Virus record (IMG/VR): IMGVR_UViG_3300047552_000676
Span: 6,116-70,115 of that record
Strand: one strand, 5' to 3'
DNA from: a virus
DNA: 64,000 bases
Part shown: positions 1-64,000 of the stretch, one piece after another
How positions within the stretch are numbered: position 1 is the stretch's first letter
How the letters are laid out: each line of letters starts with the position of its first letter
Position numbers and translations under genes: made by a program
The notes under the pieces: model-generated
The model's input: the letters and a program-made list of their open reading frames with translations, nothing else
Databases searched by the model: none
What the model was told of the DNA's origin: nothing

Positions 1-1766
1 AAAGCACACACGTTGCAGTTCTTTGCTAGCGGTAGCAGGATGTCTCGATAAACGCTTGGAAAATGAATGGGACGTTTTGAAGAAGGCATCAGTTCTAAAA
101 CCGTGCATACTTCTACGGCTAGATCCTTTCTACGACCAAGAGCTAGCGCGAAAGAGTTGTTCACCAATCCTGCATCTACTGCCATCGCGTGAGGTGACCA
201 CTCAGCCTTCTCTATGATATCCGTCAGTTTAGCTACTGTGTACTCCGGATTCTCCAGATCAACCTTTAGCTTGTGGTACTGTCTTCCAACGAAACAGTGC
301 TGTACCTGGCTACGGTTAAACACTGCACTGTCCACCCTTGGTGGATTAGCTCCAAAGTCACGCTCGGCTTTCGTGGCGTTTCTAGCATAAGCCTGCCGAA
401 TGATGGGGTGACTTCTCGTGTATAGTGGGTTGATTTCCCAAGTCGGCAGCCGAAGACCTAATGACAATGCATCAGGATTTGCACTTTCACCAAGAAGCCT
501 ACAGATTTTATCCTGCCAAGACTTAGGGCTAGAAATAGCGATGTTGAGGCCAGTAGGAATAGTATTGATACCTCTCTTGTAGAGGTCATACATTTCGGTT
601 CGTACTGTGGACAGTGAGTTGTCTAAGGACTGGTGCACTTCATCCGCGTTTGCCCGTTCTCTCTCGTTATCTTCGTCATCAAGTTCTTGTTCCTCACCTT
701 CGTTATCCACAAAGGTACGCTTGATATCGAATGGGAACATACCCAACTCGTCAGTTACAGCTAAAACCCGCGTGTCACCCCGCAAGGTGCGCATGTTAGG
801 CCCCATGAAATAGTAGTCCAGGTTTCGATGGAAGAACCTGAAGAACGTGTCATTCTTTTTGTAGAGCTCCTTGTCGTATCTACGCCCTACATCGTCAAGC
901 AAACGGAAGTACTCTTTGAACCAGTCAGAGTTATCAATGATCTGATAGAAGGGTGACCAAAGTAGTTTGTTCGCCCGAGCAACAGTCAGAGCCACAAACG
1001 TAGAGGTTAACGGTGTGAACTCTTGAATACCTTGGCAAATTGCTGCTAGTCGTGGGGACTTCAATAGAGCATGTGCGTGGTAAGCACTCTTAGTAGAAGA
1101 GAACGATGACTTACCGCCTCGCTGGCCTGCTACCAATACAAGCTGGTTATAGCCCACCAGACTATCGTCAAGTATCATGCCAGACTTAGTCCTAGAACAC
1201 TTAGGACAAACCCCGTCTTCGAGAAGAACTACCTTCTTGACAAGATCGTTAGGGTCCATGTCTACAGGAATATTCGTTACATCCGTGTAGTAATGTTTGT
1301 CTGTGCAGTGTGGGCAGTACTCACCAAAAAGAACATAGCTGATCCAGAGCTGCCTAGCAAAAGGCAGCTTGATGGTTTTGCCTGCAATGTTTTTGCAGAA
1401 GTCGAAATAATTTTTAGCTCGCTTTAGATCGCGATCATCAACGCTAAGATCCTTGACAGTATTTGTCAATGGATCAAAGGAGTTCATCATCGCTTGCCAT
1501 ACGAAGTTATCGCTTACGTCTTCTTGTAGCTCGATTTCCAAGTCTTTTGGCGTAAGAGTTTCGATCCGCTTTTGTTCTAGCTGAACTATAGGCAAATCCG
1601 GGTTAGAGGACCCTCTTGGTATAAATTCAAGTTCACCCAGCTCAGTTATGCTTGCGATTTCTCTTAGTTGTTTGAAGTTCTCGCACCTGTACTTCGGGCC
1701 TTTGTTTTGATCGCGGCAGGTTAGAAATAGAGAGCATTTTAAGCAAGAGGCTCTGGGTGTCGACAT
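1..1766 (-). CDS. terL: Terminase large subunit (3' end beyond the window; not in ORF track)
   Basis: Hand translation from ATG at 1766 (AGGAG upstream) is open to position 1: MSTPRASCLKCSLF... Walker A LVAGQRGGKS, Walker B VLAVTDE, coupling motif IAISSP, nuclease motif AMAVDAGLVNNSFAL. Confidence 0.9.
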   Translation of the reverse strand, partial: MSTPRASCLKCSLFLTCRDQNKGPKYRCENFKQLREIASITELGELEFIPRGSSNPDLPIVQLEQKRIETLTPKDLEIELQEDVSDNFVWQAMMNSFDPLTNTVKDLSVDDRDLKRAKNYFDFCKNIAGKTIKLPFARQLWISYVLFGEYCPHCTDKHYYTDVTNIPVDMDPNDLVKKVVLLEDGVCPKCSRTKSGMILDDSLVGYNQLVLVAGQRGGKSSFSSTKSAYHAHALLKSPRLAAICQGIQEFTPLTSTFVALTVARANKLLWSPFYQIIDNSDWFKEYFRLLDDVGRRYDKELYKKNDTFFRFFHRNLDYYFMGPNMRTLRGDTRVLAVTDELGMFPFDIKRTFVDNEGEEQELDDEDNERERANADEVHQSLDNSLSTVRTEMYDLYKRGINTIPTGLNIAISSPKSWQDKICRLLGESANPDALSLGLRLPTWEINPLYTRSHPIIRQAYARNATKAERDFGANPPRVDSAVFNRSQVQHCFVGRQYHKLKVDLENPEYTVAKLTDIIEKAEWSPHAMAVDAGLVNNSFALALGRRKDLAVEVCTVLELMPSSKRPIHFPSVYRDILLPLAKNCNVCA

Positions 1767-2214
1767 TTCCTGTATTCTCCTTGAGCATATGCAGCAAGGT
1801 GTGCATAGCCTTTTCACTATCTTTTAGTGATGAGTAGTCCTGCACAAAGCTGATGATCTTAGCCAGAATAGCTTTCTGCATACTATCTTCGATAGACGCG
1901 AACAAGTGCTGAGTATCAGCCGGCTCCTCGAAAGCTCTTTCTAAAATCTCTTTTGCGTCTTGAAGTCCATTGCTGATACCCAACACTAACGGAGCAATTT
2001 CAGTTAGGAAGAACTCTCGAGACTTGTCTATATTGGGGGCCACTCGCTCAGGGAACTCCCGCTTTAACCTACTCACTTGGGCAATTATCCCTAGGTTAGT
2101 TGGTATAGACGCAGTTGGAGCGGGGGACGCCACTGAGATATGTGGCTTCTTATCGTCTTCAGGTGCTGGGTATCGGAACTTCATAGACCGATACCTCGGT
2201 GGAGTTGTTTTCAT
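1642..2214 (-). CDS. Hypothetical helical protein, possible terminase small subunit
   Basis: 190 aa, immediately upstream of and overlapping terL by 125 nt; function inferred from position only. Confidence 0.4.
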   Translation of the reverse strand: MKTTPPRYRSMKFRYPAPEDDKKPHISVASPAPTASIPTNLGIIAQVSRLKREFPERVAPNIDKSREFFLTEIAPLVLGISNGLQDAKEILERAFEEPADTQHLFASIEDSMQKAILAKIISFVQDYSSLKDSEKAMHTLLHMLKENTGNVDTQSLLLKMLSISNLPRSKQRPEVQVRELQTTKRNRKHN

Positions 2215-2216
2215 GT

Positions 2217-3551
2217 CTACTCAGTTAAATCAGGTTTGAAGCCGCCCTTAGCCTTCTTGCCCGTTTCCTTCTTAGCTTGAAGATGCTTGCGCTCTTCTTC
2301 GCTAAGGTCTTTTACCTTCATCTTCGTATATAGAATCTTGAGAGTGAACGGCATGTCACTCTGGTTACGGCTCTTTGGTTGCTCGAAGTGCAACAGACCT
2401 TGTTCTTTAGATTCCTTGTTTGCTACAGCGAACCACGCTAGAGAAGCATGTTCTTTAACCATCTGACTGTAACGCAGTTTGCCTTCTTCGTTAACTTGAA
2501 CCAGCATGACAACTACTTTGTTATGAGCGTCAGCCCACTGCTTTGCAAAGCGAGCAATCTGCCCCATCTTTCTCCACTGATCATCACCATCCGCGTCTTT
2601 CAACAGGCCAAGATAGTCGATGTAGATAACGTCAGCTTTATAGGACGAAAGGGAAGCCAAGAGCTCCTGAATAGTCAGGTCTTCTTTTGGCTTAAAGATG
2701 GTGTATCTGCCCCCGCTCTCTCGAATCTTGCGATCAAGCTTCTTGAAGCGCTTGAATGCTACATCTTTTTCGCCTGTGGCTAGACGCTTAAGAAAGATGT
2801 CTAGGCTGTTAAGCCCTGAAGCGTTGGAAATAGTACGCGACACCATCTCGATGTCGGTCATTTCTAATGGCACTAGAACAGTCTTGTAACCACGCTTTGC
2901 CTGATTGGTACTTATCTGGTTAGCAAGGATAGACTTACCGCCCCCACTGTTCAAGCCTATCAGCACAAGTGAGCCGCGTAGAAATCCACCATTAACGGCG
3001 TCGTATGAATCGAAACCCGTAGGGATTACGTTATCGGTGTTTGGGCTGTAGATGATGTCCTTTACGGTATCCATCACGTTGGAGTCTTTACCAATGTGTA
3101 ATACCGTAGCTTCGGAGGCCCTTTTGAGCTGGATCATAGCCATCGCTTTGGCTACCATATCACTCAGCTCTTCTACATCGATGGAGGGATTCTCTAGGTG
3201 TTTGTGAATACCTTTAGACAGCCTGTAGTAAAGGCGGGTCTGGCGATAACGATTAAGAACCTCCACAAGCTGGATAGCTTGTGTCATCTTCTTAACAGGG
3301 GCTTCTGCGTCCTTCAAAAAGTCACGAGTTTCTTCCGTGAGCTTTACATCCTCACATAGAAGTTTGAACGCGGGAGGTTCACCTTTCTTTGTGAAATAGT
3401 CGTGGATCTTTTTGAACGCCTCTTGGCTTTCTTCCAGATGAAAATACGAAGCGTCCAGACTAGATAGTAACGCACCACTAACCTTGATGTTTTTAGAACA
3501 GATGGACCTCAGCGCTCGCGCTTCAGTTACTGCGTTAAATAGCTTTGCGAT
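2217..3551 (-). CDS. dnaB: DnaB-like replicative helicase (probable ATC start at 3551)
   Basis: Motifs IPTGF, GLNSGGGKS, LEM, IYIDYLGL, LVQVN. The frame stays open 78 codons upstream of the ORF-track TTG, to GGAG-N7-ATC GCA AAG CTA. Confidence 0.85.
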   Translation of the reverse strand: MAKLFNAVTEARALRSICSKNIKVSGALLSSLDASYFHLEESQEAFKKIHDYFTKKGEPPAFKLLCEDVKLTEETRDFLKDAEAPVKKMTQAIQLVEVLNRYRQTRLYYRLSKGIHKHLENPSIDVEELSDMVAKAMAMIQLKRASEATVLHIGKDSNVMDTVKDIIYSPNTDNVIPTGFDSYDAVNGGFLRGSLVLIGLNSGGGKSILANQISTNQAKRGYKTVLVPLEMTDIEMVSRTISNASGLNSLDIFLKRLATGEKDVAFKRFKKLDRKIRESGGRYTIFKPKEDLTIQELLASLSSYKADVIYIDYLGLLKDADGDDQWRKMGQIARFAKQWADAHNKVVVMLVQVNEEGKLRYSQMVKEHASLAWFAVANKESKEQGLLHFEQPKSRNQSDMPFTLKILYTKMKVKDLSEEERKHLQAKKETGKKAKGGFKPDLTE

Positions 3552-3670
3552 TTTATTTCTCCACCAATTTTATACTGTACGTCTGTACTGAAAAGACCGG
3601 CCAGTCCTGACAAGCTCGTATCTTGTCTAGGTACATACGTATACCCCCATAGTATACGAGACTATTCACA

Positions 3671-4147
3671 ATGGCTAATTCAAAACCACTAGATCTAAAA
3701 TATCTCAGAAAATTCATTCTTTCGGGAATGAAAAATAAAACTCTTACAAAGACATCCATACTAAGACTCTTAAAGAACCGACATCCTATTTGGGACCTAG
3801 TGAGATCAGACAACAAGATTGGTCTTAATGTCAAACTTCTATACGACAAACTTTCTATTCCAGAAGGTTCCTGTAAGGTGTGTGGAAACCCTACCGGTCT
3901 TAATAGGGCTATTTACTATGATCACTGTAGTGATTCCTGTGGAAACAAGTCTAAAAACCGTATTGAACGGAGCATGAAATCTAGACAACACTCAAAATTT
4001 CACATTTTGAACTCTCGCGGCGAAGTGAAAGATCGATCGCACAACTTTCCAAATCTCAGACGCAAGATACTCTCTATGGTAAATGGGGACTCCCCAGATT
4101 GTTCCCGTATGAGTTTTTCTAGATATCTAAAAAGAATTATCCACTAG
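3671..4147 (+). CDS. N-terminal zinc-binding part of a putative free-standing homing endonuclease
   Basis: CKVC...CSDSC motif; K/R-rich, AT-rich, opposite strand to neighbours; appears frameshifted into the next ORF. Confidence 0.6.
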   Translation: MANSKPLDLKYLRKFILSGMKNKTLTKTSILRLLKNRHPIWDLVRSDNKIGLNVKLLYDKLSIPEGSCKVCGNPTGLNRAIYYDHCSDSCGNKSKNRIERSMKSRQHSKFHILNSRGEVKDRSHNFPNLRRKILSMVNGDSPDCSRMSFSRYLKRIIH

Positions 4148-4713
4148 TGTTTTTAGATGTTAAATGCGCTGCCTATCGAGGTCTTGACATGAAAAGACTT
4201 TTTCAGTCTTTTAACATACCTCTAGAATCTAGGTGTCTAGAATGTGACTCACCCGTTAGTCTAGGCATAAAAGGCTTTAGATACAGGCAGTTCTGTAGTA
4301 AGTCTTGTAAGGCTACCTATCACGTAGGAGCCGGGTTTTCAATTAAGACATTTGTGGACTCAACAGGTAAATCTCATTCTTATCAAGGTTACGAGGATAG
4401 AATTTTGAAGATTTTAGATAGGTCCTCAAAAGTAGCTAGCTTTTCTACCTCGGATATTCCAAAGATCAGGTACAGATACAAGAAAGAAGCCAAATCTAGA
4501 ACGTACCATCCGGATATAGTTGCTTTTCTTAAAGACGGTCGAAAGCTTTTGATAGAAGTGAAAAGTACCTATACGCTAGTCCATGCGAAGACTTTTGCCT
4601 TAAACAAGAGAAAATTTGAAGTCGCTTCAAAACTGTCCAAGCAACATGGGTTTGAGTTCTGGCTAGCTGTTGTTGATAAAAAAGTTTCTTGGCACTGGAA
4701 CGGCCTGCACTAG
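4147..4713 (+). CDS. TnsA-like PD-(D/E)xK endonuclease (putative homing endonuclease, C-terminal part)
   Basis: CLEC...CSKSC motif followed by YQGYE and TYHPDIV...LLIEVKS. Confidence 0.75.
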   Translation: MFLDVKCAAYRGLDMKRLFQSFNIPLESRCLECDSPVSLGIKGFRYRQFCSKSCKATYHVGAGFSIKTFVDSTGKSHSYQGYEDRILKILDRSSKVASFSTSDIPKIRYRYKKEAKSRTYHPDIVAFLKDGRKLLIEVKSTYTLVHAKTFALNKRKFEVASKLSKQHGFEFWLAVVDKKVSWHWNGLH

Positions 4714-5289
4714 TCATACGACCTCAATCTTGCTCTTCACCAACTTACTGCTGTGATAGTAAATATTGTTTACTGTCTTATACAACCGAGTCGAGAAATA
4801 CGTAATAGGATCTTCCCCCGCTATCACAACAATTCGAGGTATATCGCAGTGATGCTCTAGCAAGTCCCTTGCCTTCTCTAGCTTGACGTTAGTGCTGTTA
4901 GGGGTGAGACCAGTAATGACCAATAAATCATAGTCGTAGCTAAGAGACTTGTTAGAAAAGTCACCATACAACTGTTCCCACTTCACCCTAGCGTGGCCCT
5001 TATGCTGCAGATAAGTCTGCACTAAATACGCTGCAAACACCTTTGCATTGGAATCATTAGGGGCAGAAGCCACTCCGTAGATGATAGCTGCCTCGGGGTC
5101 TTCAACAAATCGTTCAAGCGACGTGGCCTGAACATCGGCAAGAAACATCTTTTCTTGAAGACGATCACCACCCACAACGAAATCACTAGGGTTGAATTTG
5201 AAGGGACGTTCTGCCCAGAGATTACCCGGTACAGAAACTCCGTGTGTATAGAAGAAGTCTTTAGACTCAAGCTTTATCATTGGTCTCAT
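4714..5289 (-). CDS. Hypothetical protein, possibly a degenerate DnaC/IstB-like helicase loader
   Basis: Rossmann-like pattern (YDLLVITG) without a Walker A; lies between two helicases. Confidence 0.35.
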   Translation of the reverse strand: MRPMIKLESKDFFYTHGVSVPGNLWAERPFKFNPSDFVVGGDRLQEKMFLADVQATSLERFVEDPEAAIIYGVASAPNDSNAKVFAAYLVQTYLQHKGHARVKWEQLYGDFSNKSLSYDYDLLVITGLTPNSTNVKLEKARDLLEHHCDIPRIVVIAGEDPITYFSTRLYKTVNNIYYHSSKLVKSKIEVV

Positions 5290-6830
5290 TAGAAACCCTC
5301 TTGGAAATCGAGCTCCCGACGGTTTACATCACCTTTGAAGTAAGCCATCAACGCCCCCATGTCCTGGGAAGAAATCTTGGGGCTAAATCTAGGTTTGATA
5401 GCTCCCCAGAATTCCGCACGGCGAATAGTACGCATTAGCTTTGAATCATCGATAACTAACACGACCACAGGTTCAGGCTTGTCCGCATACGGAGTCAAGA
5501 TTCGTGACAAGCGTTGTCCACACTTAGGACCGTTATTCATAGCCAAGATTTCAAAGATGCACGACGCTCTTGGGATGTTTGTTCCGGTTGATATCAACGA
5601 TATATTACCTACGCAGATCTTAGCTTGGTACTTTCTAAATTTGCTGAGAAAGTTTATTCGTTGCTCTTTGCTTAACCCGCCATAGAAGGGGAGTGCATAT
5701 CCTTTGCCCATCCGGCTGTTGATCTCGCGAGTCCAATCGAGTATCGGATCGACTTGCGACAGTGGTAGTAAGACCATGTGCCCAGCCTCAGCATATCGTA
5801 TAGCCTCAGTAATGATCTTGTCTCTACGAGTGCTGTTCTTCTGTAGTCGACCTTGAAAATAGGTAAACCCCGCCTGACTTCCGCCGGGAGGGTCCTTGAT
5901 TTTAACGTGAGTATTCAAGACAGTCAGTCTAGGTATAAGACGTTCTACCTTGCAGGTGTGTAGGGTAGGTCCAATCAAATCGTGCGCGATATTGATTTCC
6001 ATCGTCACCTTACGTTCTACAGTGCCGCTTAGGCCGTACATATAGGTTGGGTTAAGACCGGCGACTACCCGCGATGTTTGCAGAGCGGGTGTTAAGTGGA
6101 CCTCATCGATGAGCACTAGACCAAACAGATTCTTGATTTTGGCTAGCTTCTTTTTGCCCTTTTCACTCATGAACTGAGCAAAGGTAGATAGACAGATGTC
6201 GGTCTTTTCAAAGTCTTGGACAGTTTTGCAAAAACCTATCTGTCTTTTCTTAGCGTTGGTAAAAGGCTCTTCGTCTTTAGAACCAATGAACGTGTCTTTG
6301 AAACCAATTAGCCATTCGCGCTGTGAGGCTAGTATCAAAGTCTTAAGTCCGAGCTTGCAAACAATAGCGGCCCCCATCACAGTCTTACCAGTACGAGGAG
6401 GACTTTCCAAAATGCCCCGTGACTTGCGTATGACTTGCTTGACAGCGTCCTTCTGATAGTCGTGTAGCTTTCGCGTTAGCTTGATGGCTCGCGTTAGTGG
6501 TACTTCACCTGGAGTCTTATTGACTACCTTGTAGTCTTCTTTCCCTATTGATACAAGCCACTTCTTAACCTTCTTGGTCGCGCCTGCTGGTAGTGATAGG
6601 AAGTCTTGTCCCTTTACTTCAATGACTTTTGAAGTCTGACGGGCACCCTTAAACGCGGAGCATGAATCGCATACGTCGTTGTGGCGTTGATCTAAATTCT
6701 CACATTTATTACAGGCTTTTTCTTCGTAGAAGAAATAGGTAAACCGCTTGTGAGCCCGTCGAATATCTGAGCCTTCTAAGTCTGCTACAGGTATTAGTAG
6801 GGCTTCTTTCTTTGTGATTTTCAATGTCAT
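5289..6830 (-). CDS. uvsW: Superfamily 2 DNA helicase (UvsW-like)
   Basis: LHDYQ Q-motif, SPPRTGKT, IDEVH, GLSGT, STGTN, QRLSRILT; N-terminal CxxC...CxxC. Confidence 0.85.
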   Translation of the reverse strand: MTLKITKKEALLIPVADLEGSDIRRAHKRFTYFFYEEKACNKCENLDQRHNDVCDSCSAFKGARQTSKVIEVKGQDFLSLPAGATKKVKKWLVSIGKEDYKVVNKTPGEVPLTRAIKLTRKLHDYQKDAVKQVIRKSRGILESPPRTGKTVMGAAIVCKLGLKTLILASQREWLIGFKDTFIGSKDEEPFTNAKKRQIGFCKTVQDFEKTDICLSTFAQFMSEKGKKKLAKIKNLFGLVLIDEVHLTPALQTSRVVAGLNPTYMYGLSGTVERKVTMEINIAHDLIGPTLHTCKVERLIPRLTVLNTHVKIKDPPGGSQAGFTYFQGRLQKNSTRRDKIITEAIRYAEAGHMVLLPLSQVDPILDWTREINSRMGKGYALPFYGGLSKEQRINFLSKFRKYQAKICVGNISLISTGTNIPRASCIFEILAMNNGPKCGQRLSRILTPYADKPEPVVVLVIDDSKLMRTIRRAEFWGAIKPRFSPKISSQDMGALMAYFKGDVNRRELDFQEGF

Positions 6831-7345
6831 GAAACCACACTTTCACGTTTGTCTAGGAACATCTTTAGCGTCTCCTTTACGTTTGTCAACATAAACGAAG
6901 CGCGATCTATATCCTGTATAAAAGCGTTTAGGCTGGCAATAGCGGCGTCTATTTCACCTAGTTTTCTATTGCCCGCTGAGAACACTCGGTCAACGACCAA
7001 CATACGTTCTTCTTTTGTTTTTCCGTACGCAGCGATGTCATCTGAGTACGAAGCCCGTAGATGTTTCTTGCACAGATTAATCGCCGTTGCCAGAAGTTCT
7101 TGCTGGTTAGCACGCTGCTGAGTTAGTTCCACTAACCTAGCACGGTTAGAGAGATCTAACAAAATGGCATCCTGCAACTTTCCAGGCGAAACTCTAGATT
7201 CATATAGCATACGCGACTTACGAATCTTGTGCAAGTAGGCCGCTTCTTTTTTGATCTTATCACAGTCAGTAGCCGACACCGTGGTAAGTATGTCTTTGTA
7301 CTTCAGATACTCGGTATCTTGCTTTACTTTTTTCTTTAACGACAT
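6827..7345 (-). CDS. Coiled-coil protein, UvsY-like recombination mediator
   Basis: 172 aa helical protein next to the UvsW-like gene; GKTKEER motif; synteny inference. Confidence 0.45.
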   Translation of the reverse strand: MSLKKKVKQDTEYLKYKDILTTVSATDCDKIKKEAAYLHKIRKSRMLYESRVSPGKLQDAILLDLSNRARLVELTQQRANQQELLATAINLCKKHLRASYSDDIAAYGKTKEERMLVVDRVFSAGNRKLGEIDAAIASLNAFIQDIDRASFMLTNVKETLKMFLDKRESVVS

Positions 7346-7346
7346 G

Positions 7347-7790
7347 TTAAATCATGGTAAGGAAGTCGTGCAGCTTATCGCTAAGATCAGACACCGTGAC
7401 CAGGCTGGCTTTACCACCGGATACATGGTATAGATAGAAGTCTTCGCTACGGAACTTTAAGTTCGTGTCTTCCGGGGTGAGCTTTATCTCGTCTGAATGA
7501 CTGCGCCATGACCCGGAGTAAGCCAGTACAGCAGTAGAGACATTCAAAACAGGTAGCGAGGAAAAGAATAAGTATCCTACGATGTCGGAAATATCTTCGT
7601 AGTAGCTATTGACTGACACGGCTCCGATATAGAAATTTGAGGTAAGGTTTTTGACCGGCTCAAAATCTTTCACAAATAGCTGCGTAGGTTTCCCGTGCAA
7701 TTTCTTGTTGAGAAAATGGTACTCCCTGTTCTGTATAGTTGTATGTACGAACAGATCTACTGGTGGTGTATGTGCAAAGGAGAAGTTCAT
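7347..7790 (-). CDS. Hypothetical protein
   Basis: 147 aa ORF tightly packed in the operon. Confidence 0.6.
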   Translation of the reverse strand: MNFSFAHTPPVDLFVHTTIQNREYHFLNKKLHGKPTQLFVKDFEPVKNLTSNFYIGAVSVNSYYEDISDIVGYLFFSSLPVLNVSTAVLAYSGSWRSHSDEIKLTPEDTNLKFRSEDFYLYHVSGGKASLVTVSDLSDKLHDFLTMI

Positions 7791-8884
7791 TGTGTATCTG
7801 ATGGTACAGATAGAGTGGCAACATAGGTGAATGTTCCGCTCTTGAACCTAATGATTGTATCGTCCAGGCTAAAGGATATTGTGTCTTCGGCCTTGGACAC
7901 AATGCTGGACAAATAACTGGCGTCAACAAGAAAGTTAAATTTCCCCTTCGCTTTGGCCTTTAGCTTCGCCTCCACGCTATTACCATCCGCGGATAGGGTC
8001 ATTGTGAGGCTGTCGTCTTTTACCTGGCAGTTGACAACTGAGGACGACTTCAAGAATGCCTTAGCATTGTTTAAGAACGCCGCTAGACTTTCTTTTGAAA
8101 CACTAACGGTCTTTTCCAACTTGAGTTCATCCATAGCTAGTAGCTTAGGTCCTACGTTGGAAAATGCTAGGTTCTCATCGGACAGTGCCACCATAGGGGT
8201 GAGGCTGCGCACGTTACCGATTTGTAGGAATAGATACTCAGGCGTTGTCTTAAGTAGAGCGTTGCCTATATATTCTTTGAACAGGGATACAGCTTGCGGT
8301 AGAGGAAGAGATAGCTCTAGAGTAGATCCCAGCTTATTCTTGGATTTCAGATAAGCTGTTTGATAGCCATCGTAGGACGCTACCAGAATGCGGTCTTTAT
8401 TGAAAGAAAAGTGCACATCTAAGTCGGGCAAGCTAGCCAAACTCTTTGGCAACTGGACCTTATCTGTGGACTTCTTTAGCAAATCCCATAGATCCTGGTT
8501 TATCTCGAACGAGTGTTGAGGGTTTTCAGGTGGGTTGGCACGTTGAACATTAGCGACTTCCACGCCTAGAACGTTGACTTGATATCGCTTGGTTGCGATA
8601 GTGAGTCGCCCTTCGTTAAAGGTAAACTCTAAGTTGGATCTTCCTTGAACCAAAGTGGAGAGCTGTGAGTAGTTGAATTCCCACGCACCCTTAAGACCAG
8701 GGATTGGCTCGTTGATAACGGCCTCTGTAATAGAGCCTTGGTTGTATGCCGTGAGTAGGGTCTTGACTCCGGACTTAGCCGTAAGTTCCGAAAAGGTGAG
8801 CGCGTTGATACCTGAGATACGCTCCATGCGTCGAATAGCAAGAAGGACCGCACTGATTTTGCCATCGTCTTGTTTGTTTTTCAT
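7787..8884 (-). CDS. DNA polymerase III beta-like sliding clamp
   Basis: 365 aa, three-domain beta-clamp size, LVASYDGYQ (cf. VATDGHR), VDASYL near the C-terminus. Confidence 0.7.
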   Translation of the reverse strand: MKNKQDDGKISAVLLAIRRMERISGINALTFSELTAKSGVKTLLTAYNQGSITEAVINEPIPGLKGAWEFNYSQLSTLVQGRSNLEFTFNEGRLTIATKRYQVNVLGVEVANVQRANPPENPQHSFEINQDLWDLLKKSTDKVQLPKSLASLPDLDVHFSFNKDRILVASYDGYQTAYLKSKNKLGSTLELSLPLPQAVSLFKEYIGNALLKTTPEYLFLQIGNVRSLTPMVALSDENLAFSNVGPKLLAMDELKLEKTVSVSKESLAAFLNNAKAFLKSSSVVNCQVKDDSLTMTLSADGNSVEAKLKAKAKGKFNFLVDASYLSSIVSKAEDTISFSLDDTIIRFKSGTFTYVATLSVPSDTQ

Positions 8885-8899
8885 AGCTACAAAGTAATA

Positions 8900-8928
8900 A
8901 GGGCTGAAGCCCTAAAGCCTCAGCCCCC
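8900..8928 (-). terminator. Intrinsic terminator-like hairpin after the topoisomerase IB gene
   Basis: GGGCTGAGGC-TTTAGG-GCTTCAGCCC followed by TTATT on the minus strand. Confidence 0.55.
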
Positions 8929-8939
8929 TATTTACAGTG

Positions 8940-11036
8940 CTACCGCTCACCCCTTAAAACGTTTGTATTCTTAGAAATACGATCCGCTTGAGAGCTAGGC
9001 GCATCTCCGCCGTCTAGAACTTCACGTGCTATCTCTGTAGCTTGCTCCCCTAGCTTGTCCGCTAAGTCCTTCTTCATCTTTTCATCGCGAAGTTCAACTA
9101 GCTGGTCTTCAGCTTCGTTTTGCTTTTCAGCTCGTTCGAGCAAATCGTCTTCAGAAGTTGGTTCGGGCTCCATAGCTTCCATGTCACCGGCACCTTCGTC
9201 TGGCAGGCTACCGTCATCTGGTGTTTCACCATCCATACCCTCTTCTGCCGAAGGCTCCATAGAGGGATCCATGCCGGGGTCTTCAGTAGTTTCTGCGTCG
9301 GGTTCTAGAGACTCATCCACCGGTTCATCTTCTGCTGACTCGATTTGGATTTCCTCCATCACAGGGGCCCAGGTGTCACCTGAGTTCAACGGTGTGGTGT
9401 TAGGAGCGCGTGGCTCTGTTACCGAGTTAGATTCAATGCCTGATTCCTTACCTGGAACCCTTCTCTCTAAAAACAACGGCAACGGCAAGCCATAATGCTC
9501 GAAGAATTCGATCTGTGCGGTAGGGTCTATGTACGAGCCTAGTGCAGTCATGGGGGTGACTGTCTGCTCACCCTCACTCGACCTGCGCACATGGTTGAGC
9601 GCCTTGCCTACTTCAGTTGCCGCTTGCTTTAGATAAGCTAGGGCTTCCTTAGCCGACTCCATAGTTTTCTTTTTCTTAAAGATGTTTTCCAACTGAGCGC
9701 GGAAAATCTTCGTTCCATGGTAAGTACGTAGCTTATGAACTGGCACATTTGCGCCAAGCTTCCTGAAGTACTTGAGGACGGCCCCATACGGAATGATCTT
9801 TCCCCCCGTACTGCTTTCGTAGGTGAAGAGGGGGTCTGTTGGTCGCTTACCCTCTGCCAACATACCAACTAGCTTAACGATCATCTTGCTTACCGGATCA
9901 GTGCCCTTCATTTCGTGCTTGGTAAGCACCTGATCCTTACCCAGATACTTGAGGCGGAATCCATTCTGGATAGCAGTATAGTTCTTACGAAGAATGGGGC
10001 GGAGCCCCGGCTTCGTACCTGAACCAATGCGGGCATTAAACTGGAAGAGTAGCTCCAGCACTAATGCACTTACTGAATCAGGTGACGTCGGGTCATATCG
10101 CTTTAGTTCTTGTATCCACTTAGCACGTACTTTGTCTACTATAGGGATGAAGTCCTTAACGGCTTCAAACTTCTCCACGTTCTTTTCACGGTTGGCTTGC
10201 TTGGTATAGAAGTAGTTACCACCAGAACCGTCTTTACGGATTGCCTGGAACACGTATTCCTGTGAACCCTTTTCGTAAGAAGGATTCATCCGTACCGTCG
10301 GAAAGATCGCGGCTTGGGGTACACCGTTAATGACTTCTTCATCTGAGGTATAGAAATTACCTACCGCATCCATATTGCCTGTAAAGCCAGAAGGCAGCGT
10401 GTGTTCGATACCCTTCTTCTTTAAGAACGCGATGAACTTCTCGAAAGATACGGTCTTACCACCAGAAGACCTAACAAAGTTAGCAAGCGCCAGTTTCCAG
10501 ATAGTGTTGAACTGCTTCCTTAGACGCAGGTACTCTGTGTATAACTCCGGACTAGCTTCTTTAGCAGCCTTGGCTTCTTCCACATCGTCAAAAGCTAACG
10601 CCGGCGTACCGGTCATCTTTTTCATGACTTGTCTCAGCTTAACCTTGACAGGGGCTTGGTCATCGACCTCTTTTACGAAATACGTTCCCATCCAAGATGG
10701 GAAAAATGTAGAGGCCGAATATCGTTCGATATTAGCCATGGCTACAGGTGAAGATGTACGCATCCACCGTGTCACTGCTTGCAACACTGCCTTTACGCTG
10801 GCTTTGGAGTCAGCGCTCTTCGCGTATTCCAGCAGGAAGGTCCTAAGATCATCCCCAAGCTCGGAGTAGTCCAAATCCCCGCGTATGGCATTATCGATCG
10901 TAGGCTTCAGCGCAGGTATCTTTGCAAAGAACGGTTTCAAGCCTGGTGATCTAAGAAGAGGGTAGGCCTCTTTTACTGGTTTCCCTGAGTTGTATAAAAT
11001 AATCAGGGAGTACAGTGCTAGTAGTAAGTCTTTCAT
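8940..11036 (-). CDS. Type IB DNA topoisomerase with acidic C-terminal tail
   Basis: Catalytic residues in order: ARIG (R), YLGKD (K), HKLRTY (R), ALNH (H), SYIDP (Y); about 170-aa D/E-rich tail. Confidence 0.85.
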   Translation of the reverse strand: MKDLLLALYSLIILYNSGKPVKEAYPLLRSPGLKPFFAKIPALKPTIDNAIRGDLDYSELGDDLRTFLLEYAKSADSKASVKAVLQAVTRWMRTSSPVAMANIERYSASTFFPSWMGTYFVKEVDDQAPVKVKLRQVMKKMTGTPALAFDDVEEAKAAKEASPELYTEYLRLRKQFNTIWKLALANFVRSSGGKTVSFEKFIAFLKKKGIEHTLPSGFTGNMDAVGNFYTSDEEVINGVPQAAIFPTVRMNPSYEKGSQEYVFQAIRKDGSGGNYFYTKQANREKNVEKFEAVKDFIPIVDKVRAKWIQELKRYDPTSPDSVSALVLELLFQFNARIGSGTKPGLRPILRKNYTAIQNGFRLKYLGKDQVLTKHEMKGTDPVSKMIVKLVGMLAEGKRPTDPLFTYESSTGGKIIPYGAVLKYFRKLGANVPVHKLRTYHGTKIFRAQLENIFKKKKTMESAKEALAYLKQAATEVGKALNHVRRSSEGEQTVTPMTALGSYIDPTAQIEFFEHYGLPLPLFLERRVPGKESGIESNSVTEPRAPNTTPLNSGDTWAPVMEEIQIESAEDEPVDESLEPDAETTEDPGMDPSMEPSAEEGMDGETPDDGSLPDEGAGDMEAMEPEPTSEDDLLERAEKQNEAEDQLVELRDEKMKKDLADKLGEQATEIAREVLDGGDAPSSQADRISKNTNVLRGER

Positions 11037-13393
11037 TAGTTGTTACCTGATTCTGCTGTTGCTAAAAGCTTGACTTCACGTAGCTCTCGTATAACGTTGG
11101 ACACGAGACAGTAAAGAGGGCGTACGATGTTTTCAATCTGCCCTCCGGATGGGGCACCACCTAAGAAAGCACCGATAGCACCAACTGCACAGAAATTCTC
11201 CATGTTGAAAGGCGGGTCTACTTCAAATTCAGCAAACGCTGAAGCGTTAGGCCCGCCGGTATTCTCAACACCCCGCATACGTAAGGAGGGGTCACCCAGA
11301 GTTCGCCCGTTAGGGGTCACCAGAGTGGAAGACTCATGAGCTCTAAGTCTTAACCCCTTCTCATTGAACTCATGCGCAGCCGTACCTCCTGAGTGAACGA
11401 TAGTAACCACCCAGCTTGCATTCGCATGACCAAACGCGGGGAAAACTACAACGTTCCCATGAGAGTTAACGTCTAGGCTTGGATGTATAGCAAAGTCACG
11501 GACGCCATAGCTAACTGAAAGGTACGGAGCAACACCGTTCGCGAGTACGTCTACGTGCTGGTTTATTACAGTTAAGTTGGCACCCTTTTTATTACTACCT
11601 CCAGTACCATTATCTTCCAGATTTTTGGACGTACCTGTAACTAGCAGACTCGTACCTACTTCCGGATTACCATTGATGAAGGCAGTCCAGCGTCGCAGAT
11701 CGATTGGGTCACCTTCGTTATCACCCTCAAGATCGTTGTTTAGTTTGATTCTATTCCAAGGGGTGGAGTAATCTACGATAGTGTTTTCTTTCGCCTGATA
11801 CACCCCTGAAAACGTACCACCTGTTCTTTGGAGAACGTTCGTTAAGTCAGGACCAACTGTATCTGCGTTAGGCGTCCAAATCACCTTGATGTTAGAATAC
11901 TGAATAGACCACGTACCACCAGGATCGGCGACCTCAGCAAAGAATACGTCAGAAGCTGAGAAATCAAGCACTGCATCCTGGTTGACTACAACGTCACCAG
12001 TATCCCGAAGGAGATTCCAATCGTAGCCATTGGAAGCCTGTTCGTAGAGTTTGAACCTGGAAGTGTAGACTCCTTCGCGGAACTCCCGGGTCCAGACTTC
12101 TACTTTATATAGAACTCCATCGTTTATACCAAAGGCTGCATTTGCGGCTGTAGATGCGACACCCGTGGTTTTGTATGGACTATCAGTTCCGGGAAACATA
12201 AACCTACGATCCACCGGTGAAGTACCAGGGGATACTTCTTCCATCTGCACAGAAGGTGCAATCCGCGTTGCATCATCTACGGGAGCTGGTACGCCCCGCG
12301 AGAATAAGACGGCTTCCGCTCTAGGCAAATCGGTCACTGCTTCGTATCTAGTTCCAATAACTATATGACCCGTCTCACCTGAACCAGACCCCTCGAAATA
12401 CCCTGCTGTCTGCATTTGAAATGTCATGTAGCAGTTACTAGGTCTAGTGTTGTATCCGCCAGTATTGGTAGAGAATTGATACAGTGTATCACCGTTCTCG
12501 TTGACTGGGGAGGCGTTCGTCACAGTAAAATCTGCGATGTTAGTGACCGCAGGATAACCGGCAAATCCGTCACCATTGCGCTGTACCGTGCTCAGCTCGT
12601 AGATGATAACTAGTTGACCGACGAGCGGTGCTGTGTCTAGAGGTTGCGCGAGTGTGATTGTATCACCGCTGATGCTCTCCACAGAGCGGACAAACCCACC
12701 TTCCACTTGAATTATGAACTTACCTAGTTCACCACTACCCGCCATCGAAAGGCTTTCGAAGAAAGCTGCTGTGATAGTAGTATCTGTTGAGGCCTCTATC
12801 TCAGGGGCACCGATTCGTACATAGTTGACAGGGTTCCATAGCGTAGCATCGTGCTTGGCTAGAAATACAGATTCTTGATAGTCGTTCGGTTCATGAACGA
12901 TAGCCAGCGGGACTTCAGGGTGGTCACCAGGGGGCTGCAGAGTCATCAGGGTATCCATTTCCAGGACATCCTGTTCACCTACGTTGTCGATTTGAAATAC
13001 TGCTGCGCCCTGTTCCAGCTTGATAAGAACCTTGATGCGTAGGATGTTTGCGTAACCGCTCAGCGTAGAAGGCAACTTGGTTCTAGTAGTTCCAAATGAG
13101 AACCTTCCGAACATCGTGTTGTCTTCCATAAACAACCCGATTTCACCATAATCAAAAGGCCCCGCTTCCGCAGGAACCTCTAGATTTACCTGGACAGTAT
13201 CCGTAGCATAGTAGTTATAAGATACGGCTGTTCCAGTATAAACCGTATCACCAATGATGTCGGTGTCTGTAGCTTGTGCTGGAGTGGCAAAATCATTACC
13301 CAGCTTGAACTGAGTGATGTGAATGTAGGGGCCGGTAGGGGTGGCAACAGAAGCCGCTGCTAAACCCGCATTAGTGATGACTAGGTTGCTCAT
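11036..13393 (-). CDS. Tail fibre protein
   Basis: N-terminal VITNAG...GPFDYGEIGLF tail-collar/fibre domain; follows the baseplate wedge genes. Confidence 0.8.
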   Translation of the reverse strand: MSNLVITNAGLAAASVATPTGPYIHITQFKLGNDFATPAQATDTDIIGDTVYTGTAVSYNYYATDTVQVNLEVPAEAGPFDYGEIGLFMEDNTMFGRFSFGTTRTKLPSTLSGYANILRIKVLIKLEQGAAVFQIDNVGEQDVLEMDTLMTLQPPGDHPEVPLAIVHEPNDYQESVFLAKHDATLWNPVNYVRIGAPEIEASTDTTITAAFFESLSMAGSGELGKFIIQVEGGFVRSVESISGDTITLAQPLDTAPLVGQLVIIYELSTVQRNGDGFAGYPAVTNIADFTVTNASPVNENGDTLYQFSTNTGGYNTRPSNCYMTFQMQTAGYFEGSGSGETGHIVIGTRYEAVTDLPRAEAVLFSRGVPAPVDDATRIAPSVQMEEVSPGTSPVDRRFMFPGTDSPYKTTGVASTAANAAFGINDGVLYKVEVWTREFREGVYTSRFKLYEQASNGYDWNLLRDTGDVVVNQDAVLDFSASDVFFAEVADPGGTWSIQYSNIKVIWTPNADTVGPDLTNVLQRTGGTFSGVYQAKENTIVDYSTPWNRIKLNNDLEGDNEGDPIDLRRWTAFINGNPEVGTSLLVTGTSKNLEDNGTGGSNKKGANLTVINQHVDVLANGVAPYLSVSYGVRDFAIHPSLDVNSHGNVVVFPAFGHANASWVVTIVHSGGTAAHEFNEKGLRLRAHESSTLVTPNGRTLGDPSLRMRGVENTGGPNASAFAEFEVDPPFNMENFCAVGAIGAFLGGAPSGGQIENIVRPLYCLVSNVIRELREVKLLATAESGNN

Positions 13394-14160
13394 GTGTTAT
13401 GATCCGTTGGAATGCGTACGATGGTAGTGAATCCACCACCTTGACCACGCGCTGGCGTCAGGTCTTCTGCGCCTAGACTAAAATTGGCTACGGTATCGCA
13501 GTCAAAGAATATAGGGGCAATCCCAATGTCTAGCTGAGAGTCTAGATCAACTGCTTGTACGATGTAATAGAACACTAGAACATAGTTGGCGATGGCTTCA
13601 AAGAAGCTAGCAAACACTAGAACGTCTATATTTGGATTCATAGCTTCTAGGTTGTATTCTACGCGAGTATGTGTAGTTGGATACCACGTACCACCTTCAT
13701 AGATTGGAGTCCCAATAGCAGGGTCTCCCTCGTCGTAGAAATCAACATAGTCTTCTGTCCATAGCCGAGTCATCGTTACACGGGTGCCAAGAACTAAAGA
13801 CACGAAGTCGGCTAGCTGACCTTTCCCTTTAGAATACCAATACTCAGGGAGGTAACGCACCATGCGCTGCAATTCGACAACTGTAAAGGCGTCTCTATTT
13901 CTTAGAGATAGCCCTAGCATACCCAGTTGCTTTATCAGTATGTCTTTGTCAAAACTATCTAGATCAGCGCTTGAAATTAGTTCGTGATTCTGTTCCTTCT
14001 CCGCTGTTGCCGCATTAAGAAGGAACATCTCACGCAGTTTACCCAGCGTATTAGTAGGCTCGTCAACTGTATCTGCAAAAACGTAGTCGATAGCGTCGCA
14101 CAAGTCTAGCCACGCTTGCTGACTTACGTAGGAGGGTAAAAGATCTTTACGAGAGGGCAT
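13390..14160 (-). CDS. Baseplate wedge protein (P2 gpI / T4 gp7-like)
   Basis: LGMLG...YWYSKGK pattern; lies between the gpJ-like gene and the fibre. Confidence 0.7.
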   Translation of the reverse strand: MPSRKDLLPSYVSQQAWLDLCDAIDYVFADTVDEPTNTLGKLREMFLLNAATAEKEQNHELISSADLDSFDKDILIKQLGMLGLSLRNRDAFTVVELQRMVRYLPEYWYSKGKGQLADFVSLVLGTRVTMTRLWTEDYVDFYDEGDPAIGTPIYEGGTWYPTTHTRVEYNLEAMNPNIDVLVFASFFEAIANYVLVFYYIVQAVDLDSQLDIGIAPIFFDCDTVANFSLGAEDLTPARGQGGGFTTIVRIPTDHNT

Positions 14161-15928
14161 TGTTTGTCCTATCCCCCCGCGACGAATACTTTTCAGTGAT
14201 TGTCAGCGTGTCTAGGGTTAGATATTTGACGGACACTGTGTTCTGTGCTGGTGGGACTGCTCCACCTACTACTGTACCATCATCGTCCCATGTAGTGCCG
14301 ACTACGTTATTCGCTACCAACTTTAGTGTATTGTCGGCTGGCCCTCTACGATACACATCATAGCTAGTCGCATTGACAACAGGCTCCCAGGTGACTGTAA
14401 TAACCGCATCGGGATCAGGGGCAGGGCCTGGGCCAAAATCCGGCTGACTTTCGTACAGAGTGTCGATGTCTACTGTTGCGTATCTGCGGGTAGTGATGAT
14501 ACCGTCAGATAGATTCGCAGCTATAGCGTAGTAGAAGATACCAGTTTGAATAGTACCCCCCGCATCAAACTCTACTGTAAGAGTTGGTTCTGGAACAGGT
14601 TGCCCACTGATGATTACATCACTAGTTGGATTGCGGATATGAATGTATTCGATACCCTCATCAGCCGCTAACACACTATCAACGATATCAGACAGGTACA
14701 GATCGTAGTTCAGATACCCTGGTCTAGGTGAAAGCAGGGCCTGCAACGCATTCTCCGCGTTAACCTTTGCTTGCGTAGCACTAGCCCACTTGAAACAGTA
14801 GATGTCTAAGTCCAGCACTACAGGAACTGCAACCGGGTTCTTGACTATAAACTTTGGTGAGTAGGCCGAGTTTTCTTCCATATACTGGATGAACTCGTTC
14901 TTCATAGCCGGTGTCCAAGGGCTTTCAGTAAGCAGATTAATCTCGATGAGGTTCATCCACTCTAGAGCACTGGGATTCACTTCCCTTTGTGCAAACGTCC
15001 ATACATCTACTACTCCTGGGTAGGAGAACGCGAGTGTTGCGTACTGCGACTTTGTTATAGCCGAGTTGAACATTCCAAAAGTAGGGGCGGCAAAATTCTT
15101 GTACAGAAGTGCAGAACGCTCGTTAGCGCCACCTGTTGGATTGGAAGTAAACACCCCTGAAATTTGAGTGTAGTCGTCCGCGGCGACGTTCTTACCGAGT
15201 GTGTCTAGGCTATTCGCGTCCGCACCCAGAGTAATAACGTAGGTGATCAGTAGCGTCTGATTGGGGTCTGCGATTCCCCCGTACACTGCGTCACCGAATT
15301 GCACCAGCAGTTTACCTTCAGGATGAGTGGAATCAACAAACCCAAGACGGTCGCGTAAATTCCACAGGCCGCCCGTAGATCTTTCCAAGGGTGCGTTATC
15401 GCGTAGAATTACTACGTCGAGGTCAGAGACCTGAAAGCCTGTTTCCTCCGACGTGAACATCGCAAAAGCCTCGCCAATACCCGGCATGGAGTACCTGCGA
15501 ATAGTACCTTCATACAATGTTACAGAGGCAGGTGTGTCGGCCTCTAAGAAGATAGCTTCCCGATTAAAGAAAGTGCCTCCGCCTCCAGTGAATTGTGTAT
15601 ACGCGGGGATCGTAGTTGCAAATCCCGCCGAAGTCAGATTGACAGTAGCGCCCGCTGGGAGTTTGCGAGTAAGTCGAACCCCTTGCATGAAAGTAAGCGC
15701 AAAGGACGCTCGATCGGATACTACAGTCTCAGTGAAGCTGTCCTGAAATTTACGCCGGATCTTTGCCTGTGAAGACGCTCCAACAGCAGCAATCATGTTT
15801 AGCAAAGCTCGCCCGGTTTGAGATTGTGTACTGCCGCGCCACGAGTCCTTGGTGTTCAGGTAAGCTTCTAGCTGAATGCGTAGATCTTCGTGGTCAGGAA
15901 ATATATTGGATAGAGTTAGTTCGGCCAT
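14147..15928 (-). CDS. Baseplate wedge protein (gpJ / T4 gp6-like) with C-terminal FN3-like domain
   Basis: IPAYTQF, VQFGD, TGGANER, SAITKSQY motifs. Confidence 0.85.
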   Translation of the reverse strand: MAELTLSNIFPDHEDLRIQLEAYLNTKDSWRGSTQSQTGRALLNMIAAVGASSQAKIRRKFQDSFTETVVSDRASFALTFMQGVRLTRKLPAGATVNLTSAGFATTIPAYTQFTGGGGTFFNREAIFLEADTPASVTLYEGTIRRYSMPGIGEAFAMFTSEETGFQVSDLDVVILRDNAPLERSTGGLWNLRDRLGFVDSTHPEGKLLVQFGDAVYGGIADPNQTLLITYVITLGADANSLDTLGKNVAADDYTQISGVFTSNPTGGANERSALLYKNFAAPTFGMFNSAITKSQYATLAFSYPGVVDVWTFAQREVNPSALEWMNLIEINLLTESPWTPAMKNEFIQYMEENSAYSPKFIVKNPVAVPVVLDLDIYCFKWASATQAKVNAENALQALLSPRPGYLNYDLYLSDIVDSVLAADEGIEYIHIRNPTSDVIISGQPVPEPTLTVEFDAGGTIQTGIFYYAIAANLSDGIITTRRYATVDIDTLYESQPDFGPGPAPDPDAVITVTWEPVVNATSYDVYRRGPADNTLKLVANNVVGTTWDDDGTVVGGAVPPAQNTVSVKYLTLDTLTITEKYSSRGDRTNNALS

Positions 15929-15929
15929 A

Positions 15930-16544
15930 TCAGTTCAGATTGATGATTGCTGCTTGCACATCTATGGTTCCATCCGACGACACACTCATATTCCCTTGCG
16001 AGTGTACGGTGGTAGATCCGTCTACTGTAACTTGTGCGTTTCCCTGTACCACGACAGTTACGTTACCAACGATTGTGACTGCTACGTTACCTTCAGCGTG
16101 AATTGTCACGTTACCGTCAGCGTCTATGTCAGAAGTAAACGCGTTATCTTTATGTTTGTATACTGTGTGCCCTGTGGAGCTATCAGTGTAGAACAAATTT
16201 CCAAAGGGGTCCCAACGACCACGTCTATGTGGGTAGTTCTCTAGAAGCTCTGCTGGAACTTCCTTGTTTGCGTCATGTGGATAGCCTTCGGTTAGACCAT
16301 ATAGGATGTCCCCACCCTGAAGATACACTGCTACTCGCTGGCCGATATCAGGGACATCCACTACAAACGAGCTGTAGACAAGAGGAGCTACCCAAGGGAA
16401 GTTTGCAGGGTCGCCTTCAAACACATTAGGGATCATGACCTTAATGCGTTGCTGTTTATTGGGGTCGTTGTTTACTACAACAATCCCAGAGAGATACCCA
16501 TCGTATTTCTCCTGCGCCATACTATGTATACCGACCATTGTCAT
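15930..16544 (-). CDS. Baseplate central spike (gpV / gp5-like)
   Basis: NNDPNKQQRIKV...W...VPDIGQRVAV OB-fold followed by VxGN beta-helix repeats ending IINLN. Confidence 0.85.
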   Translation of the reverse strand: MTMVGIHSMAQEKYDGYLSGIVVVNNDPNKQQRIKVMIPNVFEGDPANFPWVAPLVYSSFVVDVPDIGQRVAVYLQGGDILYGLTEGYPHDANKEVPAELLENYPHRRGRWDPFGNLFYTDSSTGHTVYKHKDNAFTSDIDADGNVTIHAEGNVAVTIVGNVTVVVQGNAQVTVDGSTTVHSQGNMSVSSDGTIDVQAAIINLN

Positions 16545-16545
16545 A

Positions 16546-17682
16546 TTAAGCTAACGCATCTGCCATTTGGGCATTGGTGGTTTTTCTTCGAAGGTTTAGT
16601 CTCTCGTAGTAGTTGCTACCCTGGACATAGATAGTTCGACTTACTACGTGATAGTCTCCCGAGTGCATCTTTAGATATCCGTCCGCCCTTTCCATCGTTA
16701 CATACACTGGATCCAGTACATTAAGATCAGTAGGTTGCGGAGTTAAAACATCTAGACCAGTAGAGAACAAGCTACTAATTCGCTTGTTCTGATAAGCAGC
16801 TTTCAAGTAATCCGCATGGGCATTACCTGGATCGAGAGGACCAAAGGAAACATTTGCTTGCTTGATCAGGCTCTTAACTGTAGCACTCATGGAGAGGCTG
16901 CCTTCACTGGGCTTCTTTTTAACCTGGATCTCTTTCGTGACTTTATTGAAAGTATCTGAAGAAAGGTTCTGCTCAATGATACGGTCAGCATACCCTACGA
17001 AGTGGTTAGGCGCCCCTGAGGCCACGACGGGTAGGGCGTCTGTGACTAGAAAGAAACCCGGCTTTGGATCTATGTACGAAAACTTTGCGACCGGCTTCAA
17101 AGCCTTTGACAAATCCTTGTAGACTAGTTTGCCATTCAAGTTCAAGGCTGAACGCATGCAGCTTAGCTCCGACAGAAATCCATGCTCCTTAATAGTATGT
17201 ACCCATTCGTGATACCGTCTATTTCGGGGCCACCAAGTCTGACTATCTGTCGTGGCATCTCCATCAAATTCCAATCCGCAGATATCGGTTATTTGTTTCA
17301 AGGCCCCGCTACTAGTCGCGGTTATTGGCTCCGTAGCTGACTCTTGCCAGTAGCGAATGTTGTTGAAATAGCCATCTATCTCGTAGCTATTTCCGCCCTC
17401 GTTTGGTGTTCTTTTGATAGAGTTTGTGCGGAAGTTGTAAACGCGGCTTTCCGGCTGTTCCCCAACTTGTAGGATCACCTGAATCAGTGCGCCGTCTGTC
17501 AGTCTATTCACGGAAGTTAAGACTTCGCTGTTATCTTGTAGAACAAGATGGATCATAGGCACACTGATCTGTACGCCTGAAGACATATGCAGGAACCCCA
17601 ATGAGTTAGTGCGATCGAATGGGAACTCCCAACCGTTTATCAACAGCTTTAGATTTATTCTGCCTTGGATTTCAAAAGACAT
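16546..17682 (-). CDS. Baseplate hub protein (gp27 / gpD-like)
   Basis: 378 aa, upstream of the spike; SGDYHVVSRT C-terminal motif. Confidence 0.65.
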   Translation of the reverse strand: MSFEIQGRINLKLLINGWEFPFDRTNSLGFLHMSSGVQISVPMIHLVLQDNSEVLTSVNRLTDGALIQVILQVGEQPESRVYNFRTNSIKRTPNEGGNSYEIDGYFNNIRYWQESATEPITATSSGALKQITDICGLEFDGDATTDSQTWWPRNRRYHEWVHTIKEHGFLSELSCMRSALNLNGKLVYKDLSKALKPVAKFSYIDPKPGFFLVTDALPVVASGAPNHFVGYADRIIEQNLSSDTFNKVTKEIQVKKKPSEGSLSMSATVKSLIKQANVSFGPLDPGNAHADYLKAAYQNKRISSLFSTGLDVLTPQPTDLNVLDPVYVTMERADGYLKMHSGDYHVVSRTIYVQGSNYYERLNLRRKTTNAQMADALA

Positions 17683-17684
17683 GA

Positions 17685-18020
17685 CTACAACCTCAGTGTA
17701 ACTTGCACATCTTCGTTGGACTCCATATACGCTATCAAAGCCGCTCTCTGTGGGATGCGCAGTTTCAACCCTGGGACAATATCGTTTACGGAATCGTCGA
17801 GACCGTTATAGTCCAGGAGAATATGCCACATAGAAGCGTCACCAAGGTATGTATAAGCAATGCCTGGGAGATTGTAAGCATCCGACGCTTTGAGTATGAT
17901 TTCTTTTTCAACAGGAACGTTAAACCGAACATTCTTAAGCCTATAGCCAAAAACATCTAGGTCCCCACCGTCGGAGGTCAACGGCATGTACCTTACTGCA
18001 TCGAATCTTGCCATAATCAC
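17685..18020 (-). CDS. LysM-like baseplate protein (gp53 / gpX-like)
   Basis: LPGIAYTYLGDASMWHILLDYN...PGLKLRIP. Confidence 0.8.
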   Translation of the reverse strand: MIMARFDAVRYMPLTSDGGDLDVFGYRLKNVRFNVPVEKEIILKASDAYNLPGIAYTYLGDASMWHILLDYNGLDDSVNDIVPGLKLRIPQRAALIAYMESNEDVQVTLRL

Positions 18021-18985
18021 ATACCTTTTCTTACACCCGGAGCTACTGTCTTAGCAGTCTCTGGCACACGCTTTGTTGTCTTCGCGGAGTTACCTTGACC
18101 AGGGACCCATGTAGCCTGAGGCAGCATCCGATTTATGTCTTTCTTAGTTGGTAGGAAGAACGTCTTAAATCCGATGGTAGCCTCCACTCGACCCATAACC
18201 CCGGAAGCTAATGGCTGAACATAGTGAGTTTGGTTGACACTGGTTAGAACCACACACTCAAAGAACATGTGATTACCGATCATCAACTGCACTGGATTTC
18301 TAACTGCCGATAAGAGAGGTGAAGCCGGCGGTGTATTGTTAGGTCTAGGATTTGCACTGGTGTTTTCACTCGTGCGATAATTGCTAGACGCTAGTTGTCG
18401 ACTCTCATCAGCTAGCTTAGATAGCTTGTCTAAGCTAAGGCCCCCGCCCTCGATTACCTGATAAGCAGAGCCTAGCCCCATGTTCTTCGCGAAAGTCCCA
18501 ACGTATCCTGCTGTAGATTTCAGCCCCTCACCGAAAGCCTTTGTCAACTTAAAGATATCTAAGGAGGGTCCAGGGGCAGTTAGCAACCCATTAGGTGTGA
18601 GCTCGTCAGGCAAGGTAAGGCTCATCAACTGTGCCAACGAATTAGCTACTTCTTCGATCTCGTCCTTTTCAGCCTGGAACGTCAAAGGCAAGTTGAATGA
18701 GAACTCCGTAGAACCTTGCCATACTTGAGCAGTCATAGCTTGGGATACAAGCTGTAGACCAGCGATTCTAGCAAAGGGTCCTACTGCCCCACCTGCTGGA
18801 GTATTGTTTAGGGCTTGAGCCATCGACTCTTCGTAGACAGCATTCGAGTCGATATTGAACTCAGGCGGTAGACTAGCTACAAGATTTATACCGAGTGAGC
18901 TACACACGATACTGCACTTGTAGTTAGAGTTTTTATCCTTGTCTACCGGATCTCTATATAGCCAGTCTTCAGTCGTTAATTTCAT
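18017..18985 (-). CDS. Baseplate/tail-tube initiator (gp48-like)
   Basis: QVWQGST, CVVLTSVN motifs; position in the tail operon. Confidence 0.6.
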   Translation of the reverse strand: MKLTTEDWLYRDPVDKDKNSNYKCSIVCSSLGINLVASLPPEFNIDSNAVYEESMAQALNNTPAGGAVGPFARIAGLQLVSQAMTAQVWQGSTEFSFNLPLTFQAEKDEIEEVANSLAQLMSLTLPDELTPNGLLTAPGPSLDIFKLTKAFGEGLKSTAGYVGTFAKNMGLGSAYQVIEGGGLSLDKLSKLADESRQLASSNYRTSENTSANPRPNNTPPASPLLSAVRNPVQLMIGNHMFFECVVLTSVNQTHYVQPLASGVMGRVEATIGFKTFFLPTKKDINRMLPQATWVPGQGNSAKTTKRVPETAKTVAPGVRKGM

Positions 18986-20409
18986 AGTGCCACCACAGTG
19001 TTTCCTATTTTAGCAAACTCTTGTGGCTTGCTAGACGGAGTGTGTTGAGTTGAAGCTACTGTGTTAGGAGCAGCTGAGGTCTTAGGCTTTGAGGGCTTTG
19101 CACTGGCATAATTCGTACGTTCTGTATCGTTACTAAACGCCAGCTTGTTTCTAGTGACTGCCATGTACTCTGCGACGTAGGTGGACTTCCCGCCGAAGTT
19201 CTTGCTAAGAGCGTCTACTGTCCCAGGTGTAAGGTCTGATATCTTTGCTCCGGGTCTACCTGCATTTAGAAGGACTTCTCTAGCGGCAGAGGGTCCAAGC
19301 TGGTGAACTAAGTAGAGGGCAACTGGATCGTTCTGATAGGCGGCTGGTAGATAACGAACGTTCTCTTTAGCAAGCAGCGCACCGCCTTCGATGTTTTGAT
19401 CTAAGTCAAAACGATCTTTCACCCCCATGTTAGAAGCGGTCTTACCTACGAACTGATAGATACCAATAGCGCCTGTGAACGAAATAGCGTTTTGATTTCC
19501 ACCGCTTTCCATAAGAGCTACTCGCTCCATGTACTCTTGACTGACCCCATGCTTCTTAGCGTAAACTTCGATTTTAGCCTGAACATTAGGTGGAAGACCC
19601 CCTCGAAGTGCCCCAGTGAAAACTTTCTTGGATTTTAGCTCGACGATGGTTTTTGCCTCGTCCTCAGTGTACGAGCCGTACTTTGACATAGTGTCAGCGC
19701 CACTAAAGCCCGTGAACTTATATTTGTGACGCATCCCACTCTTAGACTTTGATACCAGCTCAGCCGAGAGCGGTCCTAACTGCGCGGCAACTTTACCTAC
19801 TACCGGCTGAGGTACATTCTGATCCTGAAACTTGTATCTATCTTGAGGAGTAGTTTTTTGTTTAACCGCAGACGGCTCAGCCCCTTCTGCCTTACGAAAC
19901 TTTTCTTTTGCCTGCGGATCTGTTACAAGCTGACGGTTGTCTTGTAACTCTTTTCTACGTAAACCCTCTTTTGGAGATTCACCCGCTGTTGACGGCTTAC
20001 TCTCTTTTGGAGTGGGGCTTGATTTATTAGCGTTCAGTTCATCAAGACCAGGCGTTTCTTTTTGTTCCTCTGGATCAATAGGAAATCTACCATCTTGTAG
20101 AGTAGGGTCTAGAATGGGGCGAGCTTCGTCTAGACTCTTGTCCTTTTCATAGGCTTCTAATGTATCTTCCTCAGTTGACTGATCTTCAGGTAAGCCCTCA
20201 GGTTTAGAGTTTTCCCTGTAGTCTTTGTAGACTTTAACTGAAGCGAAGACAGTAGCTACTGCGGCTGCCCCCGCTATAGCCGTCACCAGCAGATTTGAGG
20301 ATACCCCACTGTCTTCGCTATCGTTATAACTCTCTAGGCGTTTGAACAGCGTCTGAGGGAGTAGAAAGAAACTCCTACGTCGCCTACGCGATACTGTTAA
20401 GTCGTCCAT
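18982..20409 (-). CDS. Virion-associated lytic transglycosylase (SLT domain) with an N-terminal hydrophobic helix
   Basis: ALMESGGNQNAISFTGAIGIYQF, DRFDLDQNI, LYLVHQLG. Confidence 0.85.
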   Translation of the reverse strand: MDDLTVSRRRRRSFFLLPQTLFKRLESYNDSEDSGVSSNLLVTAIAGAAAVATVFASVKVYKDYRENSKPEGLPEDQSTEEDTLEAYEKDKSLDEARPILDPTLQDGRFPIDPEEQKETPGLDELNANKSSPTPKESKPSTAGESPKEGLRRKELQDNRQLVTDPQAKEKFRKAEGAEPSAVKQKTTPQDRYKFQDQNVPQPVVGKVAAQLGPLSAELVSKSKSGMRHKYKFTGFSGADTMSKYGSYTEDEAKTIVELKSKKVFTGALRGGLPPNVQAKIEVYAKKHGVSQEYMERVALMESGGNQNAISFTGAIGIYQFVGKTASNMGVKDRFDLDQNIEGGALLAKENVRYLPAAYQNDPVALYLVHQLGPSAAREVLLNAGRPGAKISDLTPGTVDALSKNFGGKSTYVAEYMAVTRNKLAFSNDTERTNYASAKPSKPKTSAAPNTVASTQHTPSSKPQEFAKIGNTVVAL

Positions 20410-20410
20410 G

Positions 20411-22591
20411 TTAAGCGGCGTTGACTAGCCCCGATAGGTTTGCATACATTAGACCCTCTGACGCGTAAGAGAAGGCGGGCAGAGTAGACAGGCTGACTTT
20501 TCCTGCAGCATTCACTGGCGTCATAGGCGCTTGAGCTGGTGATTTAGAAACCGGCTCATCCGTTTCAGTTTTAACCTCGACTGGATTAGCTGCTCGTGGA
20601 TCGATCTGAGTAGGTGTTCTACTTACGGTAGAAGTCATAGCCGCAGGTGACATCTGCATTGGTGGCGCAGCAGCAGATACACTCGCAGAAGCTGGCGTAG
20701 GTGGCTCTACGCTATTCAATAATGGATCTGTCGCCACGCGGTTAACTGGGGAGTTTAACATCGCGTTTGCTTTGTCATCTGCCCCTGTAGCTGCCGCGAT
20801 AGCATCCATCAGCGGAGTACTTACTGCATTATAGACAGGATTGTTACCAGCAGCTTTTACTGCGTCACCAATCATGCTCTTGCCTTTGCTAAACATATCA
20901 ACAAGCCATTCCAGACCGTCTTGAATTTGAGTAGCAAATTTTTCGTAGAAGGCGTTACCAGCAGCGAATCCAAGAGCGCCTGCACCCAAGACCGCGCCAA
21001 CAGGCCCAAGGATAGGCATCAGAGTGCGGATCATTGGCAGGATCTTAGCTAGAGCAGCCGGAGCCTTTTGCGCGACTTTCCATCCGTACTTAAGCGCAGT
21101 TCCTGCTGCGCCTACGAGAACTCGGCCAGCGGTTTTGATACCCTTCCAGGCTAGGGATAGAGCGCTAGTCACCAGAGGCATCAGGAAGCGCATTAGGCCT
21201 CCGGACATGAACTGCTTCAGTAGACCGCCAATACCACCCAGCAGCCCCTTGCCAGATCCTTTGCCTTTCTTGGTCAGTTCACGAGCTATCTGACTGAGAA
21301 CCTGTAGTTGCCTACGTCTGTCACTAGACTCTGCGTTCTCGTCCATAGCCGCTTGCGACAGTTCAGACTCAGTCTTATTCGAAGATATAGACGGTTTCTG
21401 TCTAGATACAGCCGACTTCAGTAGCCGAAGCATCTTATCGTTCTGGCTTGCTATTCTAAAGATAGCGCCAGTAAGCCTGCGGGAAAGACGACGTTCTAAC
21501 GCCCGATCAGCTTCCTCGAACTGTGGGTCTACTCTGACTTCTAGCGGCTGGTTATCTGAGCGGCTTTCTGGTTGAGGCCTAGATCTGTTCATACGGCTTA
21601 GAACCGCGAGTACTCGATCTACTTTGCGTACTAACCGACGCAGAAGCTTTGATAACTTTGCGTGTGACGAATGTTCTTTGGTTTCAGTTCGGACTTCCTG
21701 GGGCTGAACTTCGGGCTCCATAAGATTGTCCTTTTCATCGACAATCCTACGCTCTGGCCGACTGATCTTTATAGAGTTTACTAGGCGGTTTTGTACGCGC
21801 TCAGCACCACGCGAGAAGGCTTTATACCCACGATATATAGAGCGAGCACCCCGAAGAATACCCCCTAGGTTGACAGTGCTGAGAAGACGCTCTGCACCAC
21901 TGAACATACCTGAGGCTATCTTTTCCATAGTACGCATACGCGCAATGGACTGCTCCCCAGCAGATTCCATAGCCGACTTCATGCGGTCGCTTACACGATA
22001 GTTGTGCTTGACGTCCTTTAGCTTGGACATCACATCGTGATACACCGTGTAGTTGTCGTTATGCAGCGCAGTGAGTCCCTTGAGCAAGTCTGCTCGGAGC
22101 TCGTCTAGGTTTTTGTCATTGCGTTCAGAAGCTACCTTGGATACCAGCTTAAACTGCCCAGAGATCTGCGCCAAGAATTCCTTACGGTTTTCTAACGCGG
22201 CTCTCTTTGTAGCGCCTACCTCGACACGTCGAACAGCTTTTTCACCAGGTTGAAATGATAGGCCGATCTTAGTGATTTCTTTTTCGACAGACTTGATCCG
22301 CTCAAGAACAGCTTTTTGCGCGGTCTTTGCGTGATCACTACGCTCGCTATGACGCTCCACCATTTTCTGGTAAGCGTCAAATACCTTCTTCAGCTCCTTG
22401 GCTAGTTTGGAAAGGTGACTAGCCGACTTCGCATCTGGGGCGATTTTGATGCCTACTTCGATACGATCCATCCGCTTCCGCAGCGTTTCGAAGGTCTTAT
22501 CGCTAATACCTTCCTTTGCGGCTTCTGCCAGGATATCCCCCATCAGGCGTTGAAAAGCTTTCCGGCTATCACGTTTTCCAAACAAGGCCAT
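20411..22591 (-). CDS. Tape-measure-like protein
   Basis: 726 aa, helical, with G/A-rich hydrophobic segments; downstream of the tail chaperone. Confidence 0.65.
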   Translation of the reverse strand: MALFGKRDSRKAFQRLMGDILAEAAKEGISDKTFETLRKRMDRIEVGIKIAPDAKSASHLSKLAKELKKVFDAYQKMVERHSERSDHAKTAQKAVLERIKSVEKEITKIGLSFQPGEKAVRRVEVGATKRAALENRKEFLAQISGQFKLVSKVASERNDKNLDELRADLLKGLTALHNDNYTVYHDVMSKLKDVKHNYRVSDRMKSAMESAGEQSIARMRTMEKIASGMFSGAERLLSTVNLGGILRGARSIYRGYKAFSRGAERVQNRLVNSIKISRPERRIVDEKDNLMEPEVQPQEVRTETKEHSSHAKLSKLLRRLVRKVDRVLAVLSRMNRSRPQPESRSDNQPLEVRVDPQFEEADRALERRLSRRLTGAIFRIASQNDKMLRLLKSAVSRQKPSISSNKTESELSQAAMDENAESSDRRRQLQVLSQIARELTKKGKGSGKGLLGGIGGLLKQFMSGGLMRFLMPLVTSALSLAWKGIKTAGRVLVGAAGTALKYGWKVAQKAPAALAKILPMIRTLMPILGPVGAVLGAGALGFAAGNAFYEKFATQIQDGLEWLVDMFSKGKSMIGDAVKAAGNNPVYNAVSTPLMDAIAAATGADDKANAMLNSPVNRVATDPLLNSVEPPTPASASVSAAAPPMQMSPAAMTSTVSRTPTQIDPRAANPVEVKTETDEPVSKSPAQAPMTPVNAAGKVSLSTLPAFSYASEGLMYANLSGLVNAA

Positions 22592-22592
22592 G

Positions 22593-22757
22593 CTACTTGC
22601 TCCGCTTGTTATACTCTCTTACTCTAGCTGCTTCTGCGACTTCCGCCAGATACAGGAAGTTCCTTAATGGCGTTGACATAGGATCTACATAAATACGAAA
22701 CTCCTCAACTATAAGTTTCGTAGCTTTCATTATATAGTCCATCGTAACATCTTTAAA
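22593..22757 (-). CDS. C-terminal frame of the tail assembly chaperone (reached by +1 frameshift, or from ATG at 22742)
   Basis: Open frame FKDVTMDYIMKATKLIVEEFRIY...KRSK* between the chaperone and the tape measure; missed by the ORF track. Confidence 0.65.
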   Translation of the reverse strand, partial: FKDVTMDYIMKATKLIVEEFRIYVDPMSTPLRNFLYLAEVAEAARVREYNKRSK

Positions 22758-23688
22758 GAAAATCGTGCGCTGTAATAGAGACTTCCGTCTCGACTACAGC
22801 GCCACACTCCTTGCATCGCGTTGAAACAGTTTCTTCCACACCGTAGTTAGTAGCTGCGGTCAAATACGTTTCCAAGTCTTTAATCTGAAAAGTAGTGAGC
22901 TCACGCACCGTTTCTATACGTTTCGTCAGAGGCACCCACTCTCCATCCAGTCTAGCAAGACACCCGGCGTAGTCAGCCAGGAATTCGATCTCTTGGAAAT
23001 CAGGCAGGTCGACCAGCTCTTCCAGTTCAATAGAGTCTTTCATCCTAGGGGCAGTCAGCTTGTAGCCTAAGGCATTGAAAGCTGACTGGTCTACTGACTC
23101 CATAATCGAGATGGACTCTTTACTAAGCAGAGACTCCTTGAGCTCAGACTTCTTAACGATAGCAACTGTCACCAACGATTCCTGAGTCTTCTCACCCGCT
23201 TGCACTTGCGACAAGTGCGTAGGATTCATACAAATAGCTCTGTATGTAAGACTGTTCTCTGGATAAAAGTTGACTCGCAGGTAGTACAGCAGCCAGAAGA
23301 AGTCTGGCGTGGTGAGATACTCCGCAGGTACGTTATCCCCTAGCAAAGAAGTAACCGCCTCTACTGCTAGCTTTGTGGACTCCAGCTTGGCTGCTCTGTG
23401 AAACTTTGCTTGATGGGAACCCTTCACAGGGGAAACAGAAAGCGTCTTCAACCCACCATAGAAATAGAACTTCGAAGGTAGATCAACGCTGATATAGTTA
23501 GGATCAGTCTCGGCTTGTGTGACTGCCTTCTTTTGAATAGGATCCGGGGATTCTTCAAAGTCTTCGTCTGCCAGAGTAATCGTTGGAATAGATTTCTTAG
23601 GGGGCGAAGTAGTGGACGCCGCTTTGTTTCGCGAAGGAAGCGGGTAGGTGACGCGAGAAACTTCCTCGCTAGGGGTGTCGTCTGACAT
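22753..23688 (-). CDS. Tail/baseplate assembly chaperone (T4 gp26-like)
   Basis: VDLPS, LTTPDFFWLLYYLR, C-terminal CKEC...HDFL*. Confidence 0.75.
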   Translation of the reverse strand: MSDDTPSEEVSRVTYPLPSRNKAASTTSPPKKSIPTITLADEDFEESPDPIQKKAVTQAETDPNYISVDLPSKFYFYGGLKTLSVSPVKGSHQAKFHRAAKLESTKLAVEAVTSLLGDNVPAEYLTTPDFFWLLYYLRVNFYPENSLTYRAICMNPTHLSQVQAGEKTQESLVTVAIVKKSELKESLLSKESISIMESVDQSAFNALGYKLTAPRMKDSIELEELVDLPDFQEIEFLADYAGCLARLDGEWVPLTKRIETVRELTTFQIKDLETYLTAATNYGVEETVSTRCKECGAVVETEVSITAHDFL

Positions 23689-23707
23689 GATTCAACCTCA
23701 CAGGGTG

Positions 23708-24580
23708 TTAAAAGAACTTACGAAGTGATCCCATAACTTTGGCTACTGACTGCTGTCGAATAGTTTCAGCCTGAGATGTCACATAGGTGCTAGCAATAGA
23801 CTTGATACGTCCAGCGATGCTATTAGGGTCTAGCGAGTTAGGTGCGGCCGGATTAAACACGGTACGCTGATTCTGACCAAAGAAATCCGCATCAGCAACG
23901 TCTATGGCAATATCATCTACTGACAAGTCTAGTTGCGTTACGATAGGATTGGATCCATTGCCATCTAGAGTGTAAGAAGGCAGTGAGGAGGGGAAGCATC
24001 CGATAAACGTGAAGGTGTATAGTGCTATCTTTGCTGGATCAAAGAACACTACTTGCACGTTCTTCTTGTATTCTTTAGGCAATCTAAAATCCCCGTTACG
24101 AGAATTATAGGTAGCATTGAACCAAGAGGACGCAAATTTTACAGCCTTACCTGTTCGATCCGTATAGAGCGATATAGTAAGGTTGTCAACAGAAAGCGGA
24201 CCTGCGTAATTCTTTTCGATACCAGATCTGTACACGGTCCTTGGCTGTATGCGCAAGGAAGCAGTCTGCACTGCGTCAATGTAGTAGGGATCAATTGTTG
24301 AAGCGTTAGACCCCTCTGGATCTACTACGAAGGCTAACCAATCAACTGAAAGTATGGGATCACTTCGACCTGCTAGTTTAGCTAGCGTTCCACCTTCTAC
24401 TACAGAAGGAAGATCGGGGGAGCTACGCTGAGTAGGATCCCCCAATCCAGTGGCGGAGAAGATAGCGTTTCTAGCCGTGTTGACTAGCGAGGCTGAAGTG
24501 TTCTTGACAAACTTGTCGATGTTAGCGGCAGGGTTCACGTAACCTCTTACGAAGTTATCCGCGAAGTTGCCTATTCCCAT
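23708..24580 (-). CDS. Tail-tube-like / tube initiator protein (gp54-like)
   Basis: LPKEYKKNVQV, FIGCFP tube-fold motifs. Confidence 0.7.
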   Translation of the reverse strand: MGIGNFADNFVRGYVNPAANIDKFVKNTSASLVNTARNAIFSATGLGDPTQRSSPDLPSVVEGGTLAKLAGRSDPILSVDWLAFVVDPEGSNASTIDPYYIDAVQTASLRIQPRTVYRSGIEKNYAGPLSVDNLTISLYTDRTGKAVKFASSWFNATYNSRNGDFRLPKEYKKNVQVVFFDPAKIALYTFTFIGCFPSSLPSYTLDGNGSNPIVTQLDLSVDDIAIDVADADFFGQNQRTVFNPAAPNSLDPNSIAGRIKSIASTYVTSQAETIRQQSVAKVMGSLRKFF

Positions 24581-24583
24581 TGG

Positions 24584-24871
24584 TTATGCTCTCTTTACTC
24601 GCTTTTCATCAATAAAAAACATACGAGACCCAACCTTTATATGGTATCCCCACATTTTCTTAGTCGCGTGATATTCCCAAGAACCATCGGGCAATTCCTT
24701 TATGGCTGGTTCCTGAACCCTTTTTGAAGTCGTTTTTCCAGTGAAATTGCTTTCACCAAATTTGAACGTCACCTCTGTTCCGACTGAAATATCCGAGTCC
24801 GCACGTATATCTGAAAAACCGGCTTGAGCCTGAATACGCTGAGCAGCGTTAGTCCTGACGCTAGTGATCAT
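24584..24871 (-). CDS. Hypothetical protein
   Basis: 95 aa ORF in the tail operon. Confidence 0.55.
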   Translation of the reverse strand: MITSVRTNAAQRIQAQAGFSDIRADSDISVGTEVTFKFGESNFTGKTTSKRVQEPAIKELPDGSWEYHATKKMWGYHIKVGSRMFFIDEKRVKRA

Positions 24872-24873
24872 GA

Positions 24874-25377
24874 TTAGATTTCTGTAGTGTAATCGTACGA
24901 GAAGGTGACAGAGTACTGAACGATACCACTGGATTGGTCTAACGTGGCATCCCCAACGTTGATAGGGAAGGCGTTTTCCAACTGAATCAGCCGGGCTTGT
25001 AGTGGGATGTCGTCGTACATCGTAAGCTGCACCGGAACAGCATACTGGCTCTTATAGGAACCTGAGTTATTAACCCAGGAACGAGCTGCCTCTTGCCACC
25101 CTATTAACAGTCCACGGGAGTTAGCATCCCGGGACTCCACAAAGGTGCAATCCCATGTCTGCGTCCAGACTCGACGACCAGCATAGTTAAGCTGGATGCC
25201 ATGAGCCTCCAGCTTAACTTGTTCTAGTTGTGAGCCTGGCAGCACGGTTGAAATGCATTTAGTAGTTAGGCCGCGAGCATCCGCGGACCCAGGTACACGG
25301 GCAAATAGAACGTCCCAGTTCCATGTTTGTAGAACGTCCAGAATGCCAACAGTTTCTTGAAGACCACTTCTTGCCAT
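24874..25377 (-). CDS. Tail tube protein
   Basis: YAGRRVW, LENAFP, VTFSYDY; directly downstream of the sheath. Confidence 0.85.
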   Translation of the reverse strand: MARSGLQETVGILDVLQTWNWDVLFARVPGSADARGLTTKCISTVLPGSQLEQVKLEAHGIQLNYAGRRVWTQTWDCTFVESRDANSRGLLIGWQEAARSWVNNSGSYKSQYAVPVQLTMYDDIPLQARLIQLENAFPINVGDATLDQSSGIVQYSVTFSYDYTTEI

Positions 25378-25398
25378 GATTTAAAGTCCTTAGTAATT

Positions 25399-27330
25399 TC
25401 AGAAACTGGCAATGTCTGACTCGGTGACTTCTAAGCCTTCCTTGCTTAGAACCAGAGTAAGGCGGATTTCGCGAACAGCCAGGATAGGTACGATCACCAC
25501 GGCGATTGCCAGGATACCGGAGTTAACCAGCGAAGACGGATTGTTCGTGCTATCAATGACAACTCTATAGCTGCTAATGCCGCGCAGAGACTTCACTAGC
25601 TTTAGGAACTCTTCCAAGCCCAGCTTAAGTTGACGACGCAGGATATCGTCACCCGGCTCCTGCAGGCCATACAGCAAGAAGTCGTACATCGAACGCTTCA
25701 GCAGGTTGCAAAGGAAGCGAACGTTCAGGAACTGAAGGGCAGAGTTGCGGTTATACAGCGTGCTCTGTTCCCACAGCGGAATACCCTTGCCCACGAACTT
25801 GCGCATGTAGTTAACTTGCGCTTGGAACAGACGGGTGGAGTCCGTATCGTTGAACGACGTGCGAACATCGATTGCGTCTGTAAGGCCGCGATTCAGACCA
25901 GCGATAGAGAACCATGGCTGAGCCACTCTAGAAGTGCGAGCGTACAAGCCAGCCATAGCCCCCGAGGGTGGGACATATAACATCTTGCCGTTGACCGGGT
26001 CCATCTCTAGCAAGTCTGAAGCGAACAGCGCAGCGTAGCTGGAATTCAGGTTCAGTGTCAGGTTGCGGAAGTCGATAGCTGCCTGAGCGGTCTGTGCGTT
26101 AGAGGGCACATCCAGAAACGCAACCGCATCTCCACGTGTACGGGCGACTTCTTCCAACTTGCGCATGAAAGAAACGTCAGAGCGACCGTTGGAAGTAATA
26201 ACGTCAACCGTGTAGAGTTCCTTGTTAAGGATCTCAGCTACTGCTGAATTCAGGTCGGAAGTAAGCGGAGCGGAGCCAGAGGCACCACCATCCAGGTTCA
26301 CCGGAGTCACCACTGACTTCACACTAGGTGTTGACAGCAATGAGAACACGTTGGATTCAACCCGAATGTACTTTGAGAATGGATTCACGCGTTGCGTGAT
26401 TTCCATTTGAGCCCCGATCTCATCCACTTGTTCTGTGACGGAGCACAAGAAGCTTTCTACAGGCTTAGTAGAAGACTGTGCGGTGTCATACACGTTTAGG
26501 GTAAAGATTGGAGAGGGCGTCGGCAGATCACCAGGATCAGTGATAGGATCAAACGCGCCGTCCGGGGTAATTACCCCCAAGTCCGTATACGAAGTAGTAG
26601 CACCACCTACAGAAGCGATGCGACCTATAGAACCAGTGACGCGGCCGTAGATATAGTACCCTAGAGCACCCGGAACAGCCGTCCAAGTGATAGTGTTGGA
26701 ACTAGCGGTCTCACCACCCGGAACAGCAATCGTGACTTCCGAAGAAGCCAGAGCTTCGCCGTTTTCACCGATAGCAGCTACACGGTACTTGTAAGAGCCA
26801 GTAGCCAGAGATCCAGTATCCACTTCTGTGGTTGCAGCCACACCAGTAACCTGGTTCAGGTCAGCAGACTCGATGGACACGGCGATGTTATCACCGTAGG
26901 AACCTTGACCACGCTTGGAAGTCACAAGGTAAAGGGCAACGTCACCAACGCCGATGTAGTCGTCCCACTGTGGATCCGTAGGATCGACAACGCCAGCAGA
27001 GATACCACCGATAGAGGTAACACCGGCGGAGGAGTTCTTGACGATAGCCCCAGAGTACAGCGCACCTGAACCTACGACGCGACGAGCCCAGAGACCGTTA
27101 CCTTCTTTGAAGTAGTCTGCGGCTGCGTAGTGGTCAAAAGAAACCGAGGCTTTCGGATATCCCCAGTCAAACGTAAAGTTGTCGGGGCTGGAGTAGAAGG
27201 TCCAGTCAGTAGGTCCTTGGCTGGAAATACCGACGAAGCCCATATAGGCGTTAGAGTTGGATACAATCGAAGAAGTTAGGTCGACTTCGTTGATTCGAAC
27301 ATCAGCAGCTTGTCTGTTAGCAGAAGCCAT
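25399..27330 (-). CDS. Tail sheath protein
   Basis: RINEVDLT, YVPPSG, WFSIAGLNRG, LQFLNVR motifs; FN3-like insertion. Confidence 0.92.
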   Translation of the reverse strand: MASANRQAADVRINEVDLTSSIVSNSNAYMGFVGISSQGPTDWTFYSSPDNFTFDWGYPKASVSFDHYAAADYFKEGNGLWARRVVGSGALYSGAIVKNSSAGVTSIGGISAGVVDPTDPQWDDYIGVGDVALYLVTSKRGQGSYGDNIAVSIESADLNQVTGVAATTEVDTGSLATGSYKYRVAAIGENGEALASSEVTIAVPGGETASSNTITWTAVPGALGYYIYGRVTGSIGRIASVGGATTSYTDLGVITPDGAFDPITDPGDLPTPSPIFTLNVYDTAQSSTKPVESFLCSVTEQVDEIGAQMEITQRVNPFSKYIRVESNVFSLLSTPSVKSVVTPVNLDGGASGSAPLTSDLNSAVAEILNKELYTVDVITSNGRSDVSFMRKLEEVARTRGDAVAFLDVPSNAQTAQAAIDFRNLTLNLNSSYAALFASDLLEMDPVNGKMLYVPPSGAMAGLYARTSRVAQPWFSIAGLNRGLTDAIDVRTSFNDTDSTRLFQAQVNYMRKFVGKGIPLWEQSTLYNRNSALQFLNVRFLCNLLKRSMYDFLLYGLQEPGDDILRRQLKLGLEEFLKLVKSLRGISSYRVVIDSTNNPSSLVNSGILAIAVVIVPILAVREIRLTLVLSKEGLEVTESDIASF

Positions 27331-27339
27331 GTTTTACCT

Positions 27340-27627
27340 TTACTTTTTCTGTGTGAATTTAGCCGGCTCGCTAGGTGCAGGAGCAGGTGTTTCGACAGCA
27401 GCGACAGTCGGCACGATAGGGGCTAACGGGCGCTGACTCAGGAACTTTTTGTTCAGAGCTAGAAACTCCGGGTGGACAACATACCCATGTGGCAGCTTAG
27501 TCGCAGCTTTCGGCTGGATAAACATTGAGTCTGTTTTCTTCGAAGCTTCGTTCACGATTTTCACCGCTACTTGATAGTCGCTTCTATTGATGACTTGCAT
27601 TTGCATAGAACTATCCTTGATGGACAA
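27340..27627 (-). CDS. Hypothetical protein
   Basis: Small ORF upstream of the sheath. Confidence 0.55.
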   Translation of the reverse strand: MSIKDSSMQMQVINRSDYQVAVKIVNEASKKTDSMFIQPKAATKLPHGYVVHPEFLALNKKFLSQRPLAPIVPTVAAVETPAPAPSEPAKFTQKK

Positions 27628-27958
27628 AAAGGTTTACAGATTCCGTACCAGAGTTCGTAAACTCTATTGACTTGTATCCTGCGTCAAGCAATAGAGCTTT
27701 GTTCACGGTGATGGTCTTAGTTGAGTTATCACTAAACGTGATCAGCGCGGAGAGTGCCGCCGAAGTTCTTACCAGAATAACTGCGGGGGTTTCGCTCACG
27801 GGTTCAACGAGTTTACTATCAGTAGGGGCTATCGTGTAGCTAGCAGCAAATGCAGTTTCGTCTGCGGCTGGATAGTTGATAGCAAACGACGCAGTATTCC
27901 GTCGGATGTTGTTATCCGCCTGCTGAACTCGAATATCTATTAGAGTGGCTTTGGACAT
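27611..27958 (-). CDS. Hypothetical virion protein (start probably MSKATL at 27958)
   Basis: Beta-rich ORF in the structural operon. Confidence 0.55.
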   Translation of the reverse strand: MSKATLIDIRVQQADNNIRRNTASFAINYPAADETAFAASYTIAPTDSKLVEPVSETPAVILVRTSAALSALITFSDNSTKTITVNKALLLDAGYKSIEFTNSGTESVNLFVHQG

Positions 27959-27966
27959 AAAATTGG

Positions 27967-28743
27967 TTAGGAATACTCTAGAGTATACGCCCAAGTGATG
28001 GGTGAAACGAAATCCCCTCCGGACTGCGCGGCGTCTATTTGTAGAGTAAAGGTTAGAGTAGATAACCCTGGAGTAGAGAGGATGGACTTCGTGTAAACAA
28101 AGGTGGCCTCAGCGCTTCCTGACCCAGGAACAATAGAGAATAGGTTCGTAGGGTAGGCCTCGTCTAGGTAAGGTTCTAGTGGGCCACAGTTGGTTAGACT
28201 AGCTGACCAATCGGAATCCAGGGAACCAAACAATGGAGACCAATCTACTAGATGCCCCTCGGCAGTTCTTTCAGTATCGACTAGGAACACTGCTAATGCT
28301 GCTCGTGGTCCAGATAGACTGCCAGACTTGGTGAATTGCTTAAGAGGTATCGGATTGTTTACATCCTCTGCTATCCATAATTCCTGTTGAGGAACAACCG
28401 AGTAGCCCTCCAAGTTAGCTATGACTGAGAACTCATTTGAAGCTGTAACTTCGTTTCCGTATACGTCTACAATCTTTGCTGAGTAAGTTAGTCCTACACC
28501 GTCTGGTGGATAATCGTAAGGGTCTAGACCTGAGTCGAGTTTTTGATACGAAAGAGGGGATACTGCTTCTGCTGTGCCAATGTATACATTCTCACTTATT
28601 TGGGTGTCTGTATTTATATCCCAAGCGGTCCTATATACTCGAATACTTCTATTCGGAGGTAAGGCACTAGACAGCGAGCACACAACGAGAGTCTTTGCAG
28701 ACACTGCCAAATAGCTCTCTGTTTTCTTTACTGCTTCTAGCAT
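27967..28743 (-). CDS. Putative virion structural protein
   Basis: Acidic, beta-rich; resembles the C-terminal part of the upstream 512-aa ORF. Confidence 0.55.
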   Translation of the reverse strand: MLEAVKKTESYLAVSAKTLVVCSLSSALPPNRSIRVYRTAWDINTDTQISENVYIGTAEAVSPLSYQKLDSGLDPYDYPPDGVGLTYSAKIVDVYGNEVTASNEFSVIANLEGYSVVPQQELWIAEDVNNPIPLKQFTKSGSLSGPRAALAVFLVDTERTAEGHLVDWSPLFGSLDSDWSASLTNCGPLEPYLDEAYPTNLFSIVPGSGSAEATFVYTKSILSTPGLSTLTFTLQIDAAQSGGDFVSPITWAYTLEYS

Positions 28744-28753
28744 GCTAATCCCT

Positions 28754-30292
28754 TTATACCGGGTAGTTTGCAGTCAGACTATACTCTAGCGTAGACGTAG
28801 ACGATACTCCTGTGTAAGAAATCGTCATCTCTAGTTGGAAGTCAAAATCCTCCGGGAAATTAGGTGGTATAGAATACGGATCGTAAGCCGACGACACTGT
28901 GACGATACTCAGTGTGATTGAAGTATCTACAGTAGCCTCAGCATTAAACGTCAGCGTCCAGAGGTTAGAATCGACAGCTACGTCGGCCAACAACGTGGGA
29001 TTTGAGCTGAAATCTCCCGAGTACGTGAAAGTCGGTAGGGTCTTGTCGTAGTCTTCTTCCCAACTAACTATGTCCCCTGAAGCTGTTCGTGTAACCAGCA
29101 TTCTTACCAGTGTAACGTCCAGACCGAATTCCGGTGTGGGAGAACTACTTAGTGAGAGTGACACAAGACCATTGAGTCGAAAGTCTTTTGCGTAATACGG
29201 GGACCAACTAGCAAATAGGCCGGGAGACTCGTAGCCTGGGCGGAACCAAAACGCCTCGTCCTCGGTTGGGTGCTTAACCCAAAACTCACTAGTCGTAAAA
29301 GTTTGGGCCAACAAGTGAGGAGCGTAGAACATAGTCACGCGTTGACTACTAGAAACCGCTTGTGCCACTTCCTCTTCGTCTTTTATAGTAAAGGTGTAGT
29401 CTAGAGCTGCACCTGAAGCGTAGTAGGGAGATGCGGATGGCTCGAATAAGTCTAGAGGTATTGTGTCCTCTAGCTGGTACAGATAGTCACTGACTTTCGT
29501 GAGCTCTGGAGTTGAAACATCTACCTCCACAATACTGTCCGGATTTTCTGGATCAGTATTTAGCAGCTCGTAGTCGAAACCCGAGCGCAACGCTGAGATA
29601 GTGTAACCGATAGGCAGTGGATATTCCGTACGCACAAGAATTCTTAGGACTCGTGTCCAGCTTATGTAACTGGCTACGTTGGGGGCAAAATGCGGAACTA
29701 CTTCAGTTTCACCTACACCGTAGATCTGGAAAGCTAGTGTAAAGATTCCAGAGCTAGGAATATAAGAATTCCCAGCACCAAGTACCGTGAACGGGAAAGT
29801 AAACGCCGCTAGGCCACCGGCGCCTCTGTGCCCTTCGCCTAGTGGATCGAATTCGAGTCTGAATGCCCCATGTCCTACCGACAGATCAGATTCGCCATCT
29901 ATAGAGAACTCTAGGGTAAGACTACCTGTGCCTCTAACCGGTCCATAACCAGTACCTTCAGGGGCTACATCAAATGTGAACGCCGAAGAGCCTGATACCA
30001 GTGCATATCCAAATCCGGTAAAGGAAAAATCCAGCTCAGTAGCGGCTGCACCACTGATTCCAGCGTAACCGTCGCCAGAGGGGGTGAAGTCCACTTCAAA
30101 GGCACCTGGACCTTTGAAGATAAACTCCCCTTCACCACTTACGGAGATATCCGTCTGAAAACTGCCCTCACCCTGAAAGGTAATTCCGCCTTGACCACTT
30201 ATTTGGAAATCTAAGACGAAGCTACCATAGTTTCCGGATTCAGAACTGTGTTCAGAGATTGCAGCTTCACTTAGAGATCCAAATCCTAACAT
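28754..30292 (-). CDS. Putative virion fibre/decoration protein
   Basis: MLGFGSLSE N-terminus followed by roughly 20-aa G-x-G repeats. Confidence 0.6.
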   Translation of the reverse strand: MLGFGSLSEAAISEHSSESGNYGSFVLDFQISGQGGITFQGEGSFQTDISVSGEGEFIFKGPGAFEVDFTPSGDGYAGISGAAATELDFSFTGFGYALVSGSSAFTFDVAPEGTGYGPVRGTGSLTLEFSIDGESDLSVGHGAFRLEFDPLGEGHRGAGGLAAFTFPFTVLGAGNSYIPSSGIFTLAFQIYGVGETEVVPHFAPNVASYISWTRVLRILVRTEYPLPIGYTISALRSGFDYELLNTDPENPDSIVEVDVSTPELTKVSDYLYQLEDTIPLDLFEPSASPYYASGAALDYTFTIKDEEEVAQAVSSSQRVTMFYAPHLLAQTFTTSEFWVKHPTEDEAFWFRPGYESPGLFASWSPYYAKDFRLNGLVSLSLSSSPTPEFGLDVTLVRMLVTRTASGDIVSWEEDYDKTLPTFTYSGDFSSNPTLLADVAVDSNLWTLTFNAEATVDTSITLSIVTVSSAYDPYSIPPNFPEDFDFQLEMTISYTGVSSTSTLEYSLTANYPV

Positions 30293-30298
30293 GTCGTA

Positions 30299-30712
30299 TT
30301 AGGCTCCGCCTACCGTAATAGCGAAAGATGTGATAGCTATCGGGCCACCGGCTATGATGTCAACAGTGTTCAACTTCAACGCCCCAGATCCAGCAGTGAC
30401 AGTGACGTCGATATCCATGATGGCGTTTCCATCTCCGTCTTTCAATCTGGCCCACGCGGCGGTTCCAGTGTTATCCGCGGAAGAGTCCTGAGTGATAGCT
30501 CCAAAGGTTATAACTCCGGATGTCACTGTGCCTACCGGGTCACTACAGGTTAAAGTTCCCAGAAGAGTTTGAGTGCTAATCGCAGTGGCCGGGCCTGCGG
30601 GCTGCGGAGCGGTGTATATCTGAATGGTCGGTGCACCAGCGCCAGCCGACAACTGATCGATAATCTCTTGTCCGATAGCAGTTCTCAATGCAGTCAAAAA
30701 TTTGTAGATCAT
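30299..30712 (-). CDS. Putative virion structural protein
   Basis: IQIYTAPQP...LLGTL...GTAAWARL...DIDV pattern typical of phage decoration proteins. Confidence 0.65.
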   Translation of the reverse strand: MIYKFLTALRTAIGQEIIDQLSAGAGAPTIQIYTAPQPAGPATAISTQTLLGTLTCSDPVGTVTSGVITFGAITQDSSADNTGTAAWARLKDGDGNAIMDIDVTVTAGSGALKLNTVDIIAGGPIAITSFAITVGGA

Positions 30713-30714
30713 GA

Positions 30715-30957
30715 TTATGGTATAGGAGGTATAGGGGGTAGCTCTGATCCTAGGTCATAGCTTCCCAGAACAGAGTCCAGTTGCACTGACTGAGCCACCA
30801 ACCACCAGTGTTGGTCCCCATACAGTTTTGATATTGCTACTGACAGGCTGTTATTGGGATCAATAGGATTAGATACGGTTGAGGCAACATTTAATGGAAC
30901 GTCAGAGGGTGGTCCATAGTACACATGGATTTGACGTCGATTCACGTTGATAGTCAT
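30715..30957 (-). CDS. Hypothetical protein
   Basis: 80 aa ORF. Confidence 0.5.
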   Translation of the reverse strand: MTINVNRRQIHVYYGPPSDVPLNVASTVSNPIDPNNSLSVAISKLYGDQHWWLVAQSVQLDSVLGSYDLGSELPPIPPIP

Positions 30958-30970
30958 AAGGACTTACTCC

Positions 30971-31315
30971 TTACTGACCAATGATGTTATCGTTCTTAAA
31001 ACCAGAGTTATAAGAAGTCTTACGTAGCTGTTGGTAGTGCTTGATAACAGTGCCTAACGAGTATATAGCACACCCGATTACAATACCGACCATAAGACGC
31101 GAAGGTATACCGTGTCTAATCAGATGAGCGATCTCCACGGTACATGCTATAGCAGTCAGGGACATGCCAAGATTCTGTAAGAACGTGTCTTTATAAGCCT
31201 TGGACCAGAGGCCCAGACTACACGCCGACGTCAATAAAACAAGCGCAACTGTGTAAATCACTGTCAATGTTTCATCGATCTGGAAAAACACGACGATCTC
31301 CTGCTTTAGGATCAC
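30971..31315 (-). CDS. Three-TM membrane protein (holin/antiholin-like)
   Basis: Three hydrophobic segments; overlaps the holin-like gene; start uncertain. Confidence 0.55.
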   Translation of the reverse strand: MILKQEIVVFFQIDETLTVIYTVALVLLTSACSLGLWSKAYKDTFLQNLGMSLTAIACTVEIAHLIRHGIPSRLMVGIVIGCAIYSLGTVIKHYQQLRKTSYNSGFKNDNIIGQ

Positions 31316-31721
31316 TCTTTTCTTTGCTCATGGTATCCTTTTTGAACGGTGAGGATTCCAACGAGGGCCTAATAGAATCTTGGAATTTTGGCGTCAGCCC
31401 AAAAAGTCTTCGGATACCATCTACGACCGCCATGCTTATTAGCTTCGTATCTAGCAATTGAACAACTTCATAGGTCTTTGCTACGATAGCCATACCAAAA
31501 AGACCTAGCAGAAATCCAACTAGCCCTTCGGAGTGGTTCATTCCTGACCAGATGGCTAGGGGGGTAGCTCCGTAGTAACTCAATGAGGAGCCACCCAAAA
31601 CCATAAAGGACTTCTCAGGAATGGTTCCATTCACGAATTTTAGACTAGCAATGGCTCCGGCGGTGCCTGCGACAAATTTGGCAACATCGAAGGAGTACTC
31701 CGGTGGTGTCATAGGTTGCAT
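31272..31721 (-). CDS. Putative holin
   Basis: AGTAGAIASL...GLVGFLLGLFGM transmembrane pattern with a charged C-terminal tail. Confidence 0.7.
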   Translation of the reverse strand: MQPMTPPEYSFDVAKFVAGTAGAIASLKFVNGTIPEKSFMVLGGSSLSYYGATPLAIWSGMNHSEGLVGFLLGLFGMAIVAKTYEVVQLLDTKLISMAVVDGIRRLFGLTPKFQDSIRPSLESSPFKKDTMSKEKSDPKAGDRRVFPDR

Positions 31722-31782
31722 GGTTATTGTTCCCTGTCAAGTTACAGAAAGCCCTTGTGAGGCAATAGAATAGAAGTAGCTT

Positions 31783-32115
31783 TCATGGGAATCCTGCTGG
31801 CTGAATCTTCAAACGGAAATTATTGAAGACGCAATACGCTTGTCTTGGAATACACAATGCAACTCCTACTGCTAGATAAAAATGCGCAGAAGGCCAGAAG
31901 ACCATGAAGACCACGGGCCAGACCAAAGAGCACACAAGAAAGTACATATGGGTGACTTCCTCTTTCTTGTCAGAAAACTTTGCCCACAAACGGTTAAGAA
32001 TTACGTTCGTTTCCTTGCGATTAGTTCGTACAATAGTAATTGTCTGTCGCCAGTCGATAGCTAGTAGAACGAGCAATACGAGTAGAAGTAGAAGCGTAAG
32101 AATTGAAGCACTCAT
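31783..32115 (-). CDS. Membrane protein
   Basis: Three hydrophobic segments, DW-x-T...ETN motif. Confidence 0.55.
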   Translation of the reverse strand: MSASILTLLLLLVLLVLLAIDWRQTITIVRTNRKETNVILNRLWAKFSDKKEEVTHMYFLVCSLVWPVVFMVFWPSAHFYLAVGVALCIPRQAYCVFNNFRLKIQPAGFP

Positions 32116-32480
32116 GGGTTTTCTCCGTTAAGGGGTGGAACGATCTCTAAACCTAACTCATCCAGCAGAGCCAACGCCGACGTCTCTTCTACAAGACGTA
32201 CGACGGAGGTTTCTACTAGCTCAGTTATGGATTCAAGAGAATACGGCAGTTGTAGCTGCTGACAGACGTCGTACAGTGCATTCGCATCCTTAGTAAGCGC
32301 TACGAACTTCTCACCCAGCCAACCGCTAGTCAACCAGTGAGTTGGTGGGCCCGTATCCCCTTTTGGACGCAGATCTATTCGGAATTCTGCGTATCCAGCA
32401 GGGGACAAGGTTGAGGCTATAGTACGAGCCATCTCGACTTTGGCATTGATAACAACAATGGAAATATGGGTGTCAGCCAT
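32112..32480 (-). CDS. Hypothetical protein (start probably MADTHI at 32480)
   Basis: PPTHWLTSG motif; follows the fibre-like gene. Confidence 0.5.
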   Translation of the reverse strand: MADTHISIVVINAKVEMARTIASTLSPAGYAEFRIDLRPKGDTGPPTHWLTSGWLGEKFVALTKDANALYDVCQQLQLPYSLESITELVETSVVRLVEETSALALLDELGLEIVPPLNGENP

Positions 32481-32481
32481 T

Positions 32482-34866
32482 TTAGTACACCAGCCTTGCG
32501 ATGTTCTTTGCGTATTGCTGAAGGTTTGCAAGAAGCCCGTCAGTAGTGCCCCCACCACGAATGGTGAGAGACGAAATCCCCCCGTTAAAATACGATCCAG
32601 TTCCCGCGCGACTAAAAAGATAGATTGTCTGGTTAGAAAAGTTTCCACCACCTGGGGGTGTATTATCAATCCCTACCATAGCAGGTTCAATATTATTTGA
32701 ACGAAGCTGTAGCTCGGAGTACGCAACTGAACTGCTGGTTCCAAGTACTGAAGACTGCACAGTTGTGATAGGCGCTGTAACGCCATTGTGACCTCTCCAT
32801 TGACGACCAGTTGCGCCTCGAAGCTCTACGGAAAACGAGTTAGCGCCTGTACCAGTAGTATTCGACGCTCGCATATTGAACGTGCCGTTTGTCGAAGAGA
32901 CTGCCGGACCATGCTCATACACCATTCCGAATGCAGTATCAGAATTTTTCGTTACAGTCGCCACCACGCACACTTTATCAGTACTGCTTAGATCCAGTGG
33001 TGCTGACATCCAATGAGATGTACCGTTCCCTACGACACGCGGCGGAAAACCTTCTGTATCGTAATCCGTTGATGTGTTTACTCGCTGATAGAGTGGAATT
33101 GGTTTAGCTGCGTCCGAAGCTGTGCGGACATCTGCACCCCATTCGTAACGAGTTGCATTGTTCACGCGGTTTGTGAGTCCATCACCTGTAGCGGAATGCG
33201 TGAAAGAGATCAACGTGGTTGTTGCACCAATTTGCCCTGCTAGGTTAACCGCGTACCAGCCGTTACCTAAATTCTCTATGGACACAGAAGATAGAGTGGC
33301 CCCACCGCCGCCAAAGATGTTTGAGACGCCAAGCGTCCCAGTCGCCAGGTTTACCCATTGCCTAACTTGATTAGAGAACGTGGCGTCGGCAAGGCAGACG
33401 GATACCCAGTCATGGTTTCCTCGCTTGATAACCCTCCTTGCCTTGTAAACGGAACTTGTAATAGAAGTAATACCTTGGCGAATAAAGGCCGTCCCCGCCA
33501 CCCCCTCAGTCAGCAAATCCGCAGTTGTAGTTCCATTCGGTGCAGTTGTATTATCCGCAGTGACCGTTGTGTCGGTCTTGGTCCATGCCGGATCATCAAA
33601 TTGCTCGCTCTTAATCAGCAGGTTGACACGCTGCGTGAACGTCGGTCGCGCTCCGGCGCTTGACTGAGAAGCATGATTTCCGGGAAGAGCCTTGACGGAT
33701 ATCACCACGAAGCTGATCGTTGCTGCCGAAGACGCAGTTAGATAAACACCACCACTGCCGACAGTTGGCACTTTAACCGTAGATGTCAGGCCAGCACCTA
33801 CGGTAGCCGGGATAGGGCCACTCGCGCTAGTGTTTCTAACGTTGATTGTCACCCCACCTGTGTTCTGAATCGTTAGTTCAGCCCAGCCATCTGTACCCAT
33901 GCCGGGTAATCTTACCCAGCTTTGATTGCTAGCGTCAACTCTAGTCGCAGATCCAACTCCAGTGACAGTGTCGTACGAAGCTGCGGTTGCGACACCTAAT
34001 AGACCAACGACTCCTGAGGCTTTTAACTCAGGTCCACGAACGCCTCCGTACTTCATATCCAGCCAAAGACCAACTGGCTGCTCTGGTGCTGTGTTTGGAA
34101 CTAATCCAGCAGAGTCCTGAAACAATGCTACACGATTACCCCCCGCCGCCAAGAATTCTGTGTTCCAGTCGGTGATCAATTGATATGTAGTAGCGCTAGA
34201 TCCGTACTCAAATTGCACTCCCCACATGAGAATGCCCTCTGTCCCTGTACCCGCGTAATTGACAACCCCATCTGCTGTCGCAGTCTGTACCTGGGCTCGT
34301 TCTGTTGTTGCGGCAGGTGTGACCGTGATCGCGCATCTATACCAACCGTTACCCGCTGGTGTTATGCTAGCTGAAATTCCAGCATTCACAGTGCCAACCA
34401 GTCCGTTCGCCAGATCAAACCACGCACCCGTATTTGTTATCCCATCGAAATGTCGAATATACGCCCAAGAGAGTTCCGCAGCTTTGAGATGCCAAGTCTG
34501 TGTTATAGGCACCCCGACTTGGCAGGTAGTAGCCTGGTATTTGGAATGGGACGTGTTGGTTACAGAATCGACTAATTTCCCAGCAGTCATCGTTCCATCA
34601 GGGGCGACGGCCACATTGTCCGTCGTCGTACTAGCCCCTGCAAGCCACGCTGCGTTTGTGAAAACCTGACTGTATGTCAGCCGATTCCGCCGACGCAGTA
34701 TAGTATTGGGATCGTAAGTCTCTAGATGCAGACCTGGTTCACCCGAACGAAACGCCTCGCGGATGTCAAACGGCTTCCGTGCGAACCACTGAATAACAGA
34801 GGCAATGTTGATAAAGCCTCGCTGTTTACGAGGCCCCTTAAAGGCGAATCGTTTCATAGTTTTCAA
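32482..34866 (-). CDS. Virion fibre / carbohydrate-binding protein with duplicated jelly-roll domains
   Basis: Two copies of N-x-L-x-x-S-x-x-F...W...GNGWY domain, plus a LamG-like C-terminus. Confidence 0.7.
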   Translation of the reverse strand: MKTMKRFAFKGPRKQRGFINIASVIQWFARKPFDIREAFRSGEPGLHLETYDPNTILRRRNRLTYSQVFTNAAWLAGASTTTDNVAVAPDGTMTAGKLVDSVTNTSHSKYQATTCQVGVPITQTWHLKAAELSWAYIRHFDGITNTGAWFDLANGLVGTVNAGISASITPAGNGWYRCAITVTPAATTERAQVQTATADGVVNYAGTGTEGILMWGVQFEYGSSATTYQLITDWNTEFLAAGGNRVALFQDSAGLVPNTAPEQPVGLWLDMKYGGVRGPELKASGVVGLLGVATAASYDTVTGVGSATRVDASNQSWVRLPGMGTDGWAELTIQNTGGVTINVRNTSASGPIPATVGAGLTSTVKVPTVGSGGVYLTASSAATISFVVISVKALPGNHASQSSAGARPTFTQRVNLLIKSEQFDDPAWTKTDTTVTADNTTAPNGTTTADLLTEGVAGTAFIRQGITSITSSVYKARRVIKRGNHDWVSVCLADATFSNQVRQWVNLATGTLGVSNIFGGGGATLSSVSIENLGNGWYAVNLAGQIGATTTLISFTHSATGDGLTNRVNNATRYEWGADVRTASDAAKPIPLYQRVNTSTDYDTEGFPPRVVGNGTSHWMSAPLDLSSTDKVCVVATVTKNSDTAFGMVYEHGPAVSSTNGTFNMRASNTTGTGANSFSVELRGATGRQWRGHNGVTAPITTVQSSVLGTSSSVAYSELQLRSNNIEPAMVGIDNTPPGGGNFSNQTIYLFSRAGTGSYFNGGISSLTIRGGGTTDGLLANLQQYAKNIARLVY

Positions 34867-35918
34867 ACTCTCAGGCCGATTACCACATCCCGTTGGTTAG
34901 CGTACGAAGTCGGGGAAGCCGACGTACCAAATCTTATTTTGACATACGGGAAAGTAGCGAACACAAAGGGGTCCAGGACAATCACAGTTGAGACTGCCGG
35001 GATAGTAACGCGGTACTCACTACCAAACTGATCGTAGACATTACCAAAGGTAACTCCATCGAAGCTAGCTTGAAATGTCAGGGAGGTCGCCCCACCAACG
35101 TCCGCTGGAACTAACACCGAGCCTGCACGTTTCACACCTAGATTAACAGATCCAGATAAGGAAGCCGCCGCAGAGACCGTAGCACCAATAGAACCACCGC
35201 TCACACTCTTTACCGAGAACTCTGAGTCGGAAGCTGGAGCAACACTCAGGGAGTTGGCGGAAGTAGCAATTCCAAGAGCCGCAGGTAGCTTAGCAGACAT
35301 CAGAACGATCTTGTCCCGAATATCAGATAGCCAACCGATTACCCCACGACCACCAACTCCGAGCGCGGTAGACGCGGTGATCTTTGTGCCAAAAGAAGTG
35401 ACTGGTGCAAGGTTCGCTAAGTTAGGAGTGGAAAGCGAAGCTCCAGTGTTATTGTTGAACCACTGAGTAGTACCTATCTGGGCGGGAGGCGTTTCATTAA
35501 CGTCCATCAGTCTGGTAGACGTAATGATGTCCCCAACCGAAGCCCCTGTAAATCCGCTGACTACTTCAAACTGAGTATTGATAAACTCTTTGTCAGTGTC
35601 CAGATCAGAGCCTGACGCACCATACAGCATGATGGCGTAAGCATTCGTCGGATCAACGTCGTTGACTCTGCACAGTGGAACGTTTCCAACTGGATAGTAA
35701 ACTGCGATAGTGTAGTTGCTAGCGTCGTCAACGTAGCATGAAATCTTACCATCAACGTCAGCGATAAGAACGTTGCTACCGAGAATACTCGCGGGATTCG
35801 ACGTAGCATAAATGCTAGCCGGAGTATCTGAGTTATTGACGTTGATGTGAACTTGGAAACCAGCCGCTGCCGTTCCATCAGGCTGAATAAAGCGATATGC
35901 TAATAGAGCGAGAGACAT
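34863..35918 (-). CDS. Putative virion structural protein
   Basis: G/S/T-rich, beta-rich; FQASFDGVTF motif. Confidence 0.55.
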   Translation of the reverse strand: MSLALLAYRFIQPDGTAAAGFQVHINVNNSDTPASIYATSNPASILGSNVLIADVDGKISCYVDDASNYTIAVYYPVGNVPLCRVNDVDPTNAYAIMLYGASGSDLDTDKEFINTQFEVVSGFTGASVGDIITSTRLMDVNETPPAQIGTTQWFNNNTGASLSTPNLANLAPVTSFGTKITASTALGVGGRGVIGWLSDIRDKIVLMSAKLPAALGIATSANSLSVAPASDSEFSVKSVSGGSIGATVSAAASLSGSVNLGVKRAGSVLVPADVGGATSLTFQASFDGVTFGNVYDQFGSEYRVTIPAVSTVIVLDPFVFATFPYVKIRFGTSASPTSYANQRDVVIGLRV

Positions 35919-35923
35919 GGGAA

Positions 35924-37102
35924 TTAGCCTTGAACGTTAATGGTTTTGAGGATCTTGTCCATCTTCGCTTCGTCGAGGTTGAAGCGCGAACGCAAGAATT
36001 CCAGATCGTCGTAGGTAGCTACTGCACCTTCACCCTTCATAACCAGGAAGAAGGTCAAGATGTAGCTGTTAGGCCCTTTCTTGATAGCAGTGTTCAGTTT
36101 AGCCTTAGTGGAGTTGACCAGAGGTTGGAAATCCTTGATCATCTGAATCAGAATGTTGTCTGCGTCAGACTTGTTAGTCACTTCCGAGCGTAGAACAAAC
36201 TGAATCGCTTGTTCACCAAATCGGATGGACTTGATGTACTGCTGATACAGAAATAGTTCCTTCTTCAAGTTACGCTCGTTAACTAGAACATTCATCGGCA
36301 GAGCACCGATGGAAGAGTTAAAGTTGTCGAGGCTTAGAAGGAGGTTCAGGGCACGAGTGGCTTCCTTAACTGTACTTACCTTACGAACCAGCAGGTCAGC
36401 CGACGGTGGAGTAAACTCTTGGGACACCGCGACGTAGTACCCAGGAGATACACGGCCAAGTCTATTTGAAGTTATGACAAACAGATTAGGGAAGAAATTT
36501 GACTCTTCATCTACCACACGTTGCAGGTGGAAGTACGTAGAGAAGACCAGGTCGCCTTCTACTTCGTAGAGGTAAGAGTAGGAGTTAGAAGCTTCGTAAG
36601 CAATGGACTTGGATAGTATCTTATCCATGTACCCATTGAAGTCTTTGAAGCCTGACGGCAAGTGCTTATCCCCTAGGTCTTTCAGGAATTGGAAAGCGCC
36701 CTTGAGACCTTCCATTACGCGCTTCTTCAGCTTGGCTAATTCACTAAGCGCGCGGGTGATATCTTCATCACGACCAGCAAAGCTCTGGCGGATGTTGATT
36801 TCCATGGACTCTAGGTTAGACTGAATAGCCCAGAGCTCGCTAACTACTTTGTAGTTTTTTCGCAGCTTTTGAAGATCGCCGTCAATCTTGACGTCTTCAG
36901 TAGGTCTAGTTTCAGGTGAGAGCTTTACAGACTTGGATTGCTGAGTTGTAATCTCCAGCACTAGCGCAGCGTTGATCTGCCGCTGGTAGATTTTCTGAAG
37001 ACCCAGCAATTCATCAACGTGGCTTCCTAGCTCTTTGATGGAGCGAAGCGCATCGTCGACGTAGCGATAGTTCTCTGCTAGGATACGTTTAGTGATGTGC
37101 AT
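35924..37102 (-). CDS. Hypothetical protein (coiled-coil N-terminus), possible head protein
   Basis: 392 aa ORF in the late operon. Confidence 0.55.
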   Translation of the reverse strand: MHITKRILAENYRYVDDALRSIKELGSHVDELLGLQKIYQRQINAALVLEITTQQSKSVKLSPETRPTEDVKIDGDLQKLRKNYKVVSELWAIQSNLESMEINIRQSFAGRDEDITRALSELAKLKKRVMEGLKGAFQFLKDLGDKHLPSGFKDFNGYMDKILSKSIAYEASNSYSYLYEVEGDLVFSTYFHLQRVVDEESNFFPNLFVITSNRLGRVSPGYYVAVSQEFTPPSADLLVRKVSTVKEATRALNLLLSLDNFNSSIGALPMNVLVNERNLKKELFLYQQYIKSIRFGEQAIQFVLRSEVTNKSDADNILIQMIKDFQPLVNSTKAKLNTAIKKGPNSYILTFFLVMKGEGAVATYDDLEFLRSRFNLDEAKMDKILKTINVQG

Positions 37103-37106
37103 AATT

Positions 37107-37631
37107 CTAGTCTGCCGTTGACAGGACCTTTACTCTACGCACCATTGATGCTAGAGAACTTTCCTGCTTTGTTTGTGGATTCTTGTCCTGCAGAGCCGGC
37201 TGGGTTTCTTCTACAGCTTTCGGTTCTTGCTGCTCTTGCTCGTCGACGGTTACAGCTTTTTTATCTACATCCGGCTTGAATTTTGAGGAGAAAAAGTCAA
37301 CGTATAAAGTGTTAGATCCGTCACCCGTTTGCTCAGAGATTGAGTAAGGTGCGAAACCAGCTTTGTGCATACCTACTACGAGTTCAACCATCTTGGGTGT
37401 TTGAACACGCTGACGACCGTCGTTTAGTTTCGACTGCAAAACTTTACCGCAGCAATACGAAACGATAACCATACCAGAGTTCGCTAGGTCGTCTTTAACT
37501 GTAACGGTGTTAACGCTGTTGACCAGTGAGGAGATAGCCGAAGTCACTAGCTCGCCTATCTGCTGCATAGTTTCAGGCTTCAACGAAGCGCCTGAGTCCA
37601 TAACCACATGAGGGGAAAGTACGCCGGGCAT
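37107..37631 (-). CDS. Hypothetical protein
   Basis: 174 aa ORF. Confidence 0.55.
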   Translation of the reverse strand: MPGVLSPHVVMDSGASLKPETMQQIGELVTSAISSLVNSVNTVTVKDDLANSGMVIVSYCCGKVLQSKLNDGRQRVQTPKMVELVVGMHKAGFAPYSISEQTGDGSNTLYVDFFSSKFKPDVDKKAVTVDEQEQQEPKAVEETQPALQDKNPQTKQESSLASMVRRVKVLSTAD

Positions 37632-37632
37632 A

Positions 37633-38022
37633 TCAGTGCTGAGTAAAAATCAGAATAGGTTTTTGATTGGCAGCCTGATGCAGTGTCACCGAACCCTTGA
37701 CTGATTTGACATCCCAAACCAGACGCTTCACTACGCTCTGGCGGTCGGATTCATTACGAGCAGATCCGTACTGTTTTGTCAGTGGAGCAACTGCATCATG
37801 AAAGTTCTGGATGCCAAACACTACAAAGTCGTCACCAGAATCCAACATTTCAAATGTCTTGAAACCTAGGATTTCAGACATAATTCTAGAAGCACGCAAA
37901 GTGTCTAGAGTGGCTGATACGACTTTGGTTTTGGAAGACACCAAACGGGTGTAATCAGTATAACCTTTGGTGTTCGCATTTACTAGCACACGACCAATCA
38001 TGGGCTTTGATGTAATAGTCAT
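37633..38022 (-). CDS. Hypothetical protein
   Basis: 129 aa ORF. Confidence 0.55.
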   Translation of the reverse strand: MTITSKPMIGRVLVNANTKGYTDYTRLVSSKTKVVSATLDTLRASRIMSEILGFKTFEMLDSGDDFVVFGIQNFHDAVAPLTKQYGSARNESDRQSVVKRLVWDVKSVKGSVTLHQAANQKPILIFTQH

Positions 38023-38024
38023 GC

Positions 38025-38495
38025 TCAGTCTTTCTTTACTTCACGGTAGATAAGGCTGGAGGGTAGCTTCTTTGCGGTGGTGGCTTTTTGCAGCATTGCC
38101 TGAACACGTTTGTTGGCGAGCATTCTGGTCACCCCCGGATGAAGCGGCTTCGGCCACGTTCCATACGGAACCCACTTGAATTCACTGTTTTCCCAGTTCA
38201 GCTTTAGCTGAAGCTCTGTGGCAGAGAACGCCAGGAAGTTCTTAAACACGAAGCCAGTCTTTTCGTCGGTGTCCGTGTAAAGAAGAAACAGTGTTGGGTT
38301 GCCAACGATGTGAGCTTCTTCCTTAGCTTCACGTCTCGCAGTTTTGGACCATGCCTCACCTTGTTCAACACCACCTGCGATAAGGCTCCAAGTGTTTGGC
38401 TCCGCCGATACGTTTGGGGAGCGCTTGACAAAGCAGAGACGGCCTGTGTCTTGAGCAACTAGAAGGATGCCAGCACCTTTGTTTGTATTAGACAT
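38025..38495 (-). CDS. Nudix hydrolase (start MSNTNK at 38495)
   Basis: GAGILL, WSLIAGGVEQGE...TARREAKEE Nudix box, LNWENSEFKW, PLHPG. Confidence 0.9.
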   Translation of the reverse strand: MSNTNKGAGILLVAQDTGRLCFVKRSPNVSAEPNTWSLIAGGVEQGEAWSKTARREAKEEAHIVGNPTLFLLYTDTDEKTGFVFKNFLAFSATELQLKLNWENSEFKWVPYGTWPKPLHPGVTRMLANKRVQAMLQKATTAKKLPSSLIYREVKKD

Positions 38496-38994
38496 AAAAT
38501 CCTTTGAATGTAGATAAGTCCGGAGTGACCCGTACACCGTTATAAAATTGCCCTGTCCACACCTTAGGGATGTCCTTTAGACCATAGAAGCGTTTCTTGT
38601 AGGGGAACTTTGGGTCTTCACCGCTAACGTAGTACTCTGCCCAATACCCAGACTCACGTGAGCCTTTCCTCAACATGACAGCTACCGGAATCTGTTTGAC
38701 CCCCTCTTTGATAAGAGCAGCTGAGCGATGACGACCTTCATGCCCAACTACCTTACCAGTTTCCATATCAATCTCTAACCAAGGTGGGTGTATGGAATCG
38801 CCTTTACGCGCAAACTCGTTGTACTCTTCAACGGTCTTGGTGTACTCGGCTTCTTCTTTTATCCATTGATCGACGTCTCCCTGATTGATAGTCAACCGAA
38901 TGAAGTCGTAGGGGTTCATCGTCATCATACCTATGCACTTGTTAGCCTTGGCCTGCGACATCATCTGCGGAGTTATTAGTAGCTGCTCAGCCAT
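38488..38994 (-). CDS. ParB/Srx-like domain protein
   Basis: PPWLEI...VVGHEGRHRSAAL...IPV. Confidence 0.7.
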   Translation of the reverse strand: MAEQLLITPQMMSQAKANKCIGMMTMNPYDFIRLTINQGDVDQWIKEEAEYTKTVEEYNEFARKGDSIHPPWLEIDMETGKVVGHEGRHRSAALIKEGVKQIPVAVMLRKGSRESGYWAEYYVSGEDPKFPYKKRFYGLKDIPKVWTGQFYNGVRVTPDLSTFKGFYV

Positions 38995-39808
38995 AGAAGG
39001 GGTCCGTTATTACTGGATGATTATTGGAAGGGCGCTTCATGATGTTTCGCCACACGAGGTCCGGCTCGAATTTCATTTTGTTGTCGCTTATGTACTGAAG
39101 AGCTTCGCCTAGATGTCGATCAGACTTTTTAACCTGCTGAATGGTGGATTCGCCCGGGAAATTGTAGTAGTGATCGCGAAGAGTAGCCACATCCGCGTGC
39201 TCAAGCTTCGGATTAGCTTTTTTCATAAAGGCCAAGAAGTCTTCAAGCTTGGATTGGTTTAAGAACTCCAAGAAGGTGATGCTGATCTTTTCGAACTCTG
39301 TATCCCCTGTAGTACGGTCGTAGACCTTTGGTACATACGGGTTTGATTGGTTCTTAGTAACGAACTTCATCCAGAGTGCGTAGCCGTCGTCCCCTTCGGC
39401 ATCAGATAAACGAACTGCAATGTTGGGGTACTTAGGGTGCCGAAACACTTGGGAAAAGTCACCACTGCTAAGATAGGGCACCTTCATCTTTAGTAGACGA
39501 TCAACATAGTCGATTAGGTGCTTGTCTGCCTTGATTCGCAGGTTGGAGGCTTTGAGTCTTACCCGGTCTACTTGCCTACCGTGATTGTCAGTAGCTTTTC
39601 CGGTGCTACGGCATCTGTCCCCGAACAGAGCTTGCAGGTCAGACGTAAGACTGTCTTTGGGATCATTTAGTAGAACAGAAAGTTCAACCATATTGTCTTC
39701 GGAACTCAGGACACCTACCTGTGCAACTCTATCCGAGAAAGTTTCCTGAATACGATGCATGTCCTTTATTGCCCACCCAGGGGCACTAGAATACAGACGA
39801 ATAGGCAT
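38987..39808 (-). CDS. Two-domain protein with C-terminal Ser/Thr protein-kinase-like domain (T7 gp0.7-like)
   Basis: YLSSGDFSQVF Gly-loop, NPYVPKVY, DLVWRNIM catalytic loop, VITDP. Confidence 0.75.
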   Translation of the reverse strand: MPIRLYSSAPGWAIKDMHRIQETFSDRVAQVGVLSSEDNMVELSVLLNDPKDSLTSDLQALFGDRCRSTGKATDNHGRQVDRVRLKASNLRIKADKHLIDYVDRLLKMKVPYLSSGDFSQVFRHPKYPNIAVRLSDAEGDDGYALWMKFVTKNQSNPYVPKVYDRTTGDTEFEKISITFLEFLNQSKLEDFLAFMKKANPKLEHADVATLRDHYYNFPGESTIQQVKKSDRHLGEALQYISDNKMKFEPDLVWRNIMKRPSNNHPVITDPFYG

Positions 39809-39809
39809 C

Positions 39810-40148
39810 TTACGCTCTCTTTACGATATACTGACTAGCGTCTGACTGCACAATGCGTACCAATCGTGCTGAGTCTGCATACTTGAATTCTCTCGATAAA
39901 CGAAAAGCTGCGTGCTTCAATGCAAGAGCTGGAGTCGCTGCCTTTACGTTTGTGAATGCGTGCTCACGACCTTCCCAACGAATAATCACATCCCAAGTGG
40001 GAGTAGGCTCACGATGGTGATCACGTAGCCAATCTGGGTACTCACCAAGAAAATCATACTGCAAGTCTTTTAGGTCGTAGTACGTTACTCCCGTCTTGGG
40101 GTCGGTAACCCCTCGCGGGTTGTTTGTGCGTGTATCCGAGATTGGCAT
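39810..40148 (-). CDS. Hypothetical protein
   Basis: 112 aa ORF. Confidence 0.55.
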   Translation of the reverse strand: MPISDTRTNNPRGVTDPKTGVTYYDLKDLQYDFLGEYPDWLRDHHREPTPTWDVIIRWEGREHAFTNVKAATPALALKHAAFRLSREFKYADSARLVRIVQSDASQYIVKRA

Positions 40149-40171
40149 ACTGTGGATTCTAGTTTACGTTC

Positions 40172-41005
40172 TTAACCAACAAAGCCATCAAAGACGATCT
40201 TTTCTGGGTTCTTTGTATCTCTACGTACCTTTACCTCGACCCCCTCAGGCGAGTCTTCGGAGTCTTCTTGTTCGAAGACAACTCTAATAGTTGCTACCGC
40301 TACTGGGGTACCCTCTATGGACTTCCGCCCTGTTTGAACTACTTTGAAATAGTCTACTTCACCGCGAATTTTGGATTTGAGTTCTTTAGACTGAAGATCA
40401 ATATCTTCGGGCTCTATAGGTGATAAGGCTGTCAGATTTTTCGGCTGAGGACTTGACTTTACTACAGAACTTCTAACGTTCTTCTTGAAAACTATCTTGA
40501 TAGCCCCTGGCTTGAAGTCGTTGTCAGGTGCAGAGTAGTCAACGCTGTTGATACCACTCAACATATCAGCGAACTTCTTGTGGTCCTTGAGCTGCGAGCC
40601 CTTCTTTGGCACAATGTGAATGACGCGTTCCCCGCTCACAACCTTTGTGCCGATGGAGGGGTCGATGCCAATCTCCTTGCCAAAGATTTTGTACGCGGCT
40701 GCTCGGACATAGTCAGCGTATGCCTTGACAGCGGTTTTCTTCGAAGTGACAGAGGAAAGTCCCCGCATCTTAAGCACAAAACGCAGAGCGTCGCGGTAGG
40801 CTAGTTTGCTATCTTTGCGAAACTTAAGAACAGACTTGGGGTCGTCTTCTGCCAGGGAGACAAGCTGTTCAGCCAGAGTGTCCGGGTCCATTTCCAAAAC
40901 GTTGGACTTACCGCTTTGCTCCCTGATTTTCTGGTAGGCTTTTTGCCAGAAAGCTTCTGGGGGTACGTCGGCCTCGATTTGAGCGGATACAAGTTTGATT
41001 GGCAC
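40172..41005 (-). CDS. Modular hypothetical protein sharing a domain with 41011..41949
   Basis: Contains YADYVRAAA...GIDPSIGTK...IHIVP domain. Confidence 0.65.
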   Translation of the reverse strand: MPIKLVSAQIEADVPPEAFWQKAYQKIREQSGKSNVLEMDPDTLAEQLVSLAEDDPKSVLKFRKDSKLAYRDALRFVLKMRGLSSVTSKKTAVKAYADYVRAAAYKIFGKEIGIDPSIGTKVVSGERVIHIVPKKGSQLKDHKKFADMLSGINSVDYSAPDNDFKPGAIKIVFKKNVRSSVVKSSPQPKNLTALSPIEPEDIDLQSKELKSKIRGEVDYFKVVQTGRKSIEGTPVAVATIRVVFEQEDSEDSPEGVEVKVRRDTKNPEKIVFDGFVG

Positions 41006-41010
41006 GATTA

Positions 41011-41949
41011 TTATTCCTCTTCACTCGCAAACGCATCGTTCTGATTCTCGGCTATCACAAGTTGATTACCATTTTCGTAAGAGAACCAGAGCGAGGCAAT
41101 CTTTCTGGACTTGCGACCATCGTTAGGTAGCCCCAGAGCCGCTGCGAGTTTTTTCACTAGGGGTTTAGAGTCTGGGAGCGTTATCAAGTCCCCCATTAGC
41201 CCCGGGGACTTATCGTGGTACATGGCGTCCCAATTGGATTCAGTCGCAGTGATCTCTGCTGATTTCACTTCAGACTTGCTGTATGCTTTCTTCCAGGGCG
41301 ATTCGTCGCGACCTTTATACTTATCCCTGTTAACAACGTTTATAGTCCAACCAGCCCAACCTCGCTTAGTAAAAGCCTCTGCGATGTCACCAGCTACTAG
41401 CGCGCTTTCTAAGTCAGATGATTCTTGAGTTATCCAGTATACCGCGTGCTGGGCCTCGCTAATGTCCACTTGCTTGTATCTAGCCTCATGATATAAGTCT
41501 GCTTCGAGGCCCTGCAAGAACCTAAGAACCTGGCGTTCTGGAACATCTGTGGCTTGGGCAGGAGCGGATTCCACAGCGTCGGATTTAACTTTAGAAGCAG
41601 TAGTATCAGTCGAACTTTTCACACCCTTCTTCATGATCACCTTGATTGACCCCTTCTTAAACTTGGGGTCATACTCCGTGCGATCAACTGAGCCAAAGCC
41701 CTTCAGCATCTCGATGAATTGCTTGTGATTCTTCGGCAAAGAACCATAAGGCGGAACGATGTGTATGACGTTCTCCCCATCCACTAGCTTCGTACCCATG
41801 GAAGGATCAATACCAACTTTGGGTCCGAAGACTTTATTAGCTGCGTCACGCACGTAATCAGCGTAAGCTTTGATTTCAGTAGCCTCAACTTTAGAGGCAG
41901 TTACGTTCTTACGGCTAGCCGTCTTTACTTGGAGGTTAGTGATTGTCAT
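41011..41949 (-). CDS. Modular hypothetical protein (three domains with V/I-x-A/S linkers)
   Basis: YADYVRDAA...GIDPSMGTK...IHIVP domain and repetitive linkers. Confidence 0.65.
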   Translation of the reverse strand: MTITNLQVKTASRKNVTASKVEATEIKAYADYVRDAANKVFGPKVGIDPSMGTKLVDGENVIHIVPPYGSLPKNHKQFIEMLKGFGSVDRTEYDPKFKKGSIKVIMKKGVKSSTDTTASKVKSDAVESAPAQATDVPERQVLRFLQGLEADLYHEARYKQVDISEAQHAVYWITQESSDLESALVAGDIAEAFTKRGWAGWTINVVNRDKYKGRDESPWKKAYSKSEVKSAEITATESNWDAMYHDKSPGLMGDLITLPDSKPLVKKLAAALGLPNDGRKSRKIASLWFSYENGNQLVIAENQNDAFASEEE

Positions 41950-42449
41950 GATAGAATTGGTTCAACTAGATATGTTGGAAAGTCCAGGCGCTGAGCCTGA
42001 CGCACGATGGCTGTAGGTGTAGCGACTTCACCGAGGTCGTACCCTCCAAGTCGAAGGATTTCTCTAACGTATTCGCAGCACTGCCACACATTGTTTTCTT
42101 TGCTGGGATTTTCAAAGAAAGAGCGTATAGCTTCTCGTTGTGAGTATTCTTCGCCCACTAAGGATAAAGCACAGTCTTCAATCTGAGGCGACCAGTAGTA
42201 TTTCGGAGAGGGCAGCCAGTAGAATTCCCCCAAAGCAGACAAGGGAAAGATACGAATCTTAGGCACTACCGCTTCTAAGCAAAAGACCCTTTCGCTTATA
42301 GTCCATGCGATTCCGGTGTGGGAATACTCTGACCTTTGCATTAGCCTAACGCCTTGGATCTTCAGATCATGCCAGCTAGACCAACCGAAGTGCGAAAAGG
42401 CTAGCAGATCACCTGACTTGATGTGCTCCCGCACTTCCAAGTATCTCAT
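41946..42449 (-). CDS. Permuted NlpC/P60 (YaeF/YiiX-like) papain-fold enzyme
   Basis: KSGDLLAF, YSHTGI, LEAV, GEEYS, WQCCEYV, ATPT. Confidence 0.85.
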   Translation of the reverse strand: MRYLEVREHIKSGDLLAFSHFGWSSWHDLKIQGVRLMQRSEYSHTGIAWTISERVFCLEAVVPKIRIFPLSALGEFYWLPSPKYYWSPQIEDCALSLVGEEYSQREAIRSFFENPSKENNVWQCCEYVREILRLGGYDLGEVATPTAIVRQAQRLDFPTYLVEPILS

Positions 42450-42455
42450 TTGAGC

Positions 42456-42770
42456 TTACCCTCTAGGTATTTTAAGCTCGTAGAAAACGCGATTCCAAGC
42501 GTCGCGACTTTCGATTTCAGGCTGCGCAAAGCTCTCATAACGCCGCAAGAGCGCTTGACGAAAGTCACTCTCCCCAGCAGGAGGGAACATTTCCAGCAGG
42601 AGTTGGAGAGAGCCGAGTACAGCTTCCACTTTCTGTTCACGTTCTGCTTGTGGAGTTAGCATCGGAACACTGTATAGACGAGCAGCTAACTGCCCTACTA
42701 GCTCTATAATCTGTTGGTGTTGCTCTAGCACGGAGGCTTGATCATCAATAGGTTCAGTGGACATTTTCAC
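42456..42770 (-). CDS. Hypothetical protein
   Basis: 104 aa ORF. Confidence 0.5.
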   Translation of the reverse strand: MKMSTEPIDDQASVLEQHQQIIELVGQLAARLYSVPMLTPQAEREQKVEAVLGSLQLLLEMFPPAGESDFRQALLRRYESFAQPEIESRDAWNRVFYELKIPRG

Positions 42771-42777
42771 CCTTAGT

Positions 42778-43512
42778 TCATTCGTTGAAATACTTGCCGT
42801 AGTGCTTATCGATTAGAATGTTCAGCAGTTCGGTGTACTCGGGAATCTTTGACAACTTGGCAATCTCAGCCTTTGTGATCGGTTCGTCTTTCTCGTTCAT
42901 GTACTGCTGAGTGTCTGGGTGCAGTTGGAATTTACGCGGCTTCCCATCCAGCTCGGTCATCACTATAACCAGATCGCCTTGCGAATGATAGTTTTCGAAC
43001 TGATTGTTATTCTCAGCCGCAGTACACCACTTAGTACCTTTGCCGTATAGACAGGCGGCCTCTTCTGTCTTTGGGACAAGAGCTTTGAAATGCGGAGTGT
43101 TAATTATGTACTCAGCACCTTCTTTCTTCTTCATTTTCTCCTGCTCCGCTTTGGAGAGCTCGGGGGCTTGTTGTTCAAACGGCTCGATGGCTGCGTTGAA
43201 CTGAGCGCGGTCTTTATACGAGTTCAGATCTTTGTTGGCTATCTTATTCTTGAATTTCTCAAAAATCGTGATGTCCTTATGCAGTTGACCAACGTCTTCC
43301 TGCTTGAATTGGCCTGCAACATACATGCGGACAAGCCACTGAAGGTACTTACCGTTTGAAGGATCAGCCTTTGCTATATGAGTGATGACCTGAGTGGGGT
43401 CTTTCAGTTTAGCATTGGTGTCTTTCTTTACTGCTAGCTTGACCTTCTCCCCTTGACTTTCAGCCAAGTAAGCGATTCGATCTTCCAGAGTTGCAACTAT
43501 CTGAATAGGCAT
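42778..43512 (-). CDS. Hypothetical protein with PcfJ-like GTKWCT motif
   Basis: ADPSNGKYLQWL, KDLNSYK, YGKGTKWCTAA, KFQLH. Confidence 0.6.
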   Translation of the reverse strand: MPIQIVATLEDRIAYLAESQGEKVKLAVKKDTNAKLKDPTQVITHIAKADPSNGKYLQWLVRMYVAGQFKQEDVGQLHKDITIFEKFKNKIANKDLNSYKDRAQFNAAIEPFEQQAPELSKAEQEKMKKKEGAEYIINTPHFKALVPKTEEAACLYGKGTKWCTAAENNNQFENYHSQGDLVIVMTELDGKPRKFQLHPDTQQYMNEKDEPITKAEIAKLSKIPEYTELLNILIDKHYGKYFNE

Positions 43513-43572
43513 GGTTAATTATTCCTGCGAAATAGGGTGGTGCAGATGCGGTATTAAATTGGCTTGATCAAG

Positions 43573-44865
43573 TTAAGAAGTAGCGAGAACTTTAGTACCA
43601 GTCATCCCCGAGACGATAGACTTCTTGTTCATAGTAGCAAGAGGCTTTCTTCTGGGGAGCATACGGAACAGCTCCTGAGGTTGAGTCGGGCGGACTTCTA
43701 CATCCCATCCAAGAGTGGAGTTACGTTTCTCGTTCCATCCGGTTACATCCTTAACGTGTAGAGCCTTACCAAAGGTAGACTCCACGATTACGTCCAACGC
43801 CTTAATGTAGGGTACTACCGGGGAAAGGTTCACAGAGAAAGGGTTGGTGGCTTCCCGCAGATTTTGTACCGAAGATTTGCTAAGACGCGGAAGCTCGAAA
43901 AGAACTTCCTCAGTGGACAAGTTAACCTGGAACTCAAAGTGCGTGAAGTCTACTTCAGAGGGCCACTCGAAAGACACTTCGTGTGGGCGACCATCACAGT
44001 AAGTAGATACTGCGGCTGCTGAAGTAATGACAGTGTTATCTATACGGATAGTCCCTGGGACAACCATGTTGGTGTCATTCCAGATACGGAAAGCATCCAG
44101 CGTAACACAGGAAGAGGGGAACATGACTGTCCAGGCTACGCTGCTAGTGTGAATGCTGGGGATACGTTGCTCTACTGCAATGACAGCGTCGGCCGGGAGG
44201 TCTAGGGTAGGGTCTTGAAAGTTTAGAACTCTGCGGTAGCCATTCATTACTGAGAACCCACCAACGTATCCAGACCCAAAGCACACGGGGCAAGATACGC
44301 CTGAATAATCGATAGAGCCCGAGTCCAAGTCTGACTCAAAGTTATCTAGATTTCCATCCGCGTCTTCGTCCTCAACCAGATCCACATGGTTTTCTTCTAG
44401 TGAGGTTTTATTCCCTACTACCGGAGGGAGTCCACCAACTCTCAACGGGCCTGGATGAGTTGGAGTAGATAGTGGCACTCGATTACGGGGGTCTACGGTA
44501 ACTTCCAAAAGGTTGTGACCTTCCGTTCTAGACTGTTCGTAGCTGGGAGTATTTGTTTTTGAGGAGCCGTAAGCGCCAAGACCAAAGGACGTACCAAAGA
44601 TCATCTCGTTGATAGCACCGGGGCTAGCTTTTCCTGTTTCATCTAGCCGGGAGTTAATCGCTCTAGATTTAGATTGACAGGCGCAACGCAGACCGGATGT
44701 AAGGTATTGATAAAGAATTCCTGGATAGCCATTCACACGAAAAGCTTCGTGATACTTTCTATTCTGCGCTGGAATAACCGCATCTAGAGTAGCCCGAGCG
44801 ACATCGCCAGACCTAGCATTCTGCGGAGCGATTCTTTGATTAGAGTTGGGTGTTACTATGGGCAT
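43573..44865 (-). CDS. Putative neck/head-completion protein
   Basis: RCAC...CPVCFGSGYVGGF zinc motif. Confidence 0.55.
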   Translation of the reverse strand: MPIVTPNSNQRIAPQNARSGDVARATLDAVIPAQNRKYHEAFRVNGYPGILYQYLTSGLRCACQSKSRAINSRLDETGKASPGAINEMIFGTSFGLGAYGSSKTNTPSYEQSRTEGHNLLEVTVDPRNRVPLSTPTHPGPLRVGGLPPVVGNKTSLEENHVDLVEDEDADGNLDNFESDLDSGSIDYSGVSCPVCFGSGYVGGFSVMNGYRRVLNFQDPTLDLPADAVIAVEQRIPSIHTSSVAWTVMFPSSCVTLDAFRIWNDTNMVVPGTIRIDNTVITSAAAVSTYCDGRPHEVSFEWPSEVDFTHFEFQVNLSTEEVLFELPRLSKSSVQNLREATNPFSVNLSPVVPYIKALDVIVESTFGKALHVKDVTGWNEKRNSTLGWDVEVRPTQPQELFRMLPRRKPLATMNKKSIVSGMTGTKVLATS

Positions 44866-44873
44866 ATACGATA

Positions 44874-44904
44874 CTGTAAATAAGTGGTAGCCTCAATTAA
44901 ATTG
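44874..44904. promoter_or_regulatory. Paired oppositely oriented phage promoter motifs (CTGTAAATA on +, CAATTTAAT on -)
   Basis: Both motifs recur upstream of other genes; this is the only large intergenic region where the strands diverge. Confidence 0.5.
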
Positions 44905-44982
44905 GGCGCGTCCCCTTGGTATACCTATTCAGGTTGCCTATCTCCAGGTCACTGTCGCTGACCACCGAATCTTCCCACTCAA

Positions 44983-45603
44983 ATGAAAAAGCTACGAATT
45001 CTGGCTCACGATCCAGGGTCTAGCAACTATGGAATCTCTGTTATTGAAGCAGAAATTCCCACTAGTCAGCCTACGAACTTGAAGTTCAAGATACTGGACT
45101 TCTGGAAAGTGAATAGCACCCTTCAGTCTTTGAAACTCACAAAGAGGAGCAAGCGCACCAAGAAAGAAAAGAGCAAGAGCATTTCACTCAGCCCAGGAAA
45201 AGAGTTGATGGAGTACTTTGCTGAAGTACAGCACGCAACTCATGCCTATAATATTGACCTACAGATTGCTGAAAGGTATATGAGTAGGCGAATGGGTGGG
45301 GTGACGATTGAGTTAGTGAACATGGAGCTTGGAGTATTGCGCACCTTATGTATGCTGCAAGACACTCCGTTAAGAATGATACCAGCTTCCCAGTGGAAGA
45401 ACGAAGCCGCTAGAAATGGTATCAATCTGGAGCAAATATACAAGGAGGTAAAGCCTTTCAAAGTAAGCCCTCACGAAGTAGACGCCGTGATGATAGGGTT
45501 GTATGGTTTCTATAGTTTGAACAAGTGGAAACCGTACTCGAATAAAAATCCACTGTGGATACACAAGAATGTTGTATCGCAGATCAAAAAGTTGCGTAGA
45601 TGA
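44983..45603 (+). CDS. ruvC: RuvC-like Holliday junction resolvase
   Basis: ILAHDPGSSNYG, IAERY, PASQWK, HEVDAVMIG. Confidence 0.85.
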   Translation: MKKLRILAHDPGSSNYGISVIEAEIPTSQPTNLKFKILDFWKVNSTLQSLKLTKRSKRTKKEKSKSISLSPGKELMEYFAEVQHATHAYNIDLQIAERYMSRRMGGVTIELVNMELGVLRTLCMLQDTPLRMIPASQWKNEAARNGINLEQIYKEVKPFKVSPHEVDAVMIGLYGFYSLNKWKPYSNKNPLWIHKNVVSQIKKLRR

Positions 45604-46010
45604 CTTTCGTATGCCCCGTCTCTACACAGTCAATCCCAGTAGTCTGCAATGTAAAAACTTGCATGTACTATAAGGAAGGATCAAACTTCAGGTGTGGCTA
45701 CACGAAGCTACAGTCTGAGATCACTGGAAGTAAATCAGAAGCTGAGACTAGAAAGGTAATAGAAAAGTTCTTTAACATCGATGAAGAAGAGGTAGATTCC
45801 GCCGTCGAACGCATTAGCAAAGTCTTGCAGTTAGGAGAGTATTTTACTTTCGTGTTTGACAAGAGCTTGTTAGATACGAAAGCAAAGGATCTTGACGAAC
45901 TAATGAAGAGTCAATTAAAATTCGAAGCCTGGAAGACCAGGACTCACGCTACCATGTCATTCAATGACATGGTTCGCACCATTCATTTTGTAAAAACCAC
46001 ACTGAGGTAA
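45600..46010 (+). CDS. Hypothetical protein with Cys-rich N-terminus
   Basis: C-x10-C-x4-C-x10-C. Confidence 0.55.
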   Translation: MTFVCPVSTQSIPVVCNVKTCMYYKEGSNFRCGYTKLQSEITGSKSEAETRKVIEKFFNIDEEEVDSAVERISKVLQLGEYFTFVFDKSLLDTKAKDLDELMKSQLKFEAWKTRTHATMSFNDMVRTIHFVKTTLR

Positions 46011-46012
46011 CT

Positions 46013-46732
46013 ATGAGAACCATTTCAATTACGGAAGCATCTGAAGACCCGTCTCAATCACTATGGGTAGTCAACATCTCGTCTAGAGTAACGGAGACAG
46101 GCGGTGATGTGCTTATTACAATCCCGGGCAAGGGCAATACATCACACGTTCTGAACATTCGTAAATCCTGGCTACCTGAACTTGTTACTAACCGTTATGC
46201 GAAGGCGCTGATTCTAGAAAGCGTATACTTCACGGAAGCAGTAAACTCGGGAATGATTGCCATCATCCCCGAAGAAGACGCTAAGAAGCTGCTGTCTAGC
46301 CCGGAGGCGGGCGTTGAAAAGCGTAGACTGGCTGAGCTAGACAACCTAGCAAAGCAGGCAGTGGCGGCTAAGAGCATCGGTAAGAACGTCATGATCTCTA
46401 CGGGTGACGAAGAGGAAGACCGTATTGCCGAAGAGCGTGCGGCTTCTAAAGCCAGTGGTAACAAGTTCGTCACCATGCGCAATGCACTTGACGACGACAA
46501 TTCGGATGACGATTCGGAAGATAGCTCGCTGGATAAGGATGTCAGTCCTAGTTTCAAAGGATGGGTTACGAAGCTGAATAACTTTGATGAGAGTCGTGTG
46601 GACGAGGTAAAGAACGAGATCAAAGTGCGTGGGGAAATGACTAGGTCTGAGGCAGCGTACCTGTCCAAGACGTTGAAGTTTCAAGCTATCGCGGCGAGGA
46701 TCTCAAAACAGTTGCAACGAACTGAAGCGTAA
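46013..46732 (+). CDS. Hypothetical protein
   Basis: 239 aa with GAGG RBS and an acidic linker. Confidence 0.6.
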   Translation: MRTISITEASEDPSQSLWVVNISSRVTETGGDVLITIPGKGNTSHVLNIRKSWLPELVTNRYAKALILESVYFTEAVNSGMIAIIPEEDAKKLLSSPEAGVEKRRLAELDNLAKQAVAAKSIGKNVMISTGDEEEDRIAEERAASKASGNKFVTMRNALDDDNSDDDSEDSSLDKDVSPSFKGWVTKLNNFDESRVDEVKNEIKVRGEMTRSEAAYLSKTLKFQAIAARISKQLQRTEA

Positions 46733-46749
46733 GAACTCGCAGACGCAAT

Positions 46750-46796
46750 AAGAAAAGCCCCCCGTAGACTCAACATCTACGGGGGGCTTTTCTTTT
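46750..46796. terminator. Bidirectional intrinsic terminator
   Basis: AAGAAAAGCCCCCCGTAGA-N-TCTACGGGGGGCTTTTCTTTT between convergent genes. Confidence 0.9.
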
Positions 46797-46801
46797 GGCT
46801 A

Positions 46802-47395
46802 TCATTTAGCCTTCTTTGGATTACGCTCTGGAAAAGCCTTTAGGTATCGGCGTTTCCATGCGGAGTTTTTGAAAATGGCTTCTTCCCCCGCAAGGAAAGG
46901 TTCCTTCAAAACGTGTATTGCGTATAGACAGGATTCAAACGGCTCTTTAGCGATGGCCTTTTCACCCGGAGGCCAAGGGGCCTTTAGGACAAGCCTAGCA
47001 TAAGTGTACGCGTCCCCAGGAGATTTAGAGATAGCTTCCTCCCCTGCCGGAAAAGGCTTTTTCAGAACGAACATAGCATACTCACATGCGTAGAACGGCT
47101 TTTTAGAGATAGCCGCTTCACCCTTAGGCCAAGGTTTTTTCAAGACAGTCTCTGCATATTCAAGTGCGTGTGCAGCGCTCTTAGCTATAGCATCTTCACC
47201 AGCAGGGAAAGGTTTCTTGAGGACTCTACGGGCGTAGAGTCCTGCGTATTTAGACTGTTTCGCCCAGAGATGTTCAAATTCCTTCAGTTTGCTAGGTCTG
47301 GCTTTGTATTTCTCCCAAACAGTCTCCGGGTAATGAGTTTCCAGCTTTTCATGATGTTTGAGAGTAGATGGTTTAGAATGGAGTTCGTATAGCAT
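46802..47395 (-). CDS. Alpha-helical tandem-repeat protein (about 25-aa repeats)
   Basis: Five copies of YA-x2-VLK-x-P[FW]P-x-GE-x-AI-x-K; start probably MLYELH at 47395. Confidence 0.75.
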   Translation of the reverse strand: MLYELHSKPSTLKHHEKLETHYPETVWEKYKARPSKLKEFEHLWAKQSKYAGLYARRVLKKPFPAGEDAIAKSAAHALEYAETVLKKPWPKGEAAISKKPFYACEYAMFVLKKPFPAGEEAISKSPGDAYTYARLVLKAPWPPGEKAIAKEPFESCLYAIHVLKEPFLAGEEAIFKNSAWKRRYLKAFPERNPKKAK

Positions 47396-47440
47396 AAGAG
47401 GTTGCCTATTGAGATGCAATAAAATTGCAGTTCTAAAACG

Positions 47441-47484
47441 AAGAAAGCCCCTGTGGATATAGATTCCACAGGGGCTTTCTTTTT
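47441..47484. terminator. Intrinsic terminator
   Basis: AAGAAAGCCCCTGTGGA-N-TCCACAGGGGCTTTCTTTTT. Confidence 0.9.
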
Positions 47485-47486
47485 GC

Positions 47487-48548
47487 TTAGTCAGAGACAG
47501 AGAGCACGTTGGTCTTCAGGTTGAACAAGAACCTAGAAGCTAGCTCTTCGTTCAGACGCATGAACTGGCAGGCTTTGCCAAAGTAAGTAGGGTAGCTCAT
47601 AGAGTGAACAGCTTCTGTGTTGTCCTCACCCAGGAATTCCGAGAATCTACTAGAAGGATATCCCAGGAGGATATGCAGAAGCTGGCGTTGCTTCTCTGTC
47701 AGCTTGGGGTTATGTCGTAGGTCGCGAATGGTGGTTTGCATCGACCAGGACATTCCAGTATTTGGTCTACCATCAATCCCTACGATGAGCAGAGAGTTAT
47801 GGATGGTAGTGCCATCTGGCGTAAGAAATTGACCAGTTCCATCTGAGATGGAACTCAAAGATACTGTAGTCTTCTCGAATCCGGTTTTCGTTTTGATTAG
47901 TTCGTTATTCTTAGCAGTGGTTAGTTCGCTGATCAGGTTGATGCCGCGACGCTTTGCTACCGTCTTGGCAATAGCGATCGCATGGCCCTCTGTAGCATAG
48001 CAAGGATAGGCTCGAAGCAGACCGTACAGCGCCCAATTATTGAGCTCGCCCTCCAACTGATGGTCCGTCCAACCAAAGGATGTCTGGAGGAAAGACATCT
48101 TTCGGTGGATAAACTTGCGGACATACGTCGTGTAGTCTGCTGACGTAAGCGTCTTGCCTATCAGATCGTCAAGAGCTTGCGGTGTGATCAGCGCATAAGT
48201 TTTCGCCTGGGACTTCAGCGTCGCGGCCAATGGACCATGTTGCAAAGCAAGAATGGCCTGATTCTGTTCGATGCGGGAAAGCCCAAGTTCCACCCCTTTG
48301 ATGGGGGAGGTCACCTGCGAAAACAGAAAGATCTTGCCGCACTTCAGGAGCTGACCGTTGCTGTGTAGCTGTAGTCGCCAGGAAAGAAAATCAAACTCGA
48401 TGTTGCTCTTTGCCAGAAAAGAGCGGATGTCGTTTTGATTTATGCCACGGAACACGTAGTTGAAAAGGTGACCTAGCAAAGCACATCGCTTCGCTGGAGG
48501 TAGCCTCTTCAAAGACTCTTCGTGCCCTTCAAACATTGTATTAGGCAT
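47487..48548 (-). CDS. Putative divergent RNA polymerase sigma factor (start MPNTMF at 48548)
   Basis: Region-2-like LEGELNNWALYGLLRA...AKRRGINL; region-4-like LTEKQRQLLHIL. Confidence 0.5.
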   Translation of the reverse strand: MPNTMFEGHEESLKRLPPAKRCALLGHLFNYVFRGINQNDIRSFLAKSNIEFDFLSWRLQLHSNGQLLKCGKIFLFSQVTSPIKGVELGLSRIEQNQAILALQHGPLAATLKSQAKTYALITPQALDDLIGKTLTSADYTTYVRKFIHRKMSFLQTSFGWTDHQLEGELNNWALYGLLRAYPCYATEGHAIAIAKTVAKRRGINLISELTTAKNNELIKTKTGFEKTTVSLSSISDGTGQFLTPDGTTIHNSLLIVGIDGRPNTGMSWSMQTTIRDLRHNPKLTEKQRQLLHILLGYPSSRFSEFLGEDNTEAVHSMSYPTYFGKACQFMRLNEELASRFLFNLKTNVLSVSD

Positions 48549-49275
48549 CTTCGCTCTCCATGACAGGCATCTTGGCGTCCTTCTCCACCACGACTTCCAA
48601 CATCTTGAGCTTGTTGTTCTTGACGCGCTTCTTGCCAGCATACTTCGCCATTTCTTCTAGCGTTTCCTGCGCGGTCTCAATGGTAGGTGGCTCGTAGTCT
48701 TCAGTGATTTCGTTCTTGTGAACTTTGCGCGGCTCGTACAGCTTGCCTTCGGCAAGAAGCTTCTTCTTACGCTTCTTGAAGACTTCAACCGACACCACCG
48801 AGTCCTGTAGGATGCTGGCGATAACCGGCTTCTTCGCACCCTTGAAGTAGGATTTGCCTACGATTGAAATTGTCTTGTCTACCCCAGTACCAAGGACATA
48901 GCCGCTGTAGTAGTTGTCAAGGTAGTCGGGACCAAGACGGAAGTAGACTTTCTGTAAGAAAGTGAAGCCAAACTTTTCCAGTGAGCCTGCAGTCTTGAGT
49001 AGACCCATCAGAACGCGACACTGCTTCGGGGTCATGGAAGCAATCGTGGAGGCCAGCATCGAAAAGGTTTCCGGTGAGATGGCACTCAATACGCTGACGT
49101 TCGCTGTGTAACATGGTGGAGCCGTACCGTAGGCTTTGACGCCCAGAGTGGCACAGGGTTTTCCAATAGACGGATGAGACGTCCCGTTGAAGTGCATGCA
49201 ATCTCCGCAACGCAGGATTACGTTGCTGCGAGTTGCGCCAGCATTTTGGACGAATCTTTTTTCAAGCTTAGACAA
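48541..49275 (-). CDS. Hypothetical protein with N-terminal CxxC zinc motif
   Basis: CGDCMHF...C...C. Confidence 0.6.
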   Translation of the reverse strand: MSKLEKRFVQNAGATRSNVILRCGDCMHFNGTSHPSIGKPCATLGVKAYGTAPPCYTANVSVLSAISPETFSMLASTIASMTPKQCRVLMGLLKTAGSLEKFGFTFLQKVYFRLGPDYLDNYYSGYVLGTGVDKTISIVGKSYFKGAKKPVIASILQDSVVSVEVFKKRKKKLLAEGKLYEPRKVHKNEITEDYEPPTIETAQETLEEMAKYAGKKRVKNNKLKMLEVVVEKDAKMPVMESEDA

Positions 49276-49278
49276 GAG

Positions 49279-49749
49279 CTATCTCCGTTGAAATACACGA
49301 TTGAATTCGTTTGTGATCAACCTCTTGATCACGTTCTGACGACTCAGTTTATAAAAGTTTGTCAGTTGATCTAGCTGGCTCTTTACTTGGTTGTCCAGCC
49401 CTAAGACGACGGGAAATCGTTTGTTCGGGTCGCCTGACGCGTAGTCGTGAGCAATCTGCACTCTAGTAGCTAGAAATAGCAGGCGCTCCATTTCAGGGGC
49501 CTTCATGCCTAGAGTGAGGTTGAAATAACTACGATTAGAGATTAGCTTGAGAGCTACATTATGCATCAGTGTGTGATGCCCTGTGCATAGAGTTACTGTG
49601 GGTCCGTCTGTTCCTCCATAGGCCCTTGGTACAATGTGATGTTCATGCCGAATCGTATGCGGGTCGCCACCTGAATCTGCCAGAAGTTTTCTACATATCC
49701 AGCACACGTTGAGGCGTTTACTGAATTCTTCTACCGGCAGATTGCTCAT
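49279..49749 (-). CDS. HNH endonuclease with C-terminal ribbon-helix-helix-like domain
   Basis: CWIC...HEHHIVPRAYGG...LCTGHH; C-terminal LSRQNVIKRLI. Confidence 0.8.
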   Translation of the reverse strand: MSNLPVEEFSKRLNVCWICRKLLADSGGDPHTIRHEHHIVPRAYGGTDGPTVTLCTGHHTLMHNVALKLISNRSYFNLTLGMKAPEMERLLFLATRVQIAHDYASGDPNKRFPVVLGLDNQVKSQLDQLTNFYKLSRQNVIKRLITNEFNRVFQRR

Positions 49750-50261
49750 TAGAATCTACCACCTAGTTGCAAGGCGTCGGCAATCGCCAGAACGTTTTCA
49801 GCCTCGGCATTGAAGTGCTTCACCAGCATTTCATATCCCTGGTCGGCAGACGTAAGATAATGGATGTCGAATGCCAAGTCTTTTCCACCAAGCGCATCAC
49901 CCATTGCTCGACACCAGCTCCTTGCCGACTTGGAAACCATGCCATCATCTGCGATGGAAAAGTACGGGATAAAGTTTGTGTACTCGTCGGCACCGAGCTC
50001 CATCATAAAATCCCGAGCCATCTTTCCGAATCCGGGGACGCAGCCCGCGACATAGGAACTGATACCTGTCACATCGTTGAACAGATGTCGAAACACCATG
50101 GGTTGGAACGTTTGCTCGAAGGGGGTTTCCAGTCCTTTCTTTCGAGGAATCCCTGGTGGAGTAACGTACATGACTGGATGGGAGTTAGCCTTGATCGGAG
50201 CCAGTCTAGTTAGGTTATGCCAGTATTCCAAACTCTCTGGTCTCAATACAGCGACGTACAT
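49749..50261 (-). CDS. Hypothetical protein
   Basis: 170 aa ORF. Confidence 0.55.
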   Translation of the reverse strand: MYVAVLRPESLEYWHNLTRLAPIKANSHPVMYVTPPGIPRKKGLETPFEQTFQPMVFRHLFNDVTGISSYVAGCVPGFGKMARDFMMELGADEYTNFIPYFSIADDGMVSKSARSWCRAMGDALGGKDLAFDIHYLTSADQGYEMLVKHFNAEAENVLAIADALQLGGRF

Positions 50262-50269
50262 GGTACACC

Positions 50270-51142
50270 TTACTTTCTGTTCTCAAAAGGGAAACTCCAC
50301 TTCTTGATAAGAAAGGAAAGCACCTTGCTGTCCACGATCGTACACTGCTTGAGCATTTCCATTTCTTTAGAGTTCATCATCCAAATCCAAGTGGCATCCC
50401 ACCAATAGATAGGCTCAGCGATTTGTACTAGCTTCATAGAGCTAAACTTTTTCGAGACGATTTCAACCACTTCCTGAATAGCCTGCTCTCTAGTGTCAGC
50501 AAAGGCTTTTGAAATCTTCTCTTTGTCCTGCGTCTTCATCGCAGGCATCAAGCCGCGAACATAGTCGTTGGACACCCCAATCACAAACTGTTTGTTCAGG
50601 ATCGGATAATCCGCAAAGTTTGTCGCCAGGATGCCCTTCGCGTTCAGCTTGCGCACTGACAACGGCGGAGTGGTGATAGTAAGAACTGGGACGTACCCAG
50701 CAAAGGTTCCATCGCGTTGAATGCGCGATTGAACCGCGTTCATGTTCTTGTCGTACGTCTTCAGAGTACGCGTGTCAAGATCGTTCGCAATCTTTTCCGG
50801 CAGATCGTTCCCGCGCTTGAGCTCACCGATTGCAATACCAATTGAAAAGCTGAGCTCCTTGTACGCGTCTGCCAGCTCTTCCTTTGCGGCCTTCTGCATC
50901 AGAGTATCTGACTCTAGCCCTTCCCGTACCGAAGTGACGGTGTTCTTGAACTTGTAGATCACCTTCTTCATGCCGGGCAGCATGGTGAGCAAACGCGACA
51001 ACGTTGGTTGGATTGTCTTCCATTCAAAACGCTGCGCGGCCCTGTTCAGGTCTTCCACCAGTTCATAGGCTTCCGACTCATCAAAAGCGACGGGTGTGTC
51101 CAAGTCAGGTGCTTCGTCTGTAGTCGCTACGAGTGATTTCAT
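50270..51142 (-). CDS. Hypothetical protein
   Basis: 290 aa ORF. Confidence 0.6.
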   Translation of the reverse strand: MKSLVATTDEAPDLDTPVAFDESEAYELVEDLNRAAQRFEWKTIQPTLSRLLTMLPGMKKVIYKFKNTVTSVREGLESDTLMQKAAKEELADAYKELSFSIGIAIGELKRGNDLPEKIANDLDTRTLKTYDKNMNAVQSRIQRDGTFAGYVPVLTITTPPLSVRKLNAKGILATNFADYPILNKQFVIGVSNDYVRGLMPAMKTQDKEKISKAFADTREQAIQEVVEIVSKKFSSMKLVQIAEPIYWWDATWIWMMNSKEMEMLKQCTIVDSKVLSFLIKKWSFPFENRK

Positions 51143-51172
51143 GTGGGAACTTTCTGTAAAGTGAAAACGCCA

Positions 51173-51208
51173 ATAGGGCGCTAGACCCTTGGAAGCCTAG
51201 CGCCCTAT
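51173..51208 (-). terminator. Intrinsic terminator-like hairpin after the histone-like gene
   Basis: ATAGGGCGCTAG...CTAGCGCCCTAT inverted repeat. Confidence 0.7.
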
Positions 51209-51217
51209 CACTGATTG

Positions 51218-51616
51218 TCAGTCCACTTCCGGGAAGTCGTCGTCATCGTCCTTGGACTTCTTCGACTTCTTGCCAGAGTCTTTGCCCTTCTTGCCTTTGC
51301 CTTCGGGCTTGATCTTCTTGGCGGGACCCTTCTTGCCTTCCTTCTTGGCCTTCTTGCCTTCCTTCTTTTCCTTCTTGGCCTTCTTTTCCTTGCCTTCCTT
51401 CTTCTCCTTCTTGCCTTCCTTCTTGGCTTTCTTTTCCTTGCCTTCCTTCTTGACCTTCTTGCCTTCCTTCTTTTCCTTCTTTTCCTTCTTGGCCTTCTTG
51501 GGGGCTTCGTCGCCGTCGTCGGACTCGTCCAGCAGGCCCAGCATCTTTTCGTCCAGAGAAGAGACCTTCTCCATCAGCTTGGCACGGATCTTCATCAGCT
51601 TCTGCAGCTTCTTCAT
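51218..51616 (-). CDS. Lysine-rich histone H1-like DNA-binding protein
   Basis: MKKLQK start with GGAG RBS; KKEGK/KKAK repeats flanked by acidic stretches. Confidence 0.8.
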   Translation of the reverse strand: MKKLQKLMKIRAKLMEKVSSLDEKMLGLLDESDDGDEAPKKAKKEKKEKKEGKKVKKEGKEKKAKKEGKKEKKEGKEKKAKKEKKEGKKAKKEGKKGPAKKIKPEGKGKKGKDSGKKSKKSKDDDDDFPEVD

Positions 51617-51633
51617 AACTATCACTCCATGGA

Positions 51634-51708
51634 ATGAGAGTGGCACGCTTGAAAAGTACCTTGATCGAGGCGCGTGCCACTCTCATGAGAAGGAGAGAGG
51701 CCTCGATC
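51634..51708 (-). promoter_or_regulatory. 5' leader H-type pseudoknot before the histone-like gene
   Basis: Perfect 9-bp stem (51700-51708/51663-51671) interleaved with perfect 15-bp stem (51672-51686/51634-51648). Confidence 0.65.
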
Positions 51709-51722
51709 GTGGGTTCTAAAAC

Positions 51723-51974
51723 TTAGGCCGCCAGACGCCGATTGCATTCAGCGATGTGGGCATCGAGGAAGCGATTCTGCCGCTGCAAGAGGCGCATCTT
51801 GCGGTTGATGAGCGTTTGCTCTTCCATCGGGTTGGAGCAGTTCTCCAAGGCTTCCGAAAGCGCGTCGTTCAGCTTGTTGTACGCGTCGTTCCGACGGCTG
51901 AACTTCTTCATGTAATCCAGGGTTTCTTGGACAGAGGCCAGAACGTTCTTCGTCTTTTGCAGAGTGGTTTGCAT
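51723..51974 (-). CDS. Hypothetical early protein
   Basis: 83 aa, GC3-rich, directly after a sigma70 promoter. Confidence 0.6.
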   Translation of the reverse strand: MQTTLQKTKNVLASVQETLDYMKKFSRRNDAYNKLNDALSEALENCSNPMEEQTLINRKMRLLQRQNRFLDAHIAECNRRLAA

Positions 51975-52022
51975 ACAAGCCTTGAGGTTGGTGGTTTTAC
52001 ACTAGGGCTGCGCCCTGGATAA

Positions 52023-52051
52023 ATTATACCATAAATCAAAACAAAATGCAA
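52023..52051 (-). promoter_or_regulatory. Sigma70-type promoter
   Basis: TTGCAT-17-TATAAT with extended TG. Confidence 0.85.
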
Positions 52052-52060
52052 GGACTATTT

Positions 52061-52445
52061 GGGAGGGGCTAGTGTCTCCCCCTCTGCTCACACCCGGGAT
52101 CGCTTTTGCGATCTTGCCTGTGAGTTCGAGCAGTGCGTCGCTCTTAAACGTTTCTCGCTTACCCGGCGACGAGGCATCACAGGTTCGGAGACCAGTGAAC
52201 CGTTTCGCTGTTACGAGGCCACCCGTGAACTCCGTGGCGGCACTGGAGGCAGGTCATTAAATTTCATCTTAGACGTCAGACCTTTAACGTGACTCATGCC
52301 AGTCTGGAGTTGCTCCACGTATCGGCACTACCTTGTTCAGCAACCAAACAACGAACTGAAAAGCTGCTGAAGTAAGCTCACTGCAATTGAGTCTAAGACT
52401 ATCTGCATTTATCGCGCTCGGTCGGCACTCAGTATGCAGCGGACT
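52061..52445 (-). ncRNA. Large structured ncRNA of unknown class (about 385 nt)
   Basis: No credible ORF; more than 10 helices and putative pseudoknots; starts right after tRNA-Val. Confidence 0.65.
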
Positions 52446-52451
52446 GAAAAC

Positions 52452-52525
52452 TGGTAGCCCCTACAAGAATCGAACTTGTGTATCCGCCGTGTAAAAGCGA
52501 TGTTCTACCATTGAACTAAGGGGCT
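52452..52525 (-). tRNA. tRNA-Val(TAC)
   Basis: Cloverleaf, loop TTTACAC, encoded CCA. Confidence 0.85.
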
Positions 52526-52531
52526 GAAAAT

Positions 52532-52608
52532 TGATGGGAAGGGCTGGATTCAAACCAGCGACGCAAGCCTTATAATGGACTCCGCTCTATCAACTGAGCT
52601 ACCCTCCC
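52532..52608 (-). tRNA. Aberrant tRNA or tRNA pseudogene with 8-nt anticodon loop (CATTATAA)
   Basis: Intact acceptor, D and T stems, but T-loop TTTGAAT, 3' end TCA and 8-nt anticodon loop. Confidence 0.6.
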
Positions 52609-52614
52609 GAAATC

Positions 52615-52688
52615 TGGAGCGGGAAACGGGAATCGAACCCGTGTCATTAGCTTGGAAGGCTAAGGTTCTACCATTAAACTACTCCCGC
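52615..52688 (-). tRNA. tRNA-Gly(TCC)
   Basis: Canonical cloverleaf, T73, CCA. Confidence 0.95.
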
Positions 52689-52693
52689 AAGAA

Positions 52694-53125
52694 GTGGTCG
52701 GTTCTTACACAGACCCCCAGCAAGACTTGCGTCTAACTAGAGGTGACCGACCTTGCGAGGGCCTTCACTTCACTGGATCGGTATCACCAGAAAGATCCGG
52801 GGCTCCCCCGCTCACTGGCTCAGGCACGCTGAGCGAACAGACTGTCGTTGGCAGTTGCTTGCTTTGCTTGGTATTTCATCTTGCTTCGTTTCCTCCACAA
52901 GACGAGGGCTCCGCTTGCCCTAGCAGTTCATCTCAGTGTTCTCATCCCCGTCGAAACCAGGACTGGCCCACCTAAGGATACTCAAGGTCGCTACTGACAT
53001 AAAAGTATCATACTTTGTTAGGCGTATGAACTCAGGAATATCCTTAGGTGGACCAGGCGAGAGTCGAACTCGCGTCCGGAAACAATTACACTTCGATTCT
53101 GGCAGGATTCACGCCCTGCCTACTG
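52694..53125 (-). ncRNA. ssrA: Circularly permuted (two-piece) tmRNA, tag (A)ANDSLFAQRA
   Basis: Acceptor piece ends GCGAG-TTCGACT-CTCGC-CTGGTCC-A at 53049. A hairpin intervening segment spans 52970-53048. The coding piece starts GGGCCAG..TTTCGACGGGG at 52969, giving a G3-U70 pair. Tag at 52820-52852. Outer boundaries approximate. Confidence 0.9.
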
Positions 53126-53187
53126 CCATCTGAACTTATTTACAATGTTTTCAAGTGACTACTGCTGTGACTGCAGAAGTCAGCACC

Positions 53188-53379
53188 TTGATTCAAGAAA
53201 AGATTACTCTAAGGATTAGAGTCTTGACTAGAGCATTAATTCTTCGTGGCATCGGACAACAGACCTCCGTCGTGGATAGGCTGTCTAGCTCACCTATCCC
53301 TCGTAAGCGTCTGTGCCTACTTTATCCGTTGACTATCTCGTTGGCCTAACGATTTGAGAGTAATCTTATCTCGAATCAA
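53188..53379 (-). ncRNA. Rod-shaped ncRNA of about 190 nt (6S-like topology)
   Basis: About 22-bp closing stem, large central bubble, nested stems CGGATA/TGTCCG, ACAGAC/GTCTGT, GGATAGG/CCTATCC. Confidence 0.55.
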
Positions 53380-53381
53380 CA

Positions 53382-53458
53382 TGGCGCGACCAGAGGGAGT
53401 CGAACCCCCGACCCACATCTTAGAAGGATGTTGCTCTATCCGGCTGAGCTATGGTCGC
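53382..53458 (-). tRNA. tRNA-Arg(TCT)
   Basis: Canonical cloverleaf, CCA. Confidence 0.95.
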
Positions 53459-53463
53459 AAGAT

Positions 53464-53550
53464 TGGTGCGGGTGAGAGGACTCGAACCTCCACGCTATTT
53501 CTAGCGCCAGACTCTAAATCTAGTGCGTCTACCAATTTCGCCACACCCGC
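53464..53550 (-). tRNA. tRNA-Leu(TAG)
   Basis: Type II cloverleaf, CCA. Confidence 0.95.
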
Positions 53551-53567
53551 AAATTTTGCGAAGCACT

Positions 53568-54155
53568 CTAAGAGTTTTTAAGACTCAGAGGCTTCAAGCT
53601 TATAACTGCAAAGGTTCTTAGATGACCTTCGTCAGAACCCCACAGTTCTGAACTAAACTCTTTCACATCATCCATGGACGACAGCGGTAGTAGCCGAACA
53701 GGAGTGCTGCGTCGGTCGAGGTAATAGGCGTATCTATCTGGGCGATCAAAGCTCTTCCTCAGCATCGACTGCCAAAAGGTTTTGCCTAGATCTGTCTGCT
53801 GAGTATCAGAGATTAGAGCGGTGTATTTTGGTAGTAGAATCTCATTGAAAACGTGCTCTGCAAACCCCGAAGCCTTGGGTTCTGAGTAGTACCGCCATAA
53901 AAGAACTTGACGACCTAATCGAAAACCATTTGCACGAACTTCCTTATGGCGTACCAAATACACCACTTTCTCGTCAACCACCAGAGCCACATATCCAATG
54001 TTCTTGTCACCGAAGGAATAAACCTTTTCGCCTTGGTATAACTCCAAGGGGGTGGGGGCGCTCTTACCTTTCTTATAGATTAGAGAGAGGACGTACAGAA
54101 TAAGGCTATCGCCTAAATTAGGAATTATCTTAGTGGCCTCTATTTCATTCGACAT
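53568..54155 (-). CDS. GNAT-like hypothetical protein (paralog of 56369..57040)
   Basis: ISDTQQTDLGKTFW motif. Confidence 0.55.
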   Translation of the reverse strand: MSNEIEATKIIPNLGDSLILYVLSLIYKKGKSAPTPLELYQGEKVYSFGDKNIGYVALVVDEKVVYLVRHKEVRANGFRLGRQVLLWRYYSEPKASGFAEHVFNEILLPKYTALISDTQQTDLGKTFWQSMLRKSFDRPDRYAYYLDRRSTPVRLLPLSSMDDVKEFSSELWGSDEGHLRTFAVISLKPLSLKNS

Positions 54156-54165
54156 GAACTAATCC

Positions 54166-54492
54166 TTAGTCTTTAGAAGGATTCTTTGGCAGACCAGTGT
54201 TTGTGAACTCACCCCAATTCATTAACAGTGTTGTCCCCGACATATACTCTTTGTGATTCAGGCTTCGATAAGTGCCACGATTTAGACCTTCACCACGTAC
54301 TGCAATGATGAACGGAACAGAGTTTGTCTTCTGGGTCATTCTGCGAAGAGAACCAACTGAGATTTGCTTTTTGCGGAGTTGTCCATCGTATGGACCGCCT
54401 TGAAAGCGAAGGGAAACTACTACGTCAGTCACAGTGTTATGTACGAACTGGATCAGGGAACTTAAACTTTTCTTGCAGGATCTGCACCACAC
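54166..54492 (-). CDS. Hypothetical protein
   Basis: FQGGPYDGQ motif; start uncertain. Confidence 0.5.
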   Translation of the reverse strand: MWCRSCKKSLSSLIQFVHNTVTDVVVSLRFQGGPYDGQLRKKQISVGSLRRMTQKTNSVPFIIAVRGEGLNRGTYRSLNHKEYMSGTTLLMNWGEFTNTGLPKNPSKD

Positions 54493-54742
54493 GATCGATC
54501 AGCGGTCGATCAGCGGTCCAGAACTCTATCATTAAGTAGGTAGGGTCCACCGACTGGAAGAACAAATGAGACCTACGAAACTCGTTGCTGAACTCCGAGT
54601 TCGACCATTGCGTTTGGCTATTGCAGAACGCTATGACCTTCTCGTTGAAGTTAGTCAACGACTCCTCTGTAGAGTGAAAGGTCAGACAGACACCCTTCAT
54701 AGGCATTGACCCGAGACGGATCGCTACGTTGTCGAAATTCAT
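54437..54742 (-). CDS. Hypothetical protein
   Basis: MNFDNV start with upstream GGGG. Confidence 0.5.
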   Translation of the reverse strand: MNFDNVAIRLGSMPMKGVCLTFHSTEESLTNFNEKVIAFCNSQTQWSNSEFSNEFRRSHLFFQSVDPTYLMIEFWTADRPLIDRVVQILQEKFKFPDPVRT

Positions 54743-54766
54743 TTTTGAAATCCCCATTAGATTTGA

Positions 54767-54790
54767 TGGTGCGAGCGGCGGAAATCGAAC
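54767..54790 (-). pseudogene. 3' fragment of a tRNA (T-loop, acceptor strand and CCA only)
   Basis: GTTCGATTTCCGCCGCTCGCACCA with no 5' half. Confidence 0.7.
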
Positions 54791-54791
54791 A

Positions 54792-54876
54792 TGGTGGGCG
54801 GTGAGAGACTCGAACTCTCACACCTTTCGGCGTCTGAGCTTAAATCAGATGTGTCTACCAATTTCACCAACCGCCC
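54792..54876 (-). tRNA. tRNA-Leu(TAA)
   Basis: Type II cloverleaf, CCA. Confidence 0.93.
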
Positions 54877-54909
54877 TATTGTTAACGACTACGTCTAGAC
54901 TCGCGACGA

Positions 54910-55113
54910 TTATTCTAAGACACGGATCTCAACTGAAGCTACTCGACATCCAGACGACTTCAACTTTGACCATTCTTTTGCGCCATAGAAGTTCGCGGCC
55001 CACTCTTCTACTTGTTCCTTACTACTCCGCGTAGAGTAAGGTAGAACTTGATTATAGTCGTTCACGATAGCCGCCGCCAACCTAGTGATAGGTTGCTCTT
55101 TGGGGTTTTTCAT
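54910..55113 (-). CDS. Hypothetical protein
   Basis: 67 aa ORF between tRNAs. Confidence 0.5.
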   Translation of the reverse strand: MKNPKEQPITRLAAAIVNDYNQVLPYSTRSSKEQVEEWAANFYGAKEWSKLKSSGCRVASVEIRVLE

Positions 55114-55149
55114 TCATGAATCATGCAGTGTGAATTCATTGTTAGTAAG

Positions 55150-55235
55150 TGGTCGGAGTGATAGGATTCGAACCTACGGGGCTTTCGCACTGCGTCCCAA
55201 ACGCAGCCCGCTACCTGACTACGGTCTACACTCCG
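55150..55235 (-). tRNA. tRNA-Pro(TGG) with atypical long variable region
   Basis: CGGAGTG acceptor, CTGCG-TTTGGGA-CGCAG anticodon arm, 12-nt variable region; 86 nt. Confidence 0.85.
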
Positions 55236-55246
55236 ACTGAACTCTA

Positions 55247-55432
55247 TTAGTCCCAGTAATCCGGCTTTGCCCGCTCACGAGGTTCCAACCTATCGAGTTC
55301 AGATTGATTACCGCGAACCAGAGAACGGATAAACATATTGAACTCTCGCCGCAACGGGCGAATCTCAAACAGATTGGTAAACCAAGAGGGTGCACCACGA
55401 CGGTGCTTGGGACGAAACTTTGACTTGCTCAT
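55247..55432 (-). CDS. Hypothetical basic protein
   Basis: AGGAG RBS, PSWFTN motif. Confidence 0.55.
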   Translation of the reverse strand: MSKSKFRPKHRRGAPSWFTNLFEIRPLRREFNMFIRSLVRGNQSELDRLEPRERAKPDYWD

Positions 55433-55502
55433 GTGATGCTCCTAGGTATTTAGCCTAAAGCCTCACGACCTCCATCACGCAAGGTGTTCTCCTTTGATCA
55501 GG

Positions 55503-55868
55503 TTACGCTGGCGTCCGAGAGTAATCGAACACGGAGTTCGGAATTCTCCGATAGCCATCGGAAGTCAAGGCATAAACCCTAACCTCTGTTTTAGCCTGTC
55601 GGACTATTTGTTCAAAGTCCATGATGTAAAAGGATTGCGACCCAAACATCGTGTCCAAAGCCTGGAACTGAACTTTGTAGTTATCTTTCACTTGGTAACG
55701 ATGCTCGACGATTTCGCATTCAACAATCTCTTCAGGCTGAGACGATGAAGTAAAGGCAATGCCTGGAATGATGCCCACGAACTCCAGGCGCTGCATCGGT
55801 ATGAAGAACCGTAGATTCTTGACTCCATACTCGGACACTAGGTTGGCTAGGCGCATGTCACTCTCCAA
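55503..55868 (-). CDS. Hypothetical protein
   Basis: 121 aa ORF. Confidence 0.55.
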   Translation of the reverse strand: MESDMRLANLVSEYGVKNLRFFIPMQRLEFVGIIPGIAFTSSSQPEEIVECEIVEHRYQVKDNYKVQFQALDTMFGSQSFYIMDFEQIVRQAKTEVRVYALTSDGYRRIPNSVFDYSRTPA

Positions 55869-56253
55869 AGAAATGCTTCGAACGTTCCTGGATAACCTTC
55901 AAGCTGCCTTCGCTGAGGGCAGTCAGCACATGACCATGTATAAAGACATCGCCTCGATAATGCATGCCGTCACATTCTACTACAGACCGTCTTCCGATCT
56001 CGACGGCGTTGGTGAATTCTTTCAGCGTAGAGAAAGTGAGATCGTACAAAGGCGTACCATCGCAGTCACGCGTGTGTTTGCACACATAGAGGCGGAGCCC
56101 GTTGTCTTCGTAGTAAACTTCCCGATGGATGTCGTACTCTAGGATCTCCACCAGAGCACCAATGGGTATGCTGTGCTTCACCTGCAGATTTTCTTGCCGA
56201 CCGGTCAAGCCTGTCTTGGGATTGACGATGTCTGAAACGAACACTACGCTCAT
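55858..56253 (-). CDS. Hypothetical protein
   Basis: HSIPIGALVE...RDCDGTPLY motif. Confidence 0.6.
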   Translation of the reverse strand: MSVVFVSDIVNPKTGLTGRQENLQVKHSIPIGALVEILEYDIHREVYYEDNGLRLYVCKHTRDCDGTPLYDLTFSTLKEFTNAVEIGRRSVVECDGMHYRGDVFIHGHVLTALSEGSLKVIQERSKHFFGE

Positions 56254-56282
56254 ATCAAGTTCCTTTAACTTGGTGGTGAAAA

Positions 56283-56359
56283 TGGTGGGACCAACAGGGC
56301 TCGAACCTGTGACCGATCGATTATGAGTCGACTGCTCTAACCAACTGAGCTATGGTCCC
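56283..56359 (-). tRNA. tRNA-Ile2(CAT), lysidine type (Met not excluded)
   Basis: GGGACCA acceptor, CGA-CTCATAA-TCG anticodon arm typical of Ile2. Confidence 0.85.
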
Positions 56360-56368
56360 AGAAGACGA

Positions 56369-57040
56369 CTAAGACTTCCGCTTATGGGCGATAGCGAATC
56401 GCCAATTCAGTCCTGAATCGTCTTTGTTAACTTCGTAAGTCCAGTACTTCTGGAGCGAAGTATCCTTTGCTAGGGGAACTACCTCGGTCACTTTCACTTT
56501 GGACCCAGTCTCAGAGAAGTGACAAGCATAGGCGCTGTACCCACGAATCTTGGCTTCGTGAAGCCTACGCTCCCAGAAAGCTTTTCCAGCTTGGCTCTGG
56601 ACGGAGTCAGAGAACCAGTTCTTTCTCTGGGAAAGTTTCCAGAACACATCTGCTACGAAAGTCTGACCTAGAGTTTCTAGCGCCCTCGCGCTACGCCAGA
56701 CTGACCCCTGATATATCGAAAAGGCGTTAAACTGCGAAACGATTTGCGAGTCTACCGCCGAGTCGAAAGTAAACCTCAGAGGGTTTAGGTGCATTAAATA
56801 GTCTAGCTCATTGAGCTGAGTATCTACTGCGTAGAGCCAGAGTCGGTTGTTGGTATCGATGGATACTCGAAATTCAACCCACGAGGCTTGTGGCTGAGGC
56901 GGGGACTGAATGACTTTACTGTTTCTCGTCTGTTCGACGATAAACCTGTGTTGAGATTGCGGGGTCTTCACAATCTCAGGGATGTAATCGGAGGCCCTCA
57001 CCATAGACATGGCGACAAGAGGGGACTTAGAAGTCGTCAA
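56369..57040 (-). CDS. GNAT-like hypothetical protein (paralog of 53568..54155)
   Basis: FSDSVQSQAGKAFW motif. Confidence 0.55.
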   Translation of the reverse strand: MTTSKSPLVAMSMVRASDYIPEIVKTPQSQHRFIVEQTRNSKVIQSPPQPQASWVEFRVSIDTNNRLWLYAVDTQLNELDYLMHLNPLRFTFDSAVDSQIVSQFNAFSIYQGSVWRSARALETLGQTFVADVFWKLSQRKNWFSDSVQSQAGKAFWERRLHEAKIRGYSAYACHFSETGSKVKVTEVVPLAKDTSLQKYWTYEVNKDDSGLNWRFAIAHKRKS

Positions 57041-57282
57041 GGTAGAAGCCTTCTACAGAAGGGATAGAATCCTTCTACAGAAGGTTTCGGGCGACCACTG
57101 CCAGAGCAGCACGCTAGACAAGGACCTACTGCGGTGTAGTCGAGGACTGGATCTCCGTAGACCGGAGCGTACCTCTTTCGTGTCCCGTTGCACTCGTCGC
57201 ACCCTGGAGTGTACTTCTTGCGAACGAAACTATTTACAGCTTTCACTTCAGCTTCAACTTGCTCACGAGTCATCTTGTTCAC
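57037..57282 (-). CDS. Small zinc-ribbon protein
   Basis: CDECNG...CLAC. Confidence 0.5.
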   Translation of the reverse strand: MNKMTREQVEAEVKAVNSFVRKKYTPGCDECNGTRKRYAPVYGDPVLDYTAVGPCLACCSGSGRPKPSVEGFYPFCRRLLP

Positions 57283-57310
57283 TTTTACCTCGACTCCATA
57301 GCTAAGGGGG

Positions 57311-57507
57311 TCACAATGCTAGTTGATGCACTCTACCATGTTTCCTAGAGGGTCCAGCTCTAGGCTGCCATACTACCCAGGTAGATAGGTACGCACCGAG
57401 ATTTTACTTCTTAGTACAGCCACGTCTTGGACACGTGACATAACTCCTGACCGGGAAGTAGGACTGACTCGTTGCGATTTTCGCTCGTGCATCAACTAGC
57501 ACTATGA
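57311..57507 (-). ncRNA. Multibranched ncRNA of about 200 nt, unknown class
   Basis: 21-bp closing stem (57311-57331/57487-57507) enclosing several hairpins; just 3' of tRNA-Ser. Confidence 0.6.
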
Positions 57508-57523
57508 TAAATCAACTAGAGGT

Positions 57524-57613
57524 TGGCGGAAACGGTGAGATTCGAACTCACGAACGAGTTACCTCGTTATCGGTTTTCAAGACCGAGGCATTAAACCACT
57601 CTGCCACGTTTCC
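57524..57613 (-). tRNA. tRNA-Ser(TGA)
   Basis: Type II cloverleaf, G73, CCA. Confidence 0.95.
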
Positions 57614-57709
57614 GTTTTCTACCGCGGTTTCCAACCCTCTCCGAGGTAGGTGTAAAGTGCAAACTGTGCCATGTTTACTTCAGGGTTAGGTTTTACTTTG
57701 CGGTAGTTT

Positions 57710-57738
57710 ATTGTACCACAGATCCCACAAAAATGCAA
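57710..57738 (-). promoter_or_regulatory. Sigma70-type promoter driving the RNA island
   Basis: TTGCAT-17-TACAAT with extended TG; flanks nearly identical to the promoter at 52023-52051. Confidence 0.85.
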
Positions 57739-57748
57739 GGAGTATTTC

Positions 57749-57822
57749 TGGTGCCCTGTGACTGAATCGAACAGTCGGGGGCGGCTTACAAAACCGCTCG
57801 TTTACCACTAACGGAACAGGGC
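57749..57822 (-). tRNA. tRNA-Thr(TGT)
   Basis: Cloverleaf, loop TTTGTAA, CCA. Confidence 0.88.
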
Positions 57823-57856
57823 AGGAAGAGGTTCTGTCCTCTACCCTCGGAGCCTT

Positions 57857-58348
57857 CTAAAATTGTAGTGCAGCGGCGGAAGGCACCATGATGTCGCTAA
57901 ACTTTACAGGACCCTTTCGATTGAGAGTACTGAACATACGCCAGTTCATCTCATGAAGGAAATCCCGGCCAAGAAGCGTATCAATCACTTCTTTGTTCAA
58001 ACACTTTGACATCTCGTCAACGACTGTCTGGTAGACCGGCGACGCTGGATTAACACCCCGATAGATGTGATGCACTTGTTGCTTTGTCAACCTGTCTGGG
58101 TGCTTGATGATGAACCGATACAGCAACAAATCCTTTATGGCTTGGATGCTGCGAGGCTCGATCAGAGCAGGCGTCAGCGTGATCTCCACCATGTCGACTA
58201 CGTCAGTGCGGTCGCTAAGAAAGATCACGCGCTTCCATTTTCCAAAATGAGGCAAGTGCATAAGAACAAGCTCACCTTTGAACAGGCGATTCGCGTGTGT
58301 CACACGATGCCACGTGAGCGGAGGACACTTGGGTTCGATTCTGTTCAT
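57857..58348 (-). CDS. Hypothetical protein
   Basis: 163 aa, overlaps the gyrA stop. Confidence 0.55.
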   Translation of the reverse strand: MNRIEPKCPPLTWHRVTHANRLFKGELVLMHLPHFGKWKRVIFLSDRTDVVDMVEITLTPALIEPRSIQAIKDLLLYRFIIKHPDRLTKQQVHHIYRGVNPASPVYQTVVDEMSKCLNKEVIDTLLGRDFLHEMNWRMFSTLNRKGPVKFSDIMVPSAAALQF

Positions 58349-60282
58349 AGCTTTGCGAAGCCGTCTAGCTGAGATAGCAAGAAAGAAGTTGGTGACTTCT
58401 TGCGCTTCTCAAGCGTAGCCTTGTTTGCTTCGACCTCCTTCTTCTTAGCTTCCAACTCTTTCTGATCCAGCTTACGCAGACTGATGATGGGACGCGAAAG
58501 AACGTACTTGGCTTCCTCCGGAGTACATTTACACTTCTTTGCATACGCCTGATAGACTTCGTCCGTGGACAGCTTGGCGTTCTTCAACAGAGTGACAATG
58601 AAGTCGATCAGATTGACCGCTTGGATAAGCAGATCCAGCCTACGAATCTCCCGGTTGTCCTCTTTGATCCAGTACTCACAGGCTTTACGCTCAAGAGCAA
58701 CTCGCCACACTACCCAGCGGTTGATCATGTCGGTCACAGAGGCTGCAAAGGCTTTCGCTGCACCAAGACCATCCTTGTCGACATATCGCTCAGTGAACGT
58801 CAACACGTAGGACTCTGACGCTGTGAGCACCTTACTGATTGCCTTGACTACTGCGTCTTGCTTGGCAAAGGAAACGCTTTTCTCCAATTGGATAAAAATC
58901 TTGCCGTACTTGTCTTCCTTACCAGAATCGTCACGGGCAGACTTCACTCCCTTGATGGATAGAAGGGCCTCCAACAGCTTGGGGATTTCGGTATCGCGAG
59001 CAAAGGTTTCAACAACGACAGTGGCCTTGTCTTGGTTGACAGACATACCTGACTTGATCACTACCCTACCCTGAGGCGTACTGAAAAGAGCCTTGCGGGC
59101 TTCCTTTTCATCCTTCGTTACAGGCGGAGCTTCCATCCCACCATAAGTTGAGCGAATCTTCAAAAGCTTTTCCAAAGCTTTCGGTTCCGCTGGAGAAACG
59201 AAAGCAATCTTTAGGGCTTCGATCAAAGATTTGCGCGTGAAGATAGGTACGTTAGTAGTGATACCCGGAGCCATACCAAAGCGACCTGTCAGCAAAGCAA
59301 GAGGCAGCAGTGCAGGTAGAACCAGTGGCTCTTTGGTGGAACCATCATAGTTTGGTACGAACTCGATGACCGGAGTGTAGAACTTGTTGAACACAATCTC
59401 GTCAGCAAACTTGCTAAGACGAACCTCGGTGTACCGCATTGCTGCGGCACCCTTTTCGGAGAGCGTTCCCCAATTACCTTCACCCTTGAACATCGGAGTG
59501 TAGCTCCGCGTGTTGGTCATCTTCACCATTGCTTCGTAGCAACTGGAGTTGTGAGCTACGATCAGGGTCCGTTGCCCGTCGCTACGGAGTCCCGTAGAGA
59601 TAAGCATGTTTTCGTAGCCATCTACCGTGAAGTCGTACATCGGCTTGGCTGACGTCTGCCTATTTATTTCGATCTTCGTCACAGATACTACAGGGGCTGG
59701 GATTCTGGTTAGTCCCCCGAACTCTGGCTTAAGTCCACATCCAATAAGATGAGTACCCACCTGTAGACTTTCTGTCTTTAACCAACCATTTTCTGCAGTG
59801 AGAAATTGATGATTGGAAGTAGCCTCCACTTTACTACCATCCGATAGATGGATTTTATACGTTTCGCTAGCTTGCTGCCCAACTCTCCACGAGTGAGCAA
59901 ACGCGTGAACGTAAGCGTTAGTGGACTTGTCATACGCTAAGATCTTTCGTGGCCCTCTACCAACTAGCGAAGAAATCTTTACGAAATTACCAGACAGCAG
60001 ATAGACCTCAGTATCTCCATCCAGGCAATCTCCGTGCGGATGGAATCTACCGAGGGTCTCACCGACTACACGGGCTGACTTCACAGGCTTGCCGTTGTGG
60101 CGTAGACCTAGACCATGGGCAGCCCACAGCAGTCTACGATGCACCGGAGCCATACCATCTGCGTAGTCTGGAAAGGCTCTATCCTCGATAGTAGCCATCG
60201 CGTACTCAAAGTAATTCTTCTTTGCAAAAGGTAGGAGGCCTACCTCTTTAACCCACCCCGTGGATTTGGAATCTTTTGTCAT
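58345..60282 (-). CDS. gyrA: Type IIA topoisomerase subunit A (GyrA/ParC-like, no CTD) containing an intein
   Basis: DGMAPVHRR, KSARVVG, FHPHGD, GNWG, AAMRYTE, PNYDG. Confidence 0.93.
   Translation of the reverse strand: MTKDSKSTGWVKEVGLLPFAKKNYFEYAMATIEDRAFPDYADGMAPVHRRLLWAAHGLGLRHNGKPVKSARVVGETLGRFHPHGDCLDGDTEVYLLSGNFVKISSLVGRGPRKILAYDKSTNAYVHAFAHSWRVGQQASETYKIHLSDGSKVEATSNHQFLTAENGWLKTESLQVGTHLIGCGLKPEFGGLTRIPAPVVSVTKIEINRQTSAKPMYDFTVDGYENMLISTGLRSDGQRTLIVAHNSSCYEAMVKMTNTRSYTPMFKGEGNWGTLSEKGAAAMRYTEVRLSKFADEIVFNKFYTPVIEFVPNYDGSTKEPLVLPALLPLALLTGRFGMAPGITTNVPIFTRKSLIEALKIAFVSPAEPKALEKLLKIRSTYGGMEAPPVTKDEKEARKALFSTPQGRVVIKSGMSVNQDKATVVVETFARDTEIPKLLEALLSIKGVKSARDDSGKEDKYGKIFIQLEKSVSFAKQDAVVKAISKVLTASESYVLTFTERYVDKDGLGAAKAFAASVTDMINRWVVWRVALERKACEYWIKEDNREIRRLDLLIQAVNLIDFIVTLLKNAKLSTDEVYQAYAKKCKCTPEEAKYVLSRPIISLRKLDQKELEAKKKEVEANKATLEKRKKSPTSFLLSQLDGFAKL
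59548..60027 (-). mobile_element. Mini-intein (160 aa, no endonuclease) in gyrA
   Basis: HPHGD|CLDGDT...ATSNH...YDFTV...VAHN|SS. Confidence 0.92.
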
Positions 60283-62180
60283 GACACTCCAAACAGCTTC
60301 TTACGGTAAGAAGTATTTTCGCCAATCAATAGTTCAAACTCTTTCGAGTCTTTCTTGTCAGCTGCAACAAGTTTGTAGAGCTTACGAGTAGCAGGGTCAA
60401 GGGCAACGTGCCACAGGTCTTCTTCGTTGACTTCACCCCAACCTTTCAGGTGACTGATGTCAACGTTCTCTGTCCCAGCCTTCTTGTAGACCTCTTCTTT
60501 GGTTTGAGCAAAGATTACTTTATCGCGATGCCTTGCTTTGTAGCGAGGAGCCTTGACGACGTAGAGGTTTCCGTTCTGAATTAGGTGAGGCAAGAACTTA
60601 TAGAACGCGCCTGACATCAGGACGTTAATATGAGCGCCGTCGACATCCGAGTCGGCAAACAAAATGACCTTGCCGTAGAGTGTTGGCTTCGCGTCCTTAC
60701 CATTTACACCTAACGCTGAAAGAAGGCCAGTGATTTCAGCGTTGTCGTTGATCTTTTCTTTCTTGGCTGTCAACACGTTCATAGGCTTGCCTCGCAACGG
60801 ATAGACAGCTTGGAAGGTCTTGTCTCGCGCACGCTTGAGACCGCCACCTGCGGAGTCACCTTCTACAATCAACAGTTCGCGTTTTTCCACTGGAGTCTTG
60901 CTGCTGGTGATTGCAGCTAACTTGGTAGCAACGCGTCTCGCTGAAGACTTGACGTTCTTGATAAGAGTCTTGTCCTTGCGGAAGTCAGTAGTCCGATCGT
61001 TGAGCAGAGTTGCTCGCTCAATGATCTTGAGCGCGAAGTCTTTGTTCGCCTTCCAAAACTTTTCCCAAGCGGGAACGAGCTCTTCAACCATTGGTCCATG
61101 CACTCGCTCGTCAACAAGCCGATCCTTAGGTTGGTTAGAAAACTTCGGAGCGGCCAGCTTGCAGTTGACGAGGCCGAGAAGGCCATCAGCCACATCAGTC
61201 TTCGTAAAGGGCCACTCCTGTTTGGCTTTCTTCTTGCCTTTGGACTTGACCGGCTTCATGTACTTCTGCAGCGACTTGAACATCGAATCCAGAAGAGCCT
61301 TGAAGTGTTCACCCCCGTCCTTATTGAAAAGCCCGTTGGTATACGACGAGATGTTACAGCCATCTGCATCTGTAAAGGCTACAATGATAGAAGACAGCTT
61401 TGAGTTGTGTTGAAAGACGGGTTCGTCAGCTTTGACATCCATCTCCTGGATGCGTCTATCCAGGTAGTCCAGCAGACCTCGCTCGTGCTTTAACGTAAAG
61501 GTCTTGCCTTTAGCGTTGGTGAACTCGACAACGATACCAGGAACAAGGTACGACGTAAGACTGCACCAAGACTGCAGATCAGGCAGGTTGATCTTGGATT
61601 CTTTCTGGAACAGCGATAGGTCAGGCTCCACATAGATGATGGAGCCTTTGGTGTGCTTGATCCCATGAGGTAGCTTCGGTGGGGATTTTACCTTGTAAGG
61701 CTCCTTGTGTAATCGAGCGTCTTTGTACTCGATGCACCACCACTGCTTGTCTCGGAACGTCCACACGATAAACGACTTCGACATCGCATTGGTAGCCTTG
61801 ATGCCGATGCCGTGAACACCACGACTGATGGTATCCCCGGAAAAGTTTGCCCCAGCATGGGTGAGACCGGTGGTTACGTAGAAGGTTGACAACTTTTCCT
61901 TGTCCCCCTTCTCGGTCATAAAGGTCTTTACACCAACGGGGAACCCTGGACCCTTGTCCAGAATCCAGTATTGGTTAGGCTTATCACCGTAGACAACATG
62001 AACGTAGTCGTTGTCACCGGCGAGAGCTCTATCCACTGCGTTGTCTGCGGGTTCACGAAGGATGGTAAGCAGGCCATCGCTGTCGTTCGGGCCTATGTAG
62101 GGGGTCGGCCTTTTTCGAATACCCAAAAGCCCAGCATATCGCTCGATCGAACTCTCGTCGTATTTTTTCTTTTCTGTCAT
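60279..62180 (-). CDS. gyrB: Type IIA topoisomerase subunit B (GyrB/ParE-like)
   Basis: EPADNAVD, HAGAN, GVHGIG, EGDSAG, PLRGK, DSDVDG, KGWGE. Confidence 0.95.
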   Translation of the reverse strand: MTEKKKYDESSIERYAGLLGIRKRPTPYIGPNDSDGLLTILREPADNAVDRALAGDNDYVHVVYGDKPNQYWILDKGPGFPVGVKTFMTEKGDKEKLSTFYVTTGLTHAGANFSGDTISRGVHGIGIKATNAMSKSFIVWTFRDKQWWCIEYKDARLHKEPYKVKSPPKLPHGIKHTKGSIIYVEPDLSLFQKESKINLPDLQSWCSLTSYLVPGIVVEFTNAKGKTFTLKHERGLLDYLDRRIQEMDVKADEPVFQHNSKLSSIIVAFTDADGCNISSYTNGLFNKDGGEHFKALLDSMFKSLQKYMKPVKSKGKKKAKQEWPFTKTDVADGLLGLVNCKLAAPKFSNQPKDRLVDERVHGPMVEELVPAWEKFWKANKDFALKIIERATLLNDRTTDFRKDKTLIKNVKSSARRVATKLAAITSSKTPVEKRELLIVEGDSAGGGLKRARDKTFQAVYPLRGKPMNVLTAKKEKINDNAEITGLLSALGVNGKDAKPTLYGKVILFADSDVDGAHINVLMSGAFYKFLPHLIQNGNLYVVKAPRYKARHRDKVIFAQTKEEVYKKAGTENVDISHLKGWGEVNEEDLWHVALDPATRKLYKLVAADKKDSKEFELLIGENTSYRKKLFGVS

Positions 62181-62188
62181 GAGCACCC

Positions 62189-62716
62189 TTACAGAGTACC
62201 GATTAAGATACCTGAACTATGAAGAAGATTGCCATAGCCTTCGACGCACACTGAGTAGAAGGCGCGTGGCTCGATCGCTCGTTGCTTGGCTTTCATAACG
62301 CTGATGCTTCCAGGCTTCGTTCTACCCAGGAGGTTCTTGTGAGCGTGCTTCACCCCACCATCTTCGGGGGCAAAGATCTTGTCACCAGCCTTGAGGTCAC
62401 GAGCACGGCAGTACAACAGACCGCTGCTGTCCTTGATTACTGCCCGAGAATCCAGGGGGCTGAGGCCAGTCAAAGGCAACATGGCGTTTAGAGAGCAGTC
62501 CACCTTGTCACCGTTGGCCAGCTGAACAGAGACATATTGAGTGGCGTGTTCAACAAGCCGTGCAGCTTTGGCTTCTACAATGCAGAAGGCATGACCATTC
62601 CACCCGATAGACTCGTAAGTTGCGTTCAGGGACTGATCAAGGTCTTGAAGTTGGGTATTGACCCAATCCCTTTCAGGATTCTTTACAACGATCGGGGTTT
62701 TCCCATCGAAGGCCAT
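62189..62716 (-). CDS. Stand-alone Hint (intein-like) protein lacking splicing residues
   Basis: Aligns by eye with the gyrA intein blocks, but has Ala1, no TxxH and no terminal HN. Confidence 0.75.
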   Translation of the reverse strand: MAFDGKTPIVVKNPERDWVNTQLQDLDQSLNATYESIGWNGHAFCIVEAKAARLVEHATQYVSVQLANGDKVDCSLNAMLPLTGLSPLDSRAVIKDSSGLLYCRARDLKAGDKIFAPEDGGVKHAHKNLLGRTKPGSISVMKAKQRAIEPRAFYSVCVEGYGNLLHSSGILIGTL

Positions 62717-62717
62717 G

Positions 62718-63431
62718 TCAAGTACCTTGATGCAGAAGGATGAAGAAGGAAAGCATCTCTTCGATGGAGGAGGGCTTCAGGTTTTTGATGGGGAACGAAC
62801 GCACAACAGTCTGTGACCAGTTGTCACCGAGTTTATCCTCGAAAGCTAGGTGGATCAGGTTGTCTCCTGACGCAGATTGCTTACGAGTGAATTCCACACG
62901 ACAGGTTGGGGATAGATAAAAGTATTTGGTTACAGGGGACTTCGGGCTCAACCCGAAGTAGAACGAAGGCATGATGCTTTCGTCAGGGACGAACAACAGC
63001 TTGAACATCTTGTAGCCGGTGTTTTCCTTGGTCTTGATCACGGTACGAATACCGTAGCGACCAATCAGTTCTTGCATCTGGCTGATACGCATCTGTATGT
63101 AGCGATCAGCGCCCTGAATTTCTTCAGGATCCAGCATCTTAGAGATGCCGATTAGAATCGAATTGCCGTCGCAGTTCGTTTCGATGCCTTCTTTCGGAAG
63201 TTTAGAAAGAAAGCGGTCACGCATCTGGGGCCAGACGTTAGACCACGGGTGTACGTTAATCTTTACCTTTTTCAGCAGCGTCGATCTCAACAAGTCCAGA
63301 GTCTGGGCCTTGATTCGAAAGACCGTGACCTGATGGTCACGCAAGATATGGTACGACGCTTCGTCGAGGCAAAAGTATTCGCCACGAAATTTCACTAGGT
63401 CCACACTGACAGCAGAAGGATTGGTTGACAC
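62718..63431 (-). CDS. Hypothetical protein
   Basis: 237 aa, GTG start with AGGTG RBS. Confidence 0.6.
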   Translation of the reverse strand: MSTNPSAVSVDLVKFRGEYFCLDEASYHILRDHQVTVFRIKAQTLDLLRSTLLKKVKINVHPWSNVWPQMRDRFLSKLPKEGIETNCDGNSILIGISKMLDPEEIQGADRYIQMRISQMQELIGRYGIRTVIKTKENTGYKMFKLLFVPDESIMPSFYFGLSPKSPVTKYFYLSPTCRVEFTRKQSASGDNLIHLAFEDKLGDNWSQTVVRSFPIKNLKPSSIEEMLSFFILLHQGT

Positions 63432-63503
63432 AGGTCACCTGAGTTAAAAGAGTAAAGGAAAATGGGATTGGTCGCTCATACCAACCAACCCCAATTGAAT
63501 CAT

Positions 63504-64000
63504 TCACGCGGGCAGCAAGCCGAGTTCACGCAGAATAAAGTTTTTGGTTTCCAGCTCTTGGCTTTCCAGTGACGACATCAGGCTGATGAAGCGGTTGGTA
63601 TCACCATTTGCTTTGGCTTTCTTCAGCCGGCTGAGCAGTCGCATGCGCTCACCCACGAAGACCACGCGGAGCGAGGCTGCTGGGCAGAAGACATTCCCGG
63701 TGCTGAAGTGGCACGAGGTTTGAACTTCAGTAGCAGACGACACCAGCGCAGCGCAGTCAAGGCAGCCTTCGCCGTACAGTCGGACTTCAAAGGCTGTACC
63801 ATCTTGGGTTTCGGGAACGTTCTGCCGCAGATCCAGGGAGACAGGCAACTCGATTTGAGTTACCTCTTCCTCTTTGGGAGGCGCGGCAACTTGCATAAGG
63901 TCACGTAGCTCTGTCGCAGGCGTCTTTTCCGTCTTGACATCTTCGCTGTCGTCAAGCGGGGCAATCTTTTCAGTAGACTTGGGGTCGGTGATCGGTTCCT
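63504..64000 (-). CDS. Hypothetical protein with Cys motif (5' end beyond the window)
   Basis: The frame of the 130-aa ORF stays open to the right edge; CLDC...C...C. Confidence 0.6.
   Translation of the reverse strand, partial: EPITDPKSTEKIAPLDDSEDVKTEKTPATELRDLMQVAAPPKEEEVTQIELPVSLDLRQNVPETQDGTAFEVRLYGEGCLDCAALVSSATEVQTSCHFSTGNVFCPAASLRVVFVGERMRLLSRLKKAKANGDTNRFISLMSSLESQELETKNFILRELGLLPA

Follow-up and report, generated by a model that had tools for sequence, protein, structure and literature searches.

The block at positions 52061-57822 of the window, that is, of the whole 64,000-nucleotide stretch of DNA analysed here, is best explained as a polycistronic tRNA/tmRNA/mRNA block that would be cut at tRNA boundaries and probably at long helices, the helix-closed segments being cis-acting or spacer modules. 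We lean towards this account, if only slightly, and we infer both the co-transcription and every one of the cuts. The source is an uncultured freshwater (lake) jumbo phage of a new, isolated lineage. The block, on the minus strand, holds 10 tRNAs, a permuted tmRNA, nine ORFs and three ORF-free stretches, and it is an ordinary T4-like arrangement in this new jumbo-phage lineage, with close-set, same-strand tRNA genes and non-tRNA, ORF-free segments among them.

Reading along the minus strand, the block opens with tRNA-Thr(UGU) (57749..57822; CCA encoded; ARAGORN, and Rfam tRNA at 52.2 bits), upstream of a promoter-like site, P1, and with tRNA-Ser(UGA) (57524..57613; ARAGORN, Rfam), whose encoded CCA ends at 57524. 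Beyond a first ORF-free segment come an 81-aa ORF with a CxxC...CxxC pattern and no family found (57037..57282), a 223-aa ORF (56369..57040), tRNA-Met(CAU) (56283..56359; ARAGORN, Rfam), three predicted ORFs of 131, 121 and 61 aa from the ORF list with no family at the Pfam cut-off (55247..56253), and a tRNA-Pro(UGG) of 86 nt called by ARAGORN, with a low Rfam score of 31.9 bits (55150..55235). Locus L011 also has a tRNA-Pro(UGG), of 87 nt. A predicted 67-aa ORF (54910..55113; ORF list) is overlapped by a 16-nt inverted repeat (fold z -0.80) whose 3' arm ends on the first base of tRNA-Leu(UAA) (54792..54876; ARAGORN, Rfam). It is followed, past that tRNA, by ORFs of 106, 108 and 195 aa (53568..54757; ORF list) and by tRNA-Leu(UAG) and tRNA-Arg(UCU) (53382..53550), which lie 5 nt apart and both carry CCA, that of tRNA-Arg ending at 53382. 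After a second ORF-free segment and the tmRNA, tRNA-Gly(UCC), tRNA-Ile(UAU) and tRNA-Val(UAC) (52452..52688; ARAGORN, Rfam) are separated by 6 and 9 nt; tRNA-Ile(UAU) encodes no CCA, and the CCA of tRNA-Val(UAC) ends at 52452. The 195-aa ORF (53568-54155) has 55 homologues and a predicted GNAT-like fold, and the 223-aa ORF is its paralogue (phrog_1349, E 3.6e-05), the two counting as GNAT-like paralogues.

All ten tRNAs and the permuted tmRNA were placed on the minus strand within 52452-57822 by ARAGORN and Rfam. The parts of the block, all on that strand, are spaced by 0-36 nt, with a single 70-nt spacer between two ORFs as the exception. Gaps from the end of an ORF to the next tRNA measure 9, 11, 17 and 33 nt, and those from a tRNA to the next ORF start 29, 36 and 34 nt. 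The closeness of the candidate RNAs to tRNAs is no greater than packing gives, and such adjacency is not special, because ORFs adjoin tRNAs equally closely. Nor is the block purely the "RNA island" of the original prediction, since nine small ORFs occupy ~56% of 52061-57822 (summed from the ORF list).

P1 (TCCTTGCATTTT...TGTGGTACAAT; 57710..57741, minus strand) combines a weak -35, a 17-nt spacer and an extended -10, and a second copy, P2 (52023..52054, minus strand), lies ahead of an 83-aa ORF (51723-51974). The pattern TTGCAT-N17-TAYAAT has exactly two matches in the 64-kb window (57738-57710 and 52051-52023, both minus), as against 0.08 expected by chance, and the 70-kb record contains no others. 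A general promoter scan lists neither site, because the -35 matches at only 3/6 positions. The near-identical promoters said to flank most of the island are thus found as two extended -10 promoter-like sites that bracket most of it, but their -35 is weak and their promoter function presumed. From 57700 to 52056 the minus strand has a single terminator-like site, a helix inside the tmRNA. The block would be transcribed as long precursors from P1, together with read-through from upstream. With one strand, P1 as a strong promoter-like site upstream of tRNA-Ser, no other terminator-like site and tiny spacers, any block transcript would therefore be cut at tRNA ends.

RNase P would cut the 5' end of each tRNA, as expected from established tRNA maturation. 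The 3' ends would arise in two steps, an endonuclease cutting within the trailer and exonucleases then trimming it, because CCA is encoded in nine of the ten tRNAs. Given such processing, all neighbours of a tRNA, whether mRNA or RNA, would gain an end there, and the punctuation would arise from the packing itself and would not be a mechanism set aside for ncRNA cargo. The long helices would probably serve, as the processing stems of rRNA do, for double-strand-specific (RNase III-type) cutting or for protecting ends; the record, which covers only ~29% of a genome, yielded no RNase III gene. Host nucleases had been proposed to release a suite of ncRNAs from one transcript: cutting at tRNA ends is plausible in view of the strand, P1 and the spacers, but a functional ncRNA cargo is unsupported.

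RNA-1 (57311..57507, minus strand), the segment beside tRNA-Ser, is a 197-nt segment closed, through an inverted repeat, by a 21-bp helix with two G-U pairs on the minus strand. Its 21-nt arm at 57507-57487 pairs with 57331-57311 and starts 16 nt past the CCA of tRNA-Ser (57524). The predicted pairing extends outward (fold z -4.77), joining 57523-57519 (ACCUC) to 57291-57287 (GAGGU), and this GAGGU is the Shine-Dalgarno of the next ORF, 5 nt before its GTG start. The minus strand folds at -77.8 kcal/mol (z -6.46), which is better by 9.4 kcal/mol than the plus strand at -68.4 (z -3.89); the interior, at z -0.45, folds no better than shuffles. RNA-1 probably acts in cis, its extended helix joining the trailer of tRNA-Ser to the following ORF's Shine-Dalgarno.

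RNA-2 (53188..53379, minus strand) is a 192-nt segment closed, again through an inverted repeat, by a 23-25-bp helix with one G-U and one U-U, the 23-25-nt arm at 53379-53355 pairing with 53212-53188 and starting 2 nt past the tRNA-Arg CCA. It has a fold z of -4.11 and an interior z of -0.42, and its two strands fold alike. RNA-2 probably keeps tRNA-Arg apart from the acceptor piece of the tmRNA, the likely 5' end of which adjoins the 3' arm of RNA-2. 6S RNA is a rod some 180-200 nt long, in which a closing stem leads to a large central bubble and then to a terminal stem. The size and closing stem of RNA-2 fit this description, but its minimum-energy fold, computed from the single sequence, is multibranched and without the central-bubble rod. 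No 6S family (RF00013 and related) is among the 22 Rfam matches at E up to 10 in 50500-59500, and the 6S-like reading of RNA-2 is unsupported.

RNA-3 (52056..52451, minus strand) follows tRNA-Val and has no ORF of at least 36 aa on the minus strand over its 396 nt. Its fold is not in excess of that of shuffled sequence (z -1.62, equalled by 5 of 100 shuffles), and it shows no terminator-like site, no Rfam family or relatives in the searches made, and no definable boundaries. RNA-3 is simply an ORF-free stretch. Three RNAs had been placed 2-16 nt after tRNA CCAs; this stands for the arms beside tRNA-Ser and tRNA-Arg, but not for the stretch after tRNA-Val. The fold signal of RNA-1 and RNA-2 comes wholly from the closing helices, the interiors lying at z about -0.4. 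Coding sequence here reaches values near -4 as well, with z -4.03 for an 828-nt coding stretch and -4 to -5 for windows at the junction of the 81-aa and 223-aa ORFs. Such coding values, and the equal folding of RNA-2 on both strands, were counted against the explanation that we prefer.

The two-piece (permuted) tmRNA (52694..53187, minus strand; ARAGORN, RF04321) has candidate 5' limits at 53187 and 53138 and a 3' limit that may lie anywhere from 52729 to 52694. Against RF04321 it scores 60.8 bits (gathering score 47) over model positions 1-213 of 213, and against the betaproteobacterial RF01850 60.9 bits, below the gathering score of 84 and over positions 66-178 of 331 only. The order is permuted: the T-arm and 3' acceptor strand precede the 5' acceptor strand, and a tag reading frame is present. 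The acceptor piece runs up to 53047 and ends in ACC, CCA not being fully encoded; the intervening segment (53046-52970) has a 21-23-bp closing helix, and the coding piece begins at G 52969. In the acceptor stem, CTGGTCC (53056-50) pairs with GGGCCAG (52969-63), with a G-U at the third pair (G3-U70). The tag called by ARAGORN, ANDSLFAQRA* (52852-52820), ends in QRA, not LAA. The tmRNA tail may pair with 53187-53177 over 11 bp, the alternative being that it folds on itself. The coding piece had been said to end about 5 nt before tRNA-Gly, a claim that now looks weaker, as ARAGORN puts the end 40 nt before that gene and the last predicted helix lies ~7 nt from it. A tRNA directly after a phage tmRNA was seen in one dubious case among 20 other tmRNA calls, and among these calls the arrangement is not conserved.

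Three helices of 21-25 bp occur in the block, closing RNA-1, RNA-2 and the tmRNA intervening segment, and three of the four long stems of the 64-kb window lie within these 5.8 kb. The inverted repeats I1, I2 and I3 measure 23, 21 and 21 nt; five of their six non-Watson-Crick positions are G-U on the minus strand, as called by eye from the arms, and longer versions of the arms add two C-U, at the arm ends. In other phage contigs, the tmRNA intervening-segment stems are also 21-25 nt. Outside tmRNA genes, 14 of 42 long stems (134 sources, 1.16 Mb) are found no more than 30 nt from a tRNA or tmRNA gene, a count that includes the window's own two stems and comes from loci chosen by a tmRNA-like motif. 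Random placement of the 42 stems put 5.7 +/- 2.0 there and at most 15 in 2000 trials, under a null that takes no account of the greater abundance of stems in non-coding DNA. Among stem mismatches read on the tRNA strand in other phages, G-U exceeds A-C by only 10 to 4, with 8 others. Several stems elsewhere start from the CCA of one tRNA and stop a few bases short of the following one (L040, 12823-12950; L112, 12817-12690). A conserved AU-rich stem sequence opening with the discriminator and CCA (ACCAUAUAAAA...) is found in L062 and L112, in a looser form in L040, and is absent from the window's stems. If a stem-closed cassette is taken as a helix of at least 17 bp, at most ~20 nt from a tRNA 3' end and enclosing ~100-400 nt, RNA-1 and RNA-2 both belong; no published description of such cassettes in phage tRNA arrays was found.

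Could RNA-1, a 6S-like RNA-2 and RNA-3 be trans-acting ncRNAs, freed by host tRNA-processing nucleases and forming a take-over system with the tmRNA and tRNAs? The segments are ORF-free and oriented like the tRNAs, and the helices that close RNA-1 and RNA-2 could shield the ends of stable RNAs. Moreover, two stable RNAs of unknown role are reported for the T4 tRNA region in PMC3014915, and PMC5737381 places GOLLD and ROOL near phage tRNAs and suggests co-transcription. We nonetheless consider it very unlikely. Within 50500-59500, and at E up to 10, none of the three matched an Rfam family, 6S included, nor was there a match to the GOLLD or ROOL models, and the predicted fold of RNA-2 is multibranched. 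The segments have no relatives in 50,697 phage records or, by nhmmer, in 128 loci, and RNA-1 and RNA-2 have none in 100 sources searched with covariance models or in 4 whole related records. RNA-1 and RNA-2 are also unrelated to each other, neither matching the other's covariance model. With both interiors folding like shuffles and RNA-3 at z -1.62, the RNA-based take-over of translation and transcription in the original prediction finds no support. Orphan interiors without excess structure fit spacers, and unstructured functional RNAs are also compatible with them; it is likelier that RNA-1 and RNA-2 are spacers or modules acting in cis than that they are take-over RNAs.

A mosaic made at the DNA level, by recombination at tRNA genes serving as exchange points and with the segments as mobile or recombining MITE-like cassettes, would account for other observations. 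Loci L010 and L011 are the same from the T-arm of tRNA-Pro(CGG) onward and different upstream, half a tRNA being left in L011; the gene order around the shared 195-aa protein, the tmRNA and the tRNAs differs in every relative; and the orphan segments carry terminal inverted repeats of 21-25 nt, with RNA-2 folding alike on both strands. However, neither segment is flanked by direct repeats, the 70-kb record holds no further copies of them, no transposase lies nearby, and the arm mismatches are mostly G-U on the transcribed strand, which makes this explanation unlikely. That nothing specific is at work, the inverted repeats and ORF-free stretches being incidental spacers or leaders with no processing role, would agree with conservation not being demonstrated in the searches made, with unstructured interiors and with similar z-scores in coding DNA here. 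Yet it seems highly improbable when three helices of 21-25 bp fall in 5.8 kb versus only one elsewhere in 64 kb, when similar stems are enriched beside tRNAs in other phage contigs, and when the helix of the tmRNA intervening segment, already known as an element of processing, is among the three.

A broader possibility, which we regard as rather doubtful, is that long-helix-closed segments beside tRNA genes form a widespread, undescribed module of phage tRNA arrays. A stem of 20-25 bp would be the signal for cutting and end protection, and the interior a freely exchangeable RNA payload (tRNA, tRNA mimic, tmRNA spacer, unknown RNAs), RNA-1 and RNA-2 being orphan members released as stable RNAs in infection. 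If the helices are real processing signals, they offer a straightforward way to interpret the many gaps without genes in phage tRNA arrays, and RNase III and RNase P mutants become a handle for finding surviving phage small RNAs. Points that are useful and open to test are the equal size of the three helices, the predicted occlusion of a ribosome-binding site by a tRNA trailer and the phage tmRNA tag ending in QRA.

Returning to the preferred reading of a polycistronic block, several known systems can be compared with it. In mitochondrial polycistronic transcripts, RNase P and a 3' nuclease excise tRNAs between genes and so release the flanking RNAs. That is a different system with different nucleases, and in the window the 3' cut would more likely fall in the trailer and be followed by trimming, nine of ten tRNAs encoding CCA. 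In rRNA operons, RNase III cuts the processing stems and RNase P the spacer tRNAs. The likeness lies in long-range flanking helices that mark cuts in a polycistronic stable-RNA precursor containing tRNAs; there, however, the enclosed RNA is the product (16S, 23S), whereas the window's interiors may be product or waste of a cleavage that is only predicted. For permuted tmRNA, PMC11915505 describes removal of the intervening segment during maturation by tRNA-processing enzymes. In these tmRNAs (RF04321, RF01850) the intervening-segment helix has 21-25 bp, the same size as the closing helices of RNA-1 and RNA-2, but the latter stems include neither an acceptor stem nor a T-arm and enclose interiors of twice the length (146-155 versus 52-77 nt). 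ROOL and GOLLD are presented in PMC5737381 as phage and prophage ncRNAs often near tRNA genes and possibly co-transcribed with them, ROOL averaging 581 nt. GOLLD and ROOL are large, conserved and ornate, whereas the window's segments are orphans of ~195 nt, without excess interior structure or Rfam match.

A further comparison is with T4, where tRNA cluster precursors are processed by RNase P and the species 1 RNA is cut by RNase III. The T4 tRNA region is described as giving the small stable RNAs RNAC and RNAD (species 1 and 2) (PMC3014915, PMC9697503), and PMC9697503 reports Northern validation of small RNAs from this region. Both are phage tRNA cluster regions that contain more than tRNAs, with small RNAs arising from that of T4 and candidate RNAs in that of the window. 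Unlike T4, the window's block holds a two-piece tmRNA and nine ORFs, and its candidate RNAs are closed by 21-25-bp helices. By analogy, the block would be a further member of an already known kind, the T4-like tRNA region with its RNAC and RNAD.

On the minus strand of the block (52061-57822), ARAGORN and Rfam both placed the 10 tRNAs and the single permuted tmRNA. In transcription order, tRNA-Thr was the first element, and the 135 nt separating it from tRNA-Ser contained P1, the first of two promoter-like sites. RNA-1, a stem-closed segment (57507-57311), lay 16 nt past tRNA-Ser and was followed 28 nt later by ORF81 and ORF223 (ORFs are named by their length in amino acids), with tRNA-Met 9 nt past ORF223. 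The next three ORFs, starting 29 nt past tRNA-Met, were ORF131, ORF121 and ORF61, the last of them after a gap of 70 nt. Then came tRNA-Pro, 11 nt past ORF61, ORF67, 36 nt past tRNA-Pro, and tRNA-Leu(UAA), 33 nt past ORF67. The series ORF106, ORF108 and ORF195 started 34 nt past tRNA-Leu(UAA), with tRNA-Leu(UAG) 17 nt beyond ORF195 and tRNA-Arg 5 nt farther on. The second stem-closed segment, RNA-2 (53379-53188), lay 2 nt past tRNA-Arg, and the tmRNA was next. Past the tmRNA, we found tRNA-Gly (after about 5-40 nt), tRNA-Ile (6 nt), tRNA-Val (9 nt), a 396-nt ORF-free stretch called RNA-3, and the second promoter-like site, P2. CCA was encoded in nine of the 10 tRNAs, and UCA in tRNA-Ile. ORFs made up ~56% of the block, tRNAs 14%, the ORF-free stretches RNA-1 to RNA-3 together 13.5% and the tmRNA 8%.

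The two near-identical promoters of the original prediction were recovered as promoter-like sites: TTGCAT-N17-TAYAAT matched twice, as compared with 0.08 matches expected, the 12-mer upstream was identical at both sites, and no third copy was present in the 70-kb record. It had also been proposed that three RNAs begin 2-16 nt after a tRNA CCA. This was true of RNA-1 and RNA-2, but RNA-3 had no definable start or end. Moreover, closeness to tRNAs was no greater than chance in so dense a block, since the ORFs adjoin tRNAs equally closely. Between P1 and tRNA-Ser (57650-57702, minus strand), we noticed a 17-codon frame, MAQFALYTYLGEGWKPR followed by a stop, whose ribosome-binding site is only weak; the frame may encode a leader peptide or be of no significance. 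The tRNA-Pro(UGG) at 55150-55235 was 86 nt long, with a long extra arm, and scored just 31.9 bits against the Rfam tRNA model. As an 87-nt tRNA-Pro(UGG) was likewise called in a related contig (L011, 1984-2070), this odd shape may be a kept feature.

A repeat finder applied to the block returned three inverted repeats of comparable size: one of 23 nt in RNA-2 and two of 21 nt, the first in RNA-1 and the second in the tmRNA, where it takes in the intervening segment and the acceptor stem. Scanning the 64-kb window for stems of at least 16 nt, at least 85% paired and with 60-400 nt between the arms gave four stems, three of which were these same helices. Read by eye, the three repeats had six non-Watson-Crick positions, of which five formed G-U on the minus strand; longer versions of the arms brought in two C-U, at arm ends.

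We then asked how often such stems accompany tRNAs in other phage contigs, using 134 non-duplicate sources (1.158 Mb, 327 tRNA or tmRNA calls). These held 47 long stems, of which 19 had a tRNA or tmRNA gene no more than 30 nt away, as compared with 6.4 ± 2.2 when randomly placed. Setting aside five stems inside tmRNA genes left 14 of 42 against 5.7 ± 2.0 (maximum 15 in 2000 trials), figures to be read knowing that the loci were selected by a tmRNA-like motif, that random placement within the same locus ignores the richer stem content of non-coding DNA, and that the 14 include the window's own RNA-1 and RNA-2 as well as one (L112, 10728-10840) that probably closes the intervening segment of a tmRNA. 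Two stems spanned the space between neighboring tRNAs: one (L040, 12823-12950) began at the tRNA-Glu CCA and stopped 10 nt short of tRNA-Cys, the other (L112, 12817-12690) began at the tRNA-Tyr CCA and stopped 4 nt short of tRNA-Leu. Stems in L101 flanked whole tRNAs. Mismatches on the tRNA strand of the other-contig stems were G-U (10), A-C (4) and other (8), and an AU-rich sequence beginning ACCAUA was common to three of them and absent from the window's stems. We also noticed, in a related phage contig (L012, 11179-11311), a 21-bp stem closing a class II tRNA-like core that ARAGORN did not call, with a D-loop-like GCCAGAGUGG and a T-arm-like GAGUUCGAAUCUC, 27 nt before tRNA-Arg.

Single-sequence fold predictions made with flanks gave z scores of -4.77 for RNA-1, -4.11 for RNA-2 and -1.62 for RNA-3. 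Cut exactly, the minus strand of RNA-1 scored -6.46 (-77.8 kcal/mol) and its plus strand -3.89 (-68.4), and the strands of RNA-2 -4.18 and -4.07, respectively (100 shuffles each). The interiors without their closing arms scored only -0.45 (RNA-1) and -0.42 (RNA-2) (100 shuffles each), which indicated that the entire fold signal of both segments comes from the closing helices. Coding DNA gave values of similar size: 828 nt of coding sequence in the window scored -4.03, and 200-nt coding segments where ORF81 meets ORF223 scored -4 to -5. Scores were -0.77 for the inverted repeat at 46822-47071 and -0.80 for the Pro-Leu gap. Positions 814-1641, considered as an 828-nt gene-free gap, were rejected as they lie inside a 607-aa open frame running off the window. 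At the end of ORF81 and start of ORF223 (~57045-57095, minus strand), the palindrome CCTTCTGTAGAAGG occurs in two copies 11 nt apart, a pair that might bind a protein or form a hairpin for translational coupling.

No Rfam family matched RNA-1, RNA-2 or RNA-3 at E values up to 10. By blastn against phages, RNA-3 gave one 25-nt match (E 0.4), and RNA-1 and RNA-2 none. With nhmmer, the three RNAs and two gaps returned nothing at E ≤ 1 in a set of 12 loci and then one of 128 (L129-L138 lying outside these sets) except one match at E 0.25, and no second copies in the 70-kb record. Single-sequence covariance models of RNA-1 and RNA-2 had no match in 100 of the 138 sources and four whole related records. 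Exact 18-mers of RNA-1 were not found in IMG/VR; those of RNA-2 gave one chance match (L138), with neither a covariance-model match nor a tRNA there. A single family uniting RNA-1 and RNA-2 through the motif AACGAG-NN-AGTC was considered and rejected, as neither model finds the other segment.

The tmRNA scored 60.8 bits against RF04321 (cut-off 47) and 60.9 of 84 bits against RF01850, which covered the tRNA-like domain alone. Its acceptor stem has a G3-U70 pair, its intervening segment is 77 nt, and its tag, ANDSLFAQRA (52820-52852, minus strand), ends in QRA; tags of the other phage-contig tmRNAs called by ARAGORN mostly had LAA or AA-type tails. The coding piece had been claimed to end about 5 nt before tRNA-Gly. 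The predicted end lies 40 nt before that tRNA by ARAGORN, and the last predicted helix stops ~7 nt before it. The 11 bases directly 3' of RNA-2's 3' arm could pair with the coding-piece tail (4 + 7 bp, a bulge, two G-U), and this tail could alternatively fold on itself. Of the 21 tmRNA calls in loci with at least two tRNAs, only the window's and a dubious one (L085) had a tRNA on the same strand in the 60 nt downstream, so a tRNA is no usual 3' boundary for phage tmRNAs; seven of the 21 had a tRNA within 100 nt upstream. In the related loci L010 and L011, a tmRNA akin to this one has the tag ANDSEFRAAA and is not followed by a tRNA.

The window covers bases 6116-70115 of an IMG/VR virus record of 70,115 bases, which is ~29% complete by CheckV; the G+C is 44-51%. 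The sequence was present in only two runs (X1 and X2), both DNA, from one freshwater sample. The phage's own contigs in these runs showed no differences, all listed variants being on tRNAs belonging to other organisms. Close relatives were found neither in the phage collection nor in IMG/VR: megablast of 52000-58000 against phages gave tRNA-Met matches only (1% cover, 129 records), and IMG/VR single-protein scans with three window proteins gave no relatives. Genome contigs searched with P0002, a close homologue of the 195-aa protein, gave no match. The topoisomerase/gyrase A-like protein had at most 36% identity to proteins of jumbo phages (~190-230 kb). Its gene (58345-60282, minus strand) lies directly upstream of the block; its relatives align to it in two separate stretches (74-77% of the query), and the part left unmatched between them resembles an intein-type insert, judging from the sequence. 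Pfam searches for RNase III, SmpB and CCA-adding enzyme had no match in this ~29% complete record.

Only two of the nine ORFs had outside support, ORF195, with 55 homologues, and its paralogue ORF223 (53568-54155 and 56369-57040, minus strand, phrog_1349). The predicted structure of this pair was confident (pLDDT 85.8), and its best matches were almost all GNAT-type acetyltransferases, weakly so (best Foldseek E 2e-3; VIA Z 5.4-7.8, the top row with rmsd 3.3 Å over 127 residues). In this model, a conserved G-F-A sits at the position expected of an acetyl-CoA loop. Homologues of the pair adjoin tRNAs in several other phage contigs. The nearest homologues of the 195-aa protein, P0002-P0005, shared 48-52% identity with it and lie on contigs of at most 112 kb. 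Used as a lead, the 195-aa protein gave five IMG/VR and seven metagenome loci at 40-49% identity, with tRNAs within ~1 kb of its gene in L003, L004/L005, L010, L011 and L012. The original prediction had looked to synteny across related phages, and the tRNA order near this gene was different each time. L010 (2640-3157) and L011 (2620-3137) are identical from the T-arm of tRNA-Pro(CGG), via a ~437-nt ORF-free stretch, to tRNA-Arg; they diverge upstream of that T-arm, and L011 has only the 3' half of the tRNA. Because the identity begins inside a tRNA, halved in L011, tRNA genes also look like recombination joints. Shuffles fold at least as well as the ~437-nt stretch (z +1.39), which, being near-identical in both loci, carries no covariation.

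Alongside the observed layout, helices and promoter-like pair, we propose the following processing. Transcription would start from P1 and meet no internal terminator, RNase P would cut the tRNA 5' ends, trailers would be cut and then trimmed at the 3' ends, and a double-strand-specific nuclease would cut the 21-25-bp helices. In the predicted fold of RNA-1, the helix extends outward and pairs ACCUC, which directly adjoins the CCA of tRNA-Ser, with GAGGU, located 5 nt ahead of ORF81's GTG; trimming of the tRNA-Ser trailer would then free the ORF81 ribosome-binding site. RNA-2 lies precisely between tRNA-Arg and the point where the acceptor piece of the tmRNA probably starts. We therefore favor a cis-acting or spacer role over one as independent cargo, and we lean slightly toward the picture as a whole. 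The other reading, a 6S-like RNA together with the rest of the system first put forward, in which phage RNAs released from one transcript take over translation and transcription, has the unremarkable interiors and the lack of an Rfam match against it, and we regard it as improbable.

RNase III cuts T4 species 1 RNA, and mitochondria offer the punctuation model of tRNA processing. In the main texts searched, we found no account of segments closed by helices within phage tRNA arrays, and no paper on T4 species I and RNase III. Among phage tmRNAs, the two-piece type is established: it makes up 53 of 133 unique cases, mostly aquatic (PMC9004378). Another report has permuted tmRNA transcripts cut by tRNA-processing enzymes (PMC11915505). 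A study on GOLLD and ROOL places these RNAs near tRNAs in phages and suggests co-transcription (PMC5737381).

What the first reader, a model, noticed from the sequence alone, without database searches (positions are those of the whole stretch)
52694..53125. Phage-encoded circularly permuted two-piece tmRNA
Seen: the T-arm and 3' acceptor strand (ending 53049) are transcribed before the 5' acceptor strand (52969). They are joined by a hairpin intervening segment closed by ACCTAAGGATA/TATCCTTAGGT. The acceptor stem GGGCCAG/CTGGTCC has the G3-U70 Ala determinant, and the pieces can also pair via GGGGATGA/TTGTTTCC and ACACT/AGTGT. Known: permuted tmRNAs occur in alphaproteobacteria and some cyanobacteria and betaproteobacteria. 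Inference: this form is uncommon in phages, and it would rely on host SmpB since no smpB lies in the window.
Basis: partly seen in the sequence, partly recalled or inferred. Interest (0 to 1): 0.8.

Follow-up and report, generated by a model that had tools for sequence, protein, structure and literature searches.

The report
Two-piece tmRNA gene in jumbo phage
A large uncultured freshwater phage carries a real, swapped-order (two-piece) gene for tmRNA, the RNA that frees stalled ribosomes; such genes are already known and common in aquatic phages, so its only unusual points are a tag without the usual degradation signal and an incompletely encoded CCA end.

Summary
On the minus strand, at about 53138-52689, lies a circularly permuted tmRNA gene. 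ARAGORN calls it permuted (52729-53138, tag ANDSLFAQRA). Rfam RF04321 scores 60.8 bits against a gathering score of 47.

The gene sits in a tRNA array of a myovirus contig that is about 29% complete. The tail sheath is 40-45% identical to those of Ralstonia phage RSL1 and jumbo phages of Achromobacter and Burkholderia.

The claim that this form is uncommon in phages is not supported:
- A 2022 paper counted 53 two-piece forms among 133 unique phage tmRNAs.
- In my own sample of 118 IMG/VR loci, ARAGORN made 72 permuted calls.
- This scan has already reported phage permuted tmRNAs on other DNA.

Three things are particular to this copy:
- It is divergent. Only the tRNA-like domain resembles the betaproteobacterial type.
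- The tag ends in QRA, whereas 68 of 72 viral permuted tags end in AA.
- The 3' end is encoded as ACC-U, a form seen in 2 of 74 genes.

One related jumbo phage, G407, carries a similar gene whose tag ends in MVA. No smpB was found. No RNA data exist for this phage, so processing and function are inferred.

Verdict: a new member of a known kind, of modest interest.

The parts
53047..53138 (-). Acceptor piece, transcribed first. It runs from a 5' tail through the 3' strands of P2 and the T arm to the 3' acceptor strand, A73 and CC. The 5' limit is ARAGORN's and is not mapped.
   Evidence: ARAGORN; Rfam alignment; cofold
53101..53120 (-). Hairpin GGCAGGG/UCCUGCC in the 5' part of the acceptor piece. 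G407 has a hairpin with a UUCG loop at the matching place, seen by eye.
   Evidence: MFE fold; G407 sequence
53078..53092 (-). 3' strands of helix P2: AGUGU (53092-53088) and UUGUUUCC (53085-53078)
   Evidence: (8 of 8 pairs)
53057..53073 (-). T arm: GCGAG, loop UUCGACU, CUCGC
53047..53056 (-). 3' acceptor strand CUGGUCC, discriminator A (53049), CC (53048-53047). The next base is U (53046), so the terminal A of CCA is not encoded.
   Evidence: CCT in 2 of 74; a second run of the same sample reads the same letters
52970..53046 (-). Intervening segment of 77 nt, a hairpin with a 14-bp closing stem. It holds no ORF of 15 codons or more.
52963..52969 (-). 5' acceptor strand GGGCCAG (G1 = 52969, G3 = 52967 pairs with U70 = 53052)
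52935..52962 (-). D-loop analogue UCCUGGUUUCGAC and the 5' strands of P2 (GGGGAUGA, ACACU)
52853..52934 (-). Region between P2 and the tag frame. It holds a possible third P2 segment, ACUGCUA (52927-52921), pairing with UGGCAGU (53128-53122), and hairpins where pseudoknot 1 would be expected. No clear pseudoknot was found.
52820..52852 (-). Tag reading frame GCC...GCC UGA = ANDSLFAQRA plus stop
   Evidence: ARAGORN; Rfam alignment to the consensus resume codon
52696..52817 (-). Structured 3' domain of the coding piece: two predicted stem-loop units, the last being the hairpin 52752-52696. No relative and no Rfam match.
52615..52688 (-). tRNA-Gly(UCC), 7 nt after the last tmRNA hairpin. Its 5' processing would set the 3' end of the coding piece (inferred).

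Best explanation
This is a working ssrA gene of the circularly permuted (two-piece) kind, carried by an RSL1-like jumbo myovirus.

Inferred path. The gene is transcribed with the neighbouring tRNA genes as part of a long precursor. Host tRNA-processing enzymes then cut it. RNase P cuts 5' of G1 (52969), and also 5' of the following tRNA-Gly. 3' trimming removes the 77-nt hairpin spacer. The host CCA-adding enzyme supplies the missing terminal A.

The two RNAs are about 92 nt and about 280 nt long. They stay joined through the 7-bp acceptor stem and helix P2. Host alanyl-tRNA synthetase charges the acceptor end through G3.U70 and A73. Host SmpB delivers the complex to stalled ribosomes. Translation resumes on GCC and adds ANDSLFAQRA.

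The benefit to the phage would be to keep ribosomes free during infection.

Shown: gene identity, architecture and phage location. Inferred: transcription, processing, charging, SmpB use and the fate of tagged proteins.
For: Gene identity:
- ARAGORN makes a permuted tmRNA call.
- RF04321 is above its gathering score (60.8 against 47).
- The tRNA-like domain and P2 align to RF01850 positions 66-178.

Functional elements, read:
- The acceptor stem has 7 of 7 pairs with G3.U70 and A73.
- The T loop is UUCGACU and the D-loop analogue is GGUUUCGAC.
- P2a has 8 of 8 pairs.
- The resume codon GCC aligns with the consensus, and the 10-codon frame ends in UGA.

Family covariation: in 79 distinct viral permuted genes, acceptor positions 4-6 pair in 79 of 79, with 11 different combinations. 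With shuffled partners the paired fraction is 0.58 on average and 0.67 at most.

Fold: the precursor fold has z -5.24.

Phage context: the gene lies among 10 tRNA genes and phage genes.

A related phage: G407 (gyrB 56% identical, 93% complete) has a permuted tmRNA of similar length. It scores 85.3 bits, and its acceptor stem differs through compensating changes (GGGGGUG/CACCUCC).

Literature: processing of permuted precursors by tRNA-processing enzymes is stated in PMC11915505 (passages).
Against: - No RNA evidence exists. Only the source sample holds this DNA. The RNA runs that were laid cover only the tRNA-Gly stretch.
- The gene scores far lower than its relatives: 60.8 bits against 117.8-135.7 for six relatives.
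- The terminal A of CCA is not encoded. That is so in 2 of 74 genes, while 8 of 9 tRNAs of this phage that I checked do encode CCA.
- The tag ends in QRA. No clear pseudoknot 1 was found.
- No smpB lies in the record.
- No orthologue with the same tag was found.
- The acceptor stem and spacer stem form an unbroken 21-bp helix. A73, C74 and C75 are paired in it, unlike in most relatives, where two bases on each side stay open. This could hinder normal processing.
Confidence: 0.72

Rival explanations
1. A decoy or modulator rather than a rescuer. The RNA binds host SmpB, and perhaps SspB through the AND start of its tag. It would then compete with host tmRNA, damping host trans-translation or sparing phage proteins from degradation tagging.
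For: - The tag lacks the terminal AA found in 68 of 72 viral permuted tags.
- The CCA end is incompletely encoded.
- PMC4131195 (passages) reports that a molecule consisting of the tRNA-like domain alone, as in phage DS6A, strongly inhibits tmRNA, perhaps by titrating SmpB.
Against: A complete, in-frame 10-codon tag with a consensus-like resume context and a stop codon is kept. It is kept in the related phage G407 as well. A pure decoy would not need that. The alanine identity elements are intact.
Confidence: 0.13
2. A decaying gene. It was once captured from a betaproteobacterial host or from another phage, is now drifting, and has little or no function.
For: - The Rfam score is low relative to relatives.
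- Outside the tRNA-like domain there is no detectable similarity to any of the loci collected.
- The tag end is unusual and the CCA end reads CCU.
- 8 of 9 related jumbo-phage records lack a permuted tmRNA above the gathering score. All 4 cultured relatives lack both the permuted and the standard form.
Against: - All 7 acceptor pairs, 5 T-stem pairs and 8 P2a pairs are intact.
- The open frame has the same length as in relatives.
- The fold is strong (z -5.24).
- tmRNA sequences are normally conserved only in the tRNA-like domain (my own knowledge).
Confidence: 0.1
3. Not a phage gene: a piece of host DNA, such as an ssrA integration site, joined to a prophage contig.
For: tmRNA genes are common integration sites (PMC11915505 passages). 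Some of the IMG/VR loci with permuted tmRNA may be of that kind, since they have no tRNA genes nearby.
Against: The gene is complete. It lies about 53 kb into a 64-kb window with phage genes on both sides: tail sheath, baseplate and helicase on one side, gyrase-like genes on the other. It sits inside a phage tRNA array, on the same strand as the neighbouring genes.
Confidence: 0.02

Closest known systems
Betaproteobacterial-type permuted tmRNA (Rfam RF01850; general model RF04321)
   Same: - Gene order: acceptor half, stem-closed spacer, then coding half.
- The tRNA-like domain and the P2 sequence.
- The tag begins AND and has 10 codons.
- The best-scoring clan model for the tRNA-like domain is RF01850.
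   Different: - RF01850 reaches only 60.9 bits against a gathering score of 84, and aligns only positions 66-178 of 331. Six viral relatives score 110-134 bits, five over the full length and one, cut by its locus end, from position 49.
- There is no promoter or terminator of its own. The Rfam beta model covers sequence resembling -35 and -10 promoter boxes, by my reading of its consensus, and a terminal hairpin.
- The 3' domain is longer and unrelated.
- The tag ends in QRA, and the 3' end reads CCU.
Two-piece tmRNA of OM43 phage Melnitz and of other marine or aquatic phages (Buchholz et al. 2022, PMC9004378; passages read)
   Same: A permuted ssrA carried by a lytic-type myovirus, with no smpB reported. 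The proposed role is to maintain the hijacked translation machinery.
   Different: - Melnitz's gene is of alphaproteobacterial type and carries a glutamine riboswitch in its 3' domain.
- Here the tRNA-like domain is beta-like, and no riboswitch or other Rfam family matches at E up to 1.
- The phage lineage differs: this one is RSL1-like, from fresh water.
Permuted tmRNA of the related jumbo-phage record G407 (L131 1410-1817)
   Same: - Related phage (gyrB 56% identical).
- Gene length 408 against 410 nt.
- A 10-codon tag ANDxxFxxxA that starts and ends with GCC and stops at UGA.
- The tag does not end in AA (MVA).
- Beta-like but below the RF01850 gathering score (70.6 bits).
   Different: - CCA is fully encoded.
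- The acceptor stem is GGGGGUG/CACCUCC.
- The spacer is about 100 nt.
- It has its own terminator-like end and is not in a tRNA array.
- It lies on the other side of gyrB.
- Outside the tRNA-like domain the sequence is not alignable with confidence.
Caulobacter two-piece tmRNA (Keiler, Shapiro and Williams 2000; known to me from reference lists and recall, paper not read)
   Same: The mature RNA consists of two base-paired pieces made from one precursor by tRNA-processing enzymes.
   Different: It is a chromosomal, alphaproteobacterial type. Its tag ends in AA (recalled). It has been shown by experiment, and this one has not.
One-piece tmRNAs of mycobacteriophages (Bxz1 group) and the DS6A molecule consisting of the tRNA-like domain alone (PMC4131195, passages read)
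   Same: A phage-borne ssrA relative sitting among phage tRNA genes.
   Different: Those have the standard gene order, or lack a tag frame altogether.

Membership tests
tmRNA (ssrA), permuted form (RF04321) | Covariance-model score at or above the curated gathering score | tested here: met
   60.8 bits against 47; E 2.6e-9 over the window. Repeated.
tmRNA (ssrA), permuted form (RF04321) | Permuted order: the T arm and 3' acceptor strand come upstream of the 5' acceptor strand, separated by an intervening segment | tested here: met
   ARAGORN 'tmRNA*'. Coordinates read. Spacer of 77 nt with a 14-bp closing stem.
tmRNA (ssrA), permuted form (RF04321) | A 7-bp acceptor stem with G3.U70 and discriminator A73 (alanine identity) | tested here: met
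   GGGCCAG/CUGGUCC, 7 of 7 pairs, U at position 70, A at 53049. That these are the AlaRS determinants is established knowledge and was not tested here.
tmRNA (ssrA), permuted form (RF04321) | Encoded 3' CCA | tested here: not met
   ACC is followed by U. CCA is encoded in 72 of 74 viral permuted genes and CCT in 2. The legend of Figure 1 in PMC11915505 says the position does not always encode CCA, so this does not exclude membership.
tmRNA (ssrA), permuted form (RF04321) | T arm and D-loop analogue (GGUUUCGAC) of the SmpB-binding tRNA-like domain, and helix P2 | tested here: met
   Alignment. T stem 5 of 5 pairs and P2a 8 of 8 pairs.
tmRNA (ssrA), permuted form (RF04321) | Tag reading frame with an alanine resume codon and an in-frame stop | tested here: met
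   GCC...UGA at 52852-52820. It aligns with the consensus GCa AAC GAu.
tmRNA (ssrA), permuted form (RF04321) | Tag ending in a hydrophobic-Ala-Ala degradation signal | tested here: not met
   The tag ends in QRA. Of 72 viral permuted tags, 56 end in LAA and 68 in AA. None of the 56 unique tags has R next to last.
tmRNA (ssrA), permuted form (RF04321) | Pseudoknot 1 upstream of the resume codon | tested here: inconclusive
   Only weak crossing stems of 4-5 bp were found. The MFE fold gives plain hairpins.
tmRNA (ssrA), permuted form (RF04321) | Processing into two RNAs, alanylation, SmpB-dependent tagging | not testable with these tools
   No RNA run holds the locus.
tmRNA (ssrA), permuted form (RF04321) | Partner SmpB available | tested here: inconclusive
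   PF01668 is absent from the 70-kb record, which is 29% complete. It is also absent from 3 related records that are 93-100% complete. Host SmpB is assumed.
beta_tmRNA (RF01850) | Score at or above the gathering score over the full model | tested here: not met
   60.9 bits against 84, with model positions 66-178 of 331 only.

The most novel reading that the evidence does not exclude
In a lineage of freshwater RSL1-like jumbo phages, the phage tmRNA has been retuned so that rescued proteins receive a tag that keeps the AND start but lacks the ClpX-type Ala-Ala end. The tag ends in QRA here and in MVA in G407. The phage would then free ribosomes without sending the products to the host's standard degradation route, or would redirect them. 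The unencoded terminal A and the fully paired 21-bp acceptor-plus-spacer helix might also point to a maturation route different from that of host two-piece tmRNAs.
Probability: 0.2. Interest if true: 0.55.

Novelty: new member of a known kind. Interest (0 to 1): 0.3.

Why it matters
It adds a divergent example, from a phage group whose four cultured relatives lack tmRNA, to the already large set of aquatic phages that carry their own ribosome-rescue RNA.

The tag does not end in Ala-Ala, and a related phage shares that trait. This gives a concrete, testable case for asking whether phages use tmRNA only to recycle ribosomes or also to control the fate of the tagged proteins.

As an annotation matter, the gene is found by standard tools and needs no new concept.

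Tried and rejected
Searches for orthologues that led nowhere:
- blastn of the locus against 50,697 phage records gave no match.
- An exact pattern from the 5' coding piece gave 0 hits in viral contigs.
- The one metagenome scan gave 7 loci. Six were standard tmRNA genes and one was cut at a contig end. None was permuted.
- A tag-shaped pattern gave 8 loci, of which only G407 holds a tmRNA. The other 7 had no call.
- A P2 plus tRNA-like-domain pattern gave 8 loci, two of them held already (G407's record and L228). Six hold permuted genes with longer tags ending in LAA.

The one genome-contig scan was badly chosen. Its pattern mostly hit ordinary tRNA genes. Of the 92 loci, ARAGORN called a tmRNA in 13, and only one (L056) was permuted.

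A DNA search of 401 genomes, drawn from the class of a MAG labelled Gammaproteobacteria, gave 4 genomes with matches of 26-32 nt in the tRNA-like domain. The genomes were small and unlabelled, so nothing about the host follows. I therefore name no host. The Burkholderiales suggestion rests only on tail-sheath similarity.

Expression:
- Only the source sample (X1, and X2 of the same sample) holds the DNA.
- RNA runs hold small shares.
- When laid, they cover only 52614-52689, the tRNA-Gly, with unlike flanks.
- So there is no evidence for or against transcription or processing.

Promoter and terminator scan: 6 promoter-like sites against 5.3 expected and 5 terminator-like sites against 5.2 expected, none directly at the gene. 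This is not informative.

Structure:
- Cofolding the two inferred pieces recovered the acceptor stem and P2 here.
- The same method recovered only the acceptor stem in G407, so I do not lean on the extra helices it proposes. These are 53135-53130 with 52823-52818, and 53128-53122 with 52927-52921.
- The search for pseudoknot 1 was inconclusive.
- The pairwise MAFFT alignment with G407 is unreliable outside the tRNA-like domain.

The antisense ORF 52694-52975 (+), 93 aa, has no PHROG match and looks spurious.

Literature gaps:
- PMC516066 (Sharkady and Williams 2004) is not held.
- Supplementary tables of PMC9004378 and PMC11915505 list the phage tmRNAs and could show whether beta-type or RSL1-like examples are already catalogued.
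- My statement that no paper describes this particular lineage rests only on searches.

Full report
What is there. Reading the minus strand of 53200-52690 gives, in order:
- a short hairpin (53120-53101);
- the 3' strands of helix P2 (AGUGU 53092-53088, UUGUUUCC 53085-53078);
- a T arm (GCGAG, loop UUCGACU, CUCGC; 53073-53057);
- the 3' acceptor strand CUGGUCC (53056-53050), discriminator A (53049) and CC (53048-53047);
- a 77-nt hairpin spacer (53046-52970);
- the 5' acceptor strand GGGCCAG (52969-52963);
- the D-loop analogue UCCUGGUUUCGAC;
- the 5' strands of P2 (GGGGAUGA 52949-52942, ACACU 52939-52935);
- about 80 nt of hairpins;
- a reading frame GCC AAC GAC AGU CUG UUC GCU CAG CGU GCC UGA (52852-52820);
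- a structured tail of about 120 nt that ends 7 nt before tRNA-Gly (52688).

Detection. ARAGORN reports a permuted tmRNA at 52729-53138 (-) with tag ANDSLFAQRA, among 10 tRNA genes. Rfam's permuted tmRNA model RF04321 scores 60.8 bits against a gathering score of 47, with E 2.6e-9 for the whole window. With looser filters the betaproteobacterial model RF01850 gives 60.9 bits. That is below its gathering score of 84, and it covers only model positions 66-178 of 331, which are the tRNA-like domain and P2. No other family matches 52650-53250 at E up to 1, apart from the truncated neighbouring tRNA. The whole precursor folds at -176.7 kcal/mol against -146.9 +/- 5.7 for 100 shuffles (z -5.24). The minimum-energy fold contains the T arm, P2, and an unbroken helix made of the acceptor stem and the spacer stem.

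It is a phage gene.
- The window is 64 kb of a 70,115-base IMG/VR virus record that CheckV rates 29% complete.
- PHROG matches include helicase, baseplate wedge, tail sheath, tail protein and topoisomerase II.
- The tail sheath is 44.7% identical to that of Ralstonia phage RSL1. It is 39.8-41.6% identical to those of Achromobacter phage Motura and Burkholderia phages BcepSaruman, BcepSauron and BCSR5, all with genomes of 221-264 kb.
- The tmRNA lies between these structural genes and the gyrase-like genes, inside the tRNA array and on the same strand.
- The source is a freshwater metagenome. Only that sample holds the DNA. A contig from a second run of the same sample reads 52841-53351 with no differences, including the ACC-U end.

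Relatives.
- An exact 23-mer of the tRNA-like domain finds two IMG/VR contigs, and a looser pattern finds seven more. All nine hold permuted tmRNAs with tags ending in LAA.
- The six I scanned score 117.8-135.7 bits on RF04321 and 110.4-133.8 bits on RF01850, over its full length in five. They are typical beta-type genes. The window's copy is an outlier that shares only the tRNA-like domain with them.
- Among phage kin, none of the 4 cultured relatives (RSL1, Motura, BcepSaruman, BCSR5) has a permuted or a standard tmRNA.
- From gyrB homologues I obtained 9 related viral records. One of the 9 has a permuted tmRNA above the gathering score.
- That record is G407: 222 kb, 93% complete, gyrB 56% identical. 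Its gene is 408 nt long and encodes CCA. Its acceptor stem is GGGGGUG/CACCUCC, again with G3.U70, and its tag is ANDENFRMVA. Like the window's copy it is beta-like but below the RF01850 gathering score (70.6 bits).

Support from covariation. In 79 distinct permuted genes parsed from the collected viral loci plus the window, acceptor positions 4-6 pair in 79 of 79, with 11 different combinations. When partners are shuffled among sequences, the paired fraction averages 0.58 and reaches 0.67 at most. The window's copy has 7 of 7 acceptor pairs, 5 of 5 T-stem pairs and 8 of 8 P2a pairs, against a family mean of about 6 of 8 for P2a. The regular expression fixed the outer acceptor pairs and part of the T stem, so only the inner positions carry information.

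How common this is. Passages of Buchholz et al. 2022 (PMC9004378) report tmRNA genes in 402 of 18,146 phage genomes. These made 133 unique forms, of which 53 were two-piece by ARAGORN, and 50 of those came from marine or aquatic phages. Passages of the 2025 tmRNA database paper (PMC11915505) list 79 unique bacteriophage tmRNAs and 11,946 permuted sequences overall. The same paper states that permuted precursors are cut by tRNA-processing enzymes and that the CCA position is not always encoded. Al-Shayeb et al. 2020 (PMC7162821, passages) note tmRNAs and SmpB in huge phages. ARAGORN made 72 permuted and 27 standard calls on them, and 22 loci had no call. That sample is biased by the pattern, and some loci may be host flanks of prophages. 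This scan's own notes also hold several earlier follow-ups on phage permuted tmRNAs in other genomes.

What is particular here.
1. The tag. Of the 72 viral permuted tags, 56 end in LAA and 68 in AA. Among the 56 unique tags only four do not end in AA, and none has arginine next to last. The window's QRA and G407's MVA are exceptions. The frame has the same length as the common ANDxxFALAA type and the same AND start. That ClpX reads the terminal LAA and SspB the AAND start is established for E. coli, which I recall rather than tested. What reads a QRA end is unknown.
2. The 3' end. ACC is followed by U. CCA is encoded in 72 of 74 parsed genes and CCT in 2, the window and L220. Eight of the 9 tRNA genes of this phage that I checked encode CCA. 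A CCA-adding enzyme must therefore finish the end. No PF01743 match was found in this record or in three related ones, so a host enzyme is assumed.
3. The spacer. The spacer stem pairs A73, C74 and C75 with the leader. In most relatives two bases on each side stay open.
4. Gene context. There is no promoter or terminator of its own. Beta-type relatives seem to carry both: by my reading, the RF01850 model's unpaired 5' part resembles -35 and -10 boxes, and the model ends in a terminal hairpin. Here the gene follows a tRNA-Arg and a folded RNA of about 190 nt, and tRNA-Gly follows it 7 nt after its last hairpin. Co-transcription with the tRNAs, and release by RNase P, is the simplest reading. 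It is inferred.
5. No spacer ORF. The spacer has no ORF, whereas 24 of 74 relatives carry an ATG ORF of 15 codons or more there.

SmpB. No PF01668 match was found in the 70-kb record, nor in G407, G406 or G408, which are 93-100% complete. Use of host SmpB is the natural inference, but about 70% of this genome is unseen.

Mechanism and confidence. I put the identity of the gene as a permuted tmRNA at about 0.95. I put the reading that it is processed, charged and active in ribosome rescue at about 0.7. The main rivals are a modulator that competes for SmpB (about 0.13) and a decaying gene (about 0.1). Host contamination is practically excluded by the context.

Verdict. It is a new, divergent member of a known kind, found by standard tools. 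The tag without an Ala-Ala end, shared in kind with one related jumbo phage, is the only feature that could lead somewhere new.

Noticed in passing
L002, L056, L149, L186, L191, L205, L222 and others (intervening segments of permuted tmRNA genes in IMG/VR loci): In 24 of 74 viral permuted tmRNA genes the spacer holds an ATG ORF of 15 codons or more. In the copies I looked at, an AAGGAG-like site precedes it and its stop overlaps the last spacer bases. One recurring family encodes a hydrophobic peptide of about 23 aa ending in VVFALVLL. The window's spacer has no such ORF. Earlier notes of this scan describe the same 'gene in the spacer' on other genomes.
   Followed up: partly
L131 1410-1817 (record G407, 222 kb): A related jumbo phage has a permuted tmRNA with tag ANDENFRMVA. 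It is not in a tRNA array. It lies about 7 kb upstream of gyrB rather than downstream, and is followed by a terminator-like hairpin and a U run.
   Followed up: partly
window 52614-52689 (tRNA-Gly UCC): Contigs from freshwater RNA and DNA runs of other studies match this tRNA-Gly, some with 0 differences over 75 nt but with unlike flanks, and at high depth. The phage tRNA-Gly is thus identical to one in abundant organisms. This might be a hint to the host.
   Followed up: no
window 52535-52608 (tRNA-Ile UAU): After the last aligned base of this tRNA the DNA reads TCA rather than CCA. The other 8 tRNAs I checked encode CCA. The alignment end may be offset by a few bases.
   Followed up: no
window 52798-52810 (-): A GC-rich 5-bp hairpin (CGGGG-GAG-CCCCG), followed by a U-rich stretch, lies just after the tag stop codon. 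The simple scan lists it as terminator-like. If it acts as a terminator, the coding piece would be much shorter than assumed.
   Followed up: no
L056 (= G004 contig C126, 7,585 b) in a MAG labelled Bifidobacterium: This contig carries a beta-type permuted tmRNA (133 bits) with a spacer ORF. The same MAG has weaker tmRNA-like hits on another contig. The contig is probably mis-binned phage or foreign DNA.
   Followed up: no
window 52694-52975 (+): A 93-codon GTG ORF lies antisense to the tmRNA coding piece. It has no PHROG match and a low-complexity sequence, and is probably spurious.
   Followed up: partly
L220 (IMG/VR locus): This is the only other parsed gene with an ACC-T end. Its spacer starts with the same ACCTAAG, and its tag is 31 aa long and ends in LAA. 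It gave the best blastn total against the window's gene, 100 bits in two pieces.
   Followed up: no

Follow-up and report, generated by a model that had tools for sequence, protein, structure and literature searches.

Inteins are usually viewed as pure parasites, persisting by obligatory splicing from essential proteins. What, then, is the role of an intein-like frame that stands as a gene of its own, bare of exteins, beside a phage topoisomerase gene? Such a gene lies on the minus strand (62189..62716) of the window, the whole 64,000-nucleotide stretch of DNA analyzed here, which comes from a large uncultured phage. It is an ATG-started ORF of 175 amino acids that carries intein blocks A, B, F and G in one chain, and we refer to it as the stand-alone Hint gene. 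The preliminary description, made from the letters of the DNA, had reported an intact ORF without exteins and tightly packed with its neighbors, and this was confirmed: Met1 stands directly before block A, the stop codon comes one residue past position G:7, and the gene sits between ORF237 (62718..63431, minus strand), whose TGA ends 1 nt before the Hint-gene ATG, and gyrB. The latter encodes a gyrB-like topoisomerase II large subunit (60279..62186, minus strand; Pfam DNA_gyraseB, Toprim and GyrB_C; PHROG 543, E 1.4e-120). From the Hint-gene TAA there are 2 nt to the gyrB GTG and 8 nt to an ATG at 62180; start context and the N-termini of relatives indicate that this ATG, placed behind an AAGGG that overlaps the Hint-gene stop codon, is probably the true gyrB start. 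Downstream lies the gene of a gyrA-like topoisomerase II subunit (58345..60282, minus strand; Pfam DNA_topoisoIV 1.7e-62, Intein_splicing 1.4e-10), which contains one mini-intein. The Hint gene had also been described as heading this operon, a position that it does not hold: ORF237 ends one base ahead of it, and the sole nearby terminator-like hairpin (63463-63493, minus strand; 12 pairs and a T run, called by a consensus scan only) lies 5' of ORF237. This hairpin is a possible boundary of a transcription unit ORF237-Hint-gyrB-gyrA.

The genes flanking the Hint ORF are in other reading frames, and its flanks contained no GyrB-extein remnants (best tblastn of GyrB against them, E 0.43) and no flanking repeats. 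Searches with Pfam, PHROG, NCBIfam and PADLOC recognized no nuclease gene adjoining it in the window. At third codon positions its GC content (GC3, 0.562) is near that of gyrB (0.596). Contigs from two DNA runs of one sample, one run being a possible source of the window, agree with it at every position of 58300-63500 and do not count as independent support; a contig of 1268 bp among them covers the gyrB start, the Hint ORF and ORF237. They yielded no polymorphisms for a pN/pS test. ORF237 had no match in Pfam, PHROG, NCBIfam, PADLOC or the ESM Atlas. For its homologue P0037, which is 64% identical, and for the Hint homologue P0002 alike, the longest contig measures 2795 bp, which suggests a shared contig and that both genes probably travel together in a relative. 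If this is one contig, the identities (42% for the Hint ORF against P0002, 64% for ORF237 against P0037) mean that the Hint gene evolves faster than ORF237.

The fold of the protein was predicted with AlphaFold2. The single sequence gave an unusable model (pLDDT 32); from a 15-sequence alignment, the model reached a pLDDT of 92 and a pTM of 0.87. Foldseek found 56 matches for this model in the PDB at E<=1e-3, nearly all of them inteins or other Hint domains among the matches listed, led by the Ssp DnaB mini-intein 6frg (E 3.1e-8, TM 0.70/0.77). The top BFVD structure was the GyrB of phage BcepSaruman (E 5.4e-10), and the structure rows from the ESM Atlas were intein-bearing proteins, with small viral clusters carrying Hint families as leads. 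Sequence profiles pointed the same way: the profile of the stand-alone family matches inteins of known structure (that of Pab PolC at E 9.3e-4) and nine of 15 family members match Pfam Intein_splicing (PF14890) at E<=1, the best at 2.4e-6. The ORF taken alone fell below the cut-off for this Pfam family (E 0.22), gave only a chance ribosomal protein with phmmer against the PDB (E 0.46), had no match in NCBIfam or PADLOC and found just weak matches of unknown function in PHROGs. Tblastn against 50,697 phage records returned no match for it or for its homologue P0012, and a word-indexed protein search recovered the ORF itself alone, or three of ten known members when the family profile was used. 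By its predicted fold and its blocks A, B, F and G the 175-aa protein belongs to the Hint (Hedgehog/intein) superfamily, as had been proposed. It is not a split-intein fragment: all four blocks and the whole predicted fold are in one chain, with no exteins. The Hint fold is shared with the GyrA intein of the window and with the solved class 1 mini-inteins 6frg, 1mi8 (Ssp DnaB), 4e2t (Pho RadA) and 1am2 (Mxe GyrA), the structural matches reaching TM 0.6-0.7 by query length, and their blocks can be aligned; unlike the 175-aa protein, these are catalytically complete, embedded and of another lineage. Bacterial intein-like (BIL) domains (6y75, 6tmm, 2lwy) also have the Hint fold, but rank below inteins with Foldseek (16, 25 and 26), and no sequence link to them was found. 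BIL domains are autoprocessing parts of larger proteins.

The reported replacement of the splicing residues stood up to alignment (all positions on the minus strand). Position A:1 is occupied by Ala2 (62711..62713), right after the initiator Met, leaving neither an N-terminal nucleophile nor an N-extein; P0002, the closest homologue, also begins M-A-F. Positions B:10 to B:12 read A78-M79-L80 (62477..62485), and F:4 is Ser155 (62252..62254), where embedded GyrB inteins have Cys and the GyrA intein of the window has Asp. Thr174, at G:7, and Leu175 (62192..62197) are followed by the stop codon in the place of the intein terminal Asn and the +1 nucleophile, with no C-extein. In this way the ORF lacks an in-frame insertion, a first-step nucleophile, the B:10 His and the terminal Asn/+1 pair of a functional intein. 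The loss extends to the family: F:4 is never Cys in the ten stand-alone members (five Ser, four Thr, one Tyr), the B:10 His is present in one and the G:7 Asn in none. The signature of class 3 inteins is Trp at B:12, Cys at F:4 and Thr at G:5 (WCT, as given in the available text of PMC7891396), and the ORF, with Leu80, Ser155 and Ile172, is therefore not a class 3 intein. Because it has no exteins, the protein can neither splice nor cleave anything. A Ser at F:4 is chemically conceivable as a nucleophile, yet there is no N-extein to attack.

Where did this gene come from? The preliminary description had matched it block by block to the GyrA mini-intein of the same window (59548..60027, minus strand; 160 aa, GyrA residues 86-245, HPHGD/C...AHN/S, with slashes at the junctions), which carries all the class 1 residues (Cys1, TSNH, Asp at F:4, His-Asn/Ser). 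The match itself was reproduced, with BLASTP aligning ORF residues 42-170 to GyrA residues 126-232 (25% identity, E 9e-6 in a single comparison) and MAFFT in agreement; the kinship that it implied was not. An exhaustive HMMER search of a library of 1.8 billion proteins returned 18 proteins at E<=1e-3, namely the ORF itself, nine further stand-alone proteins, five phage GyrB proteins and one GyrB fragment in which the domain is embedded, P0005 and P0017. The match to P0005 (3697 aa) falls into 11 stretches; P0017, of 268 aa, is internally repetitive and looks low-complexity. Inteins at the Toprim site of GyrB were the closest to the Hint ORF by sequence (E 1.5e-9 to 1.2e-4). Furthermore, in a tree the ten stand-alone members and eight GyrB inteins formed one group (92/88) with the GyrA intein of the window outside it, and uniting the ORF's trio and that intein in one clade was rejected (p-AU 0.007). 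A single origin of the ten stand-alone members was not rejected (p-AU 0.059), so that we make no claim of multiple births, although the best tree splits them.

The GyrB inteins compared, those of BcepSauron and BcepSaruman (Burkholderia), phiRSL1 (Ralstonia) and the metagenomic GyrB proteins P0006, P0008, P0009, P0015 and P0018, resemble the 175-aa protein in size (166-179 aa) and blocks, and share non-catalytic core motifs with it (W18, the WNG motif, LK.GD, K142 and N163). Unlike it, they are embedded and keep the A:1 Pro, B:10 His, F:4 Cys and terminal Asn plus Cys. Their junctions follow D.D.DG/P...N/CHI in all eight GyrB proteins showing both ends, and Pro is at A:1 in 7/7 aligned inteins with an N-terminus, P0016 being cut off there. 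His is at B:10 in 8/8 and Trp at B:12 in 4/8, Cys is at F:4 in 8/8 (9/9 counting locus L004, described below) and G:5 is Ser in seven and Thr in one; from these residues they look like class 3 inteins. The inteins of BcepSauron, BcepSaruman and phiRSL1 are unannotated in the records examined, which name the topoisomerase only. In the window the corresponding gyrB site is empty (Gly517-Ala518 in FADSDVDG/AHINVL; 60633..60638, minus strand), where related phages read DPDPDG/P...N/CHIN. All these data strongly support a mini-intein of the kind found at the phage GyrB Toprim DxDxDG/C site as the ancestor of the stand-alone gene.

The preliminary description had looked to homologues persisting in relatives, an expectation that held in one part and failed in another: the homologues are not decaying, and the gene is absent from the two closest relatives of the window. 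The stand-alone family comprises the window ORF and nine metagenomic proteins (172-210 aa) that are 23-42% identical to it in the alignment, and all ten frames are open. In a neutral simulation with substitutions only and no indels, a frame stayed open in 18/1000 runs at 42% identity and in 6/1000 at 30%. In addition, 32 proteins from JGI, ENA, Logan and NCBI make up the P0014 cluster; 14 of the 15 listed are 206 aa long, and the changes among them are mostly conservative. A more distant stand-alone cousin (QXV74182 in RHEph12) is present in all five RHEph12-group phages of Rhizobium; its dN/dS of 0.08-0.19 applies to this cousin only. The stand-alone gene thus seems to be kept by selection, and retention of a complete predicted Hint fold over long divergence points to a protein that is, most likely, produced and under selection.

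The relatives without the gene are genomes G001 and G002, respectively 100% and 93% complete. Their GyrB shares 55-58% identity with that of the window, and neither had a Hint-gene homologue anywhere at E<=1; the gene is also absent from a further relative, G003. Absence from close relatives marks it as an accessory gene rather than a core one, and its lack in the two near-complete genomes argues against the proposal that the protein is a core accessory subunit of the topoisomerase. The Hint gene adjoins gyrB in both family loci seen, upstream of it in the window and 39 nt downstream of it in L004, a locus with no gyrA in view. The gyrB Toprim site of L004 is occupied, beside the stand-alone gene, by an HNH-bearing intein of another branch. 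In 11 IMG/VR loci whose gyrB contains an intein, no stand-alone copy lay within 8 kb, and in RHEph12 the cousin gene lies about 26 kb from gyrB. Viral contigs searched with P0002, P0003, P0021, P0007 and an alignment of P0007 and P0012 gave no true locus, L004 was the sole locus in metagenome contigs, and genome contigs searched with P0012 gave none. L003, on a terminase contig of high GC content, proved to be a chance match and was dropped. Upstream of gyrB, RHEph12 has an ORF of 170 aa and locus L010 has ORFs of 141 and 142 aa, none of them similar to the Hint ORF or ORF237. An annotated HNH gene lies just upstream of gyrB in phiRSL1, and loci L009 and L010 have variable inserts between gyrB and gyrA.

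Our preferred reading, to which we give a probability of roughly 0.6, is that the 175-aa protein is a former intein retained for binding rather than catalysis, perhaps in connection with the topoisomerase. On this reading, a copy of a GyrB Toprim-site mini-intein became a separate gene beside gyrB and lost catalysis, with the F:4 nucleophile replaced by Ser, the B:10 His by Ala, and the terminal Asn and +1 Cys gone. Any activity that remains would be binding and not catalysis, and its putative partner is either GyrB itself or the stretch of gyrB DNA that surrounds the vacant intein site. The packing of ORF237, Hint gene and gyrB, the overlap of AAGGG with the stop codon and the gyrB adjacency in L004 make phage topoisomerase II the likeliest setting. 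The complex prediction for GyrB and the 175-aa protein scored 0.00, which speaks neither for nor against binding. A bolder form, in which the exapted, nuclease-free intein is a working phage factor acting on topoisomerase II, either by binding GyrB or by binding the Toprim-site DNA and shielding it from, or steering, the homing nucleases of competitors, is tentative and we regard it as rather doubtful.

Alternatively, the gene could be a relic devoid of function: a copy of an intein, or the Hint portion of a homing element without exteins that once targeted gyrB, would have come to lie beside gyrB, become inactive and now be heading for deletion. Its sporadic occurrence, with absence from G001, G002 and G003, the loss of every catalytic residue, and the apparently faster divergence of the Hint ORF than of ORF237 would all fit such an end, and the gyrB/gyrA region is a hot spot of mobile elements (the gyrB inteins, the HNH regions of L004 and phiRSL1, the inserts of L009 and L010). 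There is also a precedent in Arth_1007 of Arsp-FB24, described in the available text of Tori and Perler 2011 (PMC3196547) as an inactive class 3 intein pseudogene of phage origin, which like the window gene is without the F:4 Cys and B:10 His and has almost no exteins (66 aa in Arth_1007). However, Arth_1007, as presented there, is one degenerate copy within the remains of a prophage, whereas here there are at least ten diverged intact genes with a confident predicted fold and signs of purifying selection. The ten lineages, 23-42% identical and all with frames still open (172-210 aa), are hard to reconcile with the 6-18 open frames per 1000 of the simulation, which did not even include indels, and a fold signal giving a pLDDT of 92 from 15 sequences, the conservative changes in the P0014 cluster, the low dN/dS of the Rhizobium-phage cousin, a GC3 now in line with the genome and flanks free of extein remnants also weigh against decay, so that we consider a relic unlikely.

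Another reading is that of a homing-site factor. In some intein endonucleases DNA binding is aided by the splicing domain, and a dead Hint domain might likewise recognize the empty Toprim-site DNA of gyrB, shielding it from intein or HNH nucleases of co-infecting phages or aiding a nuclease in trans. The gyrB site of the window is empty with the Hint gene adjoining, relatives have HNH-bearing or HNH-accompanied inteins at exactly that site, and nine of the ten family members are mildly basic (pI 8.3-9.3). Yet the surplus of charge is slight and the pI values of embedded inteins fall in an overlapping range, L004 combines an occupied site with a stand-alone gene, and the window has no recognized nuclease gene beside the ORF; we judge a homing-site factor to be quite improbable. 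Less credible still is the idea of the preliminary description that the protein regulates or chaperones the splicing of the GyrA intein in trans. Both elements do occur in one gene string, both have Hint folds and both are missing from the four relatives checked, but they belong to different intein lineages (p-AU 0.007) and the GyrA intein, with its complete class 1 set, needs no helper by its sequence. In addition, L004 has its family member beside a gyrB with an intein of another branch and no gyrA in view. The GC3 of the GyrA intein (0.469, with 0.51 and 0.57 in its exteins) against 0.562 in the Hint gene weakly suggests that this intein arrived later than the stand-alone gene. On these grounds, and given the absence of the GyrA intein from 4/4 relatives, a role as splicing regulator is very unlikely. 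The decoy role that the preliminary description also put forward gained no support.

Returning to the ex-intein kept as a binding protein, a near published parallel, besides Arth_1007, is in yeast, where HO and WHO are separate genes derived from inteins that no longer splice, according to the available text of Coughlan et al. 2020 (PMC7282813). As described there, WHO elements adjoin their target gene; the Hint gene adjoins gyrB in the two loci seen, but the RHEph12 cousin lies about 26 kb from it. HO and WHO keep their nuclease and cut DNA, whereas the 175-aa protein, of bare mini-intein size, has nothing inserted between blocks B and F and matched no nuclease family. Our literature search on stand-alone dead inteins in phages found no publication. 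In the available text of Gosselin et al. (bioRxiv 10.1101/2025.01.02.630785) the term 'free-standing' is used of homing endonucleases only, and that of a jumbo-phage review (PMC7824862) has one mention of inteins and none of such genes.

What has already been published, as far as the available text of these sources goes, is one decayed pseudogene, that of Arth_1007, and the HO/WHO genes of yeasts, which carry a nuclease. If the exaptation reading is true, the window gene would be the first intein domesticated for a role that is neither catalytic nor that of a nuclease. The link to GyrB Toprim-site inteins offers a dated source for such a recruitment, and the Rhizobium phages of the RHEph12 group offer a cultured system with a related gene. 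The 'hypothetical protein' entries beside phage topoisomerase genes include ex-inteins, and a bare intein fold long kept without splicing residues or nuclease would show that the Hint scaffold can be recruited for other phage uses.

The stand-alone intein gene (Hint gene; 62189-62716, minus strand) lies in a tight string of minus-strand genes within a 70,115 bp IMG/VR virus record of freshwater metagenome origin, estimated to be 29% complete. The string opens with a 237-aa ORF (ORF237; 62718-63431) and continues after the Hint gene with a gyrB-like gene (60279-62186; Pfam DNA_gyraseB, Toprim and GyrB_C; PHROG 543, E 1.4e-120) and a gyrA-like gene (58345-60282; DNA_topoisoIV, 1.7e-62, plus an Intein_splicing match), ORF163 being the last listed. 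The preliminary description had put the 175-aa ORF at the head of a gyrB-gyrA operon; however, ORF237 ends one base before its ATG and a terminator-like hairpin lies upstream of ORF237, with none such upstream of the 175-aa ORF itself, so the Hint gene is second in the string. The ORF is intact, and its tight packing was borne out by that single base and by its TAA, which is contained in the AAGGG preceding the likely gyrB start (ATG at 62180). A weak AAGG ribosome-binding site stands in front of the ORF. Additionally, the longest contig with a homologue of ORF237 (64% identical) measures 2795 bp, as does that of P0002, a stand-alone Hint homologue; from these equal lengths, the two genes probably travel together as a pair. 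A short way downstream, past the topoisomerase genes, lie ten clustered tRNA genes (Val, Ile, Gly, Arg, Leu x2, Pro, Met, Ser, Thr) at 52452-57822 (minus strand), together with a tmRNA-like gene (52729-53138, minus strand; tag ANDSLFAQRA) flagged '*' by ARAGORN.

Taken alone, the 175-aa ORF gave a weak match to Pfam Intein_splicing (E 0.22) and no intein match in a phmmer search of the PDB. BLASTP against the neighbouring GyrA, a single-pair comparison, returned E 9e-6 and paired the same blocks that had been aligned earlier with the gyrA mini-intein. An exhaustive HMMER search of 1.84 billion representative proteins (cut-off E<=1e-3) yielded 18 proteins: the ORF, nine further stand-alone proteins (172-210 aa), five phage GyrB proteins, one GyrB fragment and two others. 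The family profile also matches solved inteins by sequence, and Pfam Intein_splicing touched 9 of 15 family members. With 15 family sequences AlphaFold2 reached a pLDDT of 92 and a pTM of 0.87, versus a pLDDT of 32 from the single sequence. A Foldseek search of the PDB with this model gave 56 matches at E<=1e-3, and among the matches listed nearly all, including the Ssp DnaB, Pab CDC21-1 and Pho RadA inteins, were inteins or other Hint domains; the best match in the viral structure library was GyrB of Burkholderia phage BcepSaruman (E 5.4e-10). These models establish, as far as prediction can go, that the 175-aa protein has the anticipated Hint fold.

The catalytic positions of this protein are occupied by Ala2, Ala78, Leu80, Ser155 and Thr174, after which only Leu and the stop codon remain, and none of the ten stand-alone proteins has GyrB sequence at either end, in agreement with the earlier statement that exteins are missing and splicing residues replaced. 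Position 4 of block F (F:4) is Ser (5), Thr (4) or Tyr (1) and never Cys (0/10), the His of B:10 is kept in one of the ten, and the Asn of G:7 in none (0/10). Judging by these residues, the ten proteins cannot splice, and in the 175-aa protein no segment precedes block A that could be cleaved away. Comparison of P0033 with P0014, both of the P0014 cluster, shows a cluster member whose start is placed at an internal Met, 25 residues further in and immediately ahead of block A. Wrongly called start codons may thus explain the long N-terminal 'leaders' of some members of the stand-alone family.

GyrB proteins carry the same domain too, always in the Toprim acidic motif (D.D.DG|P...N|CHI; 8/8 with both junctions). 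GyrB of BcepSauron and phiRSL1 carry this intein, and their records annotate only 'topoisomerase'. In the aligned embedded set, which includes the fragment P0016 lacking its N-terminus and leaves out the GyrB of contig L004, the inteins start with Pro (7/7 with the N-terminus present), have His at B:10 and Cys at F:4 (8/8 each), Trp at B:12 in four of eight and Ser (7) or Thr (1) at G:5, and end in Asn followed by Cys. Class 3 inteins are recognised by an internal F:4 Cys and the lack of an N-terminal nucleophile (PMC7891396), and because the GyrB inteins show both features we call them putatively class-3-like. A maximum-likelihood tree of 24 Hint domains united the ten stand-alone proteins and eight GyrB inteins in one group (support 92/88), leaving out the GyrA intein of the window and three other inteins of the same GyrB proteins. 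Within it, the 175-aa protein formed a trio with P0002 and P0003 (98/99), and two other stand-alone proteins were sister to one embedded intein (98/90). In AU tests, both weakened by groups named after the tree was seen, a clade of the trio and the GyrA intein was rejected (p 0.007), and one common origin for the ten stand-alone proteins was not rejected (p 0.059). The kinship with the gyrA intein implied earlier is thus not upheld; as far as sequence comparison reaches, the tree shows that the Hint gene descends from the GyrB Toprim-site intein lineage. The corresponding site in the gyrB of the window, FADSDVDG|AHINVL, is uninterrupted and therefore empty. Three metagenomic phage GyrB proteins each hold a second intein at another site, in the ATPase region in P0006 (487 aa) and after the GDSAGG/GDSAAG motif in P0008 and P0015, so one phage topoisomerase subunit can hold two intein lineages. 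GC3 in the GyrA mini-intein (59548-60027, minus strand; 160 aa, HPHGD|C...AHN|S) is 0.469, below the 0.51 and 0.57 of its own exteins, and the intein is absent in 4/4 relatives checked, which suggests a fairly recent arrival.

In the alignment the other stand-alone members share 23-42% identity with the ORF, and all ten frames are open. Under neutral drift simulated for the ORF of the window, with random substitutions only, frames stayed open in 18/1000 runs at 42% identity and 6/1000 at 30%. P0014 represents 32 near-identical sequences from four data sources; 14 of 15 listed members have 206 residues, and the 39 variable sites show mostly conservative changes. Judged by GyrB, the closest relatives in culture are Rhizobium phages of the RHEph12 group (48.7% identity). 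Their genomes (5/5) contain a stand-alone Hint gene that is more distantly related (hhalign probability 95.5%; pairwise dN/dS 0.08-0.19) and whose product, like the 175-aa protein, starts Met-Ala directly at block A. These data show that reading frame and fold have long been preserved. Decay or absence of homologues had been named as evidence against a domesticated Hint protein: the ten open frames show no decay, and some relatives do lack the gene. No Hint homologue was found near gyrB in three IMG/VR relatives (GyrB 51-58% identical), nor anywhere at E<=1 in the two of them that are near-complete (100% and 93%), and the gene is not a core gene.

In the two family loci that could be read, the window and L004, the Hint gene lies beside gyrB (2/2), with one site empty and one occupied: in L004 it lies 39 nt downstream of gyrB, and there another intein, with an HNH-like stretch recognised by eye and not by family search, fills the Toprim site (438 aa; GyrB at 1-1950). 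Two related ORFs follow there (2697-4056), one with a KilA-N domain (E 1.1e-5). No stand-alone copy occurred within 8 kb at 11 IMG/VR loci whose gyrB has the Toprim-site intein (0/11). Mobile elements visibly insert in the gyrB/gyrA neighbourhood. In phiRSL1, ORF332 (locus L014, 2887-3429), annotated as an HNH endonuclease with AP2 domain, is separated by 12 nt from the gyrB with its intein, which follows downstream, an arrangement that would suit trans homing of a nuclease-free mini-intein. A 429-aa ORF in L024 (6857-8146) opens with a piece that fits the Hint profile at its C-terminal end alone, followed by a complete Toprim-site intein; gyrB may here be divided at a second intein, a split one. 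The gyrB-gyrA spacer is about 1.6 kb with several small ORFs in L009 (9890-11480), where the 154-aa ORF directly after gyrB had no Pfam match, about 0.85 kb in L010 (9848-10690) and about 0.1 kb in L011; in the window the two genes overlap.

Our literature search, exact phrases included, found no paper on inteins that lack a nuclease, are catalytically dead and are kept as stand-alone genes, and small uncharacterised phage Hint-fold proteins are present in public structure and sequence sets. In this search, the closest published cases are the decayed intein pseudogene Arth_1007 (PMC3196547) and the HO/WHO genes of yeasts (PMC7282813), which bear a nuclease, unlike the Hint gene of the window. 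A functionless relic resembling Arth_1007 is the main rival explanation, and the sporadic distribution fits it, but against it stand the preserved open frames, the strong fold signal and, in the RHEph12-group cousin gene, a low dN/dS. Least likely is the suggestion of the preliminary description that the protein helps GyrA intein splicing, since the two Hint domains differ in lineage and, judged from its sequence, the GyrA intein is complete. The tight gene string, the AAGG before the gene and the likely gyrB ribosome-binding site over its stop codon suggest that the Hint protein is made, and it would act by binding. Our best guess is that its role is tied to the phage topoisomerase II or to the gyrB intein site.
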